A stretch of DNA of 64,000 nt from NCBI GenBank assembly GCA_002168225.1, contig NHBH01000009.1:785115-849114 (forward strand). Direction: 5' to 3'. Made by a program: the position numbers and the translations under genes. Positions 1 to 64,000 of the stretch are shown here, piece after piece. Source of the DNA: Micavibrio sp. TMED2. Lineage in GTDB: Bacteria; Pseudomonadota; Alphaproteobacteria; TMED2. The first letter of the stretch is position 1. The number at the start of each line of letters is the position of its first letter. The notes beneath the pieces were generated by a model. The model was not told where the DNA came from, made no database searches, and saw only the letters and a program-made list of their open reading frames with translations.

Positions 1-677
1 GCACGCTGCTGCATCTGATCGACAAGGTCATTCTGTGGCTGTTCGTGGTTGAGCTTGGCATCCGCTTCTTTGTTCACCGGATGCGCTTTTTCCGTGACGG
101 CTGGCGGCTGTTTGATGCCGCCGTGATCGGCATTTCCTTTGTCCCCGATGGCGGCGCACTGTCGATCCTGCGGGCGCTGCGCGTCTTGCGGGTGCTGCGC
201 GTGGTCTCCGTGGTGCCATCCATGCGACGGGTCGTCTCCGGCCTGCTGGCGGCGCTGCCGGGTATGGCTTCGATCATCGGGCTGATGACCGTGTTCTTCT
301 ATGTCGCCTCGGTCATGGCGACCAAGCTGTTCGGCCATACCAACCCGGAACTGTTCGGCGATCTGCCCAACAGTGCCTACAGCCTGTTTCAGGTCATGAC
401 GCTCGAGGGCTGGGCCGCTGATGTGGTCAACCCGGTTATGGTGTACCATCCCTATGCTTGGGCATTTTTCGTGCCGTTCATCCTGTTCGCCACCTTCACC
501 ATGCTGAACCTGTTCATTGCGGTGATGGTCAGTGCGATCCAGATCGAGCAGCATGAATTCGAGGAAGAAATCGAGGCGATTGCCCATGGCGAGGGCGACC
601 GGGTGCTGGCTGAAATGGCAGCAATCCGCGCACAGCTGGACCGGTTGGAACAGATGGGGCAGGCAGGTAAATCATGA
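1..677 (+). CDS. Voltage-gated ion channel of the bacterial NaV (BacNaV/NaChBac-like) family. 5' end is cut by the window edge; S3 to the C-terminus is present.
   Basis: S4 voltage sensor with Arg at every third position (RALRVLRVLRVV). S5, a pore helix and the filter FQVMTLEGWA are present. S6 (FVPFILFATFTMLNLFIAVMV) and a C-terminal coiled-coil neck (EEEIEAIAHG...RAQLDRLEQ) follow. The stop TGA (675-677) overlaps the next gene's ATG (674-676). Confidence 0.8.
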   Translation, partial: TLLHLIDKVILWLFVVELGIRFFVHRMRFFRDGWRLFDAAVIGISFVPDGGALSILRALRVLRVLRVVSVVPSMRRVVSGLLAALPGMASIIGLMTVFFYVASVMATKLFGHTNPELFGDLPNSAYSLFQVMTLEGWAADVVNPVMVYHPYAWAFFVPFILFATFTMLNLFIAVMVSAIQIEQHEFEEEIEAIAHGEGDRVLAEMAAIRAQLDRLEQMGQAGKS

Positions 678-1549
678 GCGATGCAACACAATCAGGTCCG
701 GGCCAGCGCTTTGACGGCAGCGACAGCTATGTGACCACGCCGGATCTGGCTGTGGCGGTGAATGCCGCGATTGCCCTTGAACGCCCCTTGCTGATCAAGG
801 GCGAGCCGGGGACCGGCAAGACCGTTCTGGCCCGCGAGGTTGCCGCGAGCCTCGGTGCGCCGCTGATCGAATGGCATGTGAAATCCACCACCAAGGCTCA
901 GCATGGCCTCTATGAATATGACGCCGTGCGCCGGTTGCGTGATGGCCAGCTCGGTGAAGAGCGGGTGCATGACATCGGCAATTACATTGTGCGTGGCAAG
1001 CTGTGGGAAGCGCTCGACAGTGAGGTGCGCCCGGTTCTGTTGATCGATGAGATCGACAAGGCCGATATCGAGTTCCCCAATGATCTGCTGCAGGAACTCG
1101 ACCGTATGGAGTTCTATGTCCACGAGACACAGCAGACGGTGACGGCCAAAAACCGGCCGATTGTCTTCATCACCTCGAATAACGAGAAGGAGCTGCCCGA
1201 CGCCTTTCTGCGCCGCTGTTTCTTCCACTATATCCGGTTCCCCGAGCCGGAGGTCATGGCCTCCATCGTCGATGTGCATTTTCCAAATCTGCGCGACCGG
1301 CTGTTGCAGGAAGCGCTGACGGTTTTCTATGAACTGCGTGAGATACCGGGCCTGAAAAAGCCGCCATCCACATCCGAACTGCTCGACTGGATCAAGCTTC
1401 TCATGGTCGAGGACATTGATCCCGAGGTGCTGCGCAATGCCGATCCCAAGACCGCCTTGCCGCCGCTCTATGGTGCCTTGCTGAAAACCGAGCAGGACGT
1501 CCATCAGTTGGAGCGGCTCGCCTTCCTGCATCGGCGCGAGCAGGGATAA
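674..1549 (+). CDS. MoxR-family AAA+ ATPase (AAA_5; CbbQ/NorQ/CoxD-like)
   Basis: Walker A GEPGTGKT, Walker B LLIDEIDKA, sensor region ITSNN, about 290 aa typical of MoxR. ATGA overlap with the upstream channel gene. Confidence 0.85.
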   Translation: MSDATQSGPGQRFDGSDSYVTTPDLAVAVNAAIALERPLLIKGEPGTGKTVLAREVAASLGAPLIEWHVKSTTKAQHGLYEYDAVRRLRDGQLGEERVHDIGNYIVRGKLWEALDSEVRPVLLIDEIDKADIEFPNDLLQELDRMEFYVHETQQTVTAKNRPIVFITSNNEKELPDAFLRRCFFHYIRFPEPEVMASIVDVHFPNLRDRLLQEALTVFYELREIPGLKKPPSTSELLDWIKLLMVEDIDPEVLRNADPKTALPPLYGALLKTEQDVHQLERLAFLHRREQG

Positions 1550-1618
1550 AAAACAGGCCGATGCGCATGGCATCGACCTGTCAGTTTGCAACCCTGTTGG
1601 TTTCTTGAAACCGGTTTC

Positions 1619-2287
1619 TTAGAACTTGTAGCCGACGCCGACGCCGACGATCCATGGATCGATATCCACATCGGCATTCACCCGGCCAAGGGTTGTATCA
1701 ATGGTCACATCGGTGTTGATGAAGACCTTCTTCACATCGAAGTTCACGAACAGATTGTCAGAGACGAAGTAGTCGACGCCTGCCTGCAGGGCAAAGCCGA
1801 AGCTGTCGTCATAATCGATCCCGGTAACCGGGCCACCGCCTGGAATATCGTCGCTGAAGAAGTGGGTGTAGTTGATACCGGCACCGAAATACGGGCTCAA
1901 CTTGTCCTTCGGCAGTGGATGATACTGCACGGTCAGGGTAGGTGGCAGCAGCCAGACATCGCCGAGGTCCACATTACCGACAGAGGTGCCGGTTGCCGTT
2001 ACATCATGCGGGGTAACCGCCGCGATCAGCTCAAGCGCGATGTTGTCGGTGATGAAGTAGGAGAAATCGACCTCGGGCACGAAGCTCTCATCGATATCCG
2101 TATCGCCACCGATCGGGCTGATGCTCGCATCTTCGCTTGGTGCCACCAGCAGGCCGCGGGCGCGGATCATGAAGTCACCAGCGGATTTACCGGTGAAGAC
2201 CTCTTCCGCCTGCGCTGTTGCCGGTGTGAAACCGGCAGCAATCAGGCCGGCGACGGCCGCAACCGTCAGTGCATTTTTCAGTTCCAT
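1619..2287 (-). CDS. ompW: OmpW-family outer-membrane beta-barrel protein
   Basis: Signal peptide MELKNALTVAAVAGLIAAGFTPATAQA. OmpW-like beta-strand pattern. C-terminal GVGVGYKF ending in Phe. Start trimmed to the internal ATG at 2287. Confidence 0.8.
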   Translation of the reverse strand: MELKNALTVAAVAGLIAAGFTPATAQAEEVFTGKSAGDFMIRARGLLVAPSEDASISPIGGDTDIDESFVPEVDFSYFITDNIALELIAAVTPHDVTATGTSVGNVDLGDVWLLPPTLTVQYHPLPKDKLSPYFGAGINYTHFFSDDIPGGGPVTGIDYDDSFGFALQAGVDYFVSDNLFVNFDVKKVFINTDVTIDTTLGRVNADVDIDPWIVGVGVGYKF

Positions 2288-2376
2288 AGTCTTTGTCCCC
2301 AATACGCCGCGTCGCAGGATGCAGGCGCGTGCCACATTTGATAGGGTCGTCATACGCCCGTCGTGATTCGTTTGTG

Positions 2377-2390
2377 TTGATACAGATCAA
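2377..2390. promoter_or_regulatory. Perfect FNR/CRP-family palindrome TTGAT-ACAG-ATCAA in the ompW / VWA divergent intergenic region
   Basis: Exact match to the FNR consensus TTGAT-N4-ATCAA. It lies about 95 bp upstream of the ompW ATG and about 85 bp upstream of the VWA gene ATG. ompW is a classic FNR-activated gene in enterobacteria. Confidence 0.55.
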
Positions 2391-2469
2391 TTTTTTGAAC
2401 GATCATGGACCATGCTGCTGGTCCCGTTGCATGGTGTGACGTGAATGCAGCAAACCCGAATGGCACAGG

Positions 2470-3657
2470 ATGTTTCCGACCTTCTTCTATCAACTGCGCG
2501 AGGCACGCTTGCCGGTCAGCCTGCAGGAATACCTGATGCTGATGGCGGCGATGCAGGCAGGGTTGGCACGGTTCTCTGTCGAGGAATTCTATTTTCTGTC
2601 GCGCGCCACACTGGTGAAGGACGAACGTCATCTCGACCGCTTCGATCAGGTGTTCGGACAGGTATTCAAGGGCATCGAGAGCGACGCCACCGGACTTGAG
2701 GAGATTATGGCCAGTCTGCCGGAAGAGTGGTTGCGGAGACTTGCGGAGAAGCATCTGAGCCCGGAAGAGATGGCCGATGTCGAGGCGCTGGGCGGGTTCG
2801 ACAAACTGATGGAAACCCTGAAACAGCGTCTGGCTGAACAGGAGAAACGCCATCAGGGCGGCAATAAATGGATTGGTACGGCGGGCACATCGCCCTTCGG
2901 TGCCTATGGCTATAACCCGGAAGGGGTGCGCATCGGACAGGATGAGAGCCGTCACAAACGCGCGGTCAAGGTCTGGGACCAGCGCCAGTTCCGCAATCTC
3001 GATGACAGCGTCGAGCTGGGTACGCGCAATATCAAGGTAGCACTGCGCCGCCTGCGCCAGTTCGCCCGCACCGGTGCGCCGACCGAGCTTGATCTCGACG
3101 GCACGGTGAAGGCGACGGCGGAGAATGCCGGGTGGCTCGATCTGAAAATGCGGCCCGAGCGGCATAATGCGGCCAAGGTGCTGATCTTCTTCGATATCGG
3201 CGGCTCAATGGACCCGTTTATCCGGTCCTGTGAGGAGCTGTTCTCCGCTGCCCGGACAGAGTTCAAGCATCTGGAGTATTTCTACTTCCACAACTGCCCC
3301 TATGAACGCTTGTGGCAGGACAATGCCCGGCGGCAGTCGGACACCGTGCCGACCGAAGAGGTGATGCGCACCTATGCCAGCGATTACCGGGTGATCTTTG
3401 TCGGGGATGCCGCCATGAGCCCCTATGAAATCAGCCATCCCGGCGGATCGGTTGAGCACTGGAACGAAACCGCAGGCGGTATCTGGCTGCAGCGGCTGCG
3501 TGAGGTCTATCCCAATTCGGTATGGCTCAACCCGGTACAACAGGATTACTGGCGCTATACCCACTCAACCCGGTTGATCAAACAGATATTCGAAGACCGG
3601 ATGTACCCGCTGACCCTCGAGGGGCTGGATCAGGCCATGCAGGTTCTCGGGCGGTAG
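2470..3657 (+). CDS. VWA-domain protein, CoxE-like; the usual partner of MoxR ATPases
   Basis: C-terminal von Willebrand A domain with a MIDAS-like motif VLIFFDIGGSMDPF. N-terminal helical CoxE-like region. Size and architecture match the NorD/CoxE/CbbO class. Confidence 0.8.
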   Translation: MFPTFFYQLREARLPVSLQEYLMLMAAMQAGLARFSVEEFYFLSRATLVKDERHLDRFDQVFGQVFKGIESDATGLEEIMASLPEEWLRRLAEKHLSPEEMADVEALGGFDKLMETLKQRLAEQEKRHQGGNKWIGTAGTSPFGAYGYNPEGVRIGQDESRHKRAVKVWDQRQFRNLDDSVELGTRNIKVALRRLRQFARTGAPTELDLDGTVKATAENAGWLDLKMRPERHNAAKVLIFFDIGGSMDPFIRSCEELFSAARTEFKHLEYFYFHNCPYERLWQDNARRQSDTVPTEEVMRTYASDYRVIFVGDAAMSPYEISHPGGSVEHWNETAGGIWLQRLREVYPNSVWLNPVQQDYWRYTHSTRLIKQIFEDRMYPLTLEGLDQAMQVLGR

Positions 3658-3733
3658 GAAACTTGCCTGTTGGCGCTTTCGATCGAGTGTGTGATTTCAC
3701 TGGCAACCTATCTCCCCGATACAGGAAGTTGCC

Positions 3734-5176
3734 ATGCCCAGCGCCCGCGAAGTTCGTGCAAAATTTGAAACCCTGATCGATGGCCAGAGCCGTCTGATCG
3801 AAACCCTGCAGAGTGAGCAGGAGCAAACGCTTCGCGCTGCCAATGAAGAGCGTACACCGGTTCTGGCCGCTGTTAAGAAACTTGCAGCAGCCCGGATAAC
3901 CGGACCGGATGGAGAGCTTGGCAAATTCAGTGCACCGAAGACCGATGCCCATGCCGCGCTTGATCCGGCGAAGATGTGGGCCGACCTCAATGCCGATAGC
4001 ATTGCTGCCGGTAAAGAGTACGCAGGGGTCAGGGAGCATGACCTCGGTCGTGACATGAAGACAGCGATTGATGATCGCAACAAGGCACAGGCGACTGCAG
4101 ACAACGCCGACAGCAAACGCAAGGGCCTGCTCAAGGTCGTTCAGCCGATCATTGAGGCAAATGAGAAGCTGAAGGCAGCTGGCAAGCCCGAAATCGGCAA
4201 GAACACGAGCACGGAATATGCCAGCGGCCAATATTGGCGTTATCTGACCGATCCAGATTTCCGTCAGGCCCGCTCAGCCATTGCCAAATATGAGAAGCTG
4301 GCGAAGGGTTATCATTTCCGTCCCGATCATACCGGCAATCCGTTTGATGATGTCGCGTCATATCAGGGGGCAGTGAAAGCCAAGGCAGCCGCTACGACAA
4401 AGGCGGAAGGGTTCCAGAACGAAATCAATGCCATCGGCTTGCGGGAACGGATGCTTGATGAAGGGCAGATTGCCGAACGGGTGCGCAAGGCTGTGGTCGA
4501 GCGAGCCGTTGATGCTGATTATGTCGATCAGCTTGCCCGGAATTTTCCGAAGGCCGGTGTCGCCGAGACCCTGCCGAATGCAGTCAAGGCCAAGGCTCTC
4601 GAGGCGGTTGCGACCGATCTTGGCAGCCAGATCAGCACCGCAGAGACGACCAAAGCCCAGCTTGAGAAACCGATGAGCAAGCTGCGCCGTGCCGGTGGTC
4701 GCAGTGTGCGCGTTGATGCCGATGACATTGCCTATAAGGTGACCGGCCAGAATGCGATGGCGCGGATGCGGGCATCAAATGCCGCATCTGTACGTGACAG
4801 TGTTCGCAGTCACCAGTTCACCGATACCTCCAGCGCCACGAACATGTATCTGCTGATGACCGTGGCCATTCTCGCTTCCTCGGACAATGATTCATACTTC
4901 AGTGCCAAACAGCTTGAGGCCAGCACCGATGCCCTTGATCAGGCCGGGCTCAATCTCGATGACCTGACCCCCGATGTCAGCAATATCGATGTTGCCCTGA
5001 CCGATACTGGCATCGACATCGCTGAATTTGATCTCAAAGGTGTTGATGTGGGTGATTTCCACGTTGATGTCGGCGGTATCGACAGTGGCATCGGCAGCAT
5101 CGACAGTGGCCTGTCGTCAATCGATGTCGGTGGTGGCATGAGCATGGGCGGCGGATTTGACAGCGGCGGTTTCTAG
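3734..5176 (+). CDS. Hypothetical protein. N-terminal coiled-coil/helical region; C-terminal degenerate Gly/Asp-rich short repeats (xIDxG).
   Basis: RBS AGGAAG 6 nt upstream of the ATG. No recognisable catalytic motifs. The last ~70 aa are repeats of (G/S)(I/V)D(S/V)G (NIDVAL, GIDIAE, GVDVGD, HVDVGG, GIDSGIGSIDSGLSSIDVGGG). The DNA shows the exact 12-mer atcgacagtggc twice. Confidence 0.6.
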   Translation: MPSAREVRAKFETLIDGQSRLIETLQSEQEQTLRAANEERTPVLAAVKKLAAARITGPDGELGKFSAPKTDAHAALDPAKMWADLNADSIAAGKEYAGVREHDLGRDMKTAIDDRNKAQATADNADSKRKGLLKVVQPIIEANEKLKAAGKPEIGKNTSTEYASGQYWRYLTDPDFRQARSAIAKYEKLAKGYHFRPDHTGNPFDDVASYQGAVKAKAAATTKAEGFQNEINAIGLRERMLDEGQIAERVRKAVVERAVDADYVDQLARNFPKAGVAETLPNAVKAKALEAVATDLGSQISTAETTKAQLEKPMSKLRRAGGRSVRVDADDIAYKVTGQNAMARMRASNAASVRDSVRSHQFTDTSSATNMYLLMTVAILASSDNDSYFSAKQLEASTDALDQAGLNLDDLTPDVSNIDVALTDTGIDIAEFDLKGVDVGDFHVDVGGIDSGIGSIDSGLSSIDVGGGMSMGGGFDSGGF

Positions 5177-5202
5177 TCGCTAGCCGTAAGTAATTCTGAT
5201 CG

Positions 5203-5958
5203 TCAGTAGCGGTATTTCGGCACGTCGTCCGAGCGGATGAGGCTTGCCACCTGACCGGTGAGGCTGTTCCAGCGGAATGCCTTGCGCCAGACCGTCGGCA
5301 CATGTTTCAGCGGGTTCAGCATGACCGCCAGAAACGGATACTTGCCGGGCAGGCGATCACAGATGATCAGTTCGACGAAGCAGTAATGCTCATATTCGCG
5401 TCCGAAGGCATAGTTGAAACCGGTTGCTTCCTTGGCCGGGTCTGGTGCTTCCTTGACGAGGCGGACCGTGCCGGATGGCGTTACTTCCGCTACCTGATTG
5501 GCGGCGGTCTCGATCCGGTTCAGGACGACACCGGGTATGCGTGCCGCCTCAATCGGCTTACAGAACCGCTCCCGGCTCTCGTGATCGGCAAAGGCAACGC
5601 CCACATAGCGGCGGCTGACCAGACAATGCCCCTCGCAGGAGGAATAGGTCAGGTAGCGCTTTGATTTCAGGGCACGTACCAGCGGTTCGACACCCGGCTC
5701 CACATTCTCCCAGAACCGGTCGGCATAGGGCGAGACGAAGTAATAGACCGGGTTGCCGTTCCGATCGAGACCGCCATTGATCCGGCCATTGGGCTGGCGC
5801 TTGTTCACCGTCTCGAAATACAGCTTGTGCAGGATTTCGTTGAGGGTTTCCGGTCGCTTTTCAATATCGATCTGTTCCCAGCCCGGACGGTCCGGTCCCG
5901 GTGCGACCTGCTCCGGCGGGTCGGCCAGTGTGGCTGGAGTGGGGAACAGTTCACGCAT
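5203..5958 (-). CDS. Hypothetical protein with no recognised family, convergent with the 480-aa gene
   Basis: Uninterrupted 251-aa ORF with an ATG start. Cys/His-containing segments (YSSCEGHC, EHYCF) but no motif I can assign. Confidence 0.5.
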   Translation of the reverse strand: MRELFPTPATLADPPEQVAPGPDRPGWEQIDIEKRPETLNEILHKLYFETVNKRQPNGRINGGLDRNGNPVYYFVSPYADRFWENVEPGVEPLVRALKSKRYLTYSSCEGHCLVSRRYVGVAFADHESRERFCKPIEAARIPGVVLNRIETAANQVAEVTPSGTVRLVKEAPDPAKEATGFNYAFGREYEHYCFVELIICDRLPGKYPFLAVMLNPLKHVPTVWRKAFRWNSLTGQVASLIRSDDVPKYRY

Positions 5959-6153
5959 GGTTCAGCTGTATACCTTTGGCCGCTGGTGAGGTGTCCATGA
6001 TAAGTGACTGTCGGTAAAGTAACAATTCTTGCGTTCACTGCCCAGTATCTGGTGCGCAAAATGCAGTTCCATGTTAAGAATTTAGCGTTCTGGTTATGGC
6101 AGAGTGAAGGCCGTAATCAGTTGTCTTGTCTATTTACCCCATGAGGACCTGAA

Positions 6154-7635
6154 ATGAACGGGAACTCCCCAACGGACGGCGCGACCGGTCTCGTGCCAAT
6201 TACCATTGCCCGTGGTGATGGTATCGGCCCCGAGATCATGGAGGCCACACTTGCCATTCTGGAGGCGGCCAAGGCCCGTCTCGACATTACCGAAATCGAA
6301 ATCGGTGAAGCCATGTTCAACAAGGGCTTCGCTGCCGGTATCGCCCCGGAGAGCTGGGACGTGCTGCGCAAGAACAAGGTGTTCCTGAAGGCACCGATCA
6401 CCACCCCGCAGGGCGGTGGCTTCAAATCCCTCAACGTGACGGTCCGCAAGGGGCTCGGCCTGTATTCAAACGTCCGGCCTTGCGTTTCCTATCATCCGTT
6501 TGTCACCACCCGCCATCCGGATATGGATGTGGTGATCATCCGGGAGAACGAGGAAGATCTCTATGCCGGGATCGAGTATCGCCAGACCGATGATGTCTAT
6601 CAGTGTCTGAAGCTGATCTCACGCCCCGGTTGTGAACGCATCGTCCGCTATGCCTTTGAATATGCCCGCGCCAACCACCGCAAGAAGGTGACGGCGTTCG
6701 TCAAGGACAACATCATGAAAATCACCGATGGCATCTTCCATCAGGTGTTTGATGAGGTTGCTGCCGACTACCCTGATATCGAAGCTGATCACCTGATCGT
6801 TGATATCGGTGCGGCCCGTATTGCCGATACACCGGAAATGTTTGACGTTATCGTCACGCTCAACCTCTATGGCGATATCATCTCGGATATTGCGGCCCAG
6901 ATCACCGGGTCGGTCGGTCTTGCCGGTTCGGCCAATATCGGCGACCAGTCTGCCATGTTCGAGGCGATCCACGGTTCCGCCCCGCCGATTGCAGGCAAGG
7001 GGATTGCCAACCCATCGGGCCTGTTGCTGGCCTCGGTCATGATGCTGATCCATATCGGTCAGCCGGATGTGGCCGAGAACATCCACAATGCGTGGCTGAC
7101 CGCCATTGAGCGCGGCTATCACACCGGCGATATCTTTGATCGCAAACACTCCAAACAGCGCTGCACGACCAAGGAATTCACGCAGGCGGTTATCGATTGC
7201 CTCGGTGAGAAGCCAGAGCAGATGACGCCGGTGACCTATTCACCGAAAGAGACCGATCGCAACCAGTCCGGCATTCGCCTGACCGTGCCGGAACCGGCGA
7301 AGAAGGATCTGGTCGGTGTCGATGTTTTTATCGACAACCGCGATCTGACGACCGAGGAGCTGGCAGAGAAGCTCAAGGAGACCGGTGGTGAGGTGATGAA
7401 CCTGCAGGTGATCTCGAACCGAGGCACCAAGGTCTGGCCCGATGGTCTGCCGGAGACATTCTGCTCGGATCACTGGCGTTGCCGTTATGCGGGCAAGAAC
7501 AATGCGATTGTCAGCCATGGCGATGTCATTGAGCTGCTGAAGCGGATTGATGCAACCGGCCTTGATTTCATCAAGACCGAGCATCTGTACGACTTCGATG
7601 GCCGTCCCGGCTATTCCGCCGCGCAAGGCTCATAA
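6154..7635 (+). CDS. icd: Isocitrate dehydrogenase (isocitrate/isopropylmalate dehydrogenase family), long form with a ~110-aa C-terminal extension
   Basis: N-terminal ITIARGDGIGPEIM, substrate/metal region NLYGDIISD, GSAPPIAGKGIANP. RBS GAGGAC upstream. Confidence 0.85.
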   Translation: MNGNSPTDGATGLVPITIARGDGIGPEIMEATLAILEAAKARLDITEIEIGEAMFNKGFAAGIAPESWDVLRKNKVFLKAPITTPQGGGFKSLNVTVRKGLGLYSNVRPCVSYHPFVTTRHPDMDVVIIRENEEDLYAGIEYRQTDDVYQCLKLISRPGCERIVRYAFEYARANHRKKVTAFVKDNIMKITDGIFHQVFDEVAADYPDIEADHLIVDIGAARIADTPEMFDVIVTLNLYGDIISDIAAQITGSVGLAGSANIGDQSAMFEAIHGSAPPIAGKGIANPSGLLLASVMMLIHIGQPDVAENIHNAWLTAIERGYHTGDIFDRKHSKQRCTTKEFTQAVIDCLGEKPEQMTPVTYSPKETDRNQSGIRLTVPEPAKKDLVGVDVFIDNRDLTTEELAEKLKETGGEVMNLQVISNRGTKVWPDGLPETFCSDHWRCRYAGKNNAIVSHGDVIELLKRIDATGLDFIKTEHLYDFDGRPGYSAAQGS

Positions 7636-7654
7636 GGCCGGACAATTCTCGTAA

Positions 7655-8005
7655 TCAGTCACGGACAAGCCTGGGGCGATCTCTCATGATTGAGAGTATC
7701 TCACCCAGGCTTTGGCTTTTCTTGATCCGCTTCTCGCCGTGAAACAGCTGGAACCCGGTCCGTTTGCGCTTGTGGTCGGTGGTTTTGATCACCGTGAGCA
7801 GGGGTGATTCGTGTGCATGCCGGAAAACCGAGAACATGGCTGCATCGCTCAGGTGGTCGATTGCATAGTCCCGCCAATCTCCTTTTGCGACAAACTCACT
7901 GTAGAGGCCGAGGAGTTGGGTTAATTCCGCTCTGTCGAAAAAGACCTTTGAATTCTTGGCTTTAGGCTTGTTCTGATAGTCCGAGAGGCGGATCAGATGG
8001 GGCAT
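7655..8005 (-). CDS. Small conserved alphaproteobacterial hypothetical protein (DUF2794-like)
   Basis: 116-aa ORF with ATG start and GAGGAG RBS. Basic, no TM segment. Family assignment is from memory of sequence character only. Confidence 0.5.
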   Translation of the reverse strand: MPHLIRLSDYQNKPKAKNSKVFFDRAELTQLLGLYSEFVAKGDWRDYAIDHLSDAAMFSVFRHAHESPLLTVIKTTDHKRKRTGFQLFHGEKRIKKSQSLGEILSIMRDRPRLVRD

Positions 8006-8251
8006 GCAGGCTCCTCGTTTTGATATACCTGTAGGCGGCGGTCGTCGGTTATCTCAATCGTAGGTCAGCTGTGTGGTGGTCACATTTGTGCAATCCACCC
8101 CATTATCGTGCCGTTCATATGTATATATGGTCAACTGCCCTTTGTTTTCCGGCCCAAAGATGGCTATACCATCCTCACAAAATTATCCGGTTGATGCGGC
8201 CCTGTTACGGTGCCTCAGACTACCCGAACCATTGCTGGCAGGACCCGACTG

Positions 8252-8920
8252 ATGAGCGAGCTATTTCGAGAAATCGATAGTGAGTTGCGACAAGACAAAG
8301 CGCGCGAATGGCTGTTGCGATACGGCCCGCGCATTCTGATCGTGTGCGTGATCGGAATTTTTCTTGTCGCCATCGGCGTCTATCTGCGTGAGCAGGAAAT
8401 GGAACGCCGGGAAGCTGCGACCGCTGAACTCATAGGTATCGTCGGTGAGGGGCCGCGCCCGACCGACCTTTCGGTCGAGCAACTCCAGCAATATGTCGCG
8501 AACACCAAGGGCGAGATTGCCGCAATCGGGCAGTTCCACCTCGCCGGTGAACTGGCACGTGATGGTGATGTCGATGGTGCTCTCGCCAATTACAAGGAGC
8601 TGGCGGCCAATAGCGACCTGACACAGGAGCTGCGTGATCTGGCCTCGCTCTACAGCATCATGCTGCGCATGAATGACGAGAGCCAGACGGCGGATGCCCT
8701 GATCGCCGAGCTGGCCCCACTGACCGGTGCTGATGTTGCCTGGAACCTGACGGCACAGGAACTGACCGCATTGCTGCATATCAAGAACGGGAATGAAGAG
8801 CAGGGGCGTCAGATCATTGCCGATCTGCTCGAGGTAACGAACCTGCCACTCGGCATGCGTCGTCGCTTGTTCCAATGGACGGAGATTTACGGTGAGCCTG
8901 CCAACCCTGAACAATCCTGA
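8252..8920 (+). CDS. yfgM: Membrane-anchored TPR-like protein, YfgM-like
   Basis: Single N-terminal TM (ILIVCVIGIFLVAIGVYL) followed by a helical TPR-like domain. Conserved position immediately upstream of bamB-der, as in the E. coli yfgM-bamB-der order. Start trimmed to ATG 8252. Confidence 0.7.
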   Translation: MSELFREIDSELRQDKAREWLLRYGPRILIVCVIGIFLVAIGVYLREQEMERREAATAELIGIVGEGPRPTDLSVEQLQQYVANTKGEIAAIGQFHLAGELARDGDVDGALANYKELAANSDLTQELRDLASLYSIMLRMNDESQTADALIAELAPLTGADVAWNLTAQELTALLHIKNGNEEQGRQIIADLLEVTNLPLGMRRRLFQWTEIYGEPANPEQS

Positions 8921-10259
8921 TCGGTTGCCTGTGTTTGCACGGACAGTCTGTGTCGCGCTTGGTCTGCTGGTTAGCCTGACCGCTTGCGATACAGTCGGCG
9001 ACTTCTTTGAGGATGACGCGCCGCCGCCATTGCCGGGCAAGCGCCTCTCCGTACTGCAGCTTGAAACCCAGCTTGAGCCTGACCCCGAACTGTCCCAGCT
9101 ACAGGTCTCGCTGCCGGGTGAGTTCGGCAACAGCCAGTGGCCACAGGCCGGTGGTTATCCGGACCACAATATGGGGCATCTGGCGCTCGGCCCGTTGCTG
9201 CAGGAAAAGTGGCGGGCAAATATCGGCACCGGCTCGTCCCGCAGTGTCCGTCTCGTTGCCCAGCCGGTGGTCAGTGATGGCCGGGTCTATACCCTCGATG
9301 CCGATGCTGGTCTGCGTGCCTATAATCTCGAGACCGGCCGCGAGCTGTGGTCGGTGGAAACCCGCCTCGACAATGAGGATGATGATGTCCTGACCGGTGG
9401 CATTGCCGTTGCCGGTGACCGGATTTTTGTTACCACGGGCTATGCCACCCTTGCGGCATTTGAAATCCAGAATGGCGGCGAGTTGTGGCGGCAGCGTCTG
9501 GCGGCCCCGTCGCGCGCGGCACCGACCGTGGTGCAGGGCAAGGTCTTTGTCCTGACCGTCGACAACCAGCTGTTCGCCTATGATGCCGAAACCGGCACTG
9601 TCGGCTGGAGCCACAGCGGTCTGAGCGAGGCTGCGGGCCTGCTCGGTGCGGCAAGCCCGGCATCCGATGGCACGGTTATCGTTGTCGGCTATTCCTCGGG
9701 TGAGCTCCATGGCCTGCGGGTCGAGAACGGATCATCGGTCTGGCAGGACAGCCTGGCCCCGGTCCGTCGCCTCGGCATGATGGCCAGCCTTGCCGATATT
9801 CAATCCATGCCGGTGATTGCTAATGGTACCGTCTATGCCATCAGCCACGCGTCGCGTTTCCTTGCGATTGATATCCGCAACGGCAACCGTCTCTGGCAGC
9901 GCCGTATCGGCAGCACGGCAAACCCGGTTGTGGCGGGCGATTTCATCTTCGTGCTGACCAATGAGAATGAGCTGGTTGCGATGACCCGGCAGGATGGGCG
10001 CATCCGCTGGACGCTGCAGCTGCCACGCTATGAGGATGAGGAGGACCGCGAGGACCCGATCATCTGGACGAGCCCGGTCCTGGCCGGTGGCCGTCTGATT
10101 GTGGCGGGCACCAATGATCAGGTGCTTGAACTGGACCCGAGTGATGGCAGTACCGTGCGCAGTTGGGAAAGCCGGGCGTCGGTTCTGGTTGATCCGGTGG
10201 TGGTTGACGGCTATCTGCTGCTGCTTGACGAGACCGGGCGTTTGACGGCCTATCACTAG
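8892..10259 (+). CDS. bamB: Outer-membrane protein assembly factor BamB (PQQ-like beta-propeller lipoprotein)
   Basis: Lipobox LTAC. Repeated PQQ-like propeller blades (VVSDGRVYTLDADAGLRAYNLETGRELW ...). GTG start with GGAG RBS. Precedes der. Confidence 0.85.
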   Translation: MSLPTLNNPDRLPVFARTVCVALGLLVSLTACDTVGDFFEDDAPPPLPGKRLSVLQLETQLEPDPELSQLQVSLPGEFGNSQWPQAGGYPDHNMGHLALGPLLQEKWRANIGTGSSRSVRLVAQPVVSDGRVYTLDADAGLRAYNLETGRELWSVETRLDNEDDDVLTGGIAVAGDRIFVTTGYATLAAFEIQNGGELWRQRLAAPSRAAPTVVQGKVFVLTVDNQLFAYDAETGTVGWSHSGLSEAAGLLGAASPASDGTVIVVGYSSGELHGLRVENGSSVWQDSLAPVRRLGMMASLADIQSMPVIANGTVYAISHASRFLAIDIRNGNRLWQRRIGSTANPVVAGDFIFVLTNENELVAMTRQDGRIRWTLQLPRYEDEEDREDPIIWTSPVLAGGRLIVAGTNDQVLELDPSDGSTVRSWESRASVLVDPVVVDGYLLLLDETGRLTAYH

Positions 10260-10304
10260 GTCGGGCTATTTCCGATCATCACCTTTAACCAACGGCATCA
10301 TGTC

Positions 10305-11870
10305 ATGAGCTTCACCGTCGCGCTGGTAGGCCGCCCCAATGTGGGCAAATCCACGCTGTTCAACCGGCTTGTCGGCAAGCGGGTAGCGCTTGTCCATGAC
10401 ACGCCGGGGCTGACCCGTGACTGGCGGCGCGGCACCGGGCGTATCGGCTCGCTCAATTTCGATGTGCTCGATACCGCGGGGCTTGAGGACGAGCCGGACG
10501 AGAAACTCGCGGGCCGGATGCGGCTCAAGACCGAGGAAGCACTCGGCCAAGCCGATGTTGCGCTGTTCCTGATCGATGCCCGTGCCGGTGTTACACCGCT
10601 GGATGAATTCTTCGCCAATAAGCTGCGTCGTCACAAGATCCCGGTGATCCTGATTGCCAACAAGGCCGAGGGCAAGGCCGGGGAGAGCGGGTATCTCGAG
10701 GCATATTCCCTCGGGCTTGGTGAGCCGCTGCGCCTGTCCGCCGAGCATGGCGATGGCATGAATGTGCTGTTCGATGCCCTGCTGCCTTATGAGGCCGCCG
10801 AGGTAACCGAAGCGATCCGCATGCAGACCGAGATCGAGGCCGATGGCTGGGCTGATGTGCCGGAAGAGTATGACGGGGATGATGATGAAGACGACCTCGA
10901 CGAGATAATTGACGAGGAAGGCGAGGGCGAAGCGGTTAAATCCACGAGCGGCATGGTCCTGCCCGAGGGCGTTGACCCTGAGATGATGATCATCGACGAG
11001 GCCGAGGAAGCCAGCCTCGCGGATCAGCTTGAGGCGGAGTTGCGCGCCCGGCCAATCCAGATGGCGATCATCGGTCGTCCGAATGCAGGCAAGTCGACAC
11101 TGGTCAATACCCTGCTGGGACAGGAACGGATGCTGACCGGGCCGGAGCCGGGTATCACCCGTGATGCCATTGCCAGCGACTGGACCTATGAGGGCTGGAC
11201 CTTCAATCTGGTCGATACCGCCGGTCTGCGTCGCCGTGCCAAGGTCACCGACCGTCTTGAGCAGATTGCCAATTCGAGCACGCTCAACAGCCTTGATATG
11301 GCACAGGTGGTTCTGTTGCTGGTCGATGCCAATGAAGGGCTGGACAAGCAGGACCTGACCATTGCCCGCCGGGTTATCAATGAGGGGCGGGCGCTGGTGA
11401 TCGGTGTCAATAAATGGGACGCGGTCGATGACCGGGCCATGACCCTGCGCGGGTTCGAGGACCGGTTGCAGACCTCACTGACCCAGGTTGCAGGTGTGCC
11501 GCTGGTGACGCTTTCCGGTCTGCGCGGCAAGGGCCTCGACAAGGTGATGGGCGCCGTGCTGCATGTCTATCAGCGCTGGAACACCCGTATTTCCACCGGT
11601 CGCCTCAACCGCTGGCTCGATGGCATGATCGGGGCGCATCCGCCACCGGCATCACAGGGGCGTCCGATCCGGCTGCGCTATATGACCCAGATCAAGAACC
11701 GGCCACCGCATTTCGCACTCTGGTGTTCGCGCCCGAAAGACCTGCCCGAGAGCTATCGCCGCTATCTCCTCAACGGGATGCGGGAGACATTCGATCTCGG
11801 TGGTGTGCCGATGCGGATTTCCATGCGCAAGGCCGACAACCCCTACGCACACAAGGCCCGCAAAACCTGA
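10305..11870 (+). CDS. der: Ribosome-biogenesis GTPase Der (EngA) with a long acidic insertion between the two GTPase domains
   Basis: Two G domains (GRPNVGKSTLFNRL and GRPNAGKSTLVNTL) plus a KH-like C-terminus. About 70-aa D/E-rich insert (DGDDDEDDLDEIIDEEGEGE). Confidence 0.9.
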   Translation: MSFTVALVGRPNVGKSTLFNRLVGKRVALVHDTPGLTRDWRRGTGRIGSLNFDVLDTAGLEDEPDEKLAGRMRLKTEEALGQADVALFLIDARAGVTPLDEFFANKLRRHKIPVILIANKAEGKAGESGYLEAYSLGLGEPLRLSAEHGDGMNVLFDALLPYEAAEVTEAIRMQTEIEADGWADVPEEYDGDDDEDDLDEIIDEEGEGEAVKSTSGMVLPEGVDPEMMIIDEAEEASLADQLEAELRARPIQMAIIGRPNAGKSTLVNTLLGQERMLTGPEPGITRDAIASDWTYEGWTFNLVDTAGLRRRAKVTDRLEQIANSSTLNSLDMAQVVLLLVDANEGLDKQDLTIARRVINEGRALVIGVNKWDAVDDRAMTLRGFEDRLQTSLTQVAGVPLVTLSGLRGKGLDKVMGAVLHVYQRWNTRISTGRLNRWLDGMIGAHPPPASQGRPIRLRYMTQIKNRPPHFALWCSRPKDLPESYRRYLLNGMRETFDLGGVPMRISMRKADNPYAHKARKT

Positions 11871-11876
11871 TCGTCA

Positions 11877-12578
11877 TCAGTCGAGGATGATCCGCTCGCC
11901 ATGGCGGGTGTCATCGGCGCTGGCAAGGGCGATGAAGGCATCTGTCCTTGTTGCCGGGTCCGGTTGCGTGCCCTCCGGCTCACCGGGGAAGGCAATCGCG
12001 CGCAGCTTGGTCGCCATCGGACCGGGATCAACCAGATTGACCCGCACCTTGCCATTCGGCACCTCGCTGGCATAACCCATGACCATGCGGTCAAACGCGG
12101 CCTTGCTGGCACCATAACCGCCCCAGAACGGTTGCTGATCGACAGCGGCAGCACAGGTAACGCCGATAAACCGGCCATTGCCGCTCAACTGCAGCAGCGG
12201 GTCCATGCTACGGATCAGGCGGTAGGGAGCCTGACAGTTGGTACGCCAGGCATCCTCGAACGGCTTGGGATTGCTTTGGGCGATCGGGCTGAGCGTGCCC
12301 ATATTGGCGGCATTGCTGATCACCACATCAATTTTGCCGAAGCGTTGGTGCAGGGCACCGCCCATGCGGTCGATGGCATCGCTGTCGCGCAGGTCGAGGG
12401 GCACGAGGGTTGCGTCCTGACCGGTGGCGGCTTTGATCTGATCGTCGAGAGCCTCAAGCCCGCCGACGGTGCGGGCCACGGCAATGATGTGGTAACCGGC
12501 CTTGGCAAAGGCGAGGCCGAGGGCAGCGCCGAGGCCGCGTGACGCCCCGGTAATCAGGCAGATGGGTTGGTCAGTCAT
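11877..12578 (-). CDS. SDR-family oxidoreductase
   Basis: TGASRGLG cofactor motif and catalytic YGASK region. Confidence 0.8.
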   Translation of the reverse strand: MTDQPICLITGASRGLGAALGLAFAKAGYHIIAVARTVGGLEALDDQIKAATGQDATLVPLDLRDSDAIDRMGGALHQRFGKIDVVISNAANMGTLSPIAQSNPKPFEDAWRTNCQAPYRLIRSMDPLLQLSGNGRFIGVTCAAAVDQQPFWGGYGASKAAFDRMVMGYASEVPNGKVRVNLVDPGPMATKLRAIAFPGEPEGTQPDPATRTDAFIALASADDTRHGERIILD

Positions 12579-12657
12579 GGATCAGGCAGGCGAAAGAAAA
12601 CGGGGAACAGCCGCCTATCCGGGCAGCCGCATGAAATCGGGCGTAGTTATGCAGAAT

Positions 12658-13326
12658 TTATCGGTTTATGCCACCACCGGGAACATAAACACCACCACCG
12701 GATTGCTGCTGTTGCTGCTGGACCGGGCGCGGGGCGTAGAGTGAACTCGCCGGTGCGCGCTGTGGTGATCCGGTCTGTCCGGCATAGCTGCCGCTGCCAT
12801 CACTGTTTGGTAAGGTGACATTGGGTAGGTTGCGCAGATTATCAGGCAGGCGGCGCGGGTCAGCCGGTGCCATGCTGTTCGGCTGTGCCGCCTGATACTG
12901 GCGCAGGGCCTCCATCGGGGTGATGCCGGTGCTGAATGGCTTGAAAGCAGGCTCGTTTGGCATTTCAAGATTGGCGCACATCTTCCACATGGGGATGGCA
13001 TCCGGCCATTTCTGGGAGCACTCGATCAGAACTCGGTAATGGTCGCTGTTCGGCGGGTAGCTGTTGACCAGTTTGATGTAGTCTTCGAGCTGTTTGATAC
13101 TATCCTTGCGGCACTGCTCTTCGCGTGGCTGATCGTCGGCCCATGCCTCGTTACACATGTTGACGATGCGTTGACGGAGCTCATCCATCTGTCCGCCCTG
13201 TTGCGCATTGGCGGTACCCGGCAGTGTTGTGGAGAGCAGCGATGCGGCGGTGAATACGCCAATAGCGAATTTGACGATATGACCTGAAACGCCTGAAACG
13301 GACAGCGTTGTCTGTTGGATGCGCAT
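12658..13326 (-). CDS. Secreted hypothetical protein (signal peptide, 4 Cys, Gln-rich C-terminus)
   Basis: Start trimmed to the internal ATG at 13326 (MRIQQTTLSVSGVSGHIVKFAIGVFTAASLLSTTLPGTANA signal). C-terminal PVQQQQQQSGGG low-complexity tail. The longer ORF-track start would overlap purF. Confidence 0.5.
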   Translation of the reverse strand: MRIQQTTLSVSGVSGHIVKFAIGVFTAASLLSTTLPGTANAQQGGQMDELRQRIVNMCNEAWADDQPREEQCRKDSIKQLEDYIKLVNSYPPNSDHYRVLIECSQKWPDAIPMWKMCANLEMPNEPAFKPFSTGITPMEALRQYQAAQPNSMAPADPRRLPDNLRNLPNVTLPNSDGSGSYAGQTGSPQRAPASSLYAPRPVQQQQQQSGGGVYVPGGGINR

Positions 13327-13445
13327 GATCTCGGTGTTTCCCACTGAACCGGTTTGTTTCACCCGATATTTGCACAAAGCGGCTGAATTTCCCAAGTCTA
13401 AACAGCCCTTCACGGAAATATCAGATGCCACCGATGCGCGGTACG

Positions 13446-14939
13446 TCACGCCTGACGACGGACCTGTACACTCTCGGTACCGATTGCTTCTTTTGCTGCC
13501 TTGTCGGTCAAGCGAACCGGATAATCGCCGGTGAAGCACGCGTCACAGAACTGTGGCTGGTTGGTATTGCGCTTGGCCTCGCCAACGGCGCGGTACAGCC
13601 CGTCAATGGAGACAAAGCTGAGGCTGTCGGCATTAATCATTTCCGCCATCTTCTTCACCGAATACTGGTGCGCCAGCAGCTTGTCCTGACTTGGCGTATC
13701 AACGCCGTAGAAGCAGCTGTGGGTGGTTGGCGGGCTGGAGATGCGCATATGGACCGCCGAGGCACCGGCAGCGCGGATCATCTCGACAATCTTTTTGGAG
13801 GTAGTGCCACGCACGATGCTGTCATCGACGAGAACCACGCGCTTGCCTTCGATCAGGCGGCGGTTGGCATTATGCTTGAGTTTGACGCCGAGGTGGCGGA
13901 TTTCATCGGTCGGCTCAATGAAGGTACGACCAACATAGTGGTTGCGGATGATGCCCAACTCGAACGGGATGCCTGACTGCTCGGCAAAGCCGATGGCCGA
14001 TGGCACGCCGCTGTCCGGTACCGGTACGACCACATCGGCGAGGGCCGGGCTTTCCTTGGCCAGTTCGCGCCCGATCTGCTTGCGTACCTCATAGACCGAC
14101 TGGTCGGCGAAGAAGCTGTCGGGGCGTGAGAAATAGACATATTCAAAGATACAGAAGCGTGAGTTCTGTTCGTTGAACGGGCGCATGGTCTGCAGGCCGT
14201 TCTTGTCGACCACGACCATTTCACCGGGCTCGATGTCACGGATGAAGGTCGCGCCGATAATATCGAGGGCACAGGTCTCAGAAGACAGCACATAGCTGTC
14301 GCCGAGCTTGCCGAGCACCAGTGGCCGGATGCCAAGTGGATCACGGGCACCGATCATCTGTTCATTAGTCATGCAGACGACGGAATAGGCACCTTCAAGC
14401 TGGCGCATCGCCTCGACCAGACGGTCGATAACGCTGGCACCACGGGCGAGGGCCATCAGGTGAATGATCACCTCGGTATCAGTGGTTGCCTGAAAGATCG
14501 AGCCACGGCGAACCAGTTGCTCGCGGACCGTCAGGGCATTGGTGATATTGCCGTTCTGACCGAGGGCAAAGCCGCCGAATTCCATTTCCGCGAACAGCGG
14601 CTGTACATTGCTGGCCTGTTGTGAGCCGCCGGTGGTGGCATACCGGTTGTGGCCAATGGCGATATGGCCCCTGAGCTGCTCGATCACTTCCCGCTTGGAG
14701 AAATGGTCGCCGACATGACCGAGGGCGCGGTGGGAAAAGAAGTCATCGCCATCGGTGGAGATGATCCCGGTGCCTTCCTGACCGCGGTGCTGGAGCGCAT
14801 GCAGACCGAGCGCCGTCAGGGCGGCGGCATCCTCATGTCCGAAGATGCCAAAGACGCCGCATTCCTCGCGCAGCTTGTCATCATCAAACGGATTGGTCGT
14901 AAAACCAGCGTCGGTAGTAGTGCAGTCAGTCATCGCCAT
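13446..14939 (-). CDS. purF: Amidophosphoribosyltransferase
   Basis: N-terminal nucleophile Cys (MAMTDC... CGVFGIFG), PRPP-binding region, full length 497 aa. Confidence 0.92.
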   Translation of the reverse strand: MAMTDCTTTDAGFTTNPFDDDKLREECGVFGIFGHEDAAALTALGLHALQHRGQEGTGIISTDGDDFFSHRALGHVGDHFSKREVIEQLRGHIAIGHNRYATTGGSQQASNVQPLFAEMEFGGFALGQNGNITNALTVREQLVRRGSIFQATTDTEVIIHLMALARGASVIDRLVEAMRQLEGAYSVVCMTNEQMIGARDPLGIRPLVLGKLGDSYVLSSETCALDIIGATFIRDIEPGEMVVVDKNGLQTMRPFNEQNSRFCIFEYVYFSRPDSFFADQSVYEVRKQIGRELAKESPALADVVVPVPDSGVPSAIGFAEQSGIPFELGIIRNHYVGRTFIEPTDEIRHLGVKLKHNANRRLIEGKRVVLVDDSIVRGTTSKKIVEMIRAAGASAVHMRISSPPTTHSCFYGVDTPSQDKLLAHQYSVKKMAEMINADSLSFVSIDGLYRAVGEAKRNTNQPQFCDACFTGDYPVRLTDKAAKEAIGTESVQVRRQA

Positions 14940-14982
14940 ATCACTAATCCTAAGGCCGTTTCGGGGCAGGCTGGTCGGTTAA

Positions 14983-15744
14983 CTATCTGTTGGCGTCTAA
15001 TAAGGCCTCAATGGCCTTTCGTTCAATCTCTTTATAGCCGTCACGCAGCAGCGTTGCATCATCATCTTGGCCGGATGCGCCGTTTTCATCGCTGTCGGAT
15101 GCCTTGCCGTCTTCATCTGCGGATGGCTTGTTCTCGTCTATCGTCTTGACCTCATCCAGCGTTGGACGCGGGCCTGCGCTCTCTTTCGCTGGCTCCAGTG
15201 CCTCGTCCAGCCCGATAGCGGCGACGGTTTCCTCAGGCAGTAACTGTATAATTGTGTTGGCACCGAGCAGGATCAAGTTTCCAGATCGTGCTTCCGAGAT
15301 TGCCGCCTCAACCGATTGCGGGTTGGAGACCAAGAGCAGCACGATATAGGTCAGGCAGATAATCAGTGCACCACGCACCAGCCCGAAGGCAAAGCCGAGG
15401 GAGCGATCAAGCGCGCTCAGACTTGATTTGCGGATCGCCTTGGAGATTTGACCGGAGATAAGCGCCATGATCGCCGCGACGATAATGAAGATAACGGTGC
15501 CGGTCACCGCCTTGGATATCCAGCCCGCCGGAATGAACTCCTCAACGAAGGGCAGGGCGTAGGGCATGGCAGCGGCGGAAACGAACAGCGCCGTCACCAC
15601 ATTCACCACCTGAAAGAACTCCTTGGTGAAACCGCGGAACAATGCCAGCAGTCCAGAGAGCAGCAGGGTGGCGAGGGCGGCGGCATCCACCCAGTGAAAG
15701 GCCGGTATGGTGCCGGCAACAACATTGGCCGCTTCGTTTTCCAT
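14983..15744 (-). CDS. cvpA: CvpA-family membrane protein (colicin V production protein)
   Basis: Multiple TM helices. Conserved cvpA-purF pairing. C-terminal acidic tail. 1-nt TGATG overlap with the radA stop. Confidence 0.8.
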   Translation of the reverse strand: MENEAANVVAGTIPAFHWVDAAALATLLLSGLLALFRGFTKEFFQVVNVVTALFVSAAAMPYALPFVEEFIPAGWISKAVTGTVIFIIVAAIMALISGQISKAIRKSSLSALDRSLGFAFGLVRGALIICLTYIVLLLVSNPQSVEAAISEARSGNLILLGANTIIQLLPEETVAAIGLDEALEPAKESAGPRPTLDEVKTIDENKPSADEDGKASDSDENGASGQDDDATLLRDGYKEIERKAIEALLDANR

Positions 15745-17168
15745 CAGGCAACATGCTCCCGGTTGCTGCTGTCGCTTGCAGCATGATTTTCATCGGCATA
15801 GTCGATTGCTTGCGGCAGGTCGCCGACCGTGTGAAAGGTCTCAATCGCTATGCCTTCGATTGTTTTCTTGCCCTGTTTTCCCTGCACGCTCTTGGGCATC
15901 CAGGCACGGGTGAAGCCAAGCTTCTGGGCTTCCTTGGCGCGGGCATCGGCGCGGGCGACCGAGCGGACCTCGCCGGTCAGGCCGATTTCCCCGAATACCA
16001 CTGTGCCGGATGGTGCGGGCTTTTCCTTCAGCGCGCTGATGAGGGCAACAGCAACGGCGAGGTCGGCTGCCGGTTCGTTGATCCGCAGCCCACCGGCGAC
16101 GTTGAGATAGATGTCTTCGGTATGGAAGGTCAGCCCGCAACGGGTTTCCAGCACGGCAAGGATCATCGCCAGCCGGTTGCTGTCCCAGCCAACCACGGCG
16201 CGGCGCGGTGTGCCATAGGCGCTGGGCGCGACCAGTGCCTGTATTTCGACCAGCAGCGGGCGGGTGCCCTCGATCCCGGCGAAGACGCAGGTGCCGGGCA
16301 CCTGTTCCCGACGGTCGGCGAGGAACAGGGCTGAGGGGTTGGCTACCTCGCTAAGGCCAGCTTCGATCATTTCAAACACGCCGATTTCATCGGTGGCACC
16401 GAAGCGGTTTTTGACCGTGCGCAGGATGCGGAACGGATGGCCGCGCTCGCCCTCGAAATACAGCACGGTATCGACCATGTGTTCGAGCACACGGGGACCG
16501 GCGAGGGTGCCTTCCTTGGTCACATGACCGATCAGAATAATGGCGATATTGCGTTGCTTGGCGATCCGGATCATTTCCTGCGCCGAGGCCCGGACCTGTC
16601 CGACGCTGCCGGGGGCGCTGTCGATGGTATCGACAAACATGGTCTGGATTGAGTCGATAATCAGGATATCCGGGCGGTCGGTATCATTCATGGTGGCGAC
16701 GATATCGCGGACCGAGGTAGCCGCGGCCAGTTGCACCGGTGCCTGTGACAGGCCGAGCCGGGCGGCCCGCATACGGATCTGTTCCAGACCTTCCTCGCCG
16801 GAGATATAGGCGACCTTCAGGCTCTGGGACAACGCGCCCGCAACCTGCAGCATCAGGGTCGATTTGCCGATGCCGGGATCGCCGCCAACCAGAAGCGCGC
16901 CGCCGGGCACAACACCGCCGCCGCAGACCCGGTCAAACTCGCCGATGCCGGTGAGGTGGCGGGTAACATCGGTGCTTTTGGCCTGCAGATCGGCAAATTC
17001 GATTGCCTTGCCCTTGGCGCTGCGATTTTTCAGGCCACCGGGATTGAGGTCTTCCGTGCTCTCCTCGACCAGCGAATTCCAGGCACCGCAGCCATCGCAT
17101 TTGCCGACCCATTGACCATGGGCAGTCCCGCATTCCTGACAGACGAAGCTGGGGCGTTTTCTGGCCAT
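15744..17168 (-). CDS. radA: DNA repair protein RadA (Sms)
   Basis: N-terminal C4 zinc finger (CQECGTAHGQWVGKCDGCGAWN), Walker A GDPGIGKST, KNRFG signature, Lon-like C-terminal domain. Confidence 0.92.
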   Translation of the reverse strand: MARKRPSFVCQECGTAHGQWVGKCDGCGAWNSLVEESTEDLNPGGLKNRSAKGKAIEFADLQAKSTDVTRHLTGIGEFDRVCGGGVVPGGALLVGGDPGIGKSTLMLQVAGALSQSLKVAYISGEEGLEQIRMRAARLGLSQAPVQLAAATSVRDIVATMNDTDRPDILIIDSIQTMFVDTIDSAPGSVGQVRASAQEMIRIAKQRNIAIILIGHVTKEGTLAGPRVLEHMVDTVLYFEGERGHPFRILRTVKNRFGATDEIGVFEMIEAGLSEVANPSALFLADRREQVPGTCVFAGIEGTRPLLVEIQALVAPSAYGTPRRAVVGWDSNRLAMILAVLETRCGLTFHTEDIYLNVAGGLRINEPAADLAVAVALISALKEKPAPSGTVVFGEIGLTGEVRSVARADARAKEAQKLGFTRAWMPKSVQGKQGKKTIEGIAIETFHTVGDLPQAIDYADENHAASDSSNREHVA

Positions 17169-17977
17169 TATCCCGCTTTCACCTGCATGGCGATCGGGCC
17201 TTCGGCGCTGCCGGTGACGAATTGTTCGACATAGGGATTGCCGGAGTTGTCGATCTGGTCAACCGGACCGTTCCAGATCAGCTCGCCCTCATAGAGCATG
17301 ACAATACGGTCGGCGATCTTGCGGGCGCTGGCCATGTCGTGCGTAATTGATACCGCCGTTGCGCCGAGCGCCTTGACCTGTTCGTTGATCAGCTTGTTGA
17401 TCACGTCGCTCATGATCGGGTCGAGGCCGGTGGTTGGCTCATCGAAGAAGATGATCTCGGGATTGCCGGCAATGGCGCGGGCGAGGCCGACGCGCTTCTG
17501 CATCCCGCCAGAGAGTTCCGCCGGAAACAGATTGGCAACGTCGCTTTTGAGGCCGACCGCCGCCAGCTTCTCAACCGCAACATCACGGGCGGCGGCGCGC
17601 GCCATCTTCTTGCCCTGGATCAGGCCAAAGGCGACATTTTCCCAGACGCTCAGACTGTCAAACAGGGCGGCACCCTGAAACAGCATGCCGAAGCGACCGA
17701 ACTGTTCTTCCTGTTTCTTGCCGCGCAGACCGGTGGTTTCCTCGCCATCGATTTTGATGCTGCCACTATCGGGCTGCATCAGGCCGAGAATACATTTGAG
17801 CAGTACGGATTTGCCGGTGCCAGACCCGCCGATGACGACAACGGATTCGCCCTTGCCGACGGTCAGGTCGAGGCCGCGCAGCACATGCTTCGGACCGAAT
17901 GACTTCTTAAGGTCATTGATCTCGATTTTTGGCTCAACGCCTGTGGCGGCGTCGATAGTGGAAAGCGTCTGGTTCAT
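17168..17977 (-). CDS. mlaF: ABC transporter ATP-binding protein, MlaF-like
   Basis: Walker A GGSGTGKS, ABC signature LSGGMQKR, Walker B IIFFDEPT. Start trimmed to ATG 17977 (ATGA overlap with the mlaE stop). 1-nt overlap with the radA start. Confidence 0.8.
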   Translation of the reverse strand: MNQTLSTIDAATGVEPKIEINDLKKSFGPKHVLRGLDLTVGKGESVVVIGGSGTGKSVLLKCILGLMQPDSGSIKIDGEETTGLRGKKQEEQFGRFGMLFQGAALFDSLSVWENVAFGLIQGKKMARAAARDVAVEKLAAVGLKSDVANLFPAELSGGMQKRVGLARAIAGNPEIIFFDEPTTGLDPIMSDVINKLINEQVKALGATAVSITHDMASARKIADRIVMLYEGELIWNGPVDQIDNSGNPYVEQFVTGSAEGPIAMQVKAG

Positions 17978-18765
17978 CCGGCAAAGAACAGTTCGGTAAT
18001 AAGGTAATTGAGGGTCAGGATCAGGATCGAGGCGGTCACCACGGCATTGGTGGTGGCCTTGCCGACACCCTGCGCGCCGCGACCGGAATGATAGCCCTGA
18101 TAGCAACCCATGAGCGCGATCACAAAGCCGAAGGCCGATGCCTTGACCAGACCGGAGATAACGTCGATCGGCTCAAGGTATTCCACCGTGCTTTTCAGAT
18201 AGGCGGCACTGTTGAAATCGAGGATATGCACGCCGACCAGATAGCCGCCCATGACGCCGATGCTGTCAGCGATGATGACCAGCAGGGGCAGGGTGATGGC
18301 ACCGGCGAGCAGGCGCGGGGCGATCAGGTATTTGAACGGGTTGGTGGACAGGGTCCAGAGCGCGTCGATCTGCTCGGTTACGCGCATGGTGCCGATTTCA
18401 GCGGCGGTGGCGGCACCGACCCGTCCCGCAACCATTAGTCCGGCCAGCACGGGGCCAAGCTCACGGGTCATGGACAGAACGACAACCGTGGCAACTGCAC
18501 CCTCGGCCTGAAAGCGCGAGAAGCCGGTATGGCTCTGCAGGGCCAGCACCATGCCGGTAAACAGCGCGGTCAGGCCGACCACCGGCAGGGAGTAGAAGCC
18601 CATCTGCATCAGCTGGCGACCGATCAGCCGCGGGAAATACGGCGGTGTCAGAACATGACAGATGGCCTTGCCGGTAAACAGCCCGAAGCGACCGAGCTGG
18701 GCCAGAAGGCCGAGAAAGGCGGCGCCGATCATGGCGATTGGATTGACGGTCTGACTGCTGGCCAT
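17974..18765 (-). CDS. mlaE: ABC transporter permease, MlaE-like
   Basis: About 260-aa polytopic permease of the MlaE/Ttg2B type. Start trimmed to ATG 18765. Confidence 0.8.
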   Translation of the reverse strand: MASSQTVNPIAMIGAAFLGLLAQLGRFGLFTGKAICHVLTPPYFPRLIGRQLMQMGFYSLPVVGLTALFTGMVLALQSHTGFSRFQAEGAVATVVVLSMTRELGPVLAGLMVAGRVGAATAAEIGTMRVTEQIDALWTLSTNPFKYLIAPRLLAGAITLPLLVIIADSIGVMGGYLVGVHILDFNSAAYLKSTVEYLEPIDVISGLVKASAFGFVIALMGCYQGYHSGRGAQGVGKATTNAVVTASILILTLNYLITELFFAG

Positions 18766-18808
18766 TGCTTGATGCTTGTCCGAAAAATACAGGCTTGGAT
18801 ACGGGGGA

Positions 18809-19942
18809 TCAGGATTTGTGTGATGTCTCATAAACCCGGCGATAGCGCTTGCCAAGGCTCGTGAGGATTTCATAGCTGATTGTCTGGTGATCGGTGGCGA
18901 CATCGTCGAGCGGACGGTTGGGGCCGATGATTTCGACATAATCGCCGGGACGACAGGCCTCGGTGGCAATATCGGTGACATCGATGCCGGTCATGTCCAT
19001 GGAAATGCGGCCAATGATCGGTGCGTTCAGATCGCCGAAGGCCACACGTCCCTTGCCACTGCCGGTGCGCAGAAAGCCATCGGCATAACCGAGGCCGAGG
19101 GTGGCGATCCGGCTGGGGCGTTTCGCGGTCCATGTGGCGCTGTACCCCACATGGGTACCGGCGGGCACATCGCGGACCTGCAAGACGCGGGCGGAGAGCT
19201 GGACCACGGGGCTCATCGGGTTGCTGAGATGCGGGGTCGGGTTGCCGCCATAAAGCGCGATGCCCGGGCGTACCATGTTGTAGAGATAATTACTGCCAAG
19301 GAAGATCCCGGCGGAGTTGGCGAAACAGGCCTTGGCATTCGGTTCCAGCGGTTCCAGCAGGGCCAGCGCATTGCGGAAATTGTCGAGCTGCTGCAGATTC
19401 TGTTCACTGTCATGAACATCGGCAGAGGCCAGATGGCTCATGATGAACTTGACGGTGAAGCCCTTGAAGGCATCCTGATCGCCAGCGAGCTTTTCCACGT
19501 CTTCCGGCATCATGCCGAGCCGGGACATGCCGGTATCCAGCTGTATGATCGCGGGCAGTTTGCGCCCGGCGGCGCGGGAGGCGGAGGACCAGCAGGCAAA
19601 ATCGGCAGGATCATTCAGTACCGGCACCAGCTTATTGCTGATCAACTCGACCTCGGTGCCGCGCAGATAGTTGCTCAAGACCGCGATTTCTGCCTCGGGC
19701 AGTATTCGGCGCAGTTCGATGGCTTCATCGACCGTGGCGACGAAGAACCAGCGGCAGCCATTGTCCCATAACACTGGTGCTACCTTGCCGATACCGAGGC
19801 CATAGGCATCGGCCTTCACCACGCCAGCGCAGATCGCGGGTTCTACGCGATCCCGGAGCTTCCGGTAATTTGCAGCGATGGCGTCGAGATTGATCCGCAG
19901 AATGGCATTGCTGTTGAGCGAGGTAGGCTGGGCGGCATCCAT
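18809..19942 (-). CDS. alr: Alanine racemase
   Basis: PLP-lysine motif VVKADAYGLG. Full-length 377 aa. Confidence 0.9.
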   Translation of the reverse strand: MDAAQPTSLNSNAILRINLDAIAANYRKLRDRVEPAICAGVVKADAYGLGIGKVAPVLWDNGCRWFFVATVDEAIELRRILPEAEIAVLSNYLRGTEVELISNKLVPVLNDPADFACWSSASRAAGRKLPAIIQLDTGMSRLGMMPEDVEKLAGDQDAFKGFTVKFIMSHLASADVHDSEQNLQQLDNFRNALALLEPLEPNAKACFANSAGIFLGSNYLYNMVRPGIALYGGNPTPHLSNPMSPVVQLSARVLQVRDVPAGTHVGYSATWTAKRPSRIATLGLGYADGFLRTGSGKGRVAFGDLNAPIIGRISMDMTGIDVTDIATEACRPGDYVEIIGPNRPLDDVATDHQTISYEILTSLGKRYRRVYETSHKS

Positions 19943-19984
19943 GGGCGAGCAGTTCCAATCGGGGCATTCGGGATGCCCACAAAG

Positions 19985-21496
19985 CTAGTCGTCCATATGG
20001 TAATTGTCGAGGTCGTCAAAGCGGGTGAACTCGTCGATGAAGGCCAGCATCGGGTTGCCGATCGGACCGTGACGCTGCTTGGCAATCACCACCTCAGCCT
20101 TGCCTTCCATGAGTTGCGCGCGTTCCGACCATGCCGCGAAACGCTCGTTATAACGGTCCTGACTCTCATCCGGGCGCTGTGCCGGTTCTGCCCGTTGCAG
20201 GTAATAGGACTCGCGGAATACGAACATGACCACGTCCGCATCCTGCTCGATCGAGCCCGATTCCCGCAGATCGGCCAGTTGCGGGCGCTTGTCTTCACGC
20301 TGCTCGACGGCACGCGAGAGCTGTGACAGGGCGACGACCGGAACATGCAGTTCCTTGGCGAGTGCCTTCAGGCCGCGGGTGATTTCGGAGATTTCCTGCA
20401 CCCGGTTTTCGGATGAGCTTGCAGAACCGCGCAGCAGCTGCAGGTAGTCGATGACGATCATGCCAATGCCCTTGGTCCGCTGCAGGCGGCGCGAGCGCTG
20501 GCGGACCTGACCGATGGTAAGGGCAGGCGTGTCGTCGATATAGAGGCCGGTATTCTGCAGATCGCGGCTGGCCTCGATAAAGGTCGGGATGTCGCGGTCG
20601 GTCAACTCGCCACGTCTGATCTTGTGTGACGGAATGCTGGTAACATCGGCCAGAATACGACCGGCGAGCTGATCGGCGGACATCTCGAGTGAGAAGATCA
20701 GGACCGGAGCACCGGCCTCGCCATTGCTCTTGTCGAACTCCCGTGCGGCGCGGAAGGCCATATTGGTGGCGAGCGCGGTTTTACCCATCGAGGGGCGACC
20801 GGCGAGGATGATCAGGTCAGAAGGGTGGAAACCACCCATTTTGGCATCCAGTGTCTTGAAGCCGGTGGTGACCCCGGTAATGCCGCCACCATGCTGATAG
20901 GCCTTCTCCGCAGCATCAATCGCCACGGTCATGGCCTCGACGAGCGAGACGCTGCCACGGTCGGTATCACCGGTGGTGGCGAGATTGAACAGCTGGGTTT
21001 CAACCTCGCCGAGCTGTGCTTTCGCGCTGTCTTCAAGGCTGGCCTTCGCCGCCTTGGTCGCCATGTCGTGACCGAGTTCGATCAGGCGGCGGCGCAGATA
21101 CAGATCGGCAATCGCATTGGCGTAATCGACCACGGCGCCACCGGTGATGGCATTGGCGGCAATCTCTGCCAGATAGCCGCCGCCACCGACCTCGGCCAAA
21201 TCCGCATCCTGATCGAAATAGGTGCGGAGCGTGCGCGGATCGGCGACCTGACCCTGCTGGATCAGGCGCTGGATCGCTTCAAAAATCCGACCATGGGCCG
21301 GCACATAGAAATATTCCGGCTTCAGCTTGTCATCGAGCCGGTCGAGCAGCCGGTTTTCATACAGCAAAGCGCCCAGCAGGCCCTGTTCCGCCTCGATATT
21401 GGAGGGCGGCACGGAACGCTGGACATCGCCTTGCGTGCTGGGATCATTGGCGGCGATCACGTCGCCGGAACCGGGATATAGGGGAGCCTGTTGCAT
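19985..21496 (-). CDS. dnaB: Replicative DNA helicase DnaB
   Basis: N-terminal PPSNIEAEQGLLGALL motif, Walker A GRPSMGKT, RecA-like helicase core. No intein. First ATG at 21496 chosen; the ORF-track start is an upstream TTG. Confidence 0.9.
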   Translation of the reverse strand: MQQAPLYPGSGDVIAANDPSTQGDVQRSVPPSNIEAEQGLLGALLYENRLLDRLDDKLKPEYFYVPAHGRIFEAIQRLIQQGQVADPRTLRTYFDQDADLAEVGGGGYLAEIAANAITGGAVVDYANAIADLYLRRRLIELGHDMATKAAKASLEDSAKAQLGEVETQLFNLATTGDTDRGSVSLVEAMTVAIDAAEKAYQHGGGITGVTTGFKTLDAKMGGFHPSDLIILAGRPSMGKTALATNMAFRAAREFDKSNGEAGAPVLIFSLEMSADQLAGRILADVTSIPSHKIRRGELTDRDIPTFIEASRDLQNTGLYIDDTPALTIGQVRQRSRRLQRTKGIGMIVIDYLQLLRGSASSSENRVQEISEITRGLKALAKELHVPVVALSQLSRAVEQREDKRPQLADLRESGSIEQDADVVMFVFRESYYLQRAEPAQRPDESQDRYNERFAAWSERAQLMEGKAEVVIAKQRHGPIGNPMLAFIDEFTRFDDLDNYHMDD

Positions 21497-21620
21497 GGGC
21501 GACAAGCTACCGATAGTTGGGGACGACAGCCAGCGGGAAAAAAGCAAACGGCCGGTGAAAACACCGGCCGTTTATTCACAGGCTGTGAATCACGGTAACA
21601 AGCGTGACCCTTGCCAACCC

Positions 21621-22250
21621 TTATGCGGTAACTTCTTCGCTCTCTTCAGCGGTTTCAGCGTCAGCAGCTTCGGCCAGTGCTTCCGCATCGGCTTCGTCGA
21701 CTTCCTCAATCTCGCTGTTTTTCAGCTCTTCCTCGCTGACCAGATCGCCTTCCTCGTTACGGACGAGGGCACCACCGGTTTCGCGCTGGATTTTCGCTTC
21801 GTCGGCAGAACGGGCGATGTTCACAGAGACGGTCACGCTGACTTCGGAGTGAAGGGAAACGCGAACGTCGAACAGGCCCAGCGTCTTGATGGCGAGGTTG
21901 AGAACAACCTGCCCGCGACCGACCTTGAAGCCGGCGTCGTTGAGGGCGTCGGCAACGTCACGGGCGGTGACGGAACCATAAAGCTGACCGGCTTCACCAG
22001 CCTGGCGGATCAGGACAACTTCCTGACCGTCCATGCTCTTGGCGACGGCTTCAGCTTCCTGACGACGCTTCAGGTTGCGTGCTTCCAGCTCTTTCTTCTG
22101 TGTTTCGAAGAGAGCGAGGTTGTCTTTGTTGGCCCGCAGCGCAATGCCTTTAGGCAACAGGAAATTGCGGGCATAGCCCGGCTTTACTTTAACGACATCG
22201 CCCATCTGGCCCAGATGTTCGACGCGCTCTAACAGGATAACGTCAAGCAT
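21621..22250 (-). CDS. rplI: 50S ribosomal protein L9 with an acidic C-terminal extension
   Basis: [36 protein letters not shown]-terminus. Start at ATG 22250 with a GGAGAAG RBS. E/D-rich tail of about 50 aa. Confidence 0.9.
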
Positions 22251-23304
22251 ATTTCTTCTCCAACTTAGGCCCCAGCTTGGCAATAAACCATTCGCGCATC
22301 TGCAGGGGCGCATCCAAAAAACCCAAAATTGCAATGATGGCCAGCGAACCGAAAGTCGCGGTAAGCGTAACCACCAGATAAATCATCCAGCGAAGGAACC
22401 AGCCATATTTGATCTGTCTGGTTATATCGCCAATAACGCCAAAGCCGGCAATAACAGCGGGTATCGCCAGTATCATGGCGATATTCAGGGTAATGAACCT
22501 GATATCACCGATGGTCTGGCTGGCAATGATGCCGAACAGTGCCGTGATGATCACGTACCATACCGGCAAGGCTGCCTGTCCCAGTCTTACAGTTGGCTGA
22601 ACGGTCATCTGGATGAACCGGATAGAGGCCATGGCAAACTTAAGGGATGCCAATATCCAGATGCTGAACACCACGGTCACATAAGTCGGTGCGTATTGTG
22701 CTGCATTCATCAGCATCGACATTATCTGACGCTGGCCTTCGGTTGCCGGAGCGCTGTCGATTTCACCGAACAGAAACTCGTTCATGAAGCCGATGCTGTA
22801 TTCACCTAATACAAGCTCCGAGACGACAAATGCAGTGCCATAAACCCCGATAAAGGACATCAGTGTGATGCCATTCCTCAATCGGCCATGGGCTACATCC
22901 GGCCATAAAAACCACTGTAAGCTGTTACTACTCTCTTTTCTCTCCTCTGTTTTGTCTGGCCAGAGCCGCCGGTCCTGCAATCCGATAAACAGCGCGATTG
23001 GAATGAAAATTCCGCATGTCGCCGTTATCAGGCTTGGCAGGTCCAGATAGAACAGGCCGCCGACAAAAACTGTCAAAAAGCCAACCAACAGGCTGTCAAA
23101 ACCATAGATAAAGCCAAGCAGACCAAAAATCAGGGGCACCGTATAAAAGAATGGCAAGCCAATGATTGTAGTTACCTGAGCCGCCCAGATGCAGGCGGTG
23201 GCAATCATGCCAAAACAAATTCCGGCGATGATCTTCTGCCGCCAGCTTTTGTTGCCCGGGATAACCTCGGTTCTGCCTGTTTCGTCAATATCACTGTCAG
23301 TCAT
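22243..23304 (-). CDS. DUF2232-like polytopic membrane protein, conserved between rpsR and rplI
   Basis: Ten or more predicted TM helices. Position in the rpsF-rpsR-X-rplI cluster is typical. 8-nt overlap with the rplI start. Confidence 0.7.
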
Positions 23305-23379
23305 GACGAAACCCGTCAGTTCCAAACCGGCCGGTTACGCGCCCGGATCGGGGCGCATAACTGGTCGCTTAAAAAATCC

Positions 23380-23625
23380 TTATGACTTCACGACATAAGG
23401 CAGCAATGACAGGAAGCGTGCACGCTTGATCGCCTTGGACAGTTCACGCTGTTTCTTTGCAGAAACGGCAGTGATCCGGCTTGGAACAATCTTGCCACGC
23501 TCGGAGATATAGCGAGACAGCAGGCGAACGTCTTTATAGTCGATCGCCGGAGCGCCTTCACCAGAGAATGGGCAAGTCTTGCGACGCCGGAAAAATGGAC
23601 GGCGTGCTGAACGTACGTTGCTCAT
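23380..23625 (-). CDS. rpsR: 30S ribosomal protein S18
   Basis: RRKTCPF...IDYKDV...[11 protein letters not shown] signature. ATGA overlap with the rpsF stop. Confidence 0.92.
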
Positions 23626-24095
23626 GCGTCATCTCCTACGGTTTCGGTTTCGTTGTTATCGGAAGAGTCTTCGTTACGTGGGCGGCGGCTGCCACGATCA
23701 CCACGATCGTTGCGGTCACCACGATCACCACGCTCGCCACGGCCACCGGGACGCTCACTGCGCTCACCGCGGTCACGCTGCTGCAGAACAGCAGATGGCT
23801 CGCTGTCGAGCTCTTCAACGCGAATGCTCATGTAACGGATAACGTCTTCGTTGAAACGCAGGGAACGCTCCATTTCCGCAAGAGCGGCTGGAGGGGCGTC
23901 GATGCCTAGCATCACATAATGCCCTTTGCGGTTCTTTTGAATCCGGTAAGACAAAGCGCGCAGACCCCAGTTTTCGGTCTTGACGACTTTGCCGCTATTT
24001 TCAGTCAAAATGCTGGTCAGGCTTTCGGTGATCGCATCAACCTGCGCTGCCGAAACGTCCTGCCGTGCAATAAACACGGTTTCGTATAAAGCCAC
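23622..24095 (-). CDS. rpsF: 30S ribosomal protein S6 with an Arg/Asp-rich (RGD-repeat) C-terminal tail
   Basis: [14 protein letters not shown]-terminus with a GTG start. C-terminal [29 protein letters not shown]. Confidence 0.9.
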
Positions 24096-24338
24096 TGCAA
24101 TGTGCTCCTTCTGGCTGTTGAGTGATCTGGCGCCACTTCCAAAAACGCTGAATAATCAGTGTTTTGGCTTGGCCGCCCAGATCTAGCCGATATCAAAAGC
24201 GATACCGGCAAGGAGGTATCCCCATATGGCGGGGATGGCGCAATATAGCCAGAACGCGCACAAACTCAAGCCCAGTTTGGAAAGCCCGGTCGCTGAACAC
24301 AGGGGAACAGCCTTGCAGTACCGCTGTCCCGCGATTGC

Positions 24339-24366
24339 TTGACAACGGGCCGATGGTGTTTATCCA
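24339..24366 (+). promoter_or_regulatory. Candidate sigma-70-type promoter for the fabD-fabG-acpP-fabF operon
   Basis: TTGACA (24339-24344), 16-17 nt spacer, TATCCA (24361-24366), about 80 bp upstream of the fabD ATG. Sequence-only guess. Confidence 0.3.
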
Positions 24367-24444
24367 TGCGCGCCCAACAGGACAACAAGCACATCAATGT
24401 GCGAACACGGACACCAACAGCGAAACACGAGAGTGACAGCAGTC

Positions 24445-25392
24445 ATGACCAAACTTGCGTTTGTATTCCCCGGACAGGGCAGCCAGAAGCCGGGCATGGG
24501 GCAGGAACTGGCCGAGGCATTCGGCGTCGCACGCGAAGTCTTTGAAGCCGTGGATGACGCGCTGGATCAGCATCTGAGCCGCCTGATGTTCAATGGCCCG
24601 GCCGAGGAACTGACCCTGACCGCCAATGCGCAACCGGCCCTGATGGCCGTCAGCCTCGCCGTAACCGAGGTGCTGCGCCGGGAAATGGGTATCGATATCT
24701 GTTCAAAGGCCAGCCTGGTCGCTGGGCATTCGCTGGGTGAGTACAGCGCTGCCGCTGCTGTCGGTGTCTTTGACATTGGCCAGACGGCAAAACTGCTCCG
24801 TCTGCGCGGTGAGACCATGCAGGCCGCCGTACCACCGGGCGAGGGGGCCATGGCTGCCATTCTTGGGCTTGAGCTTGATGCCGTGACCGATCTGGTCAGT
24901 GAGGCAAGCGGTGATGATGTCCTTGCCGTGGCCAATGACAATGCGCCGGGGCAGGTGGTGGTCAGCGGTCATGTGGCTGCTGTCGACCGGGCGATTGCGC
25001 TTGCCAAGGATAAAGGTGCCAAGCGTGCGCTGCCATTGCCGGTCAGTGCGCCATTCCATTGTCGCCTGATGGCCCCGGCAGCCGATGCCATGGCCAATGC
25101 GCTGGCCCAGATCGACCTCAAGCCCGCTTCGGTGCCGATGGTCTCCAATGTGATCGCCGAGCCGGTCTCTGCACCATCCGATCTACGCCGTGTCCTTGTG
25201 GATCAGGTCACCGGTACCGTGCGCTGGCGCGGTTGCGTTGATTATATGGCGGCGCAGGAGGTTGAGGCGATCTATGAACTCGGTGCCGGCAATGTGCTGT
25301 CGGGTCTGGTCAAACGCATCAACCGCGATATCAAAACCGGTAATGTCGGCACGCCGGGTGAGCTCGAAGAACTCGCCAAGCTGCTCGCCTGA
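24445..25392 (+). CDS. fabD: Malonyl-CoA:ACP transacylase
   Basis: FVFPGQGSQ and active-site GHSLGEY motifs. Confidence 0.92.
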   Translation: MTKLAFVFPGQGSQKPGMGQELAEAFGVAREVFEAVDDALDQHLSRLMFNGPAEELTLTANAQPALMAVSLAVTEVLRREMGIDICSKASLVAGHSLGEYSAAAAVGVFDIGQTAKLLRLRGETMQAAVPPGEGAMAAILGLELDAVTDLVSEASGDDVLAVANDNAPGQVVVSGHVAAVDRAIALAKDKGAKRALPLPVSAPFHCRLMAPAADAMANALAQIDLKPASVPMVSNVIAEPVSAPSDLRRVLVDQVTGTVRWRGCVDYMAAQEVEAIYELGAGNVLSGLVKRINRDIKTGNVGTPGELEELAKLLA

Positions 25393-25430
25393 TCCGGTCT
25401 TTCATTCATTACAGTTGGGATAGGTAATCC

Positions 25431-26171
25431 ATGTTCAGTCTTGATGGCAAAACAGCACTCGTCACCGGCGCTTCCGGTGGTCTCGGTCAGTCCATTGCGA
25501 AAAGCCTCCATGCCAATGGCGCCCATGTCATTCTGAGCGGTACCCGTGAAGCGGTGCTGAATGAGGTCGCACAGGAAATCGGTGGCGACCGGGTACATGT
25601 GGTGACCGCCAATCTCGGTGACGCCGAAGGGATCGAGAAGCTCGCCAAGGATGCCGAAGCGGTGACCGGTCAGGTCGATATTCTGGTCAACAACGCCGGT
25701 ATCACCCGTGATCAACTGGCCATGCGCATGAAGGCAGAGGACTGGCAATCGGTTCTCGACGTCAATCTGACGGCACCTTTCAGCCTCGCCCGGGCCATGC
25801 TGCGCGGCATGATGAAACGCCGCTGGGGCCGAATCATCGGCATTACTTCTGTCGTTGGCGTGACCGGCAACCCCGGCCAGACCAACTATGCCGCCGCCAA
25901 GGCCGGTATGATCGGTATGACCAAATCGCTGGCGCAGGAGATTGCCAGCCGGGGTATTACCGTCAACTGTGTTGCCCCCGGTTTTATCCAGACCGCCATG
26001 ACCGATGCTTTGGATGACAAGCAGCGCGAAACCATGCTAGGCCGCATTCCTACAGGGACTTTCGGTGCGCCGGATGACATCGCCTCGGCTGTTGCCTACC
26101 TCGCGTCACCGGAAGCGGGTTACGTGACCGGGCAGACCCTGCACGTCAATGGTGGCATGGCCATGATTTAA
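25431..26171 (+). CDS. fabG: 3-oxoacyl-ACP reductase
   Basis: TGASGGLG, NNAG, YAAAKAG motifs. Confidence 0.92.
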   Translation: MFSLDGKTALVTGASGGLGQSIAKSLHANGAHVILSGTREAVLNEVAQEIGGDRVHVVTANLGDAEGIEKLAKDAEAVTGQVDILVNNAGITRDQLAMRMKAEDWQSVLDVNLTAPFSLARAMLRGMMKRRWGRIIGITSVVGVTGNPGQTNYAAAKAGMIGMTKSLAQEIASRGITVNCVAPGFIQTAMTDALDDKQRETMLGRIPTGTFGAPDDIASAVAYLASPEAGYVTGQTLHVNGGMAMI

Positions 26172-26321
26172 CCGTATCGGGACGGTACTTTCCCGAACAG
26201 TCTTGGCGCGTGTCCAACAATCATGCTAAGGGACCGCGTTATTTTGCAATCGGCAGTTTCGTATGAGCTGCCTCCACTGTCCGTTTCGAGACAATTCTGA
26301 CTAGTAGAAGGACCTATAGCG

Positions 26322-26561
26322 ATGGCCGATATTGCCGAACGCGTTAAGAAGATCGTTGTTGAACACCTCGGTGTTGAGGAAGACAAAGTAAGTGAAAACG
26401 CCAGCTTCATTGATGATCTTGGCGCAGACAGCCTTGATACCGTTGAGCTGGTCATGGCGTTTGAAGAAGAGTTCGGTGTCGAGATCCCCGACGATGCGGC
26501 AGAAAAAATTCTGACCGTCGGCGATGCTGTCGAGTTCATCAAAGCCAACTCTGATTCCTAA
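26322..26561 (+). CDS. acpP: Acyl carrier protein
   Basis: [19 protein letters not shown] phosphopantetheine-attachment motif. Confidence 0.95.
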
Positions 26562-26640
26562 GCTTTGGGAACTGGTCTGGGTGTAAGCCCGGACCGGGCC
26601 CTGCTTGGACCTGCATGTAAATCTCAGGGAATTGATCGTT

Positions 26641-27906
26641 ATGCGACGCGTCGTGGTAACTGGACTTGGCATGGTGTCACCGCTTGGTGGCTCTGTTGTC
26701 TCCAGCTGGGACCGCCTGATTGCCGGTAATTCCGGTATCCGGCCTATTGATAGCTTTGATGCCAGCGACCTGCCGTGCCGGATTGCCGGTACCGTGCCTG
26801 ATGTGTCCGAGGGCGATCACGGCTTCGATCCCGATGCTGCCATGGCAGCCAAGGACCGTCGCAAAAATGACCGTTTCATCGTGCTCGCCATGGCGGCAGC
26901 CGATGAGGCGGTAAAAGACTCCGGCTGGTTGCCGGAGGATGATGAGGACAAGGACCGTACCGGCGTCATGATCGGTTCCGGTATCGGTGGTCTCGGTACC
27001 ATCGACGAGAGTTCCCGCATCATGGACACCAAGGGACCGCGCCGTCTGTCGCCGTTCTTTATCCCGGCCTGTCTGATCAATCTGGCGTCCGGTCAGGTAT
27101 CCATCCGCTACGGTTTCCGTGGCCCGAACCATTCTGTCGTAACCGCCTGTGCAACCGGTGCCCACGCCATTGGTGATGCGGCCCGGATGATTGCGCTCGA
27201 CGATGCCGATGTGATGGTTGCCGGTGGTGCAGAAGCCGCGGTGAACCGCCTCGGCATTGCCGGTTTCGCCGCTTGCCGTGCCCTGTCCACCAGCTACAAC
27301 GACACGCCGGAACAGGCTTCGCGTCCGTTTGACAAGGGCCGCGATGGCTTTGTCATGGGGGAGGGCGCCGGTGTCGTCGTCTTGGAAGAATATGAGCACG
27401 CGAAAAAGCGCGGTGCCAAAATCTATGCCGAGGTTGTCGGCTACGGCATGTCCGGTGACGCCCACCATGTGACGGCACCAGCCGAGGATGGCAATGGCGG
27501 TTACCGCGCCATGAAGGCCGCGCTCAAGCGTGCCGGTCTGAACTCTTCTGACGTTGATTACGTCAATGCGCACGGCACCTCGACTCCGCTCGGTGATGAA
27601 ATCGAGATCAACGCGGTTCGTCGCCTGCTTGGCAATGACTATGACCATGTGAGCATCTCTTCGACCAAATCAGCCATCGGTCACCTGCTTGGTGCTGCCG
27701 GTGCGGTTGAGGCAATCTTCTCGGTCCTCGCGATCCGGGATCAGGTGGCACCGCCGACCCTGAACCTCAAGGACCCGTCAGACGGTCTTGCCGGGATTGA
27801 TCTGGTGCCTCTGAAGGCAAAAGAGCGTAAGATTGATGTGGCGCTGTCCAACAGCTTCGGCTTCGGCGGCACCAATGCCAGCCTGATCTTCAAAGCCGCC
27901 AGCTGA
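26641..27906 (+). CDS. fabF: 3-oxoacyl-ACP synthase II
   Basis: Active-site ACATG, HGTSTPLGD and GHLLGAAG motifs. Confidence 0.92.
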   Translation: MRRVVVTGLGMVSPLGGSVVSSWDRLIAGNSGIRPIDSFDASDLPCRIAGTVPDVSEGDHGFDPDAAMAAKDRRKNDRFIVLAMAAADEAVKDSGWLPEDDEDKDRTGVMIGSGIGGLGTIDESSRIMDTKGPRRLSPFFIPACLINLASGQVSIRYGFRGPNHSVVTACATGAHAIGDAARMIALDDADVMVAGGAEAAVNRLGIAGFAACRALSTSYNDTPEQASRPFDKGRDGFVMGEGAGVVVLEEYEHAKKRGAKIYAEVVGYGMSGDAHHVTAPAEDGNGGYRAMKAALKRAGLNSSDVDYVNAHGTSTPLGDEIEINAVRRLLGNDYDHVSISSTKSAIGHLLGAAGAVEAIFSVLAIRDQVAPPTLNLKDPSDGLAGIDLVPLKAKERKIDVALSNSFGFGGTNASLIFKAAS

Positions 27907-27934
27907 TCACTGGACACACTATCCGAGCCTTCTG

Positions 27935-28996
27935 ATGACCGACACGGATCAAACGACAACGCCGGAAGTGCCAGAACCCGAAACCACTGAAACGCCACGG
28001 CCGCGCAAGTCACGGCTATGGCGTTTTGTGATTCTGGGCTTTGCCGTGGTGGCGATTGTTGTCGCCTCGGTCATTGCCGGCAGCTTTGCCTGGATCAACG
28101 CTTGGGCCTTCCGCGCCGGGCCGCTCAGCCAGCAGACGACCGTTGTTATCAAATCCGGACAGGGACTGTCCTCGATTGCCGAAAGCCTGCAGGCTGCCGG
28201 GGTAATCGAGCATCCGCAGCGTCTGGTGCTCTGGGCCCGGCTCAACGATATGGGCCGCAACCTCAAGGCCGGTGAGTACAGTTTCAGCCCCGGCACCAGC
28301 CCGCGCGGTGCGCTGGCGCTGCTGGAGGAAGGCGATGTGGTTATCTATCAGCAGCGCATTCCCGAGGGTCTGACCAACCGTGAGGTTTTCGACCGGCTGG
28401 AAGCTGATGACCGGTTGAGTGGCGAGATCACTGCCCCGCCAGCGGAAGGCTGGCTCTTGCCCGAGACCTATAACTACCAGCGTGATGATGATCGGCAGGA
28501 ACTGGTCTCACGCATGGAACAGGCCATGCGTAACACCCTTGATGCGTTGTGGGACAGCCGCGTCGAGGGCTTGCCGTTCAACACCAAGGAAGAGGCGCTA
28601 GCACTGGCTTCCATCGTGGAGAAGGAAACCGGCCTCGATGCCGAGCGGGCCAAGGTTGCCGCTGTCTTCGTCAATCGCCTGAAGCGCGGTATGAAACTGC
28701 AATCGGACCCGACCGTGATCTATGCCCTGACCGACGGGCAGCAGCCGCTGGGTCGAATGCTGACCCGCGCCGACTGGAAGTTCGATCACCCTTATAACAC
28801 CTACCGGATTGCCGGACTGCCGCCGGGACCGATTGCCAATCCGGGTCGGGCGTCGATTGAGGCCGTGCTTAATCCCGACAGCCATAATTACATCTTCTTC
28901 GTCGCCGATGGCAGCGGTGGTCACGCCTTTGCCGTCACCTATGACGAGCATAAACGGAACATCGCGCGGGCCAGGGCTGCGCGGAACGGAAACTGA
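27935..28996 (+). CDS. mltG: Endolytic murein transglycosylase MltG (YceG-like)
   Basis: N-terminal TM anchor, YceG-like domain, conserved position after fabF. Confidence 0.85.
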   Translation: MTDTDQTTTPEVPEPETTETPRPRKSRLWRFVILGFAVVAIVVASVIAGSFAWINAWAFRAGPLSQQTTVVIKSGQGLSSIAESLQAAGVIEHPQRLVLWARLNDMGRNLKAGEYSFSPGTSPRGALALLEEGDVVIYQQRIPEGLTNREVFDRLEADDRLSGEITAPPAEGWLLPETYNYQRDDDRQELVSRMEQAMRNTLDALWDSRVEGLPFNTKEEALALASIVEKETGLDAERAKVAAVFVNRLKRGMKLQSDPTVIYALTDGQQPLGRMLTRADWKFDHPYNTYRIAGLPPGPIANPGRASIEAVLNPDSHNYIFFVADGSGGHAFAVTYDEHKRNIARARAARNGN

Positions 28997-28999
28997 CCC

Positions 29000-29911
29000 A
29001 TGACTGATAAGACTGCCTCCGCACCGGTATCCAGTATGACCGGATACGCCAATATCGCCGGTGGTGCCGAGGGCGTGCGCTGGACGTTCGAGGCGCGCAG
29101 CGTCAATGGCCGTGGCCTTGATATCAAGCTGCGCCTGCCATCCGGCTGGGACGTGCTCGATGGGATCATCAAGGAGCAGTGCCGCAAGCATTTGGTCCGG
29201 GGCAATGTTTCGATCTCGGTTCAGATCGAGAGCGATCAGGCCGATACCGCCATGTCGCTAAACGAATCACTGGTCCGGCAACTGACCGAAATTGCCGACA
29301 AGGCCGCTGCCATTACCGGCCAGACGGTCAGTCTCGACAATATTCTGACCATTCGCGGTGTGCTGGAAGAGGCAGAACCGACCCGCCAGCTCGAGACGAC
29401 AATCGAGGCGGTTCAAGCATCAATCACAACGGATATCGAGGCGCTGATCAGTGCCCTGCAGACCGCTCGCCGTGCCGAGGGTTCGGCTCTGCACGATATC
29501 CTGAAGGGGCACCGGCAAACCCTCGGTGACCTGATTGTACAGGCGGAGGGTCAGGCCCGGACCATACCGGACGAACTGCGCAGCAAACTGACCCAAAGTA
29601 TTGAAGAACTTACCAGAGAGACGGATGTCTCGATTGCCGAGGAACGCCTGGCGCAGGAAGTCGTTATGCTCGCGACCAAGGCCGATGTGCGTGAGGAGAT
29701 CGACCGGCTGAAGGCCCATATGGCGAGCCTAGACGAGTTGCTGGGTGAGGGGCGCGGTATCGGGCGGCGGCTCGATTTTCTGGCACAGGAATTCAACCGG
29801 GAAGCTAATACCCTGTGCTCGAAATCCAGCACGACCGGCATGACAAAAACCGGTCTTGCACTGAAAACTGTCATCGATCAGTTGCGCGAACAGGTTCAAA
29901 ATGTTGAATAA
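29000..29911 (+). CDS. yicC: YicC/YloC-family protein
   Basis: N-terminal MTGYA... YicC_N region and a C-terminal DUF1732-like domain. Conserved yicC-gmk pairing. Confidence 0.8.
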   Translation: MTDKTASAPVSSMTGYANIAGGAEGVRWTFEARSVNGRGLDIKLRLPSGWDVLDGIIKEQCRKHLVRGNVSISVQIESDQADTAMSLNESLVRQLTEIADKAAAITGQTVSLDNILTIRGVLEEAEPTRQLETTIEAVQASITTDIEALISALQTARRAEGSALHDILKGHRQTLGDLIVQAEGQARTIPDELRSKLTQSIEELTRETDVSIAEERLAQEVVMLATKADVREEIDRLKAHMASLDELLGEGRGIGRRLDFLAQEFNREANTLCSKSSTTGMTKTGLALKTVIDQLREQVQNVE

Positions 29912-29944
29912 CAGGCTATGACCCTCTGAGCTACCGCGTGCCCC

Positions 29945-30706
29945 ATGACCGAGACCACTGCCAATACCGCTGAAAACGGCCTGCCCGAGGCGCTTGTCGC
30001 CCTGACAAAGCGCTTCAACTCCATGCCCTTGGGCGATGGCTCTGAGGTGCCGAACCGTGAGGGCGCGATTGCCGCGCCCGGGGTCAAGCGTCGCGGCCTG
30101 ATGCTGGTGCTGTCCTCGCCATCGGGAGCGGGAAAAACCACCATCTCACGCCGCCTGCTGGCCGATAATCCGGGAATGGCGCTGTCGATCTCCGTCACCA
30201 CCCGCCCGATGCGTCCGGGTGAGGAGGATGGTCGCGACTATTACTTCGTCACCGAGGAAGAGTACCGGCTGCTGGTGGAGCATAACCAGTTGCTCGAACA
30301 TGCCATGGTCTTTGGCAACTATTACGGCACGCCAAAAGCGCCGGTTGAGGCGGCCCTGAGTGCCGGTCGGGATATCCTGTTTGATATTGACTGGCAGGGG
30401 ACGCAGCAGATGGCGGACAGTGCCCGCCCGGACCTCGTTACGGTCTTCATCCTGCCGCCCTCAGCGGATGAACTGGAGCGCCGCCTGAAGGCACGGGCAC
30501 AGGACAGTGCCGAGGTGATCGCCAAGCGCATGGGCAAGGCGGCTGGCGAGATGAGCCACCATTCGGAATATGATTACGTGATCATCAATCACAATCTGGA
30601 TCTGAGCGTTGAGCGGGTGCAGACCATTATCGAGGCCGAACGCCTCAAGCGCGTGCGTCAGAGCGGGTTGATCGACTTCGTCCGGCAGTTGCAGCAGGGC
30701 TGCTAG
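29945..30706 (+). CDS. gmk: Guanylate kinase
   Basis: P-loop SSPSGAGKTT, SVTTRPMRPGE, YYFV motifs. True start may be the internal Met at 30023. Confidence 0.9.
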   Translation: MTETTANTAENGLPEALVALTKRFNSMPLGDGSEVPNREGAIAAPGVKRRGLMLVLSSPSGAGKTTISRRLLADNPGMALSISVTTRPMRPGEEDGRDYYFVTEEEYRLLVEHNQLLEHAMVFGNYYGTPKAPVEAALSAGRDILFDIDWQGTQQMADSARPDLVTVFILPPSADELERRLKARAQDSAEVIAKRMGKAAGEMSHHSEYDYVIINHNLDLSVERVQTIIEAERLKRVRQSGLIDFVRQLQQGC

Positions 30707-30708
30707 CT

Positions 30709-31581
30709 CTAGCCCGCTGTTGTCCCGACACGCATCTGTGCGATGCGCAGGAAGTCCGGCGGTGCGATTTCTTCCGCACGGGCCGTGGGTTTGATGCCAA
30801 GCTCCTCCAGTGCTGCAACCGGATCATCGAACACGGTTTTCAGACTGCTGCGCAGCATCTTGCGCCGCTGACCGAAAGCGGCTGCTGTTACCTTTTCCAG
30901 TGCGGAAAATTCTTCGCGTGACAGACCCGGCTCGCGCGGCGTCAGGCGGACAACGGCACTGTCGATCTTGGGCGGCGGGGTAAAGGCACGGGCCGGGATG
31001 GTCATAACATAGCTGACATTGGCACAAAGCTGCGCCAGCACCGACAACCGGCCATAGGCCTTGCTGCCGGTCGCAGCGGCTATCCGGTCGGCAACCTCAC
31101 GCTGGAACATCAGGGTCAGTGAGTGAAATTCCGGCATCTGGCCAAGCCAGTTGATCAGCATCGGCGTGCCCACATTATAGGGCAGATTGGCGACGATCGC
31201 CCGTGGGGCCGGTACTGCCTCAACGAGGTTCACGGTCAGGGCGTCGGCGGAGATCACCCGGAAAAAGCCGTCGCAGGCATCGACCAGCGGTTGCTGGAAG
31301 GCGACAAACCGTTCGTCGCGTTCGATGGCGATAAAGCTGGCGAGGTCAGCCTCGACCAGTGCCCGGGTCAGGCCACCGGGGCCAGGGCCGATCTCGATGG
31401 CATTGATTGCCGGTGTCAGCCCGGCTTCACGCACGATCCGCCGGGTCAGGTTCAGGTCGAGCAGGAAATGCTGGCCGAAGGATTTGCGCGCCCACAGCCC
31501 CTCGCTCTGCAACTGATCGCTGAGCTTGGGCATGGCCTCCACATGGGCAATACGGCTGGCAAGATCAGTGGTCATTGTCAT
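30709..31581 (-). CDS. rsmA: 16S rRNA (adenine1518/1519-N6)-dimethyltransferase RsmA/KsgA
   Basis: KSFGQHFL, EIGPGPGGLT SAM motif, NLPYNV. Start trimmed to ATG 31581. Overlaps the pdxA 3' end as usual. Confidence 0.9.
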   Translation of the reverse strand: MTMTTDLASRIAHVEAMPKLSDQLQSEGLWARKSFGQHFLLDLNLTRRIVREAGLTPAINAIEIGPGPGGLTRALVEADLASFIAIERDERFVAFQQPLVDACDGFFRVISADALTVNLVEAVPAPRAIVANLPYNVGTPMLINWLGQMPEFHSLTLMFQREVADRIAAATGSKAYGRLSVLAQLCANVSYVMTIPARAFTPPPKIDSAVVRLTPREPGLSREEFSALEKVTAAAFGQRRKMLRSSLKTVFDDPVAALEELGIKPTARAEEIAPPDFLRIAQMRVGTTAG

Positions 31582-32599
31582 GCTCGCCCTTATCGGCCAT
31601 CTCTGCCGCCATATTGATCGCCGCAATCAGGCTGTCCGGTTGGGCAATACCCTTGCCGGCAATGTCGAAGGCGGTGCCGTGATCCGGTGATGTACGGATA
31701 AACGGTAGGCCAAGCGTGACATTCACCGTATTCGCCATATCCAGTGTCTTTACCGGGATCAGCGCCTGATCGTGATACATGCAGAGCGCCACATCATAGA
31801 AGCTGCGCTTGCTCTGTTCAAACAGGGTATCGGCGGGGAAGGGGCCGTTGGCATCAATGCCCTTGGCCTGCAGCGCGGCAATGGCGGGTTTGATGATCTC
31901 GTCATCCTCCTTGCCCATGAGGCCGCTTTCCCCGGCATGGGGGTTGAGGCCGGAAATTGCGAGGCGTGGGTGGGTGATGCCGAAATTCGCCGTGAGGTCG
32001 GCAGCGGCAATCTCCGCCGTTTCGATAATCAGATCGGTGTTGAGCACCAACGGCACCGTGGCGAGCGCGATATGCACGGTAACCGGTATGGTGCGGAGAG
32101 ACGGTCCCGCCAGCATCATGACCGGACGGCGCACAGTATGTCCCGCATCCTCGGCGAGCTGTCCCAGATACTCGGTATGGCCCGGATGCCTGAACCCGGC
32201 GCGGATCAGCACGTCTTTGGCGATCGGATTGGTAATGACAGCGGCAGCGTGGCCATCGAGCGTTGCGGCAACAGCGCGCTCGATACTGGCCAGAATGGCG
32301 GCGGCATTGTCGCTCGATGGTTTGCCTGGCTCTGCGGCAACTGGCATCGGCAGCGGCCAGACATGCAGTGTGTCGGATTTTGCTTCAGGAATGCTGTCCA
32401 ACGTATCGGTGGCATCAAGCACATTGATTGCCGTGTCGATCCCCAACTGCTGTTTGAGTTTGTTGAGGCGGTCAGGGTCATCAAGGGCAATGACCGGGCG
32501 ATCGCCGGTCTTCAGCCGCGCATCGGCGATGGCGCGCAACAGGATTTCCCCGCCGATCCCGGCCGGGTCGCCCATGGTGACAAGAAGCGGTTTCATCAT
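31565..32599 (-). CDS. pdxA: 4-hydroxythreonine-4-phosphate dehydrogenase
   Basis: MGDPAGIGGEI N-terminus. Conserved surA-pdxA-ksgA arrangement. Confidence 0.9.
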   Translation of the reverse strand: MMKPLLVTMGDPAGIGGEILLRAIADARLKTGDRPVIALDDPDRLNKLKQQLGIDTAINVLDATDTLDSIPEAKSDTLHVWPLPMPVAAEPGKPSSDNAAAILASIERAVAATLDGHAAAVITNPIAKDVLIRAGFRHPGHTEYLGQLAEDAGHTVRRPVMMLAGPSLRTIPVTVHIALATVPLVLNTDLIIETAEIAAADLTANFGITHPRLAISGLNPHAGESGLMGKEDDEIIKPAIAALQAKGIDANGPFPADTLFEQSKRSFYDVALCMYHDQALIPVKTLDMANTVNVTLGLPFIRTSPDHGTAFDIAGKGIAQPDSLIAAINMAAEMADKGEHDNDH

Positions 32600-32617
32600 G
32601 CCCTGTTGCCTGCTGCC

Positions 32618-33898
32618 TTACTCTTCTGCTGTGCGCCGGTCGATATAGGCGGCGGAGCGCAGATCACGCAGATAGCGCTTTTGCAGCAGGTCGAGACGCT
32701 CAAGGCTGAGGGTGTTCTCGATCTCGGTGTCGCTCGGCAGGGTCAGATCGCCTTCCTCACGGCCACAAACCATGACGAGGGCGGCAATCTCACCGAGGTT
32801 GAGTGGCGCGCTGATCTGGCCGACCGAGAGGTTGGATACGGCGGCCTGAAACGTCGGGTTGAGATTGCCGAGCGTAACCTCGCCCATATCGCTCGATAGG
32901 TTGGATGATGAGGCATCAATCGCTGCCTGCATGGCATCGCAGTCAGCAATGTTCTTGGCGGCAGTGGCTGCGGCTGCAATACGCTCGCTGGCGCTTTGTC
33001 CCTCAACCGGCTCAAAAATCAGCTGTTTCAGGCTGACCTTGGTATTCTCGGCGGCCTTAGGTTCGCGGACATTACGGATGGCGAGCAGGTGCCAGCCGTC
33101 CTGAGTGCGTACCGGTGGGCTGATCCGGTTGACGCCAATACGCGGCAGGATCGCGTCAAGCTCGGGCGCAAGCTGACCGGGCTGGACCCAGCCGAGGCTG
33201 CCGCCATTCTGCGCGCCGACACCACGGGAGAACTGGGCGGCCACGGCGACGAAGGGCGCGCCCTGACGGATCTGCTCCAGCAGACGCCGGGCGAGGGCTT
33301 CTACCTGTTGGGATTGCGACGGATCATCGACCGGCAGGAAGATTTCCTGTACCAGATAGGCGGTCTGGGTCTGTTGCTGGCGGATCTGGTCGCGACGAAT
33401 TGCGATGTCATCCTTGCTGATCGACACCTGCCGGTTCAGGCGCGCCTGAATTACCTTGCGCCATGCCACGTCAGCACGCATCTGGTCCCGCAGGCTCGAC
33501 ATGGGAATGCCGAGACCATTGATCATGCTTGCAAAGCCTTCCGGGGTCATGCTGTTGCGTTCGGCCATGAGGCGCAGTTCCTCATCCAGCTCTTCTTCCG
33601 TGACCTGAAGTTCGAGGCGCTTGGCTTCCTGCAGCTTCAGTTTTTCGTCGATCAGGGTCTGGACCACCTGTGGCTGCAGCCGCGCGCGGATTTCCTCGCT
33701 GTCCTGCAAGCCGGCAGCGCTGATGGCGATGGCCATGCGGTCACGCAGGTCGGAGAAAGAAATCACATCGTCATTGACCACGGCGGCAATGCCCGCTACC
33801 TGCGCATGAGCAGGCGGGGCTGCAAAGGCCAGTGATGCGCTGAAGGCGATGGCTAAAAATATCGCCTTTACAATGTGTTGTTTGGTGTTTCTGAACAT
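32618..33898 (-). CDS. surA: Periplasmic chaperone/peptidyl-prolyl isomerase SurA
   Basis: Signal peptide, SurA N-terminal domain, parvulin-like PPIase domain. Start set at the internal ATG 33898; the alternative is ATG 33937. Confidence 0.85.
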   Translation of the reverse strand: MFRNTKQHIVKAIFLAIAFSASLAFAAPPAHAQVAGIAAVVNDDVISFSDLRDRMAIAISAAGLQDSEEIRARLQPQVVQTLIDEKLKLQEAKRLELQVTEEELDEELRLMAERNSMTPEGFASMINGLGIPMSSLRDQMRADVAWRKVIQARLNRQVSISKDDIAIRRDQIRQQQTQTAYLVQEIFLPVDDPSQSQQVEALARRLLEQIRQGAPFVAVAAQFSRGVGAQNGGSLGWVQPGQLAPELDAILPRIGVNRISPPVRTQDGWHLLAIRNVREPKAAENTKVSLKQLIFEPVEGQSASERIAAAATAAKNIADCDAMQAAIDASSSNLSSDMGEVTLGNLNPTFQAAVSNLSVGQISAPLNLGEIAALVMVCGREEGDLTLPSDTEIENTLSLERLDLLQKRYLRDLRSAAYIDRRTAEE

Positions 33899-33929
33899 TG
33901 TTTTTGGTTTTTCTGTTGCGTGTTTTTTG

Positions 33930-35027
33930 CTATCCATCCTCAGATTGCAGCAGGGCGGCGAGGCCGGTCAGGATGCTGCAGATGGCCGGGATAGAGGCGG
34001 CGATTGTTGGTGGTATGGTTTCCGATGTGCCGAGAGCCTGTGCCAGATCGCGCAGGAAGAAAAAGCCGAAACCGGTCATAAGCCCTGCGGCGACCAGCAT
34101 CAAGGTGCCGCCACGCCGCGGCGGGCGCAGCGAGAAGGCGGCGGCAATCAGCACCATGCCCGCGAACAGCAGCGGTTCGGCGAGCAGGCCGTAATAATGC
34201 AGTCGCGTACGGATGGCGGAGAAGCCGGTTTCCTCCAGCGTCCTGATATAGTCAGGCAGCGCCCAGAAGGAAATCTGGTCCGGCTGGGCAAAACTTTCCT
34301 CGATCGTATTGGCGGTGAGATCGGTGTTGATGCGATAGCCCTCAACCTCGACCGGCGCACGCCCGGGTTCATTGATCCAGGCATGGCCGAACTGCCATTC
34401 GCCATTGACCAGACGGCCATAGGTGGCATCGAGCCTGCCCATGAACTGGTCGCCCTCGAAGAACAGGGCGACCGCGTCGCTGATCTCCATGGTTTCCGGC
34501 TTGATATTTTCGGCATGGATGATGGTTTCGCCCTGCGGATTGGCCTGACGCAGCCAGAGACCGGAGGCGGCGAGGTTGATCCCACTGGTCTGGCCCCGGA
34601 AATAGCGGTTTTCCTGTTCCACGAATTTGGTGATCAGGACCGAGGAAAACGGATTGATAACCGTGATCTTGACGATGCCGAAGCCGAGACCGATCACCAG
34701 TGCCGGCAACAGGAACTGCCAGGCCGAAACCCCGGCGGAGCGGGCGACGATCAGCTCCTGACTGCGGGTCAGCTTCCAGAACGCGTACATGGCGCCGAAC
34801 AGGATGGCGAGCGGGATGATCTGCTGGCCGACCTCGGGCAGTTTCAGCAGGCTCATCTGCAGAACGGCAAAGATGTCCAGTTCCGCCTTCTTCGAGGCCC
34901 GCCGGAACAGCTCAAGGGTATCGAACAGCAGCACAACGCCGAGCAGCATACCGAGCATCAACGCCACGTAACCGGCAAAGGTACGACCGATATAGCGGTA
35001 CAGGGTGAGCGGCAGTTTGTTCAGCAT
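33930..35027 (-). CDS. lptG: LPS export ABC permease LptG
   Basis: YjgP/YjgQ permease family. N-terminus LTLYRYIGRTF matches LptG. Confidence 0.85.
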   Translation of the reverse strand: MLNKLPLTLYRYIGRTFAGYVALMLGMLLGVVLLFDTLELFRRASKKAELDIFAVLQMSLLKLPEVGQQIIPLAILFGAMYAFWKLTRSQELIVARSAGVSAWQFLLPALVIGLGFGIVKITVINPFSSVLITKFVEQENRYFRGQTSGINLAASGLWLRQANPQGETIIHAENIKPETMEISDAVALFFEGDQFMGRLDATYGRLVNGEWQFGHAWINEPGRAPVEVEGYRINTDLTANTIEESFAQPDQISFWALPDYIRTLEETGFSAIRTRLHYYGLLAEPLLFAGMVLIAAAFSLRPPRRGGTLMLVAAGLMTGFGFFFLRDLAQALGTSETIPPTIAASIPAICSILTGLAALLQSEDG

Positions 35028-35030
35028 GGC

Positions 35031-36224
35031 CTAACCCTCCCGCTGTGGGGCATAGGCCGGGCGCGGGCCAAGCGATGTTGAGCCGGACGTATGGCCGGTA
35101 TCGCCATCATTGCCGCGTGCCGGTGGTGGCTTCCGGTGCAGCAACCGGGTCAGGGAGCCGGTCAGCACCAGCAGGGAGACAGCGGTTGCGGTCAGCGGTA
35201 CGGCATACATCAGCGTGACACCCCACCAGCCGCGATTGGCCGCATCGCTGAGGCCGAGGGTAGCCGCCTCCAGAATGATCAGCATCAGAAAGGCAAAGGA
35301 AACCCGCTTTGACTGCCCGCGTCGGTTGAATTCACCGGTCAGCAGGATCGCCAGCAGGCTGAGTGGTATTGCGAGGCCATAGAGCGGTTGCGACAGCTGG
35401 CTGTGTGCCTCGGCCCGATAGCGGCGCATGGTTTCCGCATCGGTCGGTTCTTTCGGGAACAGCAGCTGCCACAGGGTACGCTCGCCGATTTCCGGGATCG
35501 GTTCTTCGGCATTCTTGGTAAACAGGGCGAGGTCGATGGTGTAGCGGTCGAACGAGAGCTGCTGCAATCGGCCCGGCTGCTCGGTTTCTTCCTGCCTGAC
35601 ACCGTTGAACACGATGACCTGTGGCCCCTGTGGCCCTTCGCGCAGCTGGCCGCGCTCGGCCATGATCACCACCGGCTTTGCCGGATCGCGGGTGTCCTGA
35701 AACACGATGCCATGCAGAACGCCGCGCTCCTCACGTTCGCGGACATAGAGGGTCATGTTGCCGCCGAGGGAGTTGAAGACGCCCGGGCGGATCAGGACAT
35801 CGGAGAACTGTGCCGCCAGCTGTTCCTGCTGCAGGGTGAATTGCCATTTGGCGCTCGGCTGGGCATAGGTGTGCAGGGCCATGAGGGCCAGCATGATGCC
35901 GATCGACAGGAACAGGGCAGGTTGGGCCAGTGTCCACTGGCTGATGCCGACGGCACGCATGACAACAAGTTCAGAATCGTTGAGCAATTTGTTGTAAACA
36001 AACACAATTCCGACCCCGGCTGCGATCGGCAACAGTACAGTCAGGAAGTTGGGCAGGGTGAACAGAACCAGTGCCAGAAACTCGGCCAGTCCGGCCCCGC
36101 CATTGACCGCCAGTTCGAGAAACCGCAGGGACTGGGTCAACCACAGGGCAACCGCCAGCGTGATCAGAATCAGCCCGGTCGCTGTCATCAGCAGGGTCAG
36201 AATGTAACTGTACAGACGCGGCAC
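35031..36224 (-). CDS. lptF: LPS export ABC permease LptF
   Basis: YjgP/YjgQ family. GTG start. N-terminus PRLYSYILTLL matches LptF. Immediately upstream of lptG. Confidence 0.85.
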   Translation of the reverse strand: MPRLYSYILTLLMTATGLILITLAVALWLTQSLRFLELAVNGGAGLAEFLALVLFTLPNFLTVLLPIAAGVGIVFVYNKLLNDSELVVMRAVGISQWTLAQPALFLSIGIMLALMALHTYAQPSAKWQFTLQQEQLAAQFSDVLIRPGVFNSLGGNMTLYVREREERGVLHGIVFQDTRDPAKPVVIMAERGQLREGPQGPQVIVFNGVRQEETEQPGRLQQLSFDRYTIDLALFTKNAEEPIPEIGERTLWQLLFPKEPTDAETMRRYRAEAHSQLSQPLYGLAIPLSLLAILLTGEFNRRGQSKRVSFAFLMLIILEAATLGLSDAANRGWWGVTLMYAVPLTATAVSLLVLTGSLTRLLHRKPPPARGNDGDTGHTSGSTSLGPRPAYAPQREG

Positions 36225-36260
36225 TTCTAATTCGTCTCTGTAGCGGGTCCGGCATCAGAT

Positions 36261-36272
36261 CTGTGATCACAG
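36261..36272. promoter_or_regulatory. Perfect 12-bp palindrome CTGTGATCACAG in the lptF / pepA divergent region (candidate operator)
   Basis: Exact inverted repeat about 40 bp upstream of the lptF start. A third TCACA follows 7 bp downstream. No assignable regulator. Confidence 0.25.
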
Positions 36273-36562
36273 CTGCGGTCACAAATGGATTGCCGTGCAT
36301 TTTGTCTCGGGCCCGGCGTTTTTATGCGGTTGGCCCAAGCGAATGCTTGTTTCACCGCCAAACATGGCTACCCTATGGCGGTATTAGCAAATTAGAGCGT
36401 TACGGGCATCGTCTGATTGCGTGCAGCCGTTATTCTCTATCATCCTGCCGGGACCGGTTCTCAGGTCCCATATGGTGCATAAATCATTGTCAGGCTAGGG
36501 AAAGCTGGGATTTTTACAGCTCTCCAGTCTCGCCACCGGTTCTTGATTGAGGGGTTTTTGCC

Positions 36563-38116
36563 TTGTTGAAAGTTAGTTTCTCGGATCGTTCCCTGCCTAA
36601 ATCCGGCAGTCTGGTCATCCCTGTATTTGCCGATTCTGTCCTCGGAACGGCGGCAAAGGAACTGGATGAGGCTTCCGGCGGCTATATTTCCGCGGTCATG
36701 AAACGGCGTGACTTCACCGGTACCGCAGGTTCGGTGCAGGTGGTGACCAAGCCATCAGGGCTCGATTATGACGAGTTGGTGCTGGTCGGCCTCGGCAAGG
36801 CCAGCGCTGTTACCGATATGGCGGCAGAAGAGGCCGGTGGCCGATTGTTCGCCAGCCTTGGTGAGATCAAGGTAACCGACGCGACCCTGTTGCTTGAAGC
36901 ACCGGACGATATCGCCATCGAGTTGACCGAACTGGCCGCCCGCATCGGTTTCGGCTGTGCGCTGCGCGATTACAGCTTTGAGAAGTACAAGACCAAAAAA
37001 GCTGACAAGAAATCAGAGAAGTCAGACAAGGGGCTGAAAAAACTGAAAATTGTCGCTGATGGTGCGGCGAAGGCGCGGACGCTTTACACCGGCTATGAGG
37101 CCGTGGCCGATGCCGTGCATTATGCCCGTGATCTGGTCAGTGAACCACCGAATGAGCTCTATCCTGACGAGTACGCCAAGCGCGTTGCCAAGCTCGAGGA
37201 GCTGGGTCTCGAGGTCGAGGTGCTGGATCAGAAGCAGCTTGAGAAACAGGGCTTCAAGGCATTGCTCGCCGTTGGGCAGGGCAGTGACCGCAACAGCGCC
37301 CTTGTGGTGATGAAGTACAAGGGGCTGGAGAGCGGCAAGGCTTCAAAGTCGAAGGGCAAGTCCAAGAAAGAAAAAGAGTTTTCGACCGCGCCGGTGGCTT
37401 TTGTCGGCAAGGGCATCACCTTCGATACCGGTGGTATTTCACTGAAGCCGCCTGCCGGTATGGGCGACATGAAATGGGATATGGCCGGGTCTGCCGCGGT
37501 GGTCGGCGTCATGGCGGCACTTGCCGGGCGCAAGGCCAAGGTCAATGCGGTCGGTGTTATCGCGCTGGCGGAGAACATGCCATCGGGCAAGGCAACCCGT
37601 CCGGGCGACATCATCGGCTCGCTCTCCGGCCAGTCGATTGAGGTGCTGAATACCGATGCCGAGGGCCGTCTGGTTCTGGCCGATGCCCTCTGGTACACCG
37701 AAGATCGCTTCAAGCCGCAATTCATGGTCGATCTGGCAACCCTGACCGGCGCCATTCTGGTAGCGCTCGGCAAGGAATTTGCCGGTATGTTCACCGACAA
37801 TGACGAACTGGCCGGGCGGTTGAGCGCGGCCGGGTCAACGGTAGGCGAGAAGGTCTGGCGCATGCCGCTGGACGATGCCTATGACAAGATGCTGGATACC
37901 GCTGCTGCCGATATGAAGAATATCGGCGGGCGTGACGCGGGCAGTGCCACGGCGGCACATTTCCTCAAGCGCTTCGTCCGTGAGGTGCCATGGGCGCATC
38001 TGGATATTGCCGGTATGGCCTGGTCAGAAAAGACCACGCCGCGTACGCCCAAGGGTGGCACGGCATTTGGTGTCCGTCTGCTTGATCAGCTGGTCCGGGA
38101 CAATTACGAAAAGTAA
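36563..38116 (+). CDS. pepA: Leucyl aminopeptidase (cytosol aminopeptidase, M17)
   Basis: NTDAEGRL, VGKGITFDTGG, metal-ligand motifs. TTG start with GAGGGG RBS 8 nt upstream. Confidence 0.9.
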   Translation: MLKVSFSDRSLPKSGSLVIPVFADSVLGTAAKELDEASGGYISAVMKRRDFTGTAGSVQVVTKPSGLDYDELVLVGLGKASAVTDMAAEEAGGRLFASLGEIKVTDATLLLEAPDDIAIELTELAARIGFGCALRDYSFEKYKTKKADKKSEKSDKGLKKLKIVADGAAKARTLYTGYEAVADAVHYARDLVSEPPNELYPDEYAKRVAKLEELGLEVEVLDQKQLEKQGFKALLAVGQGSDRNSALVVMKYKGLESGKASKSKGKSKKEKEFSTAPVAFVGKGITFDTGGISLKPPAGMGDMKWDMAGSAAVVGVMAALAGRKAKVNAVGVIALAENMPSGKATRPGDIIGSLSGQSIEVLNTDAEGRLVLADALWYTEDRFKPQFMVDLATLTGAILVALGKEFAGMFTDNDELAGRLSAAGSTVGEKVWRMPLDDAYDKMLDTAAADMKNIGGRDAGSATAAHFLKRFVREVPWAHLDIAGMAWSEKTTPRTPKGGTAFGVRLLDQLVRDNYEK

Positions 38117-38139
38117 GCACATTCAAGGTCTTGTTCTGA

Positions 38140-38655
38140 ATGTCTGATGTAAAATCGCCGACCGAGATACGGTTCTATCACCTGCAGCGTATGCCGGTGG
38201 AGCGGGCGCTGGGCATGATCCTGCAACGCATCATGGATCGTGGTCAGCGCGCACTTGTCTATGGCGGTTTGCCGGAACATCTAGCTTCGCTCGACAAGGC
38301 GCTCTGGGCCGGTAATCCGAACGGCTTTCTGCCGCATGGTCTGGCCGGTGATGCGGCAGCGGAGGCGCATATTGCTGACCAGCCGATCTGGCTCACCGAC
38401 CAGCTGGGCACTGATGGCGTGCCGCCGAATGCCGCTGATATTCTGCTGCAGATCGACGGGGCAACCGCCGATGCGGCGGCCATCGGGCCCTATGCCATGT
38501 GCTGTGATCTGTTCGATGGCCAGAACGAGCAGGCGGTGGCCGATGCCCGCCAGCGCTGGGTCAGTTACCGGGATGCCGGTTTCGCGCTCAGCTACTGGCA
38601 GGAAACCCCGAATGGCGGCTGGGAACAGAAGGCGGCGCATAGCCCGGATGCATAA
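38140..38655 (+). CDS. holC: DNA polymerase III chi subunit
   Basis: IRFYHL...LDKALW...FLPHGLAG alignment to HolC. Conserved pepA-holC pairing. Confidence 0.8.
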   Translation: MSDVKSPTEIRFYHLQRMPVERALGMILQRIMDRGQRALVYGGLPEHLASLDKALWAGNPNGFLPHGLAGDAAAEAHIADQPIWLTDQLGTDGVPPNAADILLQIDGATADAAAIGPYAMCCDLFDGQNEQAVADARQRWVSYRDAGFALSYWQETPNGGWEQKAAHSPDA

Positions 38656-38780
38656 TCCATCTGAGGCTTGCGGCAGCGCCTTCCCATGGATATAACCGCC
38701 CCGTTAAACAAGTGGTCGGGCGATCAACACTGTTCGACCCGTGCTTCCCATCAATCCAACTAGCATGAGAGAGCGTCCCC

Positions 38781-39203
38781 ATGGCGGTCGAACGCACATT
38801 ATCAATTATCAAACCCGATGCCACCCGTCGTAACCTGACCGGCAAGATCAACACCCGTTTTGAAGATGCCGGCCTGCGCATCGTCGCTCAGAAGCGGACC
38901 CAGCTGACCAAGGCTGAAGCCGAAGGCTTCTACGCCGAGCACAGCGAGCGTCCTTTCTTCGGTGATCTGGTGACCTTCATGATTTCCGGTCCGGTTGTTC
39001 TGCAGGTTCTGGAAGGCGAAGGCGCCATTGCCAAAAATCGCGAGATCATGGGTGCAACCAACCCTGAGAACGCCGATCCGGGCACCATCCGCAAGGATTT
39101 CGCCGAGAGCATTGAGGCAAACTCGGTTCACGGCTCTGATTCACCAGAAAGCGCAGCCCGCGAAGTAAGCTACTTCTTCGCCCAGACCGAGATTGTCGGC
39201 TGA
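38781..39203 (+). CDS. ndk: Nucleoside diphosphate kinase
   Basis: [10 protein letters not shown], active-site NSVHGSDS. Confidence 0.95.
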
Positions 39204-39230
39204 TCGTTGCTTCCAGTGATGTGAAACAAG

Positions 39231-39266
39231 AAAAGGCGACCGGATATCCGGTCGCCTTTTTGTTTT
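39231..39266. terminator. Bidirectional rho-independent terminator between ndk and the convergent micro-protein gene
   Basis: AAAAGGCGACCGG-atat-CCGGTCGCC followed by TTTTTGTTTT. A-tract upstream, T-tract downstream. Confidence 0.6.
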
Positions 39267-39290
39267 GCAACAATGTCTTATGGGATTGTT

Positions 39291-39437
39291 TTAGAGCAGG
39301 GTAATGCCCATAAGCGCAACTACGATAACCACAGCGATGGTGGCATAGGTTGAAACCTTGGTGAACCACTTCCAGCCATTCTGGGCGCGCTCGAGATCTT
39401 CGGCTGAAACCTGTTGTGGTTGTTGTGTACCGGCCAT
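39291..39437 (-). CDS. 48-aa single-TM micro-protein, possibly aa3-type cytochrome c oxidase subunit IV-like
   Basis: MAGTQQPQQVSAEDLERAQNGWKWFTKVSTYATIAVVIVVALMGITLL has a short hydrophilic N-terminus and one TM helix, like proteobacterial CoxIV. Start trimmed to ATG 39437. Confidence 0.4.
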   Translation of the reverse strand: MAGTQQPQQVSAEDLERAQNGWKWFTKVSTYATIAVVIVVALMGITLL

Positions 39438-39556
39438 TGTCTGTCTACCTGCAAATGAATTTGTGTAACGGGTTACGGTGTCTGAACACCGCATGACTGA
39501 TTTATGGTGCCTGTCGGCGAGCCATGCAAGCCAAACAGGTACCGGTTAGTGATCTT

Positions 39557-40177
39557 TTACGCGAAGGTTGCGCGGTTCCGGTCGAGGGTGACCCCGCCAT
39601 TGGCCAGCATGGCCAGCGCTTCCGGGTAAATCTTGTGCTCAAGCGTTAGAATCCGGTCGCTCAGGCTGTCGGGGGTATCGTCAGTGAGCACAGGAACCGA
39701 GGCCTGCTGGATGATCGGCCCGCCATCCATCTCGGCGGTGACGAAATGCACGGTACAACCGGCAATGCGCACTCCGGCGCGGATCGCCTGACCCTGCGCA
39801 TCCAGCCCCTTGAACGAAGGCAGCAGGCTCGGGTGGATATTGATCAGCTTGCCGAGCCAGCGATCCACCAGCCATGGCGAGAGCAGGCGCATGAACCCGG
39901 CGAGGCAGACAATCTCGATATCCGCACTACGCAGGCTGTCGTCAATCGCAGCCTCGAAGGCCGGTTTGTCAGCAAAATCCTTGCGCTCGATCACCCGGGT
40001 TTCAATTCCTGCCTCTTTGGCGCGTTGCAGGCCATAGGCATCGGGTTTGTCAGAGATAACGAGGGCGATTTCCGCCGGGTACTGTTCGGCGCGGGCGGCA
40101 TCGATCAGGGATTGCAGATTGCTGCCGCGACCAGAGATCAGCACCCCGACGCGCTTCTTCGTTTGGGGCTTGCTCAT
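39557..40177 (-). CDS. purN: Phosphoribosylglycinamide formyltransferase
   Basis: [10 protein letters not shown], formyltransferase core HPSLLP. ATGA overlap with the purM stop. Confidence 0.9.
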
Positions 40178-41268
40178 GCGGCAGGCTCCCAGGCAAGCCA
40201 GTCTGCATCCAGATTTTCGTAGCGAACCTGTGGCTCATCGCCGTCGCGTTGCTCAATGCGACCGATTTTCATGACGGTTTCGCCATTCTGTTTCAGCACG
40301 GCGCTGACCGCATCGGCCTGATCGGCGGGCACGGTCACAACCATGCCGATACCGCAGTTGAAGGTGCGGAGCATTTCGGTCGGGACGATATTTCCGGCCT
40401 TTGACAGCCAGCCGAATACCGGTGCCGGTTTCCAGCTGTTCATGTCGAAAACGGCGGTCACATCATCGGGCATGATGCGTGGCATGTTCTCGGGCAACCC
40501 GCCGCCGGTGATGTGACAGAAGCCATGCACATGCCCGGTTCTGAAGGCAGCGAGGCAGGAACGCACATAGATTTTGGTCGGGGCGAGCAGGGCGCTGGCG
40601 AGGCTCTGTCCGGCATCAAATGGCGCCGGTGCGTCGAGGCTCAGACCCTGCTGCTCGATAACCTGGCGCACAAGAGAAAAACCGTTTGAATGCAAGCCGT
40701 TAGAGGCAATGCCTAACATAACATCACCAGGACGGGTGAGGTCGCCTTTCAGCATTTCCTCACGCTCAACCGCGCCGAGAGAAAAGCCCGCGAGGTCGTA
40801 ATCATCCTTGTCATAGAGACCCGGCATCTCGGCGGTCTCGCCACCGATCAGTGCGCAGTTGGCGCGGCGGCAACCCTCGGCGATACCGCTCAGGATTGCG
40901 CGGCCGGTTTCAACACTCAGACGCCCGGTGGCATAATAGTCGAGGAACAGCAGCGGTTCGGCACCCTGTACCACGAGGTCATTGACGCACATGGCGACGA
41001 GATCAATGCCGATCGTGTGGTGGGTATCGCTTTCAATCGCCAGTTTCAGCTTGGTACCGACACCGTCGGTTCCGGCGACCAGTATCGGGTCCTTGTAACC
41101 GGCAGCCTTCAGATCAAAGGCCGCGCCAAAGCCACCGAGGGCACCATCGGCACCGGGACGGGCGGTTGAACGGGCGAGTGGCTTGATTGCCTCGACTAGT
41201 GCGTTTCCGGCATCGATATCGACCCCGGCATCGCGGTATGTCTGACTGGTTCTAGTTTCTTGTGTCAC
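40174..41268 (-). CDS. purM: Phosphoribosylformylglycinamidine cyclo-ligase
   Basis: AIR synthase family [12 protein letters not shown] start. Confidence 0.9.
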
Positions 41269-41338
41269 GGTGGGTTATAGCTGGCTGACAAATGGGTGGC
41301 TGTTATAGTGCCCGCGAACATAACGGACCTTACGGCCA

Positions 41339-42640
41339 ATGCAATGGCCGCAGATGCTTTGCGTGATGAGAATAGTAAAAAATCAGATACCAGCCCTGTT
41401 GACTGGCGCCCTGTTCCTCGTGGTTGTGCTCGGTTTTTCCGGCTTTGCCAAGGCTGAACCGTCGCTTGCAACCCTGCATACCGTTTCCGGCATCAATGTG
41501 GATGTTACGGCCAAGAACGCCGTGCAGGCACGTGAGCAGGCCATCGCACAGGCGCAGAATCGTGCGCTCTCAATCCTGCTGCAGCGTCTGACCCTGCTGG
41601 ATAGTGTCGGTGCCTCGAAACTGGCCGAGGCCAATCCGGGCAATCTGGTGGAGAATTTCGAGATTGCCGGTGAGCGCAGCTCCAATGTTCGCTATCTCGG
41701 CGAGTTTACGGTCCAGTTCAAACCACAGGAGATCCGTCGCTTCCTGCGGGAGAACGGTGTCGGGTTCTCCGAAGCGTTCCGCCCGCCGATGCTGGTGCTG
41801 CCGGTACTGCAGGGTGATTTCGGCAACCGGCTCTGGGACTCCCCGAACCCGTGGCGCGATATCTGGCAGAACGCATCCGGCCAGTATCAGCTTCTGAGCC
41901 TGATGATACCGTCCGGCGGCCTCAATGATATGGTGGCAGGCAATGTGGATCAGGTCATGGCCGGGTCGGAAGAGGCGATTGTCAATTTGCGCAACCGCTA
42001 TGGTGCGGAATCGGTTCTGGTTGCGGCGGCCCGTGTGATCCCGGCGTCAGATACAGCGCCGCTGCGTCTTGCCGTGGAATATACCGAGTTCGGGCGTGCC
42101 ATCCGGGGTGAGGGCGTACGGGCCGGTGAACGTATCTTCGGCCTGATCGACACCACCTCGATCACCCTGTCGGCAAATGCCGGGGAGAGCGAAACTGAAC
42201 TCATGTACCGCGCCCGTGCCGCAGTACTCGATCGCCTGAACCGTGCCTGGAAACAGGCCAGTGTCGTGACCCTGTCGACCGAGAGCGGGCGTATCAATAT
42301 GGCGGTGGCGATCAGTTCCCTCGGCGAATGGCGTCAGGTACAGCGCCTATTGGCGAGCGAGACCGCGATTTCCGGTGTCACGATCCTGTCCATGGCCAAG
42401 AACCGTGCCCGCATCGCCGTTGACCATCTTGGCAGTGTCGGAGAGCTGCGTCGCCTGCTGGCCCAGAAGGGCCTGAACCTGTCGGCGGAGGCGCTGTCGG
42501 TCGATCCATCCCTTGATGGCGATCTGACCCGCAGCCAGCCACGCCTGATCGATCCGGTGACCAATGCGATCAATGATCCCCAGCGTCAGGGGGCAGTGAT
42601 CTCGACCCCGACCTATCTGCTGACCCTGTCACGGTCCTGA
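41339..42640 (+). CDS. DUF2066-domain periplasmic protein
   Basis: Signal peptide. Conserved purM / DUF2066 / AI-2E / hdaA neighbourhood. Alternative start at Met 41366. Confidence 0.65.
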   Translation: MQWPQMLCVMRIVKNQIPALLTGALFLVVVLGFSGFAKAEPSLATLHTVSGINVDVTAKNAVQAREQAIAQAQNRALSILLQRLTLLDSVGASKLAEANPGNLVENFEIAGERSSNVRYLGEFTVQFKPQEIRRFLRENGVGFSEAFRPPMLVLPVLQGDFGNRLWDSPNPWRDIWQNASGQYQLLSLMIPSGGLNDMVAGNVDQVMAGSEEAIVNLRNRYGAESVLVAAARVIPASDTAPLRLAVEYTEFGRAIRGEGVRAGERIFGLIDTTSITLSANAGESETELMYRARAAVLDRLNRAWKQASVVTLSTESGRINMAVAISSLGEWRQVQRLLASETAISGVTILSMAKNRARIAVDHLGSVGELRRLLAQKGLNLSAEALSVDPSLDGDLTRSQPRLIDPVTNAINDPQRQGAVISTPTYLLTLSRS

Positions 42641-42680
42641 GCCAACCTTTCTGCTGCCCCTAACATAGTGCTACCAGACC

Positions 42681-43832
42681 ATGCTTGATCCAGATACCCA
42701 GCCACCGCGCAAGGCAACCATCCCGGCCAAGGACCAGCTGCGGTTCTGGGGACTGGCGGCGCTCGTCTTCATCGCGCTGGTCTGGCTGCTCAATGATGTG
42801 CTGCTGCCATTTGTTGCCGGTATTGCTCTCGCCTATCTGCTCGACCCGGTGGTGGAGAAACTGGCGGCTGGGCGCATGCCGCGCTGGCTCGCCGTGCTCT
42901 GTGTGCTCGGCAGCTTTGGTCTCGCCTTTATCCTGCTGATCCTGATTGCGGCACCGCTGATCAAGCAGCAGGTGGCCGACCTGATTGCCGCCATCCCGGA
43001 ATATACCCGACAGATCAAGGATGTGATCGGTCCCCGGATTGCCGATATTACCGCCCAGTTCTCAAGCGAAGATGTGGAGCGGCTGCGCAGTGCCGCTGGT
43101 AACTATGCCGGTTCGTTCCTGTCATGGATCGGCGGCTTGATCGAGGGGATTGTCACCAGCAGTGCGGCGATTGCCAATATCCTGTCGGTGGTTCTGCTGA
43201 CCCCGCTCGTGGCCTTCTACATGCTGCGTGACTGGCCGCATATAACCAAAATTGTTGACGACCTGCTGCCAAAGGAACATGCGCCGACCATTCGCGGTAT
43301 CCTGCAGGATATTGACCGGACCATGGCCGGTTTTGTGCGCGGACAGCTGACCGTCTGCTTTATCCTCGGCTCATTCTATGCCATCGCGCTCAGCATCGCC
43401 GGGCTCAACTTCGGCTTTGTGATCGGCCTGACCTCTGGCCTGCTGTCCTTTATCCCCTATATCGGTTCCGGTTTCGGGCTGGTTGCCAGTATCGGTGTTG
43501 CGATCTTCCAGTTTCAGGACCCGACCATGGTTGGCATTATCGCCGCCATCTTCCTCGGCGGACAGCTGGTCGAGGGCAATTACCTGACCCCGCGTCTGGT
43601 GGGCGGCAGTGTCGGCCTGCATGATGTCTGGGTGATCTTTGCCCTGATGGTTGGCGGCTCGCTGCTCGGGTTTACCGGGCTGATGCTGGCGGTGCCGGTT
43701 GCGGCGATTATCGGGGTACTTATCCGCTTCGGTATCAGTCGTTACAAGCAATCCGCCGTCTATCAGGGGGGCGAAACGGTTGAGGCTGCCCCGGCGGTAA
43801 GCGAGACAACCGGCGCAGGCGAGAATGGCTGA
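42681..43832 (+). CDS. AI-2E family transporter (PerM/UPF0118)
   Basis: Eight predicted TM helices of the UPF0118 type. 8-nt overlap with hdaA. Confidence 0.8.
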   Translation: MLDPDTQPPRKATIPAKDQLRFWGLAALVFIALVWLLNDVLLPFVAGIALAYLLDPVVEKLAAGRMPRWLAVLCVLGSFGLAFILLILIAAPLIKQQVADLIAAIPEYTRQIKDVIGPRIADITAQFSSEDVERLRSAAGNYAGSFLSWIGGLIEGIVTSSAAIANILSVVLLTPLVAFYMLRDWPHITKIVDDLLPKEHAPTIRGILQDIDRTMAGFVRGQLTVCFILGSFYAIALSIAGLNFGFVIGLTSGLLSFIPYIGSGFGLVASIGVAIFQFQDPTMVGIIAAIFLGGQLVEGNYLTPRLVGGSVGLHDVWVIFALMVGGSLLGFTGLMLAVPVAAIIGVLIRFGISRYKQSAVYQGGETVEAAPAVSETTGAGENG

Positions 43833-44538
43833 TACGATTTCAGCAGCCGACCAGATCGCCCTGCCGCTGGAGAATGCGCCACGGTTCGGGCGCGACGATT
43901 ATATGGTCGGGGCGAGCAATGAGGCGGCTCTCGCCTGGTGTGACCGTTGGCCCGACTGGCCCGCGCCGGTTATCGTCCTCGTCGGCCCACCGGGTGCCGG
44001 CAAGTCCCACCTCCTGACCATCTGGCAACAACAGAGTGGTGCGGAAAACCTGCCGGTTGAGAAACTGGCACCTGACCTGATTGCCGAGATCGGCGGACGC
44101 GAACAACCGCCATTGCTGGCCATCGATCAGGCTGACCGGATTGTCGGTGATCCGGTGGCGGAAGAGGGGTTGTTTCACCTGTTCAACCATGTCCGGGCCG
44201 AGGGTGGCTCGATGCTGCTGACGGCGGCACAGCAACCAGCGCGCTGGGGATTGGCGCTGCCCGATCTGGAATCCCGGCTCAAGGCATCGCCGGTTATCAC
44301 ACTGGCGGCACCCGATGACGCCATGATGGCAGCCCTACTGGTGAAACAGCTTGCCGACCGACAGTTGATCGTCGGACAGGAAGTAGTGGATTACCTGCTG
44401 GCGCGGGTCGAGCGTTCCTATGCTGCCATTCGTGATCTGGTGGCGGCACTGGATCAGCTGTCGCTCGCCAAACACCGCCGGATTACCGTGCCGCTTGCAC
44501 GGGAAATATTGAACGAACAAGATCAGTCATTGTTTTAG
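43825..44538 (+). CDS. hdaA: DnaA-homologous regulatory inactivator HdaA
   Basis: Truncated DnaA-like AAA+ with Walker A GPPGAGKSHLL. About 235 aa. Confidence 0.8.
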   Translation: MADTISAADQIALPLENAPRFGRDDYMVGASNEAALAWCDRWPDWPAPVIVLVGPPGAGKSHLLTIWQQQSGAENLPVEKLAPDLIAEIGGREQPPLLAIDQADRIVGDPVAEEGLFHLFNHVRAEGGSMLLTAAQQPARWGLALPDLESRLKASPVITLAAPDDAMMAALLVKQLADRQLIVGQEVVDYLLARVERSYAAIRDLVAALDQLSLAKHRRITVPLAREILNEQDQSLF

Positions 44539-44557
44539 TGCCAGGGAGCATAAAATC

Positions 44558-45337
44558 ATGGATTTGGGCCTGACCGGAAAAACAGCATTGGTATGTGCCG
44601 CCAGCAAGGGGCTGGGGCGCGCCTGTGCCGAGGCGCTCGCCGCCGAGGGCTGTGCCGTTACCATCACCGCCCGTGATGAGGCGCAGCTGATCGCCACCGC
44701 GCGCGAGATCGAGGCGAAGACTGGTCAGAAGGTTGGCTATGTCGCTGGTGACATCACAACAGAAGAAGGACAGGCGGCAGCACTGCTGGCCTGTCCAACG
44801 CCGGATATTATGGTCAACAACGCCGGTGGCCCGCCGCCCGGTGATTTCAGGGACTGGAGCCGGGATGACTGGATCAAGGCGCTCGATGCCAACATGCTGA
44901 CCGCGATCATGTTGAGCAAGGCCGTTGTCGATGGCATGGCGGCGCGCAAATTTGGTCGGATCATCAATATCACCTCGGCGGCGGTCAAGGCACCGATCGA
45001 GCTGCTCGGCCTGTCCAACGGGTCGCGCGCCGGTCTGACCGGCTTTATGGCCGGGTTGGCGCGGCAACTGGCCGGTGACGGGATCACGATCAACAATCTG
45101 CTGCCGGGACCGTTCGAGACCGACCGGCTGAAAAGCACCCTTGGTGCCGTTGCCGACAAGACCGGACGACCGATTGCCGATGTTCGGGCCGAGCGTATGG
45201 CGCAGAACCCGGCGGGCCGGTTCGGTGATCCGGTGGAGTTCGGTGCTGCCTGTGCGTTTCTGGCCAGCGACAAGGCCGGTTTCATCAACGGGCAAAATCT
45301 GGTACTCGATGGTGGTGCCTTCCGGGGCACGCTCTGA
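44558..45337 (+). CDS. SDR-family oxidoreductase
   Basis: AASKGLG, NNAG and catalytic S...Y...K spacing. AGGGAG RBS. Confidence 0.8.
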   Translation: MDLGLTGKTALVCAASKGLGRACAEALAAEGCAVTITARDEAQLIATAREIEAKTGQKVGYVAGDITTEEGQAAALLACPTPDIMVNNAGGPPPGDFRDWSRDDWIKALDANMLTAIMLSKAVVDGMAARKFGRIINITSAAVKAPIELLGLSNGSRAGLTGFMAGLARQLAGDGITINNLLPGPFETDRLKSTLGAVADKTGRPIADVRAERMAQNPAGRFGDPVEFGAACAFLASDKAGFINGQNLVLDGGAFRGTL

Positions 45338-45355
45338 TCTATTGCCTGTCTTTCG

Positions 45356-46960
45356 CTAGTGGCTCGGGTCGATGATCCAGTCATCGGCCTTGCGGCGGAC
45401 CTTCTGCCAGCGTTTTGTCAGTTTTGGATCCGCATGTTCCAGCGCCGTTCGCCAGATCGCCTGCTGTTCACCAAGGGCTGTTTCCGCATCCTGATTGCCG
45501 CGCAGTGAGGCATGTTCCGAGAGGCGTCCCAGCAGGTCGATGGCGGTGAACATATCATTCTGCTGCCCGAGCTTGTCCTGCAGCTTCGCCATTGCCTTAG
45601 TGGCTGTTTTTAGATGACTGGTTCCAGTCAGTTCACTCACAATATCAGCGACATAGCGCGTCTTTTTGACCTTGAGGCGGAACCGGTGCTGGCGTCTCGG
45701 TTTGAGGCTGTGCAGCCTCTGTCCGCGCCTGTCCATGCGGTCCAGCTGTTCTATCAGCCAGCGGGAGCCAATCGCTCTGAACTCCTGTTGCATGGTATTG
45801 GGCAGCCTGGTCTGGCCGGTGGCCAGTTGCGTCAGGCGTAACAGCAGATCGGCATAGCGTTGGTCATTCAATGCCGAGATCAGCCTTGCCCGCGCTTCAC
45901 GTCGACAGGCGTCGGCGGCGGGCTGGAGGTAGTCAGCGATGTTGTCTTCATCATCCATATGACAGTGCCGGAGGTCGGGCAGGGTCTCGGACAGGAACAC
46001 ATCCCAGTTGCGCAAACTGCCGAGCTTGCCGCGCAGCCATTTGAGTTCGGTCAGCAAGGTGCCGCATGGTGAGGCTTCAAGTTGCGCACGCAAGGGGCGG
46101 GTGATCGCATCCAGTCGGCGGAGTGATACCCGCATCTGGTGCACGCCCTCGGGGCTGCTGTCGGCAAACACGACAAACTGGTTGGCCAGCAGATCGCCAA
46201 GGGTCTTTCCCGCTTGCCGTGCAAGGGCGGTGGCGGCGCTGTCCGTGGGTGAGAGTTGCGCCGGTTTGGCCTTTTGCACCACCGGATAACGGCCATCGGC
46301 GAGCCGGTAGCCCTGTTCGGCCTTGCTGCCCCCGGCCAGCCGGGCACCGCTTGCGGTGACGAGGATTTCGGCCAGCCGGTACAGAGTATTTTCATCGCCC
46401 TTTTTCAGCTCAAGCTCCACCTCGGCCAGAACCTGTTCTGCAGCACCGGCGCGCAGGACGCCGTGGTCATAGGCGATTTCGATCAGGGTGCCATTGAGGT
46501 CGATATTCTGGATATGCCGGGTGATATCGGTCTCGAACACCGGTTCCAGTGATCGGTGCCACTCCAGCGGCAGGGTGATGCTGTCGCCAAATGCCAGATC
46601 GAGAATTTCGGGCCGTGGTTCGGCATCGTTCAGCGACCATTCCCATTCCTGTCGCCGTGAACCACCGGCAAAGCCCTTGTCGCTACCGCGCCATTTCAGG
46701 TGCTGCAGCCATTGATCGCCCTTGTTGCGGACCCGCAGGGCGATGCCGTTCTGCCAGAGCAGGCGGTCGGGCGTATCGTAATAACGGCTGATCAGCTTCA
46801 CCGCGCGGGGTGCCGCGGCTTTAATGTCCGGCAATCCGTGTTCGGCGAGTTGCTTCAGCCGGGCCGGGGGCAGGGTGAATTTCAGTTCGATTTCTTCACT
46901 GACCGCTGGCTTGGCCGTGCCGGTTTTATCGCCCTGCCTGATCTTGCCGGATGCGGCCAT
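45356..46960 (-). CDS. ygiF: CYTH (triphosphate tunnel metalloenzyme) and CHAD domain protein, YgiF-like
   Basis: N-terminal EIELKF..RYYDT..L.LRVR CYTH core. C-terminal helical CHAD with conserved basic residues. Same fusion as E. coli YgiF. Confidence 0.75.
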   Translation of the reverse strand: MAASGKIRQGDKTGTAKPAVSEEIELKFTLPPARLKQLAEHGLPDIKAAAPRAVKLISRYYDTPDRLLWQNGIALRVRNKGDQWLQHLKWRGSDKGFAGGSRRQEWEWSLNDAEPRPEILDLAFGDSITLPLEWHRSLEPVFETDITRHIQNIDLNGTLIEIAYDHGVLRAGAAEQVLAEVELELKKGDENTLYRLAEILVTASGARLAGGSKAEQGYRLADGRYPVVQKAKPAQLSPTDSAATALARQAGKTLGDLLANQFVVFADSSPEGVHQMRVSLRRLDAITRPLRAQLEASPCGTLLTELKWLRGKLGSLRNWDVFLSETLPDLRHCHMDDEDNIADYLQPAADACRREARARLISALNDQRYADLLLRLTQLATGQTRLPNTMQQEFRAIGSRWLIEQLDRMDRRGQRLHSLKPRRQHRFRLKVKKTRYVADIVSELTGTSHLKTATKAMAKLQDKLGQQNDMFTAIDLLGRLSEHASLRGNQDAETALGEQQAIWRTALEHADPKLTKRWQKVRRKADDWIIDPSH

Positions 46961-46963
46961 CGC

Positions 46964-47536
46964 TTACCCCGCCATGGCCATCAGTGATTTGGGTGTGCGG
47001 AACAGGGCCAGATCGCCTGTTGGCGCATCGGGCAGTGCGGACCAGTCCGGTATGTCGAGATCGAATACGGCCAGTGCGGCAGTCGGGTACTTCCGGCGCA
47101 TGGCAATGGCACCCTCGCTATCCATATCGGCGGGTCTGAGCAGGGACAGGCCAAAATCATGCAAGTCAGGGTTGTGGGCAATGATCATGATGCTGCGCGG
47201 TGCCGTCTCCACCTGCCGCAGCCGCCGGATGAAACCCTCGACGCCACAGAGATACAGGCCGCGATCAATCTCGGCGGTAATGCTGGTACTCCATTTGCGT
47301 TCGGCCAGTTCCAGTGTGTCCAGTGCGCGGGTCGCTGAGGAGCACAGGATCAGATCGGGTAGCAGGCCCTGTTCCGCCATGAACAGGCCCATGGATTTGG
47401 CGGCACGAACCCCGCGTGGTGCCAGTGGCCGGTCATGGTCGGCCAGTTCCGGTTGATCCCATGCCGATTTGGCGTGGCGCAAGAGGATGAGCCGATGCCT
47501 CGGCCTGTCCTCATCCGGTTGTGCTGCTTCTGACAT
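46964..47536 (-). CDS. sixA: Histidine phosphatase superfamily protein, SixA-like phosphohistidine phosphatase
   Basis: RHG-type motif LILLRHAKS with catalytic His. About 190 aa. Start set at ATG 47536 (the track start is GTG 47545). 3-nt gap to the CYTH-CHAD gene. Confidence 0.65.
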
Positions 47537-47750
47537 TTTCCTCACCTGTCTCCGGTTTGTTTATTATCGCTTGTTGATAGAACGAATATTAGCCAAGCAA
47601 CTTGACCAAGTGTCTGTTTTCTCAGGCGGTTTATTGATGAAAAACCGTTTTTACTGTCGTTTGGCGCTGGTGATTGCGGCGTGTTTTCCTGTATATGTTT
47701 CCCAGCATACCATTGCAGCCTGCCGAATTCAGCACCCCTTTGTTGTGAGC

Positions 47751-50084
47751 ATGACCGAAACACCATCCCTCGACCCCGCGCTAGCCAGCAATGAGAGTGC
47801 GGATGAATCCGGTGATTTCGATGGTGATATGTCGCTGCCGGATATGGTTATCGACCAGATACCGGAGATACAGCCGGGTGAGAATGCCCTGAAAATCCGC
47901 CCAGCAACCGGTCGTGATGCACCGGTGCCCGAGGCGATCGCAACCGATGATCCCAACCGGTTTATCAACCGTGAGTTGTCCTGGTTGTCGTTCAACCAGC
48001 GGGTGCTTGAGGAAAGTTATAACGCCAGCCACCCATTGCTCGAACGGGTCCGGTTCCTGTCCATCTCGGCCAGCAATCTGGATGAGTTCTACATGGTTCG
48101 CGTGGCCGGTCTGATCGGTCAGAAGGCGGAAGGTTTCAGGAAGCTGACTCCGGAAGGGCTGACCCCGTCGGAACAGCTCACCGTGATCAACCAGCGTGCG
48201 GCGGAACTGATGCAGGATCAGCAGACCTGTTACCGCACCCTACGTTCGGAGCTGGCGGAGCAGGGGATCAGGGTGGTGCGCACCAATGATCTCGAACCGG
48301 AAGACCTGAAATGGCTGGAGAACAAGTTTCTCGCCGATTTCTTCCCGGTGCTGACGCCGATTGCCATTGATCCGGCGCATCCGTTCCCGTTCATTCCGAA
48401 TGAGGGGTTTGCGCTGGCGATCAAGCTGCGCAATGCCGACAGTGACGAGGATATGGATGCGCTGATCCCGCTGCCGAACGGGTTATCGCGCTTTATCCGG
48501 TTGCCCGGTGATGCCAGCGGTACCGCGCGTTTTGTCCTGCTTGAACGCATGGTTATCGAGTTTCTGTATCATCTGTTCCCGCCACCATTCGAACTGGTCG
48601 GCAGTGGAGCGTTCCGGGTGATCCGGGACAGTGAGGTCGAGCTTGATGAAGAGGCGGAAGACCTCGTCCGCACCTTCGAGAGTGCCTTGAAGCGGCGCAA
48701 GCGCGGTGAGGTGATCCGCCTGACCTTTGAACAGCGCATGCCCGCCGATCTGCGTGAGTTTCTGCGCGAGGAACTGGAAGCCGATCCCGAGGATTGCTTC
48801 GTCTTCGATGGTCTGCTCGGCCTTGTCGATACCAAGGAGCTGATCCTCGACGAGCGCGAGGATCTGCTGTTTCCGCCCTATCAGGCCCGGTTCCCCGAGC
48901 GTATTCGCGATTTCAACGGCGATTGCTTCGCCGCGATCCGGCACAAGGACATTCTGGTCCACCATCCCTATGAGAGCTTCGATGTGGTGGTGCAGTTCCT
49001 GCGGCAGGCGGCACGCGATCCGGATGTCATCGCGATCAAGCAGACGCTGTACCGGACCAGTAAGGACTCTCCGATCATCAGCGCACTGGTCGAGGCCGCC
49101 GAGGCGGGCAAATCGGTTACCGCCATGGTGGAAATCCGCGCCCGGTTCGATGAGGAAGCCAATCTGCGCTGGGCCCGCGACCTTGAACGCTCCGGCGCGC
49201 AGGTGGTGCTCGGTTTTGCCGATCTCAAAACCCATGCCAAGGTCTCTATGGTGGTACGCAAGGAAGCGCAGGGTTTGCGGACCTATGTCCACCTCGGCAC
49301 CGGCAATTATCACCCGATCACGGCAAAGATTTATACCGACCTGTCATTCTTCACCTGTGATCCGATGCTCTGTTACGATGCGGCACAGCTGTTCAACTAT
49401 ATGACCGGCTATGCCAAGCCATCCCGGATGAACAAGCTGTCGATTGCACCGCTGAACCTGCGGGAGAAGCTTGAGCAGTCAATCAAGGCGGAGATCGAGC
49501 ACGCCAAAGCGGGCGAGCCGGCAGCGATCTGGTTCAAGATGAACTCTCTGGTCGATGATACGCTGATTGATCTGTTGTATGAGGCATCGAATGCCGGTGT
49601 GAAAGTCGCACTGGTTGTGCGCGGCATCTGTTGCCTGCGGCCCGGCATCCCGGGATTGTCGGAAAACATCACTGTCTATTCCATCGTCGGTCGCCATCTG
49701 GAGCACAGCCGTATCTATTGTTTCGGTAATGGCCGTGGTCTGCCGTCGGATGAGGCGTTGGTAATGATCTCCTCGGCTGATTTGATGCCGCGCAATCTTG
49801 ATCGCCGGATAGAAACCCTGGTCCCGATCGAGAACCGGACGGTGCACCGACAGGTGCTGAACCAGATTATGGTCGCCAATCTCAAAGACACCGAACAATG
49901 TTGGGTGATGCAGCCTGACGGGCAGTATGAGCGGTTCCATCTGCCCGAGGATGCCGACCCGAAAGAGCGGTTTTCCGCGCATCGTTACTTCATGACCAAT
50001 CCGAGCCTGTCCGGTCGGGGCAGTGCGATGCAGGAACAACACCGTCCACCGACATTGAGCCTCGATGAACGGCGCAGGCGCTAG
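47751..50084 (+). CDS. ppk: Polyphosphate kinase 1, with a ~50-aa acidic N-terminal extension
   Basis: [17 protein letters not shown]-domain. Phospho-histidine region. Two PLD-like C-terminal domains (HAKVSMV..., [10 protein letters not shown]). The ORF-track start at 47469 is implausible; first credible ATG is 47751. Confidence 0.88.
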
Positions 50085-50171
50085 CGGCGTTTGTTAATGC
50101 GATGCTGTTCTTGCTCTCAGCGCTGTGCCACCGTATGACCACGGGGAACAGCCCGTAACCACACTGTATTT

Positions 50172-51683
50172 ATGCCAGATCAGAACCCCGCGCCGCGCAA
50201 GTCCATTGACAATAATGACGACAGGATCGCCGTTATCGATATTGGCTCGAACTCCGTCCGTCTGGTTGTCTTTGATCGGCTTGATCGCACGCCGTTGACC
50301 CTGTTCAACGAGAAACAGATGTGCGGGCTTGGCCGTGGTCTTGCCAAGAATGGGCACCTTAATCCCGAGGGCAAGGCACTGGCGGCCAAAACACTCACGC
50401 GATTTTCCAGCCTGCTATCCAGGCTTGGGGTAAGCACTGTTTTTGCGACTGCTACTGCGGCGCTGCGGACGGCTGAAGATGGTGTGGAGTTTGCCAATAA
50501 GCTTCACCGTGATACCGGACTGGATATTGAGGTGATTTCGGGTGAGGAAGAGGCACGCCTTGCCGCCATGGGGGTTATCGCCGGGATGCCCGATGCCGAT
50601 GGCATTGTCGGTGACCTCGGCGGTGGGTCGCTGGAGCTGGTCTCGGTTGCCGATCAACAGCATCACCATCACACCAGCCTGCCGCTCGGCCCGTTCAAGT
50701 TCCCCGATAGCTTCAAGAACCAGAAAGAAGCAGCCGAATATATCCGCAAGCAGTTTGCCGCCTGTGACTGGCTGAAGGAAAAGCGCGGCAAGCGGCTATA
50801 TGCGGTGGGTGGTGCATGGCGGGCCATTGCCAAGGCGCATATGGAGCAGGTCAAGCACCCGATCCATATCGTCCATGCTTATGCCATGCCCTATGCCGAG
50901 GCGGTGGATTTCACCGATCTGTTGTCGAAACAGTCACGCAGCTCGTTGGAAAAGATGTCGAGCCTGTCCAGTCGCCGGATTGATGTCATTCCCCATGCTG
51001 CCCTGCTGATGCGCGTATTGCTTGAGGAATTGCGACCGAAGGAATTGTCGTTCTCGTCCTATGGCCTGCGAGAAGGGCTGATGTTCGACCGTCTGGATGC
51101 AAAGCAGCAGGCGCTTGACCCCTTGCTCTATTCCTGCCGCTCGATCGAGGCGCGCAACAGCCGGTTTGACGGTTCGGCGGCACTGTTCCGCTGGACCAGA
51201 AGCCTGTTTCCCGAGGAGACCGCATCGGAAGAGCGATTGCGCCGGGCGTCCTGTCTGCTCAGTGACTTCTGTTGGGCTGAGCACCCCGACTACCGTGCCG
51301 AACATGCCTTCCTGCGGGTCTTGCGCTCGACCATGGTCGGCATCACTCACCCGGAGCGGGTCTTTCTGGCAACGGTGCTGCATCGCCGCTATGGCGGTAA
51401 GTTCGATGCCCATGCAGTTGCATCCCATGTGCTGGATGACCGTCTGCATCGTAAGGCGGAATTGCTCGGTAACGCACTGAGACTGGGGCAGAATCTGTGT
51501 GGCGGTGCTGAAAACGTACTCGATCACATGCCGCTCATTCTCAATGACAAGCGCCTGATCCTGCAGGTGCCGGCGGCATTTTCCGACCTCGTGACCGACG
51601 TGGTTGAGCGGCGTCTCAATGCCGTTGCCAAGGTTGTCGGCGTCAATCCGGCCATCGAGCCTTCGACGGACGAGGCGGCATAG
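50172..51683 (+). CDS. ppx: Exopolyphosphatase (Ppx/GppA family)
   Basis: IAVIDIGSNSVRLVV and GGGS motifs of the ASKHA fold. About 500 aa. Confidence 0.88.
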   Translation: MPDQNPAPRKSIDNNDDRIAVIDIGSNSVRLVVFDRLDRTPLTLFNEKQMCGLGRGLAKNGHLNPEGKALAAKTLTRFSSLLSRLGVSTVFATATAALRTAEDGVEFANKLHRDTGLDIEVISGEEEARLAAMGVIAGMPDADGIVGDLGGGSLELVSVADQQHHHHTSLPLGPFKFPDSFKNQKEAAEYIRKQFAACDWLKEKRGKRLYAVGGAWRAIAKAHMEQVKHPIHIVHAYAMPYAEAVDFTDLLSKQSRSSLEKMSSLSSRRIDVIPHAALLMRVLLEELRPKELSFSSYGLREGLMFDRLDAKQQALDPLLYSCRSIEARNSRFDGSAALFRWTRSLFPEETASEERLRRASCLLSDFCWAEHPDYRAEHAFLRVLRSTMVGITHPERVFLATVLHRRYGGKFDAHAVASHVLDDRLHRKAELLGNALRLGQNLCGGAENVLDHMPLILNDKRLILQVPAAFSDLVTDVVERRLNAVAKVVGVNPAIEPSTDEAA

Positions 51684-51786
51684 CTCCTGCTGATGTCAGC
51701 TTTTGAATTCTGTCTAAAAATGGGCAGCTTTCTTAAAACGGGCGTATACGAACATGAGTGATTGACGCAAACAGGAGTTCTCCCCC

Positions 51787-52209
51787 ATGCGCGCAGCATT
51801 TCTTCGTTCAGATTCAGTTGAGACCGTAACCCTTGAGGCAATTGGCGCCGCGACGGCAGCCAGCAAGATTGTCGCCAATGACAGCAACGAGCCGGGCGTG
51901 AAGCCTGCCGACCTCAGTGCCCGCATCGCCGCCGTGCTCAAGCGCGATGGTGCCAGCACCGATCCGGCCACCAAGGACATGACCGATTTCCTCAAGCGTA
52001 TCGGCCCTGATCTGGGCATGGTCGCCTCGGCCCCATACCGCACTGAGCCATGGGCCCAGCGGGTTCATGGCATGATCCGCAACTCTGCCGGTCCGGCGGA
52101 AGAGCTGTACAAGCGCCATTTCCGAGACTCCGAAGTCCCCGCGAGCAATCCGGCAGCCCATGTGCCTGCCAAGCTCGAGAATACCTTTCAGGCACGCGCA
52201 CAAATCTGA
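51787..52209 (+). CDS. Hypothetical 140-aa protein downstream of ppx
   Basis: ORF with AGGAG 11 nt upstream and a strong terminator just after. No family recognised. Confidence 0.4.
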   Translation: MRAAFLRSDSVETVTLEAIGAATAASKIVANDSNEPGVKPADLSARIAAVLKRDGASTDPATKDMTDFLKRIGPDLGMVASAPYRTEPWAQRVHGMIRNSAGPAEELYKRHFRDSEVPASNPAAHVPAKLENTFQARAQI

Positions 52210-52233
52210 TTGTTGCCCCTGATGCCAGACAAA

Positions 52234-52268
52234 CAAAAGCCGCTGATAATCGCATCAGCGGCTTTTTT
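52234..52268. terminator. Bidirectional rho-independent terminator (end of the ppx/hypothetical unit and of convergent rnd)
   Basis: AAAAGCCGCTGAT-aatcgc-ATCAGCGGC followed by TTTTTT. Confidence 0.65.
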
Positions 52269-52294
52269 GTTGGCCCAAGCGTAATCTGGAGGCG

Positions 52295-53458
52295 TCAAAC
52301 CTCGAACTCGACCACCTTGCCATCCTTCATCGCCAGCGCCAGTTCTCCGCGCATCAGGCGTTCGGCGGGCTCACCGAAGACGGCGCGGCGCCAGCCACGC
52401 AGGGCGGCAATATCCTTGGCATCGCCGGTGCCGTTGATGGCGAAATCAGCCAGCCCCTCAAGCTCGGAAGAGGTGGCAACCATCTTTGAGGCGACGCCAT
52501 GGGCGGCACAGCGGCCTTTCAGCAGGACCTTGAGTAACTCAACCGAAGCAGCTGCCTTACTGTTGATCGGTTTTTTGCGCTCCAGCTTTGGACGTTTATC
52601 GCTCGGGGTATCCATGGCCTGTTGAATAACCTTTAGCAGGGCTTCTCCGGTTTTTCCCTTGGCATTGCCGCCGAGACCGCGAATACGGCCAAGGCTGTCA
52701 GCATTTGTCGGGCGCTGAGCCGCCAGTTCGAGGATCACATCATCACGCAGCACGCGGTTACGCGGCAGATTGCGTTGCTGGGCCTCGGTCTCGCGCCATG
52801 TGGCCAGCATCTGGGCGGTCAGGACGAACAGCGGTTCGGTACTGCGCAGCTTCAGACGCTGCCAGGCATCTTCCGGTTTCATCTCATAGGTTGCGGAATC
52901 GGTGAGAATATCCATTTCCTCACGCACCCATGCCTCGCGTCCCTGTTTGGCGATCTGCTTGGCAAGGTGTTCGTAGATCACCCGCAGATGGGTGACATCG
53001 CCGAGGGCATATTTGATCTGTTTCTGGGTCAGGGGGCGGCGCGACCAGTCGGTAAACCGGTTGCTTTTGTCCAGTGTCTGGTGAGCGATTTCCCGAACGA
53101 GCTGTTCATAGCCAACGCTCTCGCCATAGCCACAGACCATGGCGGCAATCTGGCTGTCAAACAGCGGGGTCGGAACTTTTCCCATCAGTTGATAGAAAAT
53201 CTCCAGATCCTGCCGGGCGGCGTGGAAGACCTTGAGTATCTTGGGATTGGAGAGCAGGTCGAAAAGCGGTTGTAGGTCGATGCCATCGGCGAGGGGGTCG
53301 ATACAGACGGCCTCGTCCTTGCCGGCGATCTGGACAAGGCAGAGTTTGGCGTAATAGGTGCTGTCGCGCAGAAACTCGGTATCAACAGTCAAGTAGGGCT
53401 CATCGCGCAAACGTTCTGCCAGCGCGGCGAGGTCGTCAGATTTTGTAATGACGGGCAT
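52295..53458 (-). CDS. rnd: Ribonuclease D
   Basis: DEDDy 3'-5' exonuclease motifs (LTVDTEFLR, FHAARQDLE, YALGDVTHL) plus HRDC domains. Start set at ATG 53458, aligning with E. coli Rnd. Confidence 0.85.
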   Translation of the reverse strand: MPVITKSDDLAALAERLRDEPYLTVDTEFLRDSTYYAKLCLVQIAGKDEAVCIDPLADGIDLQPLFDLLSNPKILKVFHAARQDLEIFYQLMGKVPTPLFDSQIAAMVCGYGESVGYEQLVREIAHQTLDKSNRFTDWSRRPLTQKQIKYALGDVTHLRVIYEHLAKQIAKQGREAWVREEMDILTDSATYEMKPEDAWQRLKLRSTEPLFVLTAQMLATWRETEAQQRNLPRNRVLRDDVILELAAQRPTNADSLGRIRGLGGNAKGKTGEALLKVIQQAMDTPSDKRPKLERKKPINSKAAASVELLKVLLKGRCAAHGVASKMVATSSELEGLADFAINGTGDAKDIAALRGWRRAVFGEPAERLMRGELALAMKDGKVVEFEV

Positions 53459-53561
53459 ACATATCCGTATGTGGTAACGGTCAGTGAATATTGTCGGGAA
53501 TTTAAACCCAGAGCTTGTAAGCGACAAGAAATTCGCTCGTCGCTTCCGTTAACGTCAACCG

Positions 53562-54386
53562 TTACAACCGGTTCCGATGCCAGTTGATATGGTCCTGCAT
53601 GAAGCTGGCAACAAAATAGTAGCTGTGATCATAGTCACGCTGCATTCTGATGGTTCCGGCAGTCCGTGTCTCGGCAATCGCATTGGCCAGTGCTTCCGGC
53701 TTTAGCAGTTCCAGAAACTGATCATCGGTCCCCTGATCGATCAGGATGTCTCGCGCCCAGCCCTTGCCATCCAGCAGCAGGGTTGAGTCGTGTTCCTGCC
53801 AGTCGGCTTCATTCGGACCGAGATAGGCGGATAGCTGTTTTCTGCCCCAGTCGGATGCGGTTGGATGGGCAATCGGGGCAAAGGCTGACACCGATTTGTA
53901 CAAATCCGGTTTGCGCATGGCGAGGGTGAGGGCGCCATGCCCGCCCATGGAATGGCCGGTAATGCCCTGACGGTCAGGATCAATCGCAAATTCCTTCACC
54001 ACCAGCTTCTGTAATTCACTGGTGATGTAGGAATACATGCTGAAATGCGGAGCCCAGGGTTTCTCGGTCGCATCAACATAGAAACCGGCACCCTGACCGA
54101 GGTCATAGGCGTCGTCATCGGCGACATTTTCACCGCGCGGGGAGGTATCTGGAAAGATGATGGCGATACCGGCCTCGGCAGCCCATGCCTGTGCGCCTGC
54201 TTTGGTCATGGCGTTTTCATGGGTGCAGGTGAGGCCGGAGAGGTACCACAGACATGGCACTTTGCCGTGCTCTGCCTGTGGCGGCATATAGACGGCAAAG
54301 GTCATCTCACCGCGACAGGCACTCGACTTGTGTTTGTAAACGCCCTGAACGCCGCCGAAACAGCGGTTCTCCGAAACGAGTTCCAT
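53562..54386 (-). CDS. fghA: S-formylglutathione hydrolase (esterase D)
   Basis: GHSMGGHGA catalytic serine motif. Paired with the class III ADH gene. Confidence 0.88.
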   Translation of the reverse strand: MELVSENRCFGGVQGVYKHKSSACRGEMTFAVYMPPQAEHGKVPCLWYLSGLTCTHENAMTKAGAQAWAAEAGIAIIFPDTSPRGENVADDDAYDLGQGAGFYVDATEKPWAPHFSMYSYITSELQKLVVKEFAIDPDRQGITGHSMGGHGALTLAMRKPDLYKSVSAFAPIAHPTASDWGRKQLSAYLGPNEADWQEHDSTLLLDGKGWARDILIDQGTDDQFLELLKPEALANAIAETRTAGTIRMQRDYDHSYYFVASFMQDHINWHRNRL

Positions 54387-54428
54387 TGGAAAGTTTCCTG
54401 GTTTGTCTTGTGTGACTAGCTGGCGGGA

Positions 54429-55541
54429 TCAGTAGGTGACGACAGCGCGGATCGACTTGCCCTGATGCATCAGGTCAAAGCCCTTGTTGATGTCTTCCAG
54501 CGGCATGGTGTGGGTGATCATCGGGTCGATCTCGATCTTGCCTTCCATGTACCAGTCGACGATTTTCGGCACATCGGTCCGGCCACGGGCACCACCGAAG
54601 GCCGTGCCGCGCCAGCTCCGGCCAGTAACCAGCTGGAACGGACGGGTGGAGATTTCAGCACCGGCAGGGGCAACACCGATGATAATGCTCTCGCCCCAAC
54701 CCTTATGGGCGCATTCGAGGGCATTGCGCATCACCTGCACATTGCCGGTAGCATCAAAGGTGTAATCGGCACCGCCCTTTGTCAAATCCACGAGGTAAGG
54801 GACGAGATCGCCTTCGACCTGATTGGGGTTGACGAAGTGGGTCATGCCGAAACGCTTGGCCATATCGACCTTGCCTTCGTTGAGATCGACGCCAACGATC
54901 ATATCGGCACCAGCGAGGCGCAGACCCTGAATGACATTGAGGCCAATGCCGCCAAGGCCGAACACGATACATTTCGAGCCGATTTCAACCTTCGCGGTGT
55001 GAATCACGGCACCGATGCCGGTGGTGACGCCGCAGCCGATATAGCAGACCTTGTCGAACGGCGCGTCGGAGCGGATTTTCGCCAGCGCGATTTCCGGCAG
55101 TACCGTGTGATTGGAGAAGGTAGAGCAGCCCATATAGTGCAGGATCGGCTCGCCATCGAGATTGGTGAATCGGGAGGTGCCATCAGGCATCACGCCCTGA
55201 CCTTGGGTAGTGCGGATCGCCTGACACAGGTTGGTTTTCGGATGCAGGCAATATTCGCACTCACGGCATTCCGGGGTATAGAGCGGGATTACGTGATCGC
55301 CGGGCTTGAGCGAGGTGACGCCTTCGCCGACTTCCAGCACGATACCGGCACCCTCATGGCCGAGAATGGCCGGGAATGCGCCTTCTGGATCGGCGCCGGA
55401 CAGGGTGAACTGGTCGGTATGGCAGATACCGGTTGCCTTGATCTCGACCAGAACCTCACCCGCCTTCGGGCCTTCCAGATTCACTTCTTCAACCGACAGG
55501 GGTTTGCCTGCGGCATATGCTACGGCGGCGCGTGTTCTCAT
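54429..55541 (-). CDS. frmA: S-(hydroxymethyl)glutathione dehydrogenase / class III alcohol dehydrogenase
   Basis: GICHTD zinc site, structural Zn Cys cluster [15 protein letters not shown], Rossmann GLGGIG. Start trimmed to ATG 55541. Confidence 0.9.
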
Positions 55542-55731
55542 GGGTAGTGTCCTCGGATTGGGGCTCGAAAGCTGGTGAATCCAGCAACTTATGAATAGGG
55601 CGGTATACATAATCGAAAATCCGCCACGGGTAAATTGCTGTCACAAGTGTAATGGTGGCTTGACTTCGCGTGGCGAACGGTGTGGTTTCCCGGCAATCAA
55701 TCCCTTTTCCGTCCAGACTTGGTAGCAATCA

Positions 55732-57549
55732 ATGACCATGCACGCCTATCGTACCCATACCTGTGGTGAACTCCGCGCCGATCATGTTGACGACACCGTC
55801 CGCCTGTCCGGCTGGATCAATCGCAAGCGCGACCATGGTCAGCTGCTGTTTATCGATCTGCGCGACCGTTACGGCATCACACAGGTTGTCACCACGGTGA
55901 ACAGCGATGTGTTCAAGGCACTGGAATCAGCCCGGCTGGAAACTGTCATCACCGTGACCGGCAAGGTGGTCAAGCGAAGCGCCGAGACCACAAACAGCAA
56001 TATCCCGACCGGCGAGATCGAGGTTCAGGTGCTGGAACTGGAAATCCAGTCCCATGCCGATACCCTGCCGCTGCAGGTCAATTCCGATGAGGATTACGGC
56101 GAGGAAATCCGCCTGCGCTATCGTTATCTCGACCTGCGCCGGGCCAAGATGCAGCGGAATATCGAGCTGCGTTCCAAGGTTATCTCGTCAATCCGCCAGC
56201 GCATGATCGATCAGGGCTTCATGGAGTTCCAGACTCCGATCCTGACCGCATCTTCCCCCGAGGGTGCCCGCGATTATCTCGTGCCGTCACGGGTTCATCC
56301 CGGCAAGTTCTATGCCCTGCCACAGGCACCACAGCAGTTCAAACAGCTGCTGATGATGAGCGGTTTCGACAAGTACTTCCAGATCGCCCCATGTTTCCGC
56401 GATGAGGACAGCCGCGCCGACCGTAGCCCCGGTGAGTTCTATCAGCTCGATTTCGAGATGAGCTTTGTTACTCAGGAAGATGTCTTCAATGCCATCGAGC
56501 CGGTGCTGCACGGTATCTTTGAAGAATTCTCCGACTTTTCCGGCACCAAGCGCGCTGTGACCAAGCCGCCATTCCCGCGTATCCCGTTCGATGAAGCGAT
56601 GCTGAAATACGGTTCCGATAAGCCGGACCTGCGCAACCCGCTGGAAATCGTCGACGTGACCGAGATTTTCGAGCGTGACGATGTTGAGTTCAAGGCATTC
56701 AAGGGCGTGATCGCCAATGGCGGCGTCGTCCGTGCTCTGCCGGTGCCCGGCGTTGCCGACAAGCCGCGCAGCTTCTTCGACAAGCTGAATGACTGGGCGC
56801 GCGGTGAGGGGGCTGTGGGCCTCGGCTACATCACCTTCGCCGATGGCGAGGGCAAGGGGCCGATTGCCAAATTTGTGCCACCAGCGGCTCAGGCGCAGCT
56901 GAAAGAACTCGCCGGTCTCAAGGATGGCGATGCTGTGTTCTTCGCCTGTGACAAACCGGGCGCTGCGGCCAAGCTGATTGGCGCTGCCCGCACCAAGATC
57001 GGCCATGATCTCGAGCTGATCGATCCGAACGAATACAAGTTCTGCTGGATCGTCGACTTCCCGATGTATGAAATGGATGAGGACACCGGCAAGATCGAGT
57101 TCAGTCACAACCCGTTCTCCATGCCGCAGGGTGGTCTCGAAGCACTGGAAAATCAGGACCCGCTCACCATCAAGGCGTATCAGTACGATATCGTCTGTAA
57201 CGGCGTTGAGCTGTCTTCCGGTGCCATCCGGAACCACCGCCCCGACATCATGGTCAAGGCATTCGACATTGCCGGTTATCCGGAGAGCGTGTTGGAAGAG
57301 CGCTTCGGCGGCATGCTGTCAGCCATGAAGTTCGGCGCCCCGCCGCATGGTGGTTCCGCACCGGGCATCGACCGTATTGTCATGCTGCTGGCTGATGAGC
57401 CGAATATCCGTGAGGTTATCACCTTCCCGATGAACCAGAAGGCGGAAGACCTGCTCATGGGGGCACCGGCAGAGGTTGAGCCAGAGCGCCTGAAAGAGCT
57501 GCATATCAAGCTGAACCTGCCAAAGGTCAAAGTAGCCGAAGCCAGCTAA
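55732..57549 (+). CDS. aspS: Aspartate--tRNA ligase
   Basis: Class II motifs [19 protein letters not shown]. Non-discriminating-type length of 605 aa. Confidence 0.92.
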
Positions 57550-57567
57550 CAGGAAAGGCCCGGCGCA

Positions 57568-58338
57568 ATGTTCGGAAGTGACAAAAACGCTCAAGACACG
57601 CTGAAGCAACTGCTGTCCGCGGTCGAGCGGATTGAGCAACGGCTCGACGGTCTGGATCAACGTCTGAACATGCTGGCCCAGCGCGATGTGCACTGGGGGC
57701 TGGTCTTTGCTACCCAGCAGCTTGAGAACCGGCAGATACTCTCGGATCGTCTCGGGGTTTCCAATGGTTGGCTGCCGCCGACGCGTGGTTGGGCGGCATC
57801 GCCTGACTTCCTCATGGTGGTCGCGCGCCTTGTTGATGAGGTCCAGCCGACCAATGTGGTCGAGTGCGGCAGCGGTGTTTCCACCATCACGCTGGCAAGG
57901 CTGCTGGCGGGCCAGTCCGACTGCAATATCGTCAGCTTTGATCATAATGAGGCATTCGCCAACCAGACAGCCGCCCTGTTGCAGGAACGCGGCTTGCCCG
58001 ATGGTACGGGCCTGACCATTGCCGCGGCCCCCCATGTGGAGCATGTGATCGGTGGCGAAACCTTCCTCTGGTACCAGACCGAGGGCGTGCCGCTCCCGGA
58101 ACAGATCGACCTGTTGCTGGTTGATGGGCCGATTGTCTCCAGTGACAATATGCTCGCGCGTTATCCGGCCCTGCCATTGCTGCATGACCGGTTGAGCGAC
58201 AAGGCGGTAATCGTGCTGGATGACGCCAACCGTCCCGGTGAACAGGCGACTCTGAAGCGCTGGCTTGAGGAATTCCCGGCATGGACATGTGAAATGGTCG
58301 GCACGGAAAAAGGTACAGCAATCCTGCGCCGAAAATGA
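57568..58338 (+). CDS. Class I SAM-dependent methyltransferase (O-methyltransferase-like fold), N-terminal coiled coil
   Basis: Motif I VVECGSGVS, acidic post-I residue, LLLVDGP analogous to DLxFIDA. AGGAAAGG RBS. Confidence 0.55.
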   Translation: MFGSDKNAQDTLKQLLSAVERIEQRLDGLDQRLNMLAQRDVHWGLVFATQQLENRQILSDRLGVSNGWLPPTRGWAASPDFLMVVARLVDEVQPTNVVECGSGVSTITLARLLAGQSDCNIVSFDHNEAFANQTAALLQERGLPDGTGLTIAAAPHVEHVIGGETFLWYQTEGVPLPEQIDLLLVDGPIVSSDNMLARYPALPLLHDRLSDKAVIVLDDANRPGEQATLKRWLEEFPAWTCEMVGTEKGTAILRRK

Positions 58339-58413
58339 CCGGGACAGGTTAAGCCTGTTTTCAACGATTGTCGGTCTGGCGATCCCGTGGCACACTTCCC
58401 ATGTAGATAGTGG

Positions 58414-59349
58414 ATGAATTCTACAGGCGGGAAGATGCGGAAGCGGATGCCAATGACTGACCAGAACCGAAATTATCGTGGAAAATCAACAGTTAGGTCT
58501 GTTGCTCAGGATCGCTCATTCTGGTTGTGGAGCGGTGCCGCGGTCTTGCTGGTCGGTGGTGCGCTGTTCTCATTCGCTGCCAATGCCGCTCCGGCCGCCG
58601 ATGATCCGGCAGCAAAGTTTGCCGAGATTTTCCAGCCACACAAGGCAATCTACAAACTCACCATGACTGAGATTCGGAATCTGCAGAAGATTTCCTCGGT
58701 CAGCGGCGAGATGTTCTTCGAGTGGGGCGATGCCTGCGAGGCATGGACCACGACCCAGAAATTCCAGCTCGATTACAACTACACCGAAGGCGCCGGTCAG
58801 CGTTACGTCAGCGATTATTCATCATGGGAAGCCAAGGACGGGCAGAGCTTTTCCTTCACCTCCAAGAACCTGAACAATGGTCAGGTAAACCGGGTCTATC
58901 GCGGCAGTGCCGAGCGTGAGAAGAGCGGCAGCGGGGAAGTGGATTTCAGCCGCCCCGAGGAAAAGCAGATGCCGATCCCCAAGGGCTTTGTCTTCCCGTC
59001 CGAGCATACCTTCAAGCTGTTGCAGTCCGCCACGGCGGGCAAGAAGTTCTACAGTGCGGTGATGTTCGACGGCTCGGATGATGACGGCCCGATCCTGGTC
59101 AATGCGGTAATCGGCAACCCCATTGATGCCCTGACGGCGGATGATCAGGATAATGAAATGCTGCGCCCGGCTGGCTGGCCCGTACGCATGGCGTTCTTCG
59201 ATTTCAACAATGACGCCTCGGAAGCGAATTACGAGATGACCATCACGCTGCTGGAGAATGGCATCGTTCGGGATATGGAAATCGACTATGACGAGTTTAC
59301 GCTGAAGGGCGATCTCGTCACCATCGACGCACTCGACGGCTGCGAATAA
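58414..59349 (+). CDS. eipB: EipB-like (DUF1849) periplasmic envelope-integrity protein
   Basis: Signal peptide, about 280-aa mature domain, C-terminal Cys. Resembles the Brucella EipB family. Start is ambiguous (58414/58435/58453). Confidence 0.5.
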   Translation: MNSTGGKMRKRMPMTDQNRNYRGKSTVRSVAQDRSFWLWSGAAVLLVGGALFSFAANAAPAADDPAAKFAEIFQPHKAIYKLTMTEIRNLQKISSVSGEMFFEWGDACEAWTTTQKFQLDYNYTEGAGQRYVSDYSSWEAKDGQSFSFTSKNLNNGQVNRVYRGSAEREKSGSGEVDFSRPEEKQMPIPKGFVFPSEHTFKLLQSATAGKKFYSAVMFDGSDDDGPILVNAVIGNPIDALTADDQDNEMLRPAGWPVRMAFFDFNNDASEANYEMTITLLENGIVRDMEIDYDEFTLKGDLVTIDALDGCE

Positions 59350-59355
59350 TCATTG

Positions 59356-60717
59356 TCAGCGTTTCTGACTATCCCGGTCTTTGGCGGCGGGCCGTTTTGT
59401 CGCCAGTGACCGCCCCTTGAGGATGGTGTCCTTGCCAAGCTTGCTGCGCAGGGTGTGCAGGGCATCCTCGAGTTTTCTGTGTTCATGCTCCGAGCGATAG
59501 GCGGCATCATGCTGATCCAATTCCAGATCACCGAACAATGCCTGCTGGGCCGTTGCCTCGCTTGAGGCGGCATTGCGCTGGTCGATCACGTCGAGGCCGA
59601 CGCCGAGCAGGCGATAGGGCGTGCCGTCCGCCAGCTTGTAGAGCATGGGGTGGGCAGCCTGATACAGGGTCTCGGCGCTGCGGATGTCTACCGGCAGTGT
59701 CTGGCTGCGGGTGATGGTTTTGAACTGGGCTGTCTTGACCTTGAGGGTCACGGTCTTGCCCTCATGGCCTTTCTCCCGCAACCGGTCCGCCACCCGTTCG
59801 CTAAGTCGCCATAGATGGCTGGCGAGGGTTGCCGGATCGCTGATATCGGTATCGAAGGTGATTTCCGCCGATACGCTCTTGGTCGCCCGGTCGGGCTTCA
59901 CCTCCCGGCTGTCGCGGCCATGGGCCAGATCATGCAGGCGCTGCCCCATCTTGCCATAGCGCCGGACCAGGTCGCTCTCGCTGCTGTTGCGGATATCCTG
60001 CAGGCTGCGGAAGCCGTCACGGGCCAGCTTTTCCTCGAATTTCTTGCCGACACCCCAGATGATGCTGACCGGCTGATTGGCCAGGAAACTGTCGGTTTCG
60101 GCTTGACCGATGATCGAGAATCCGCGCGGCTTGTCGCGGTCCGAGGCGATCTTGGCCAGAAACTTGTTATGGGACAGGCCGATTGACACCGTAATGCCAT
60201 GGGCCTGTTCGATATCGAGTGCCAGCCGGGCGAGGGTGACCGCCGGTGAGTGGCCATGCAGGCGTTCGGTGCCGCGCAGATCGATGAAGGCCTCATCAAT
60301 CGAGAGCGGTTCGACCGCAGGGGATACATCGAGCATCATCTGGCGCACCGCCCGACCGGTCTCGCTGTATTTTGCCATATTGGGCTTGATCACCACGGCA
60401 TCGGGGCAGCGCTCCAGTGCCTTGAACATCGGCATGGCCGAGCGGACACCATGCAGGCGGGCGACATAACAGGCGGTGGCAACCACCCCGCGCTTGCCGC
60501 CACCGATGATCACCGGCTTGTCCTGCAGCGATGGATCGTCACGTTTCTCGACCGAGGCAAAGAAGGCATCGCAATCCAGATGGGCAATCGCGAGCGTGCC
60601 CAGTTCGGGGTGTCGGAGCAGGCGGGTGGACTGGCAGGATGGGCAGTGTTTCTTGCCGGCATCCTCATCGCTCTCCGAAAACCTGAGGCAATCGCGGCAA
60701 AGCGTGGTCATTTGCAT
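59356..60717 (-). CDS. dinB: DNA polymerase IV (DinB) with an N-terminal CxxC...CxxC zinc-ribbon extension
   Basis: Y-family catalytic LDCDAFFASVE, SIDEAFLD. About 35-aa N-terminal extension CRDCL...CPSC. Confidence 0.88.
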   Translation of the reverse strand: MQMTTLCRDCLRFSESDEDAGKKHCPSCQSTRLLRHPELGTLAIAHLDCDAFFASVEKRDDPSLQDKPVIIGGGKRGVVATACYVARLHGVRSAMPMFKALERCPDAVVIKPNMAKYSETGRAVRQMMLDVSPAVEPLSIDEAFIDLRGTERLHGHSPAVTLARLALDIEQAHGITVSIGLSHNKFLAKIASDRDKPRGFSIIGQAETDSFLANQPVSIIWGVGKKFEEKLARDGFRSLQDIRNSSESDLVRRYGKMGQRLHDLAHGRDSREVKPDRATKSVSAEITFDTDISDPATLASHLWRLSERVADRLREKGHEGKTVTLKVKTAQFKTITRSQTLPVDIRSAETLYQAAHPMLYKLADGTPYRLLGVGLDVIDQRNAASSEATAQQALFGDLELDQHDAAYRSEHEHRKLEDALHTLRSKLGKDTILKGRSLATKRPAAKDRDSQKR

Positions 60718-60769
60718 GGAAAAGCGCTACTCTTGCCCTGTCTTGTCACTCTTGCTGTACCGTCATTGA

Positions 60770-61276
60770 ATGCGTCGTCATCCCGCCGATCCTGATAGTA
60801 TATCAGGCACGATCCTGTATGCGCCAAATTCCAGATTGTCCGCGCCGGTAAATCTGCCTGTACTGCCACCATTGCTGCCGGATGTGCCGTTGATCCTGAT
60901 CGTCGAGGACAACAAGGTCAATCAGCGGCTCGTGCGGGATATTATCCGGGTGCAGGGCTGGAACAGCATTGAAACCGAAACCGTCGGCGATGCGAGACAG
61001 ATTCTGCGCATGTTGCGGGTGCGCGGTGAGATGCCAGCGGCAATCCTGCTCGATATTCGCCTGCCGGATGAATCGGGTCTCGTGCTGGCCCGTGAACTGA
61101 AGGCCGACAGGCACTGGAAATCGGTACCGATCATTGCCGTTACGGCGCTGGCGATGAATAATGATGAGGGACGAATACTGGACGCCGGGTGTGATGCCTA
61201 TATCGCTAAACCGATTTCCGTAAGCGAATTGACGGAAACTGTTCAAAAATATGTCTCGTCCAGTACACTGGCCTAG
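60770..61276 (+). CDS. divK: Single-domain response regulator DivK (coding ORF; probable true start is the internal GTG near 60884)
   Basis: LILIVEDNKVNQRL...LLDIRLPDESG...DAYIAKPISV matches DivK. The first ~38 codons of the ORF are a Pro/Leu-rich non-REC extension. Confidence 0.75.
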   Translation: MRRHPADPDSISGTILYAPNSRLSAPVNLPVLPPLLPDVPLILIVEDNKVNQRLVRDIIRVQGWNSIETETVGDARQILRMLRVRGEMPAAILLDIRLPDESGLVLARELKADRHWKSVPIIAVTALAMNNDEGRILDAGCDAYIAKPISVSELTETVQKYVSSSTLA

Positions 61277-61353
61277 TATGTTTTTGGTTGATGCCTGATG
61301 ATGGTGTTGTACCTTGAACGTTGTTCTTTTGCTCTTTTCCTATTGGCGCACCT

Positions 61354-62814
61354 ATGACCGCTCGCGTCCTTGTTGTTGACGACGTATTGCCCAACGTGAA
61401 ACTTCTCGCTGCCAAACTGCAGCGGGAATATTTTGACGTTGTGACGGCCTTTAATGGTCAGGAGGCGCTCCAGAAGGTTCAGGAAGAGAGCCCTGATATC
61501 ATCCTGCTTGATGTTATGATGCCCGGCATGGACGGGTTTGAGGTCTGTGAGCGGATCAAGGCGGACCCGGAAACCGCCCATATTCCGATCGTCATGGTGA
61601 CCGCGCTGTCGGATACTTCTGACCGTGTCCGTGGTCTTGAGGCCGGTGCCGATGATTTCCTGACCAAGCCGGTCAATGATGTCGCCCTGTTTGCCCGCGT
61701 TCGCTCCCTTGTGCGTCTGAAGATGACCATGGATGAATGGCGTCTGCGCCAGAACACCTCCGGTCAACTCGGTGTTTTGATGGGCGAGAACAGCCTGCAG
61801 GAAGAATCCTATGAGGACGGTTACGTTCTCGTGGTCGAGGACAGCGCGATTGATCGTGACAAGATCAACGAGACTCTGCTGCGCGACCGTCACCATGTGC
61901 GCGCAGTCGAGCGGGGCGAGGATGCCATTTCCGCCCTGCAGGAAGAGGATTTCGATCTGGTGGTCGTATCCCTCGCGCTGGAGAACGAGGATGGCTTGCG
62001 CTTCTGCTCGCATCTTCGCTCGAACGAACGGACCCGGCAGATACCGATCCTTGCGATTGCTGACGAGAGCGACCTCGAGCGCAGTGCCAAGGGGCTGGAG
62101 ATCGGCGTAAACGACTATATCCTGAAGCCGATGGACCGGAACGAGTTGCTGGCGCGCAGCCGTACCCAGATCCGCCGTCGCCGCTATCAGGAGCGCCTGC
62201 GCCTGAATTACGAAGAGAGCCTGTCTCTGGCGCTGACCGACAGCCTGACCGGGCTGTTCAACCGCCGGTACCTGCTGGCGCACCTGCGGCGTCTGCTTGA
62301 CCGGATTGCCGAGAACAAGAAGCCGCTCTCAACCCTCATTTTCGACGTCGATCACTTCAAACTGGTCAACGACAATCATGGCCATGCCGTGGGTGATGAG
62401 GTCTTGCGTGAACTGGCCCAGCGGGTTGCCAATGGCGCGCGCAGCTTTGACCTTGTCGCGCGTATCGGTGGTGAGGAATTTGCCGTCGTACTGCCTGACA
62501 GCGGGCTTGATACTGCTATGGCTGTCGCCGAACGCCTGCGCAAGAGCTGTGAGAGCCGCCCGTTTCGTGTCTCTGGTCCGGTCGGTGAACTCAACGTCAC
62601 GATCAGTATTGGTGTTGCCTATGCCACCAGCCCGGATGAAAACCCGCTGGAATTGATCAAACGGGCGGATGAGGGGCTGTATATGGCCAAGCGCAGTGGC
62701 CGGAACAAGGTCTGTACGGTTGAAGACCTTGAGGTCGCGCGCCAGAAAGAGGCATCAATCGGCAAGGCCGGTGGTGAAGCCACTGCAACCTCGGATGATA
62801 CCGCGCCGGTATAA
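61354..62814 (+). CDS. pleD: Response regulator / diguanylate cyclase PleD (REC-REC-GGDEF)
   Basis: Two receiver domains then a GGDEF domain with RIGGEEF active site and an I-site RxxD upstream. Conserved divK-pleD operon. Confidence 0.88.
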   Translation: MTARVLVVDDVLPNVKLLAAKLQREYFDVVTAFNGQEALQKVQEESPDIILLDVMMPGMDGFEVCERIKADPETAHIPIVMVTALSDTSDRVRGLEAGADDFLTKPVNDVALFARVRSLVRLKMTMDEWRLRQNTSGQLGVLMGENSLQEESYEDGYVLVVEDSAIDRDKINETLLRDRHHVRAVERGEDAISALQEEDFDLVVVSLALENEDGLRFCSHLRSNERTRQIPILAIADESDLERSAKGLEIGVNDYILKPMDRNELLARSRTQIRRRRYQERLRLNYEESLSLALTDSLTGLFNRRYLLAHLRRLLDRIAENKKPLSTLIFDVDHFKLVNDNHGHAVGDEVLRELAQRVANGARSFDLVARIGGEEFAVVLPDSGLDTAMAVAERLRKSCESRPFRVSGPVGELNVTISIGVAYATSPDENPLELIKRADEGLYMAKRSGRNKVCTVEDLEVARQKEASIGKAGGEATATSDDTAPV

Positions 62815-62855
62815 GGCGGTTCGAGCCGCTCTACGGTTTTCCCATACAGCATTTC

Positions 62856-62896
62856 GGAAACGAAAAATGGCGGGATACGCTGATGCGCCCCGCCAT
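62856..62896 (-). terminator. Candidate rho-independent terminator of rpmG
   Basis: On the minus strand, hairpin ATGGCGGG...CCCGCCAT followed by TTTTCGTTTCC. Confidence 0.4.
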
Positions 62897-62940
62897 AAAA
62901 CAGTTTCCGGACAAGTCGGAACCCTGTGAAGCCTTATGGC

Positions 62941-63108
62941 TTACTTCATTTTCTCTTCTTTGAAGATGACGTGCTTGCGAACCCGTGGGTCATACTTACG
63001 GAATTGCATTTTTTCGGTCATCTGACGTGGGTTCTTTTTCGCCACGTAGAAATAGCCCGTGTCGGCAGTGCTGACGAGCTTGACGAGGATGGTTGCTGAT
63101 TTAGCCAT
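62941..63108 (-). CDS. rpmG: 50S ribosomal protein L33 (55 aa)
   Basis: Manual translation [55 protein letters not shown]. Absent from the ORF track because it is under 60 aa. Confidence 0.88.
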
Positions 63109-63308
63109 CGGTTTGGTTCCTTAAAAACAAAATGCGCTGCTGACCGACTACAAGGCTCCGGGGTGCGTGTCGCACAATCCGCGGACGATATAACGGCCAT
63201 TTAGTAAATTCGTGAGCGGGAGATTTATGCTGCTATCCCACAGATGTCAAGAAAGGACACGCAGGGCAGGGATGATTTAACCCGGTTGAGCGCCCGGGAT
63301 GCGGCAAA

Positions 63309-64000
63309 TCACTGTTTCAGCTGATTGACAATAATGCCGGTTGTTGAGGCCGACTGAATTGAATCGCCGGTATTGCGGCTGGCGACGGTCGAACTGCTGC
63401 CGGAGCTGATTTCTGCAATCAGGCTTGGGCTGTTGATCAGCAGCTTGGCAATTTCCTGATCCTCGGTCGCGGCCTCGCTGTTTGGCGGGCAGGCCTTGCG
63501 ACCGGCTGAGGCGATATTGACCACAAGCTCGTGGTTCGGCTTTACCTCGTGATTTTCATATTGCAGGTGATCATGCCAAATCATCCGGGTTGGCTTGGCG
63601 CGCTGGAGTACATCGGTCAGCAGCGGGCCGGTGGTACCGGCGCGGCGTAACTCGCCTTGGCTGGTGCAGATATTCGGCAGGATGCCAACATCATGCAGGC
63701 CATGACCATCGGGGGTGAAGATTTCCGACCATGTCACGAACAACTCGCCGTCATTGGGCAGGCGGGTGACGGTCTGGACGCTGCCCTTGCCGTATGAGGC
63801 GCTGCCGACCACGACGGCGCGACCGCTTTCCTGCAGAGCCGCGGCGACAACCTCGGCTGCAGAGGCGGAGCCGCCATTGACTAGCACGACAATCGGCGCG
63901 CCATTCAGGATATCGAGATCATCTGCGGAGAAACTCTGGAAGCTCTCGGGGTGGCGCCCGGCAGTCCGGATGATCCGGCCCCGTTTGATGAACAGGTCAG
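63309..64000 (-). CDS. ctpA: S41-family C-terminal processing peptidase (CtpA-like); 3' portion only, gene continues past the window end
   Basis: MLVNGGSASAAEVVAAALQ..GRAVVVGSASYGKGSVQ catalytic Ser/Lys region. Confidence 0.8.
   Translation of the reverse strand, partial: DLFIKRGRIIRTAGRHPESFQSFSADDLDILNGAPIVVLVNGGSASAAEVVAAALQESGRAVVVGSASYGKGSVQTVTRLPNDGELFVTWSEIFTPDGHGLHDVGILPNICTSQGELRRAGTTGPLLTDVLQRAKPTRMIWHDHLQYENHEVKPNHELVVNIASAGRKACPPNSEAATEDQEIAKLLINSPSLIAEISSGSSSTVASRNTGDSIQSASTTGIIVNQLKQ

Follow-up and report, generated by a model that had tools for sequence, protein, structure and literature searches.

The window, as the whole 64-kb stretch of DNA analysed here is called, carries an ompW gene on the strand opposite to that of a MoxR-like AAA/VWA_CoxE gene pair, which it splits into two halves (674-3657). 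The genes and the predicted signals around the start of ompW are the following:

45-677, plus strand: ion-channel gene, translationally coupled with the AAA gene.
674-1549, plus strand: MoxR-like AAA ATPase gene, translationally coupled with the ion-channel gene.
1552..1582, minus strand: terminator-like hairpin and T-run past the ompW stop codon (consensus scan only).
1619..2287, minus strand: ompW coding sequence, 222 aa, with a Sec signal peptide ending in AQA (Pfam OmpW, E=2.5e-53).
2288..2341, minus strand: predicted ompW 5' UTR of ~55 nt, with the Shine-Dalgarno sequence GGGGA at 2300-2296.
2342..2343, minus strand: predicted ompW transcription start site (TSS), placed from the -10 position.
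2354-2349, minus strand: predicted -10 hexamer TATGAC of ompW, 22 nt past the box.
2377..2390: FNR/FixK-type box TTGATACAGATCAA, centre 2383.5, read on the ompW strand as TTGATCTGTATCAA.
2391..2469, plus strand: spacer from the box to the VWA ATG, 79 nt; its length is kept (79-80 nt), its sequence is not, and no VWA promoter is recognised in it.
2470..3657, plus strand: VWA_CoxE-like gene (Pfam match), the divergent neighbour of ompW.

VWA is followed by a 480-aa ORF without a family match. The OmpW protein, which has 5123 homologues in a protein search, belongs to the OmpW/AlkL outer-membrane family: the Pfam OmpW match is full-length (PF03922, E=2.5e-53, residues 36-222) and a signal peptide is present, the N-terminus MELKNALTVAAVAGLIAAGFTPATAQA being read from sequence. 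The start at 2287 is backed by the GGGGA Shine-Dalgarno sequence, which is kept in relatives as GGGGA or AGGGGA 8-13 nt upstream of the ompW ATG. Several database OmpW entries begin instead at the ATG at 2353 (244 aa), within the predicted -10 hexamer TATGAC (2351-2353, minus strand), and one database entry has a VWA protein of 442 aa that crosses the box and the ompW promoter (L177, 3001-3141). Both public gene calls appear to be over-extended.

The sequence at 2377-2390 matches TTGAT-N4-ATCAA at all 10 of the 10 specified positions, so that the perfect FNR-type palindrome of the initial annotation is as described. Its claimed uniqueness also holds, with a single perfect occurrence on both strands of the 64-kb window (0.09 expected by chance), as does its placement in the 182 nt that separate the ompW ATG (2287, minus strand) from the VWA_CoxE ATG (2470, plus strand). 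The consensus sequences of FNR and CRP are well known to be distinct. The CRP core TGTGA-N6-TCACA is absent from this site, which has the half-sites TTGAT and ATCAA around a 4-nt spacer instead of GTGA-N6-TCAC, a distinction that also rests on PMC4886647. Since at least one perfect box arises in 8 of 100 dinucleotide-preserving shuffles of the window and the expected number is 0.09, the box alone is a weak, marginally unusual match.

Looser matches exceed expectation in the window. Boxes with up to two mismatches number 36 against 22 expected, the surplus sitting in coding DNA; only six of the 36 touch non-coding DNA, and none of those six looks functional. Two boxes with one mismatch are probably chance matches. 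That at 8771 lies within a coding region; that at 55719-55732, TTGGTAGCAATCAA, overlaps the start codon of the plus-strand gene aspS; on its other side is a minus-strand gene for a Zn-dependent alcohol dehydrogenase, toward which no -10 is present at +22. The predicted FixK regulon in PMC2908626 includes a 'zinc binding alcohol dehydrogenase'. Among the relatives of the window, L083 has a second perfect box (10623-10636) inside its ion-channel gene, with further boxes at L173 468-481 (one mismatch) and L177 609-622. The L083 box consists of codons for a conserved L-I-I-I-N of the ion-channel protein and is a coding coincidence; coding sequence can thus mimic the FNR motif.

What raises the box upstream of ompW above chance is that it is kept in orthologous loci. 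These were reached via contigs carrying OmpW homologues of 69-86% identity, and every intact one (7/7) has a box upstream of ompW:

L081: TTGATCTGGGTCAA
L083 and L084: TTGATCTAGATCAA
L085 to L088: TTGATATGGATCAA
L089 and L090: TTGATCTGGATCAA
L091 and L092: TTGATCTGCATCAA

In an alignment of the seven ompW upstream regions the box is the sole invariant block, the mean column identity being 44%. Nine of its ten specified positions do not vary across the seven loci, and the tenth is changed, from A to G, in L081 only. The box is kept in L085-L088, which lack both AAA and VWA and have ompW divergent from a homologue of the 480-aa gene, and in L091, where unrelated genes lie upstream on the same strand as ompW and there is no divergent gene. 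The box tracks ompW, whatever the divergent neighbour. L082 is the sole box-less exception; its ompW homology starts at about residue 40 and lacks the signal peptide. At 1780-2070 of this contig the 5' part of ompW (82% identity) is replaced by unrelated DNA adjoining a beta-lactamase-family gene, which is either a real rearrangement or truncation or the product of a chimeric short-read contig. In L179 and L180 ompW has another context and the box is absent.

On the ompW strand, a hexamer beginning with TA is found exactly 22 nt downstream of the box in all seven clade loci (TATGAC in the window, and TATGAG, TAGACA, TACAAA, TAAAAC, TACATA and TAAGAG). Across the seven loci the 22-nt gap between box and hexamer stays fixed, while the box centre lies anywhere from 77.5 to 115.5 nt from the ompW ATG. 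Taking the hexamer as -12 to -7 places the centre of the box at about -41.5 of the predicted TSS, which would be a class II geometry. Centring at -41.5 is the textbook class II layout for FNR. A point against the promoter reading is that the clade hexamers (TATGAC, TAGACA, TACAAA and others) are without the usual terminal T. No recognisable -35 element is present in the ompW promoter, and the predicted RNA fold of the ompW leader is not significant, being no better than those of shuffles.

The same arrangement is seen more widely. Of the 80 loci that a scan of metagenomes with OmpW yielded at 38-75% identity, 77 have enough upstream sequence, and a box is present within ~260 nt upstream of ompW in 40 of these (12 perfect and 28 with one mismatch). 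Boxes with at most one mismatch occur in the rest of the same loci at 0.019 per 290 nt, giving an enrichment upstream of ompW homologues of ~27-fold. Among the 36 unique boxes, -10-like hexamers peak sharply at offset +22, where 14 boxes show xAnnnT and 11 show TA; no other offset exceeds 5 and 4, respectively. As these loci include many that are related, the metagenomic counts are descriptive and not independent. Genes of the Crp/Fnr family (Pfam cNMP_binding and/or HTH_Crp_2) adjoin ompW in six metagenomic loci. In L147, L151, L157, L163 and L171 the Crp/Fnr gene (~1400-2350, minus strand) is divergent from ompW, the box lying between the two genes or at the end of the pair; in L132 it is downstream of ompW (3468-4205).

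Taken together, these comparative data effectively refute the idea that the palindrome is a functionless product of chance. The frequency of perfect matches in the window shuffles speaks for it, but in seven lineages the box has kept its position while the DNA around it has become saturated with changes, its spacing to a -10-like hexamer does not vary, and boxes are enriched upstream of ompW homologues in general, all of which makes a chance origin extremely improbable.

Very probably, the palindrome is a dimer site for a Crp/Fnr protein of the FNR/FixK type that serves as a class II activator of the ompW promoter. At low oxygen the active regulator would bind 2377-2390, centred ~41.5 bp ahead of the predicted ompW TSS at about 2342, where it would overlap the -35 position and contact RNA polymerase. 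This contact may compensate for a weak promoter with the -10 TATGAC and no recognisable -35, so that ompW would be induced when oxygen is limiting. What we infer is the TSS of ompW, that the regulator activates and does not repress, which regulator binds, and that oxygen is the signal. The link of an FNR/CRP-family site to ompW proposed in the initial annotation is upheld by the 7/7 orthologous promoters, the fixed 22-nt gap to the -10-like hexamer and the documented association of FNR with ompW.

No candidate for the regulator gene was found in the window. Proteins of the Crp/Fnr family are usually ~230-260 aa long. A Pfam scan of ten ORFs of the window (206-605 aa), including seven of ~230-260 aa, gave no Crp/Fnr gene, and phmmer gave none among all ORFs with E. 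coli CRP and FNR as probes. It is possible, though less likely than not, that a site of this type is bound by a FixLJ-dependent paralogue of the FixK type, or by an NO-responsive one of the Dnr/NnrR type, instead of an oxygen-sensing [4Fe-4S] FNR/FnrL protein. The targets of FNR, FixK and DNR are practically indistinguishable in alphaproteobacteria, and species carry differing combinations of the three (PMC2908626); the phylogenetic profile in the same study, however, puts ompW in the FNR group and not with FixK or DNR, and FnrL is the protein that binds in R. sphaeroides. A FixK or Dnr protein would be compatible with class II activation of ompW, since it concerns only which member of the family binds.

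A connection between FNR and ompW has been described in several bacteria. Dufour et al. 2010 (PMC2908626) predicted ompW to be in the core FNR regulon of the alphaproteobacteria. In R. sphaeroides the promoter of ompW (RSP2507), TTGACgcagATCAA, is bound by FnrL and ompW expression is lower aerobically (PMC2908626). The window resembles R. sphaeroides, also an alphaproteobacterium, in that an FNR-type box precedes a gene of the OmpW family, and the class-wide association of PMC2908626 is seen here too. It differs in that the box is a perfect palindrome, that the lineage is uncultured and marine, that binding and the oxygen response are predicted from sequence, and that ompW sits between the halves of a MoxR-like AAA/VWA pair. 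The ccoN gene is a canonical target of FNR. In Sphingopyxis granuli TFA, as here, ompW is one of two divergent genes with an Fnr box between them. For Sphingopyxis, shared use of the box has been proposed (PMC7713065); the partner there is ccoN, whereas here it is a VWA gene whose orthologues elsewhere are without the box. In Dinoroseobacter shibae, ompW is reported with the largest log2 fold change in transcription that depends on FnrL (PMC5398030), an experimental result from a cultured member of the Rhodobacterales.

The statement of the initial annotation that FNR activates ompW in enterobacteria is documented for E. coli, in which ompW is induced on a shift to anaerobiosis by direct binding of FNR (Xiao et al. 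2016, PMC4886647). At the E. coli promoter FNR activates from a site at -81.5 and represses from another at -126.5, CRP has a site at -42.5, and ArcA and NarL provide further inputs (PMC4886647). TTGAT-N4-ATCAA-like FNR sites at the ompW promoter are common to both; the window, in contrast, has one site at a predicted -41.5 in the classical class II layout. As the activating FNR site of E. coli is at -81.5, the geometry is not simply transferable from that organism.

The initial annotation further proposed that the same site controls the VWA gene and the 480-aa gene, and here the evidence points the other way. A scan with the VWA protein, one genome per species, gave 80 alphaproteobacterial loci (L001-L080) of 63-71% identity. 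An ompW homologue is near VWA in 0 of the 80, and a box with at most one mismatch is found within 400 nt upstream of VWA in 0 of these 80 loci without ompW, so the box is not a property of the VWA gene. Neither does the VWA side carry a counterpart of the ompW promoter. In the five lineages that share this arrangement (the window, L081, L083, L089 and L092), the mirrored +22 position reads TGCTGC, GGGTGT, GCGGCA, TGCGGC or TGGTGC, and no hexamer among these resembles a -10. No positionally conserved VWA -10 or -35 was found there, TTGCA/GCAAC motifs being present at shifting offsets. Control of VWA by the box thus finds no backing in the boxless VWA loci, in the persistence of the box where VWA is missing or in the mirrored position.

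The one feature of the VWA side that is constant is distance. In the five lineages the spacer measures 79-80 nt with an ungapped identity of 18-35%, and the box centre lies 86.5-87.5 nt from the VWA ATG, while the ompW leader there varies from 57 to 71 nt. Behind this constancy may be a constraint on spacing, a compact genome that keeps its intergenic DNA as short as possible, or, given the small number of lineages, chance. Within the spacer no conserved promoter, Shine-Dalgarno sequence or RNA structure is recognisable, and its fold is not above that of shuffles. Rfam has no match at E<=1 in the intergenic region and no family at the gathering score anywhere in the window. Nearly all proteins from a VWA homologue search for more sequences of the clade belong to other clades and are at most 71% identical. 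The ompW-VWA intergenic DNA of close strains, at 99% identity, is uninformative; L178 begins inside VWA.

One site might nevertheless serve two promoters, the same dimer also activating or modulating VWA and the 480-aa gene and making both responsive to oxygen. The symmetry of a site between divergent genes would allow this, the distance from box centre to VWA ATG is held at 86.5-87.5 nt in all five lineages despite a randomised sequence, xAnnnT occurs at +20 on the VWA side in three of the five, and the Fnr site common to the divergent ccoN and ompW of Sphingopyxis offers a precedent (PMC7713065). Such shared control is unlikely all the same: none of the 80 VWA loci without ompW has the box, the box stays with ompW where VWA is absent (L085, L091), the mirrored +22 position is without a -10-like hexamer, and the 480-aa gene is part of a variable cassette that is missing in L176 despite 99% identical intergenic DNA. 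The constant spacing, moreover, comes from only 4-5 lineages and could be a minimal intergenic length instead.

A second way of tying VWA to the box is to read part of it (TTGATA) as the -35 element of a sigma-70-type VWA promoter with the -10 GATCAT (2401-2406), in which case the bound regulator would repress VWA. A promoter scan does return TTGATA-18 nt-GATCAT on the plus strand with 9 of 12 matches. The matching -10 is, however, missing at that place in L083 (...TTTTTAAGTCGCGCCC), L081, L089 and L092, and two such sites are found in the 1.3-kb region against 0.8 expected from shuffles, so that the match may be due to chance. A repressed VWA promoter of this kind is very unlikely.

The position of ompW within the AAA/VWA pair is itself unusual. 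The MoxR-like AAA/VWA_CoxE gene pair is highly conserved, with 63-78% identity across Alphaproteobacteria. AAA abuts VWA in ~20 of the 80 loci, so that an AAA-VWA operon is the ancestral state; in the others the two are parted by unrelated inserts of 0.4-5 kb, or AAA is missing within 6 kb, and the AAA/VWA junction seems to be a recurrent insertion point. One could imagine that ompW, together with its FNR-type promoter, was inserted inverted within the AAA/VWA operon and that the orphaned VWA came to depend on the same regulator, a scenario that we consider quite unlikely. If it were true, the kept 79-80-nt spacing would be a trace of spacing-dependent, bidirectional use of one FNR site, and the VWA half would be responsive to oxygen while the AAA half would not.

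The 480-aa gene belongs to a cassette between VWA and icd that varies among strains, at these positions:

Window: 3734-5958
L083: 2058-6541
L173: 4283-7141
L176: 4189-5032
L085: 3579-5756
L178: 1161-5294

Strains with 99%-identical flanks have 0, 1 or 2 copies of an orphan gene of ~460-490 aa: there is one 480-aa gene in L177, like the window, there are two divergent paralogues in L173-L175, and there is none in L176. A more distant relative has three copies. With a copy number that differs between strains of 99% identity in the ompW-VWA intergenic region, the 480-aa gene is not a constant member of a VWA operon, and its proposed control through the box is not supported. The orphan paralogues are mutually 24-54% identical, and the family comprises 32 clusters among 1.84 billion representative proteins. 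The 480-aa protein has 0 matches in Pfam, NCBIfam and PADLOC. Its AlphaFold model is all-helical (pLDDT 69.7), and its tail is acidic and rich in Gly, Asp and Ser, with 'IDxG' repeats; a PDB fold search with the model returned only non-specific coiled coils, with a TM of at most 0.17. A 251-aa orphan at 5203-5958 (minus strand) is likewise without a family match. Copies of 65-69% identity adjoin icd in L085 and L091, and its presence or absence is independent of the 480-aa cassette.

In practical terms, the analysis corrects the public gene calls for OmpW (244 aa) and VWA (442 aa). It also counsels caution, symmetry alone being a poor ground for extending regulation to a divergent neighbour. 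More unusual than the site are two features nearby, the AAA/VWA operon with its halves set apart and the orphan cassette that varies among strains. As the FNR-ompW connection is already known in alphaproteobacteria, the site is an ordinary new instance of a described link. It adds one more FNR-ompW pair, from an uncultured, abundant marine alphaproteobacterium, and gives the link in this clade a conserved, predicted class II layout.
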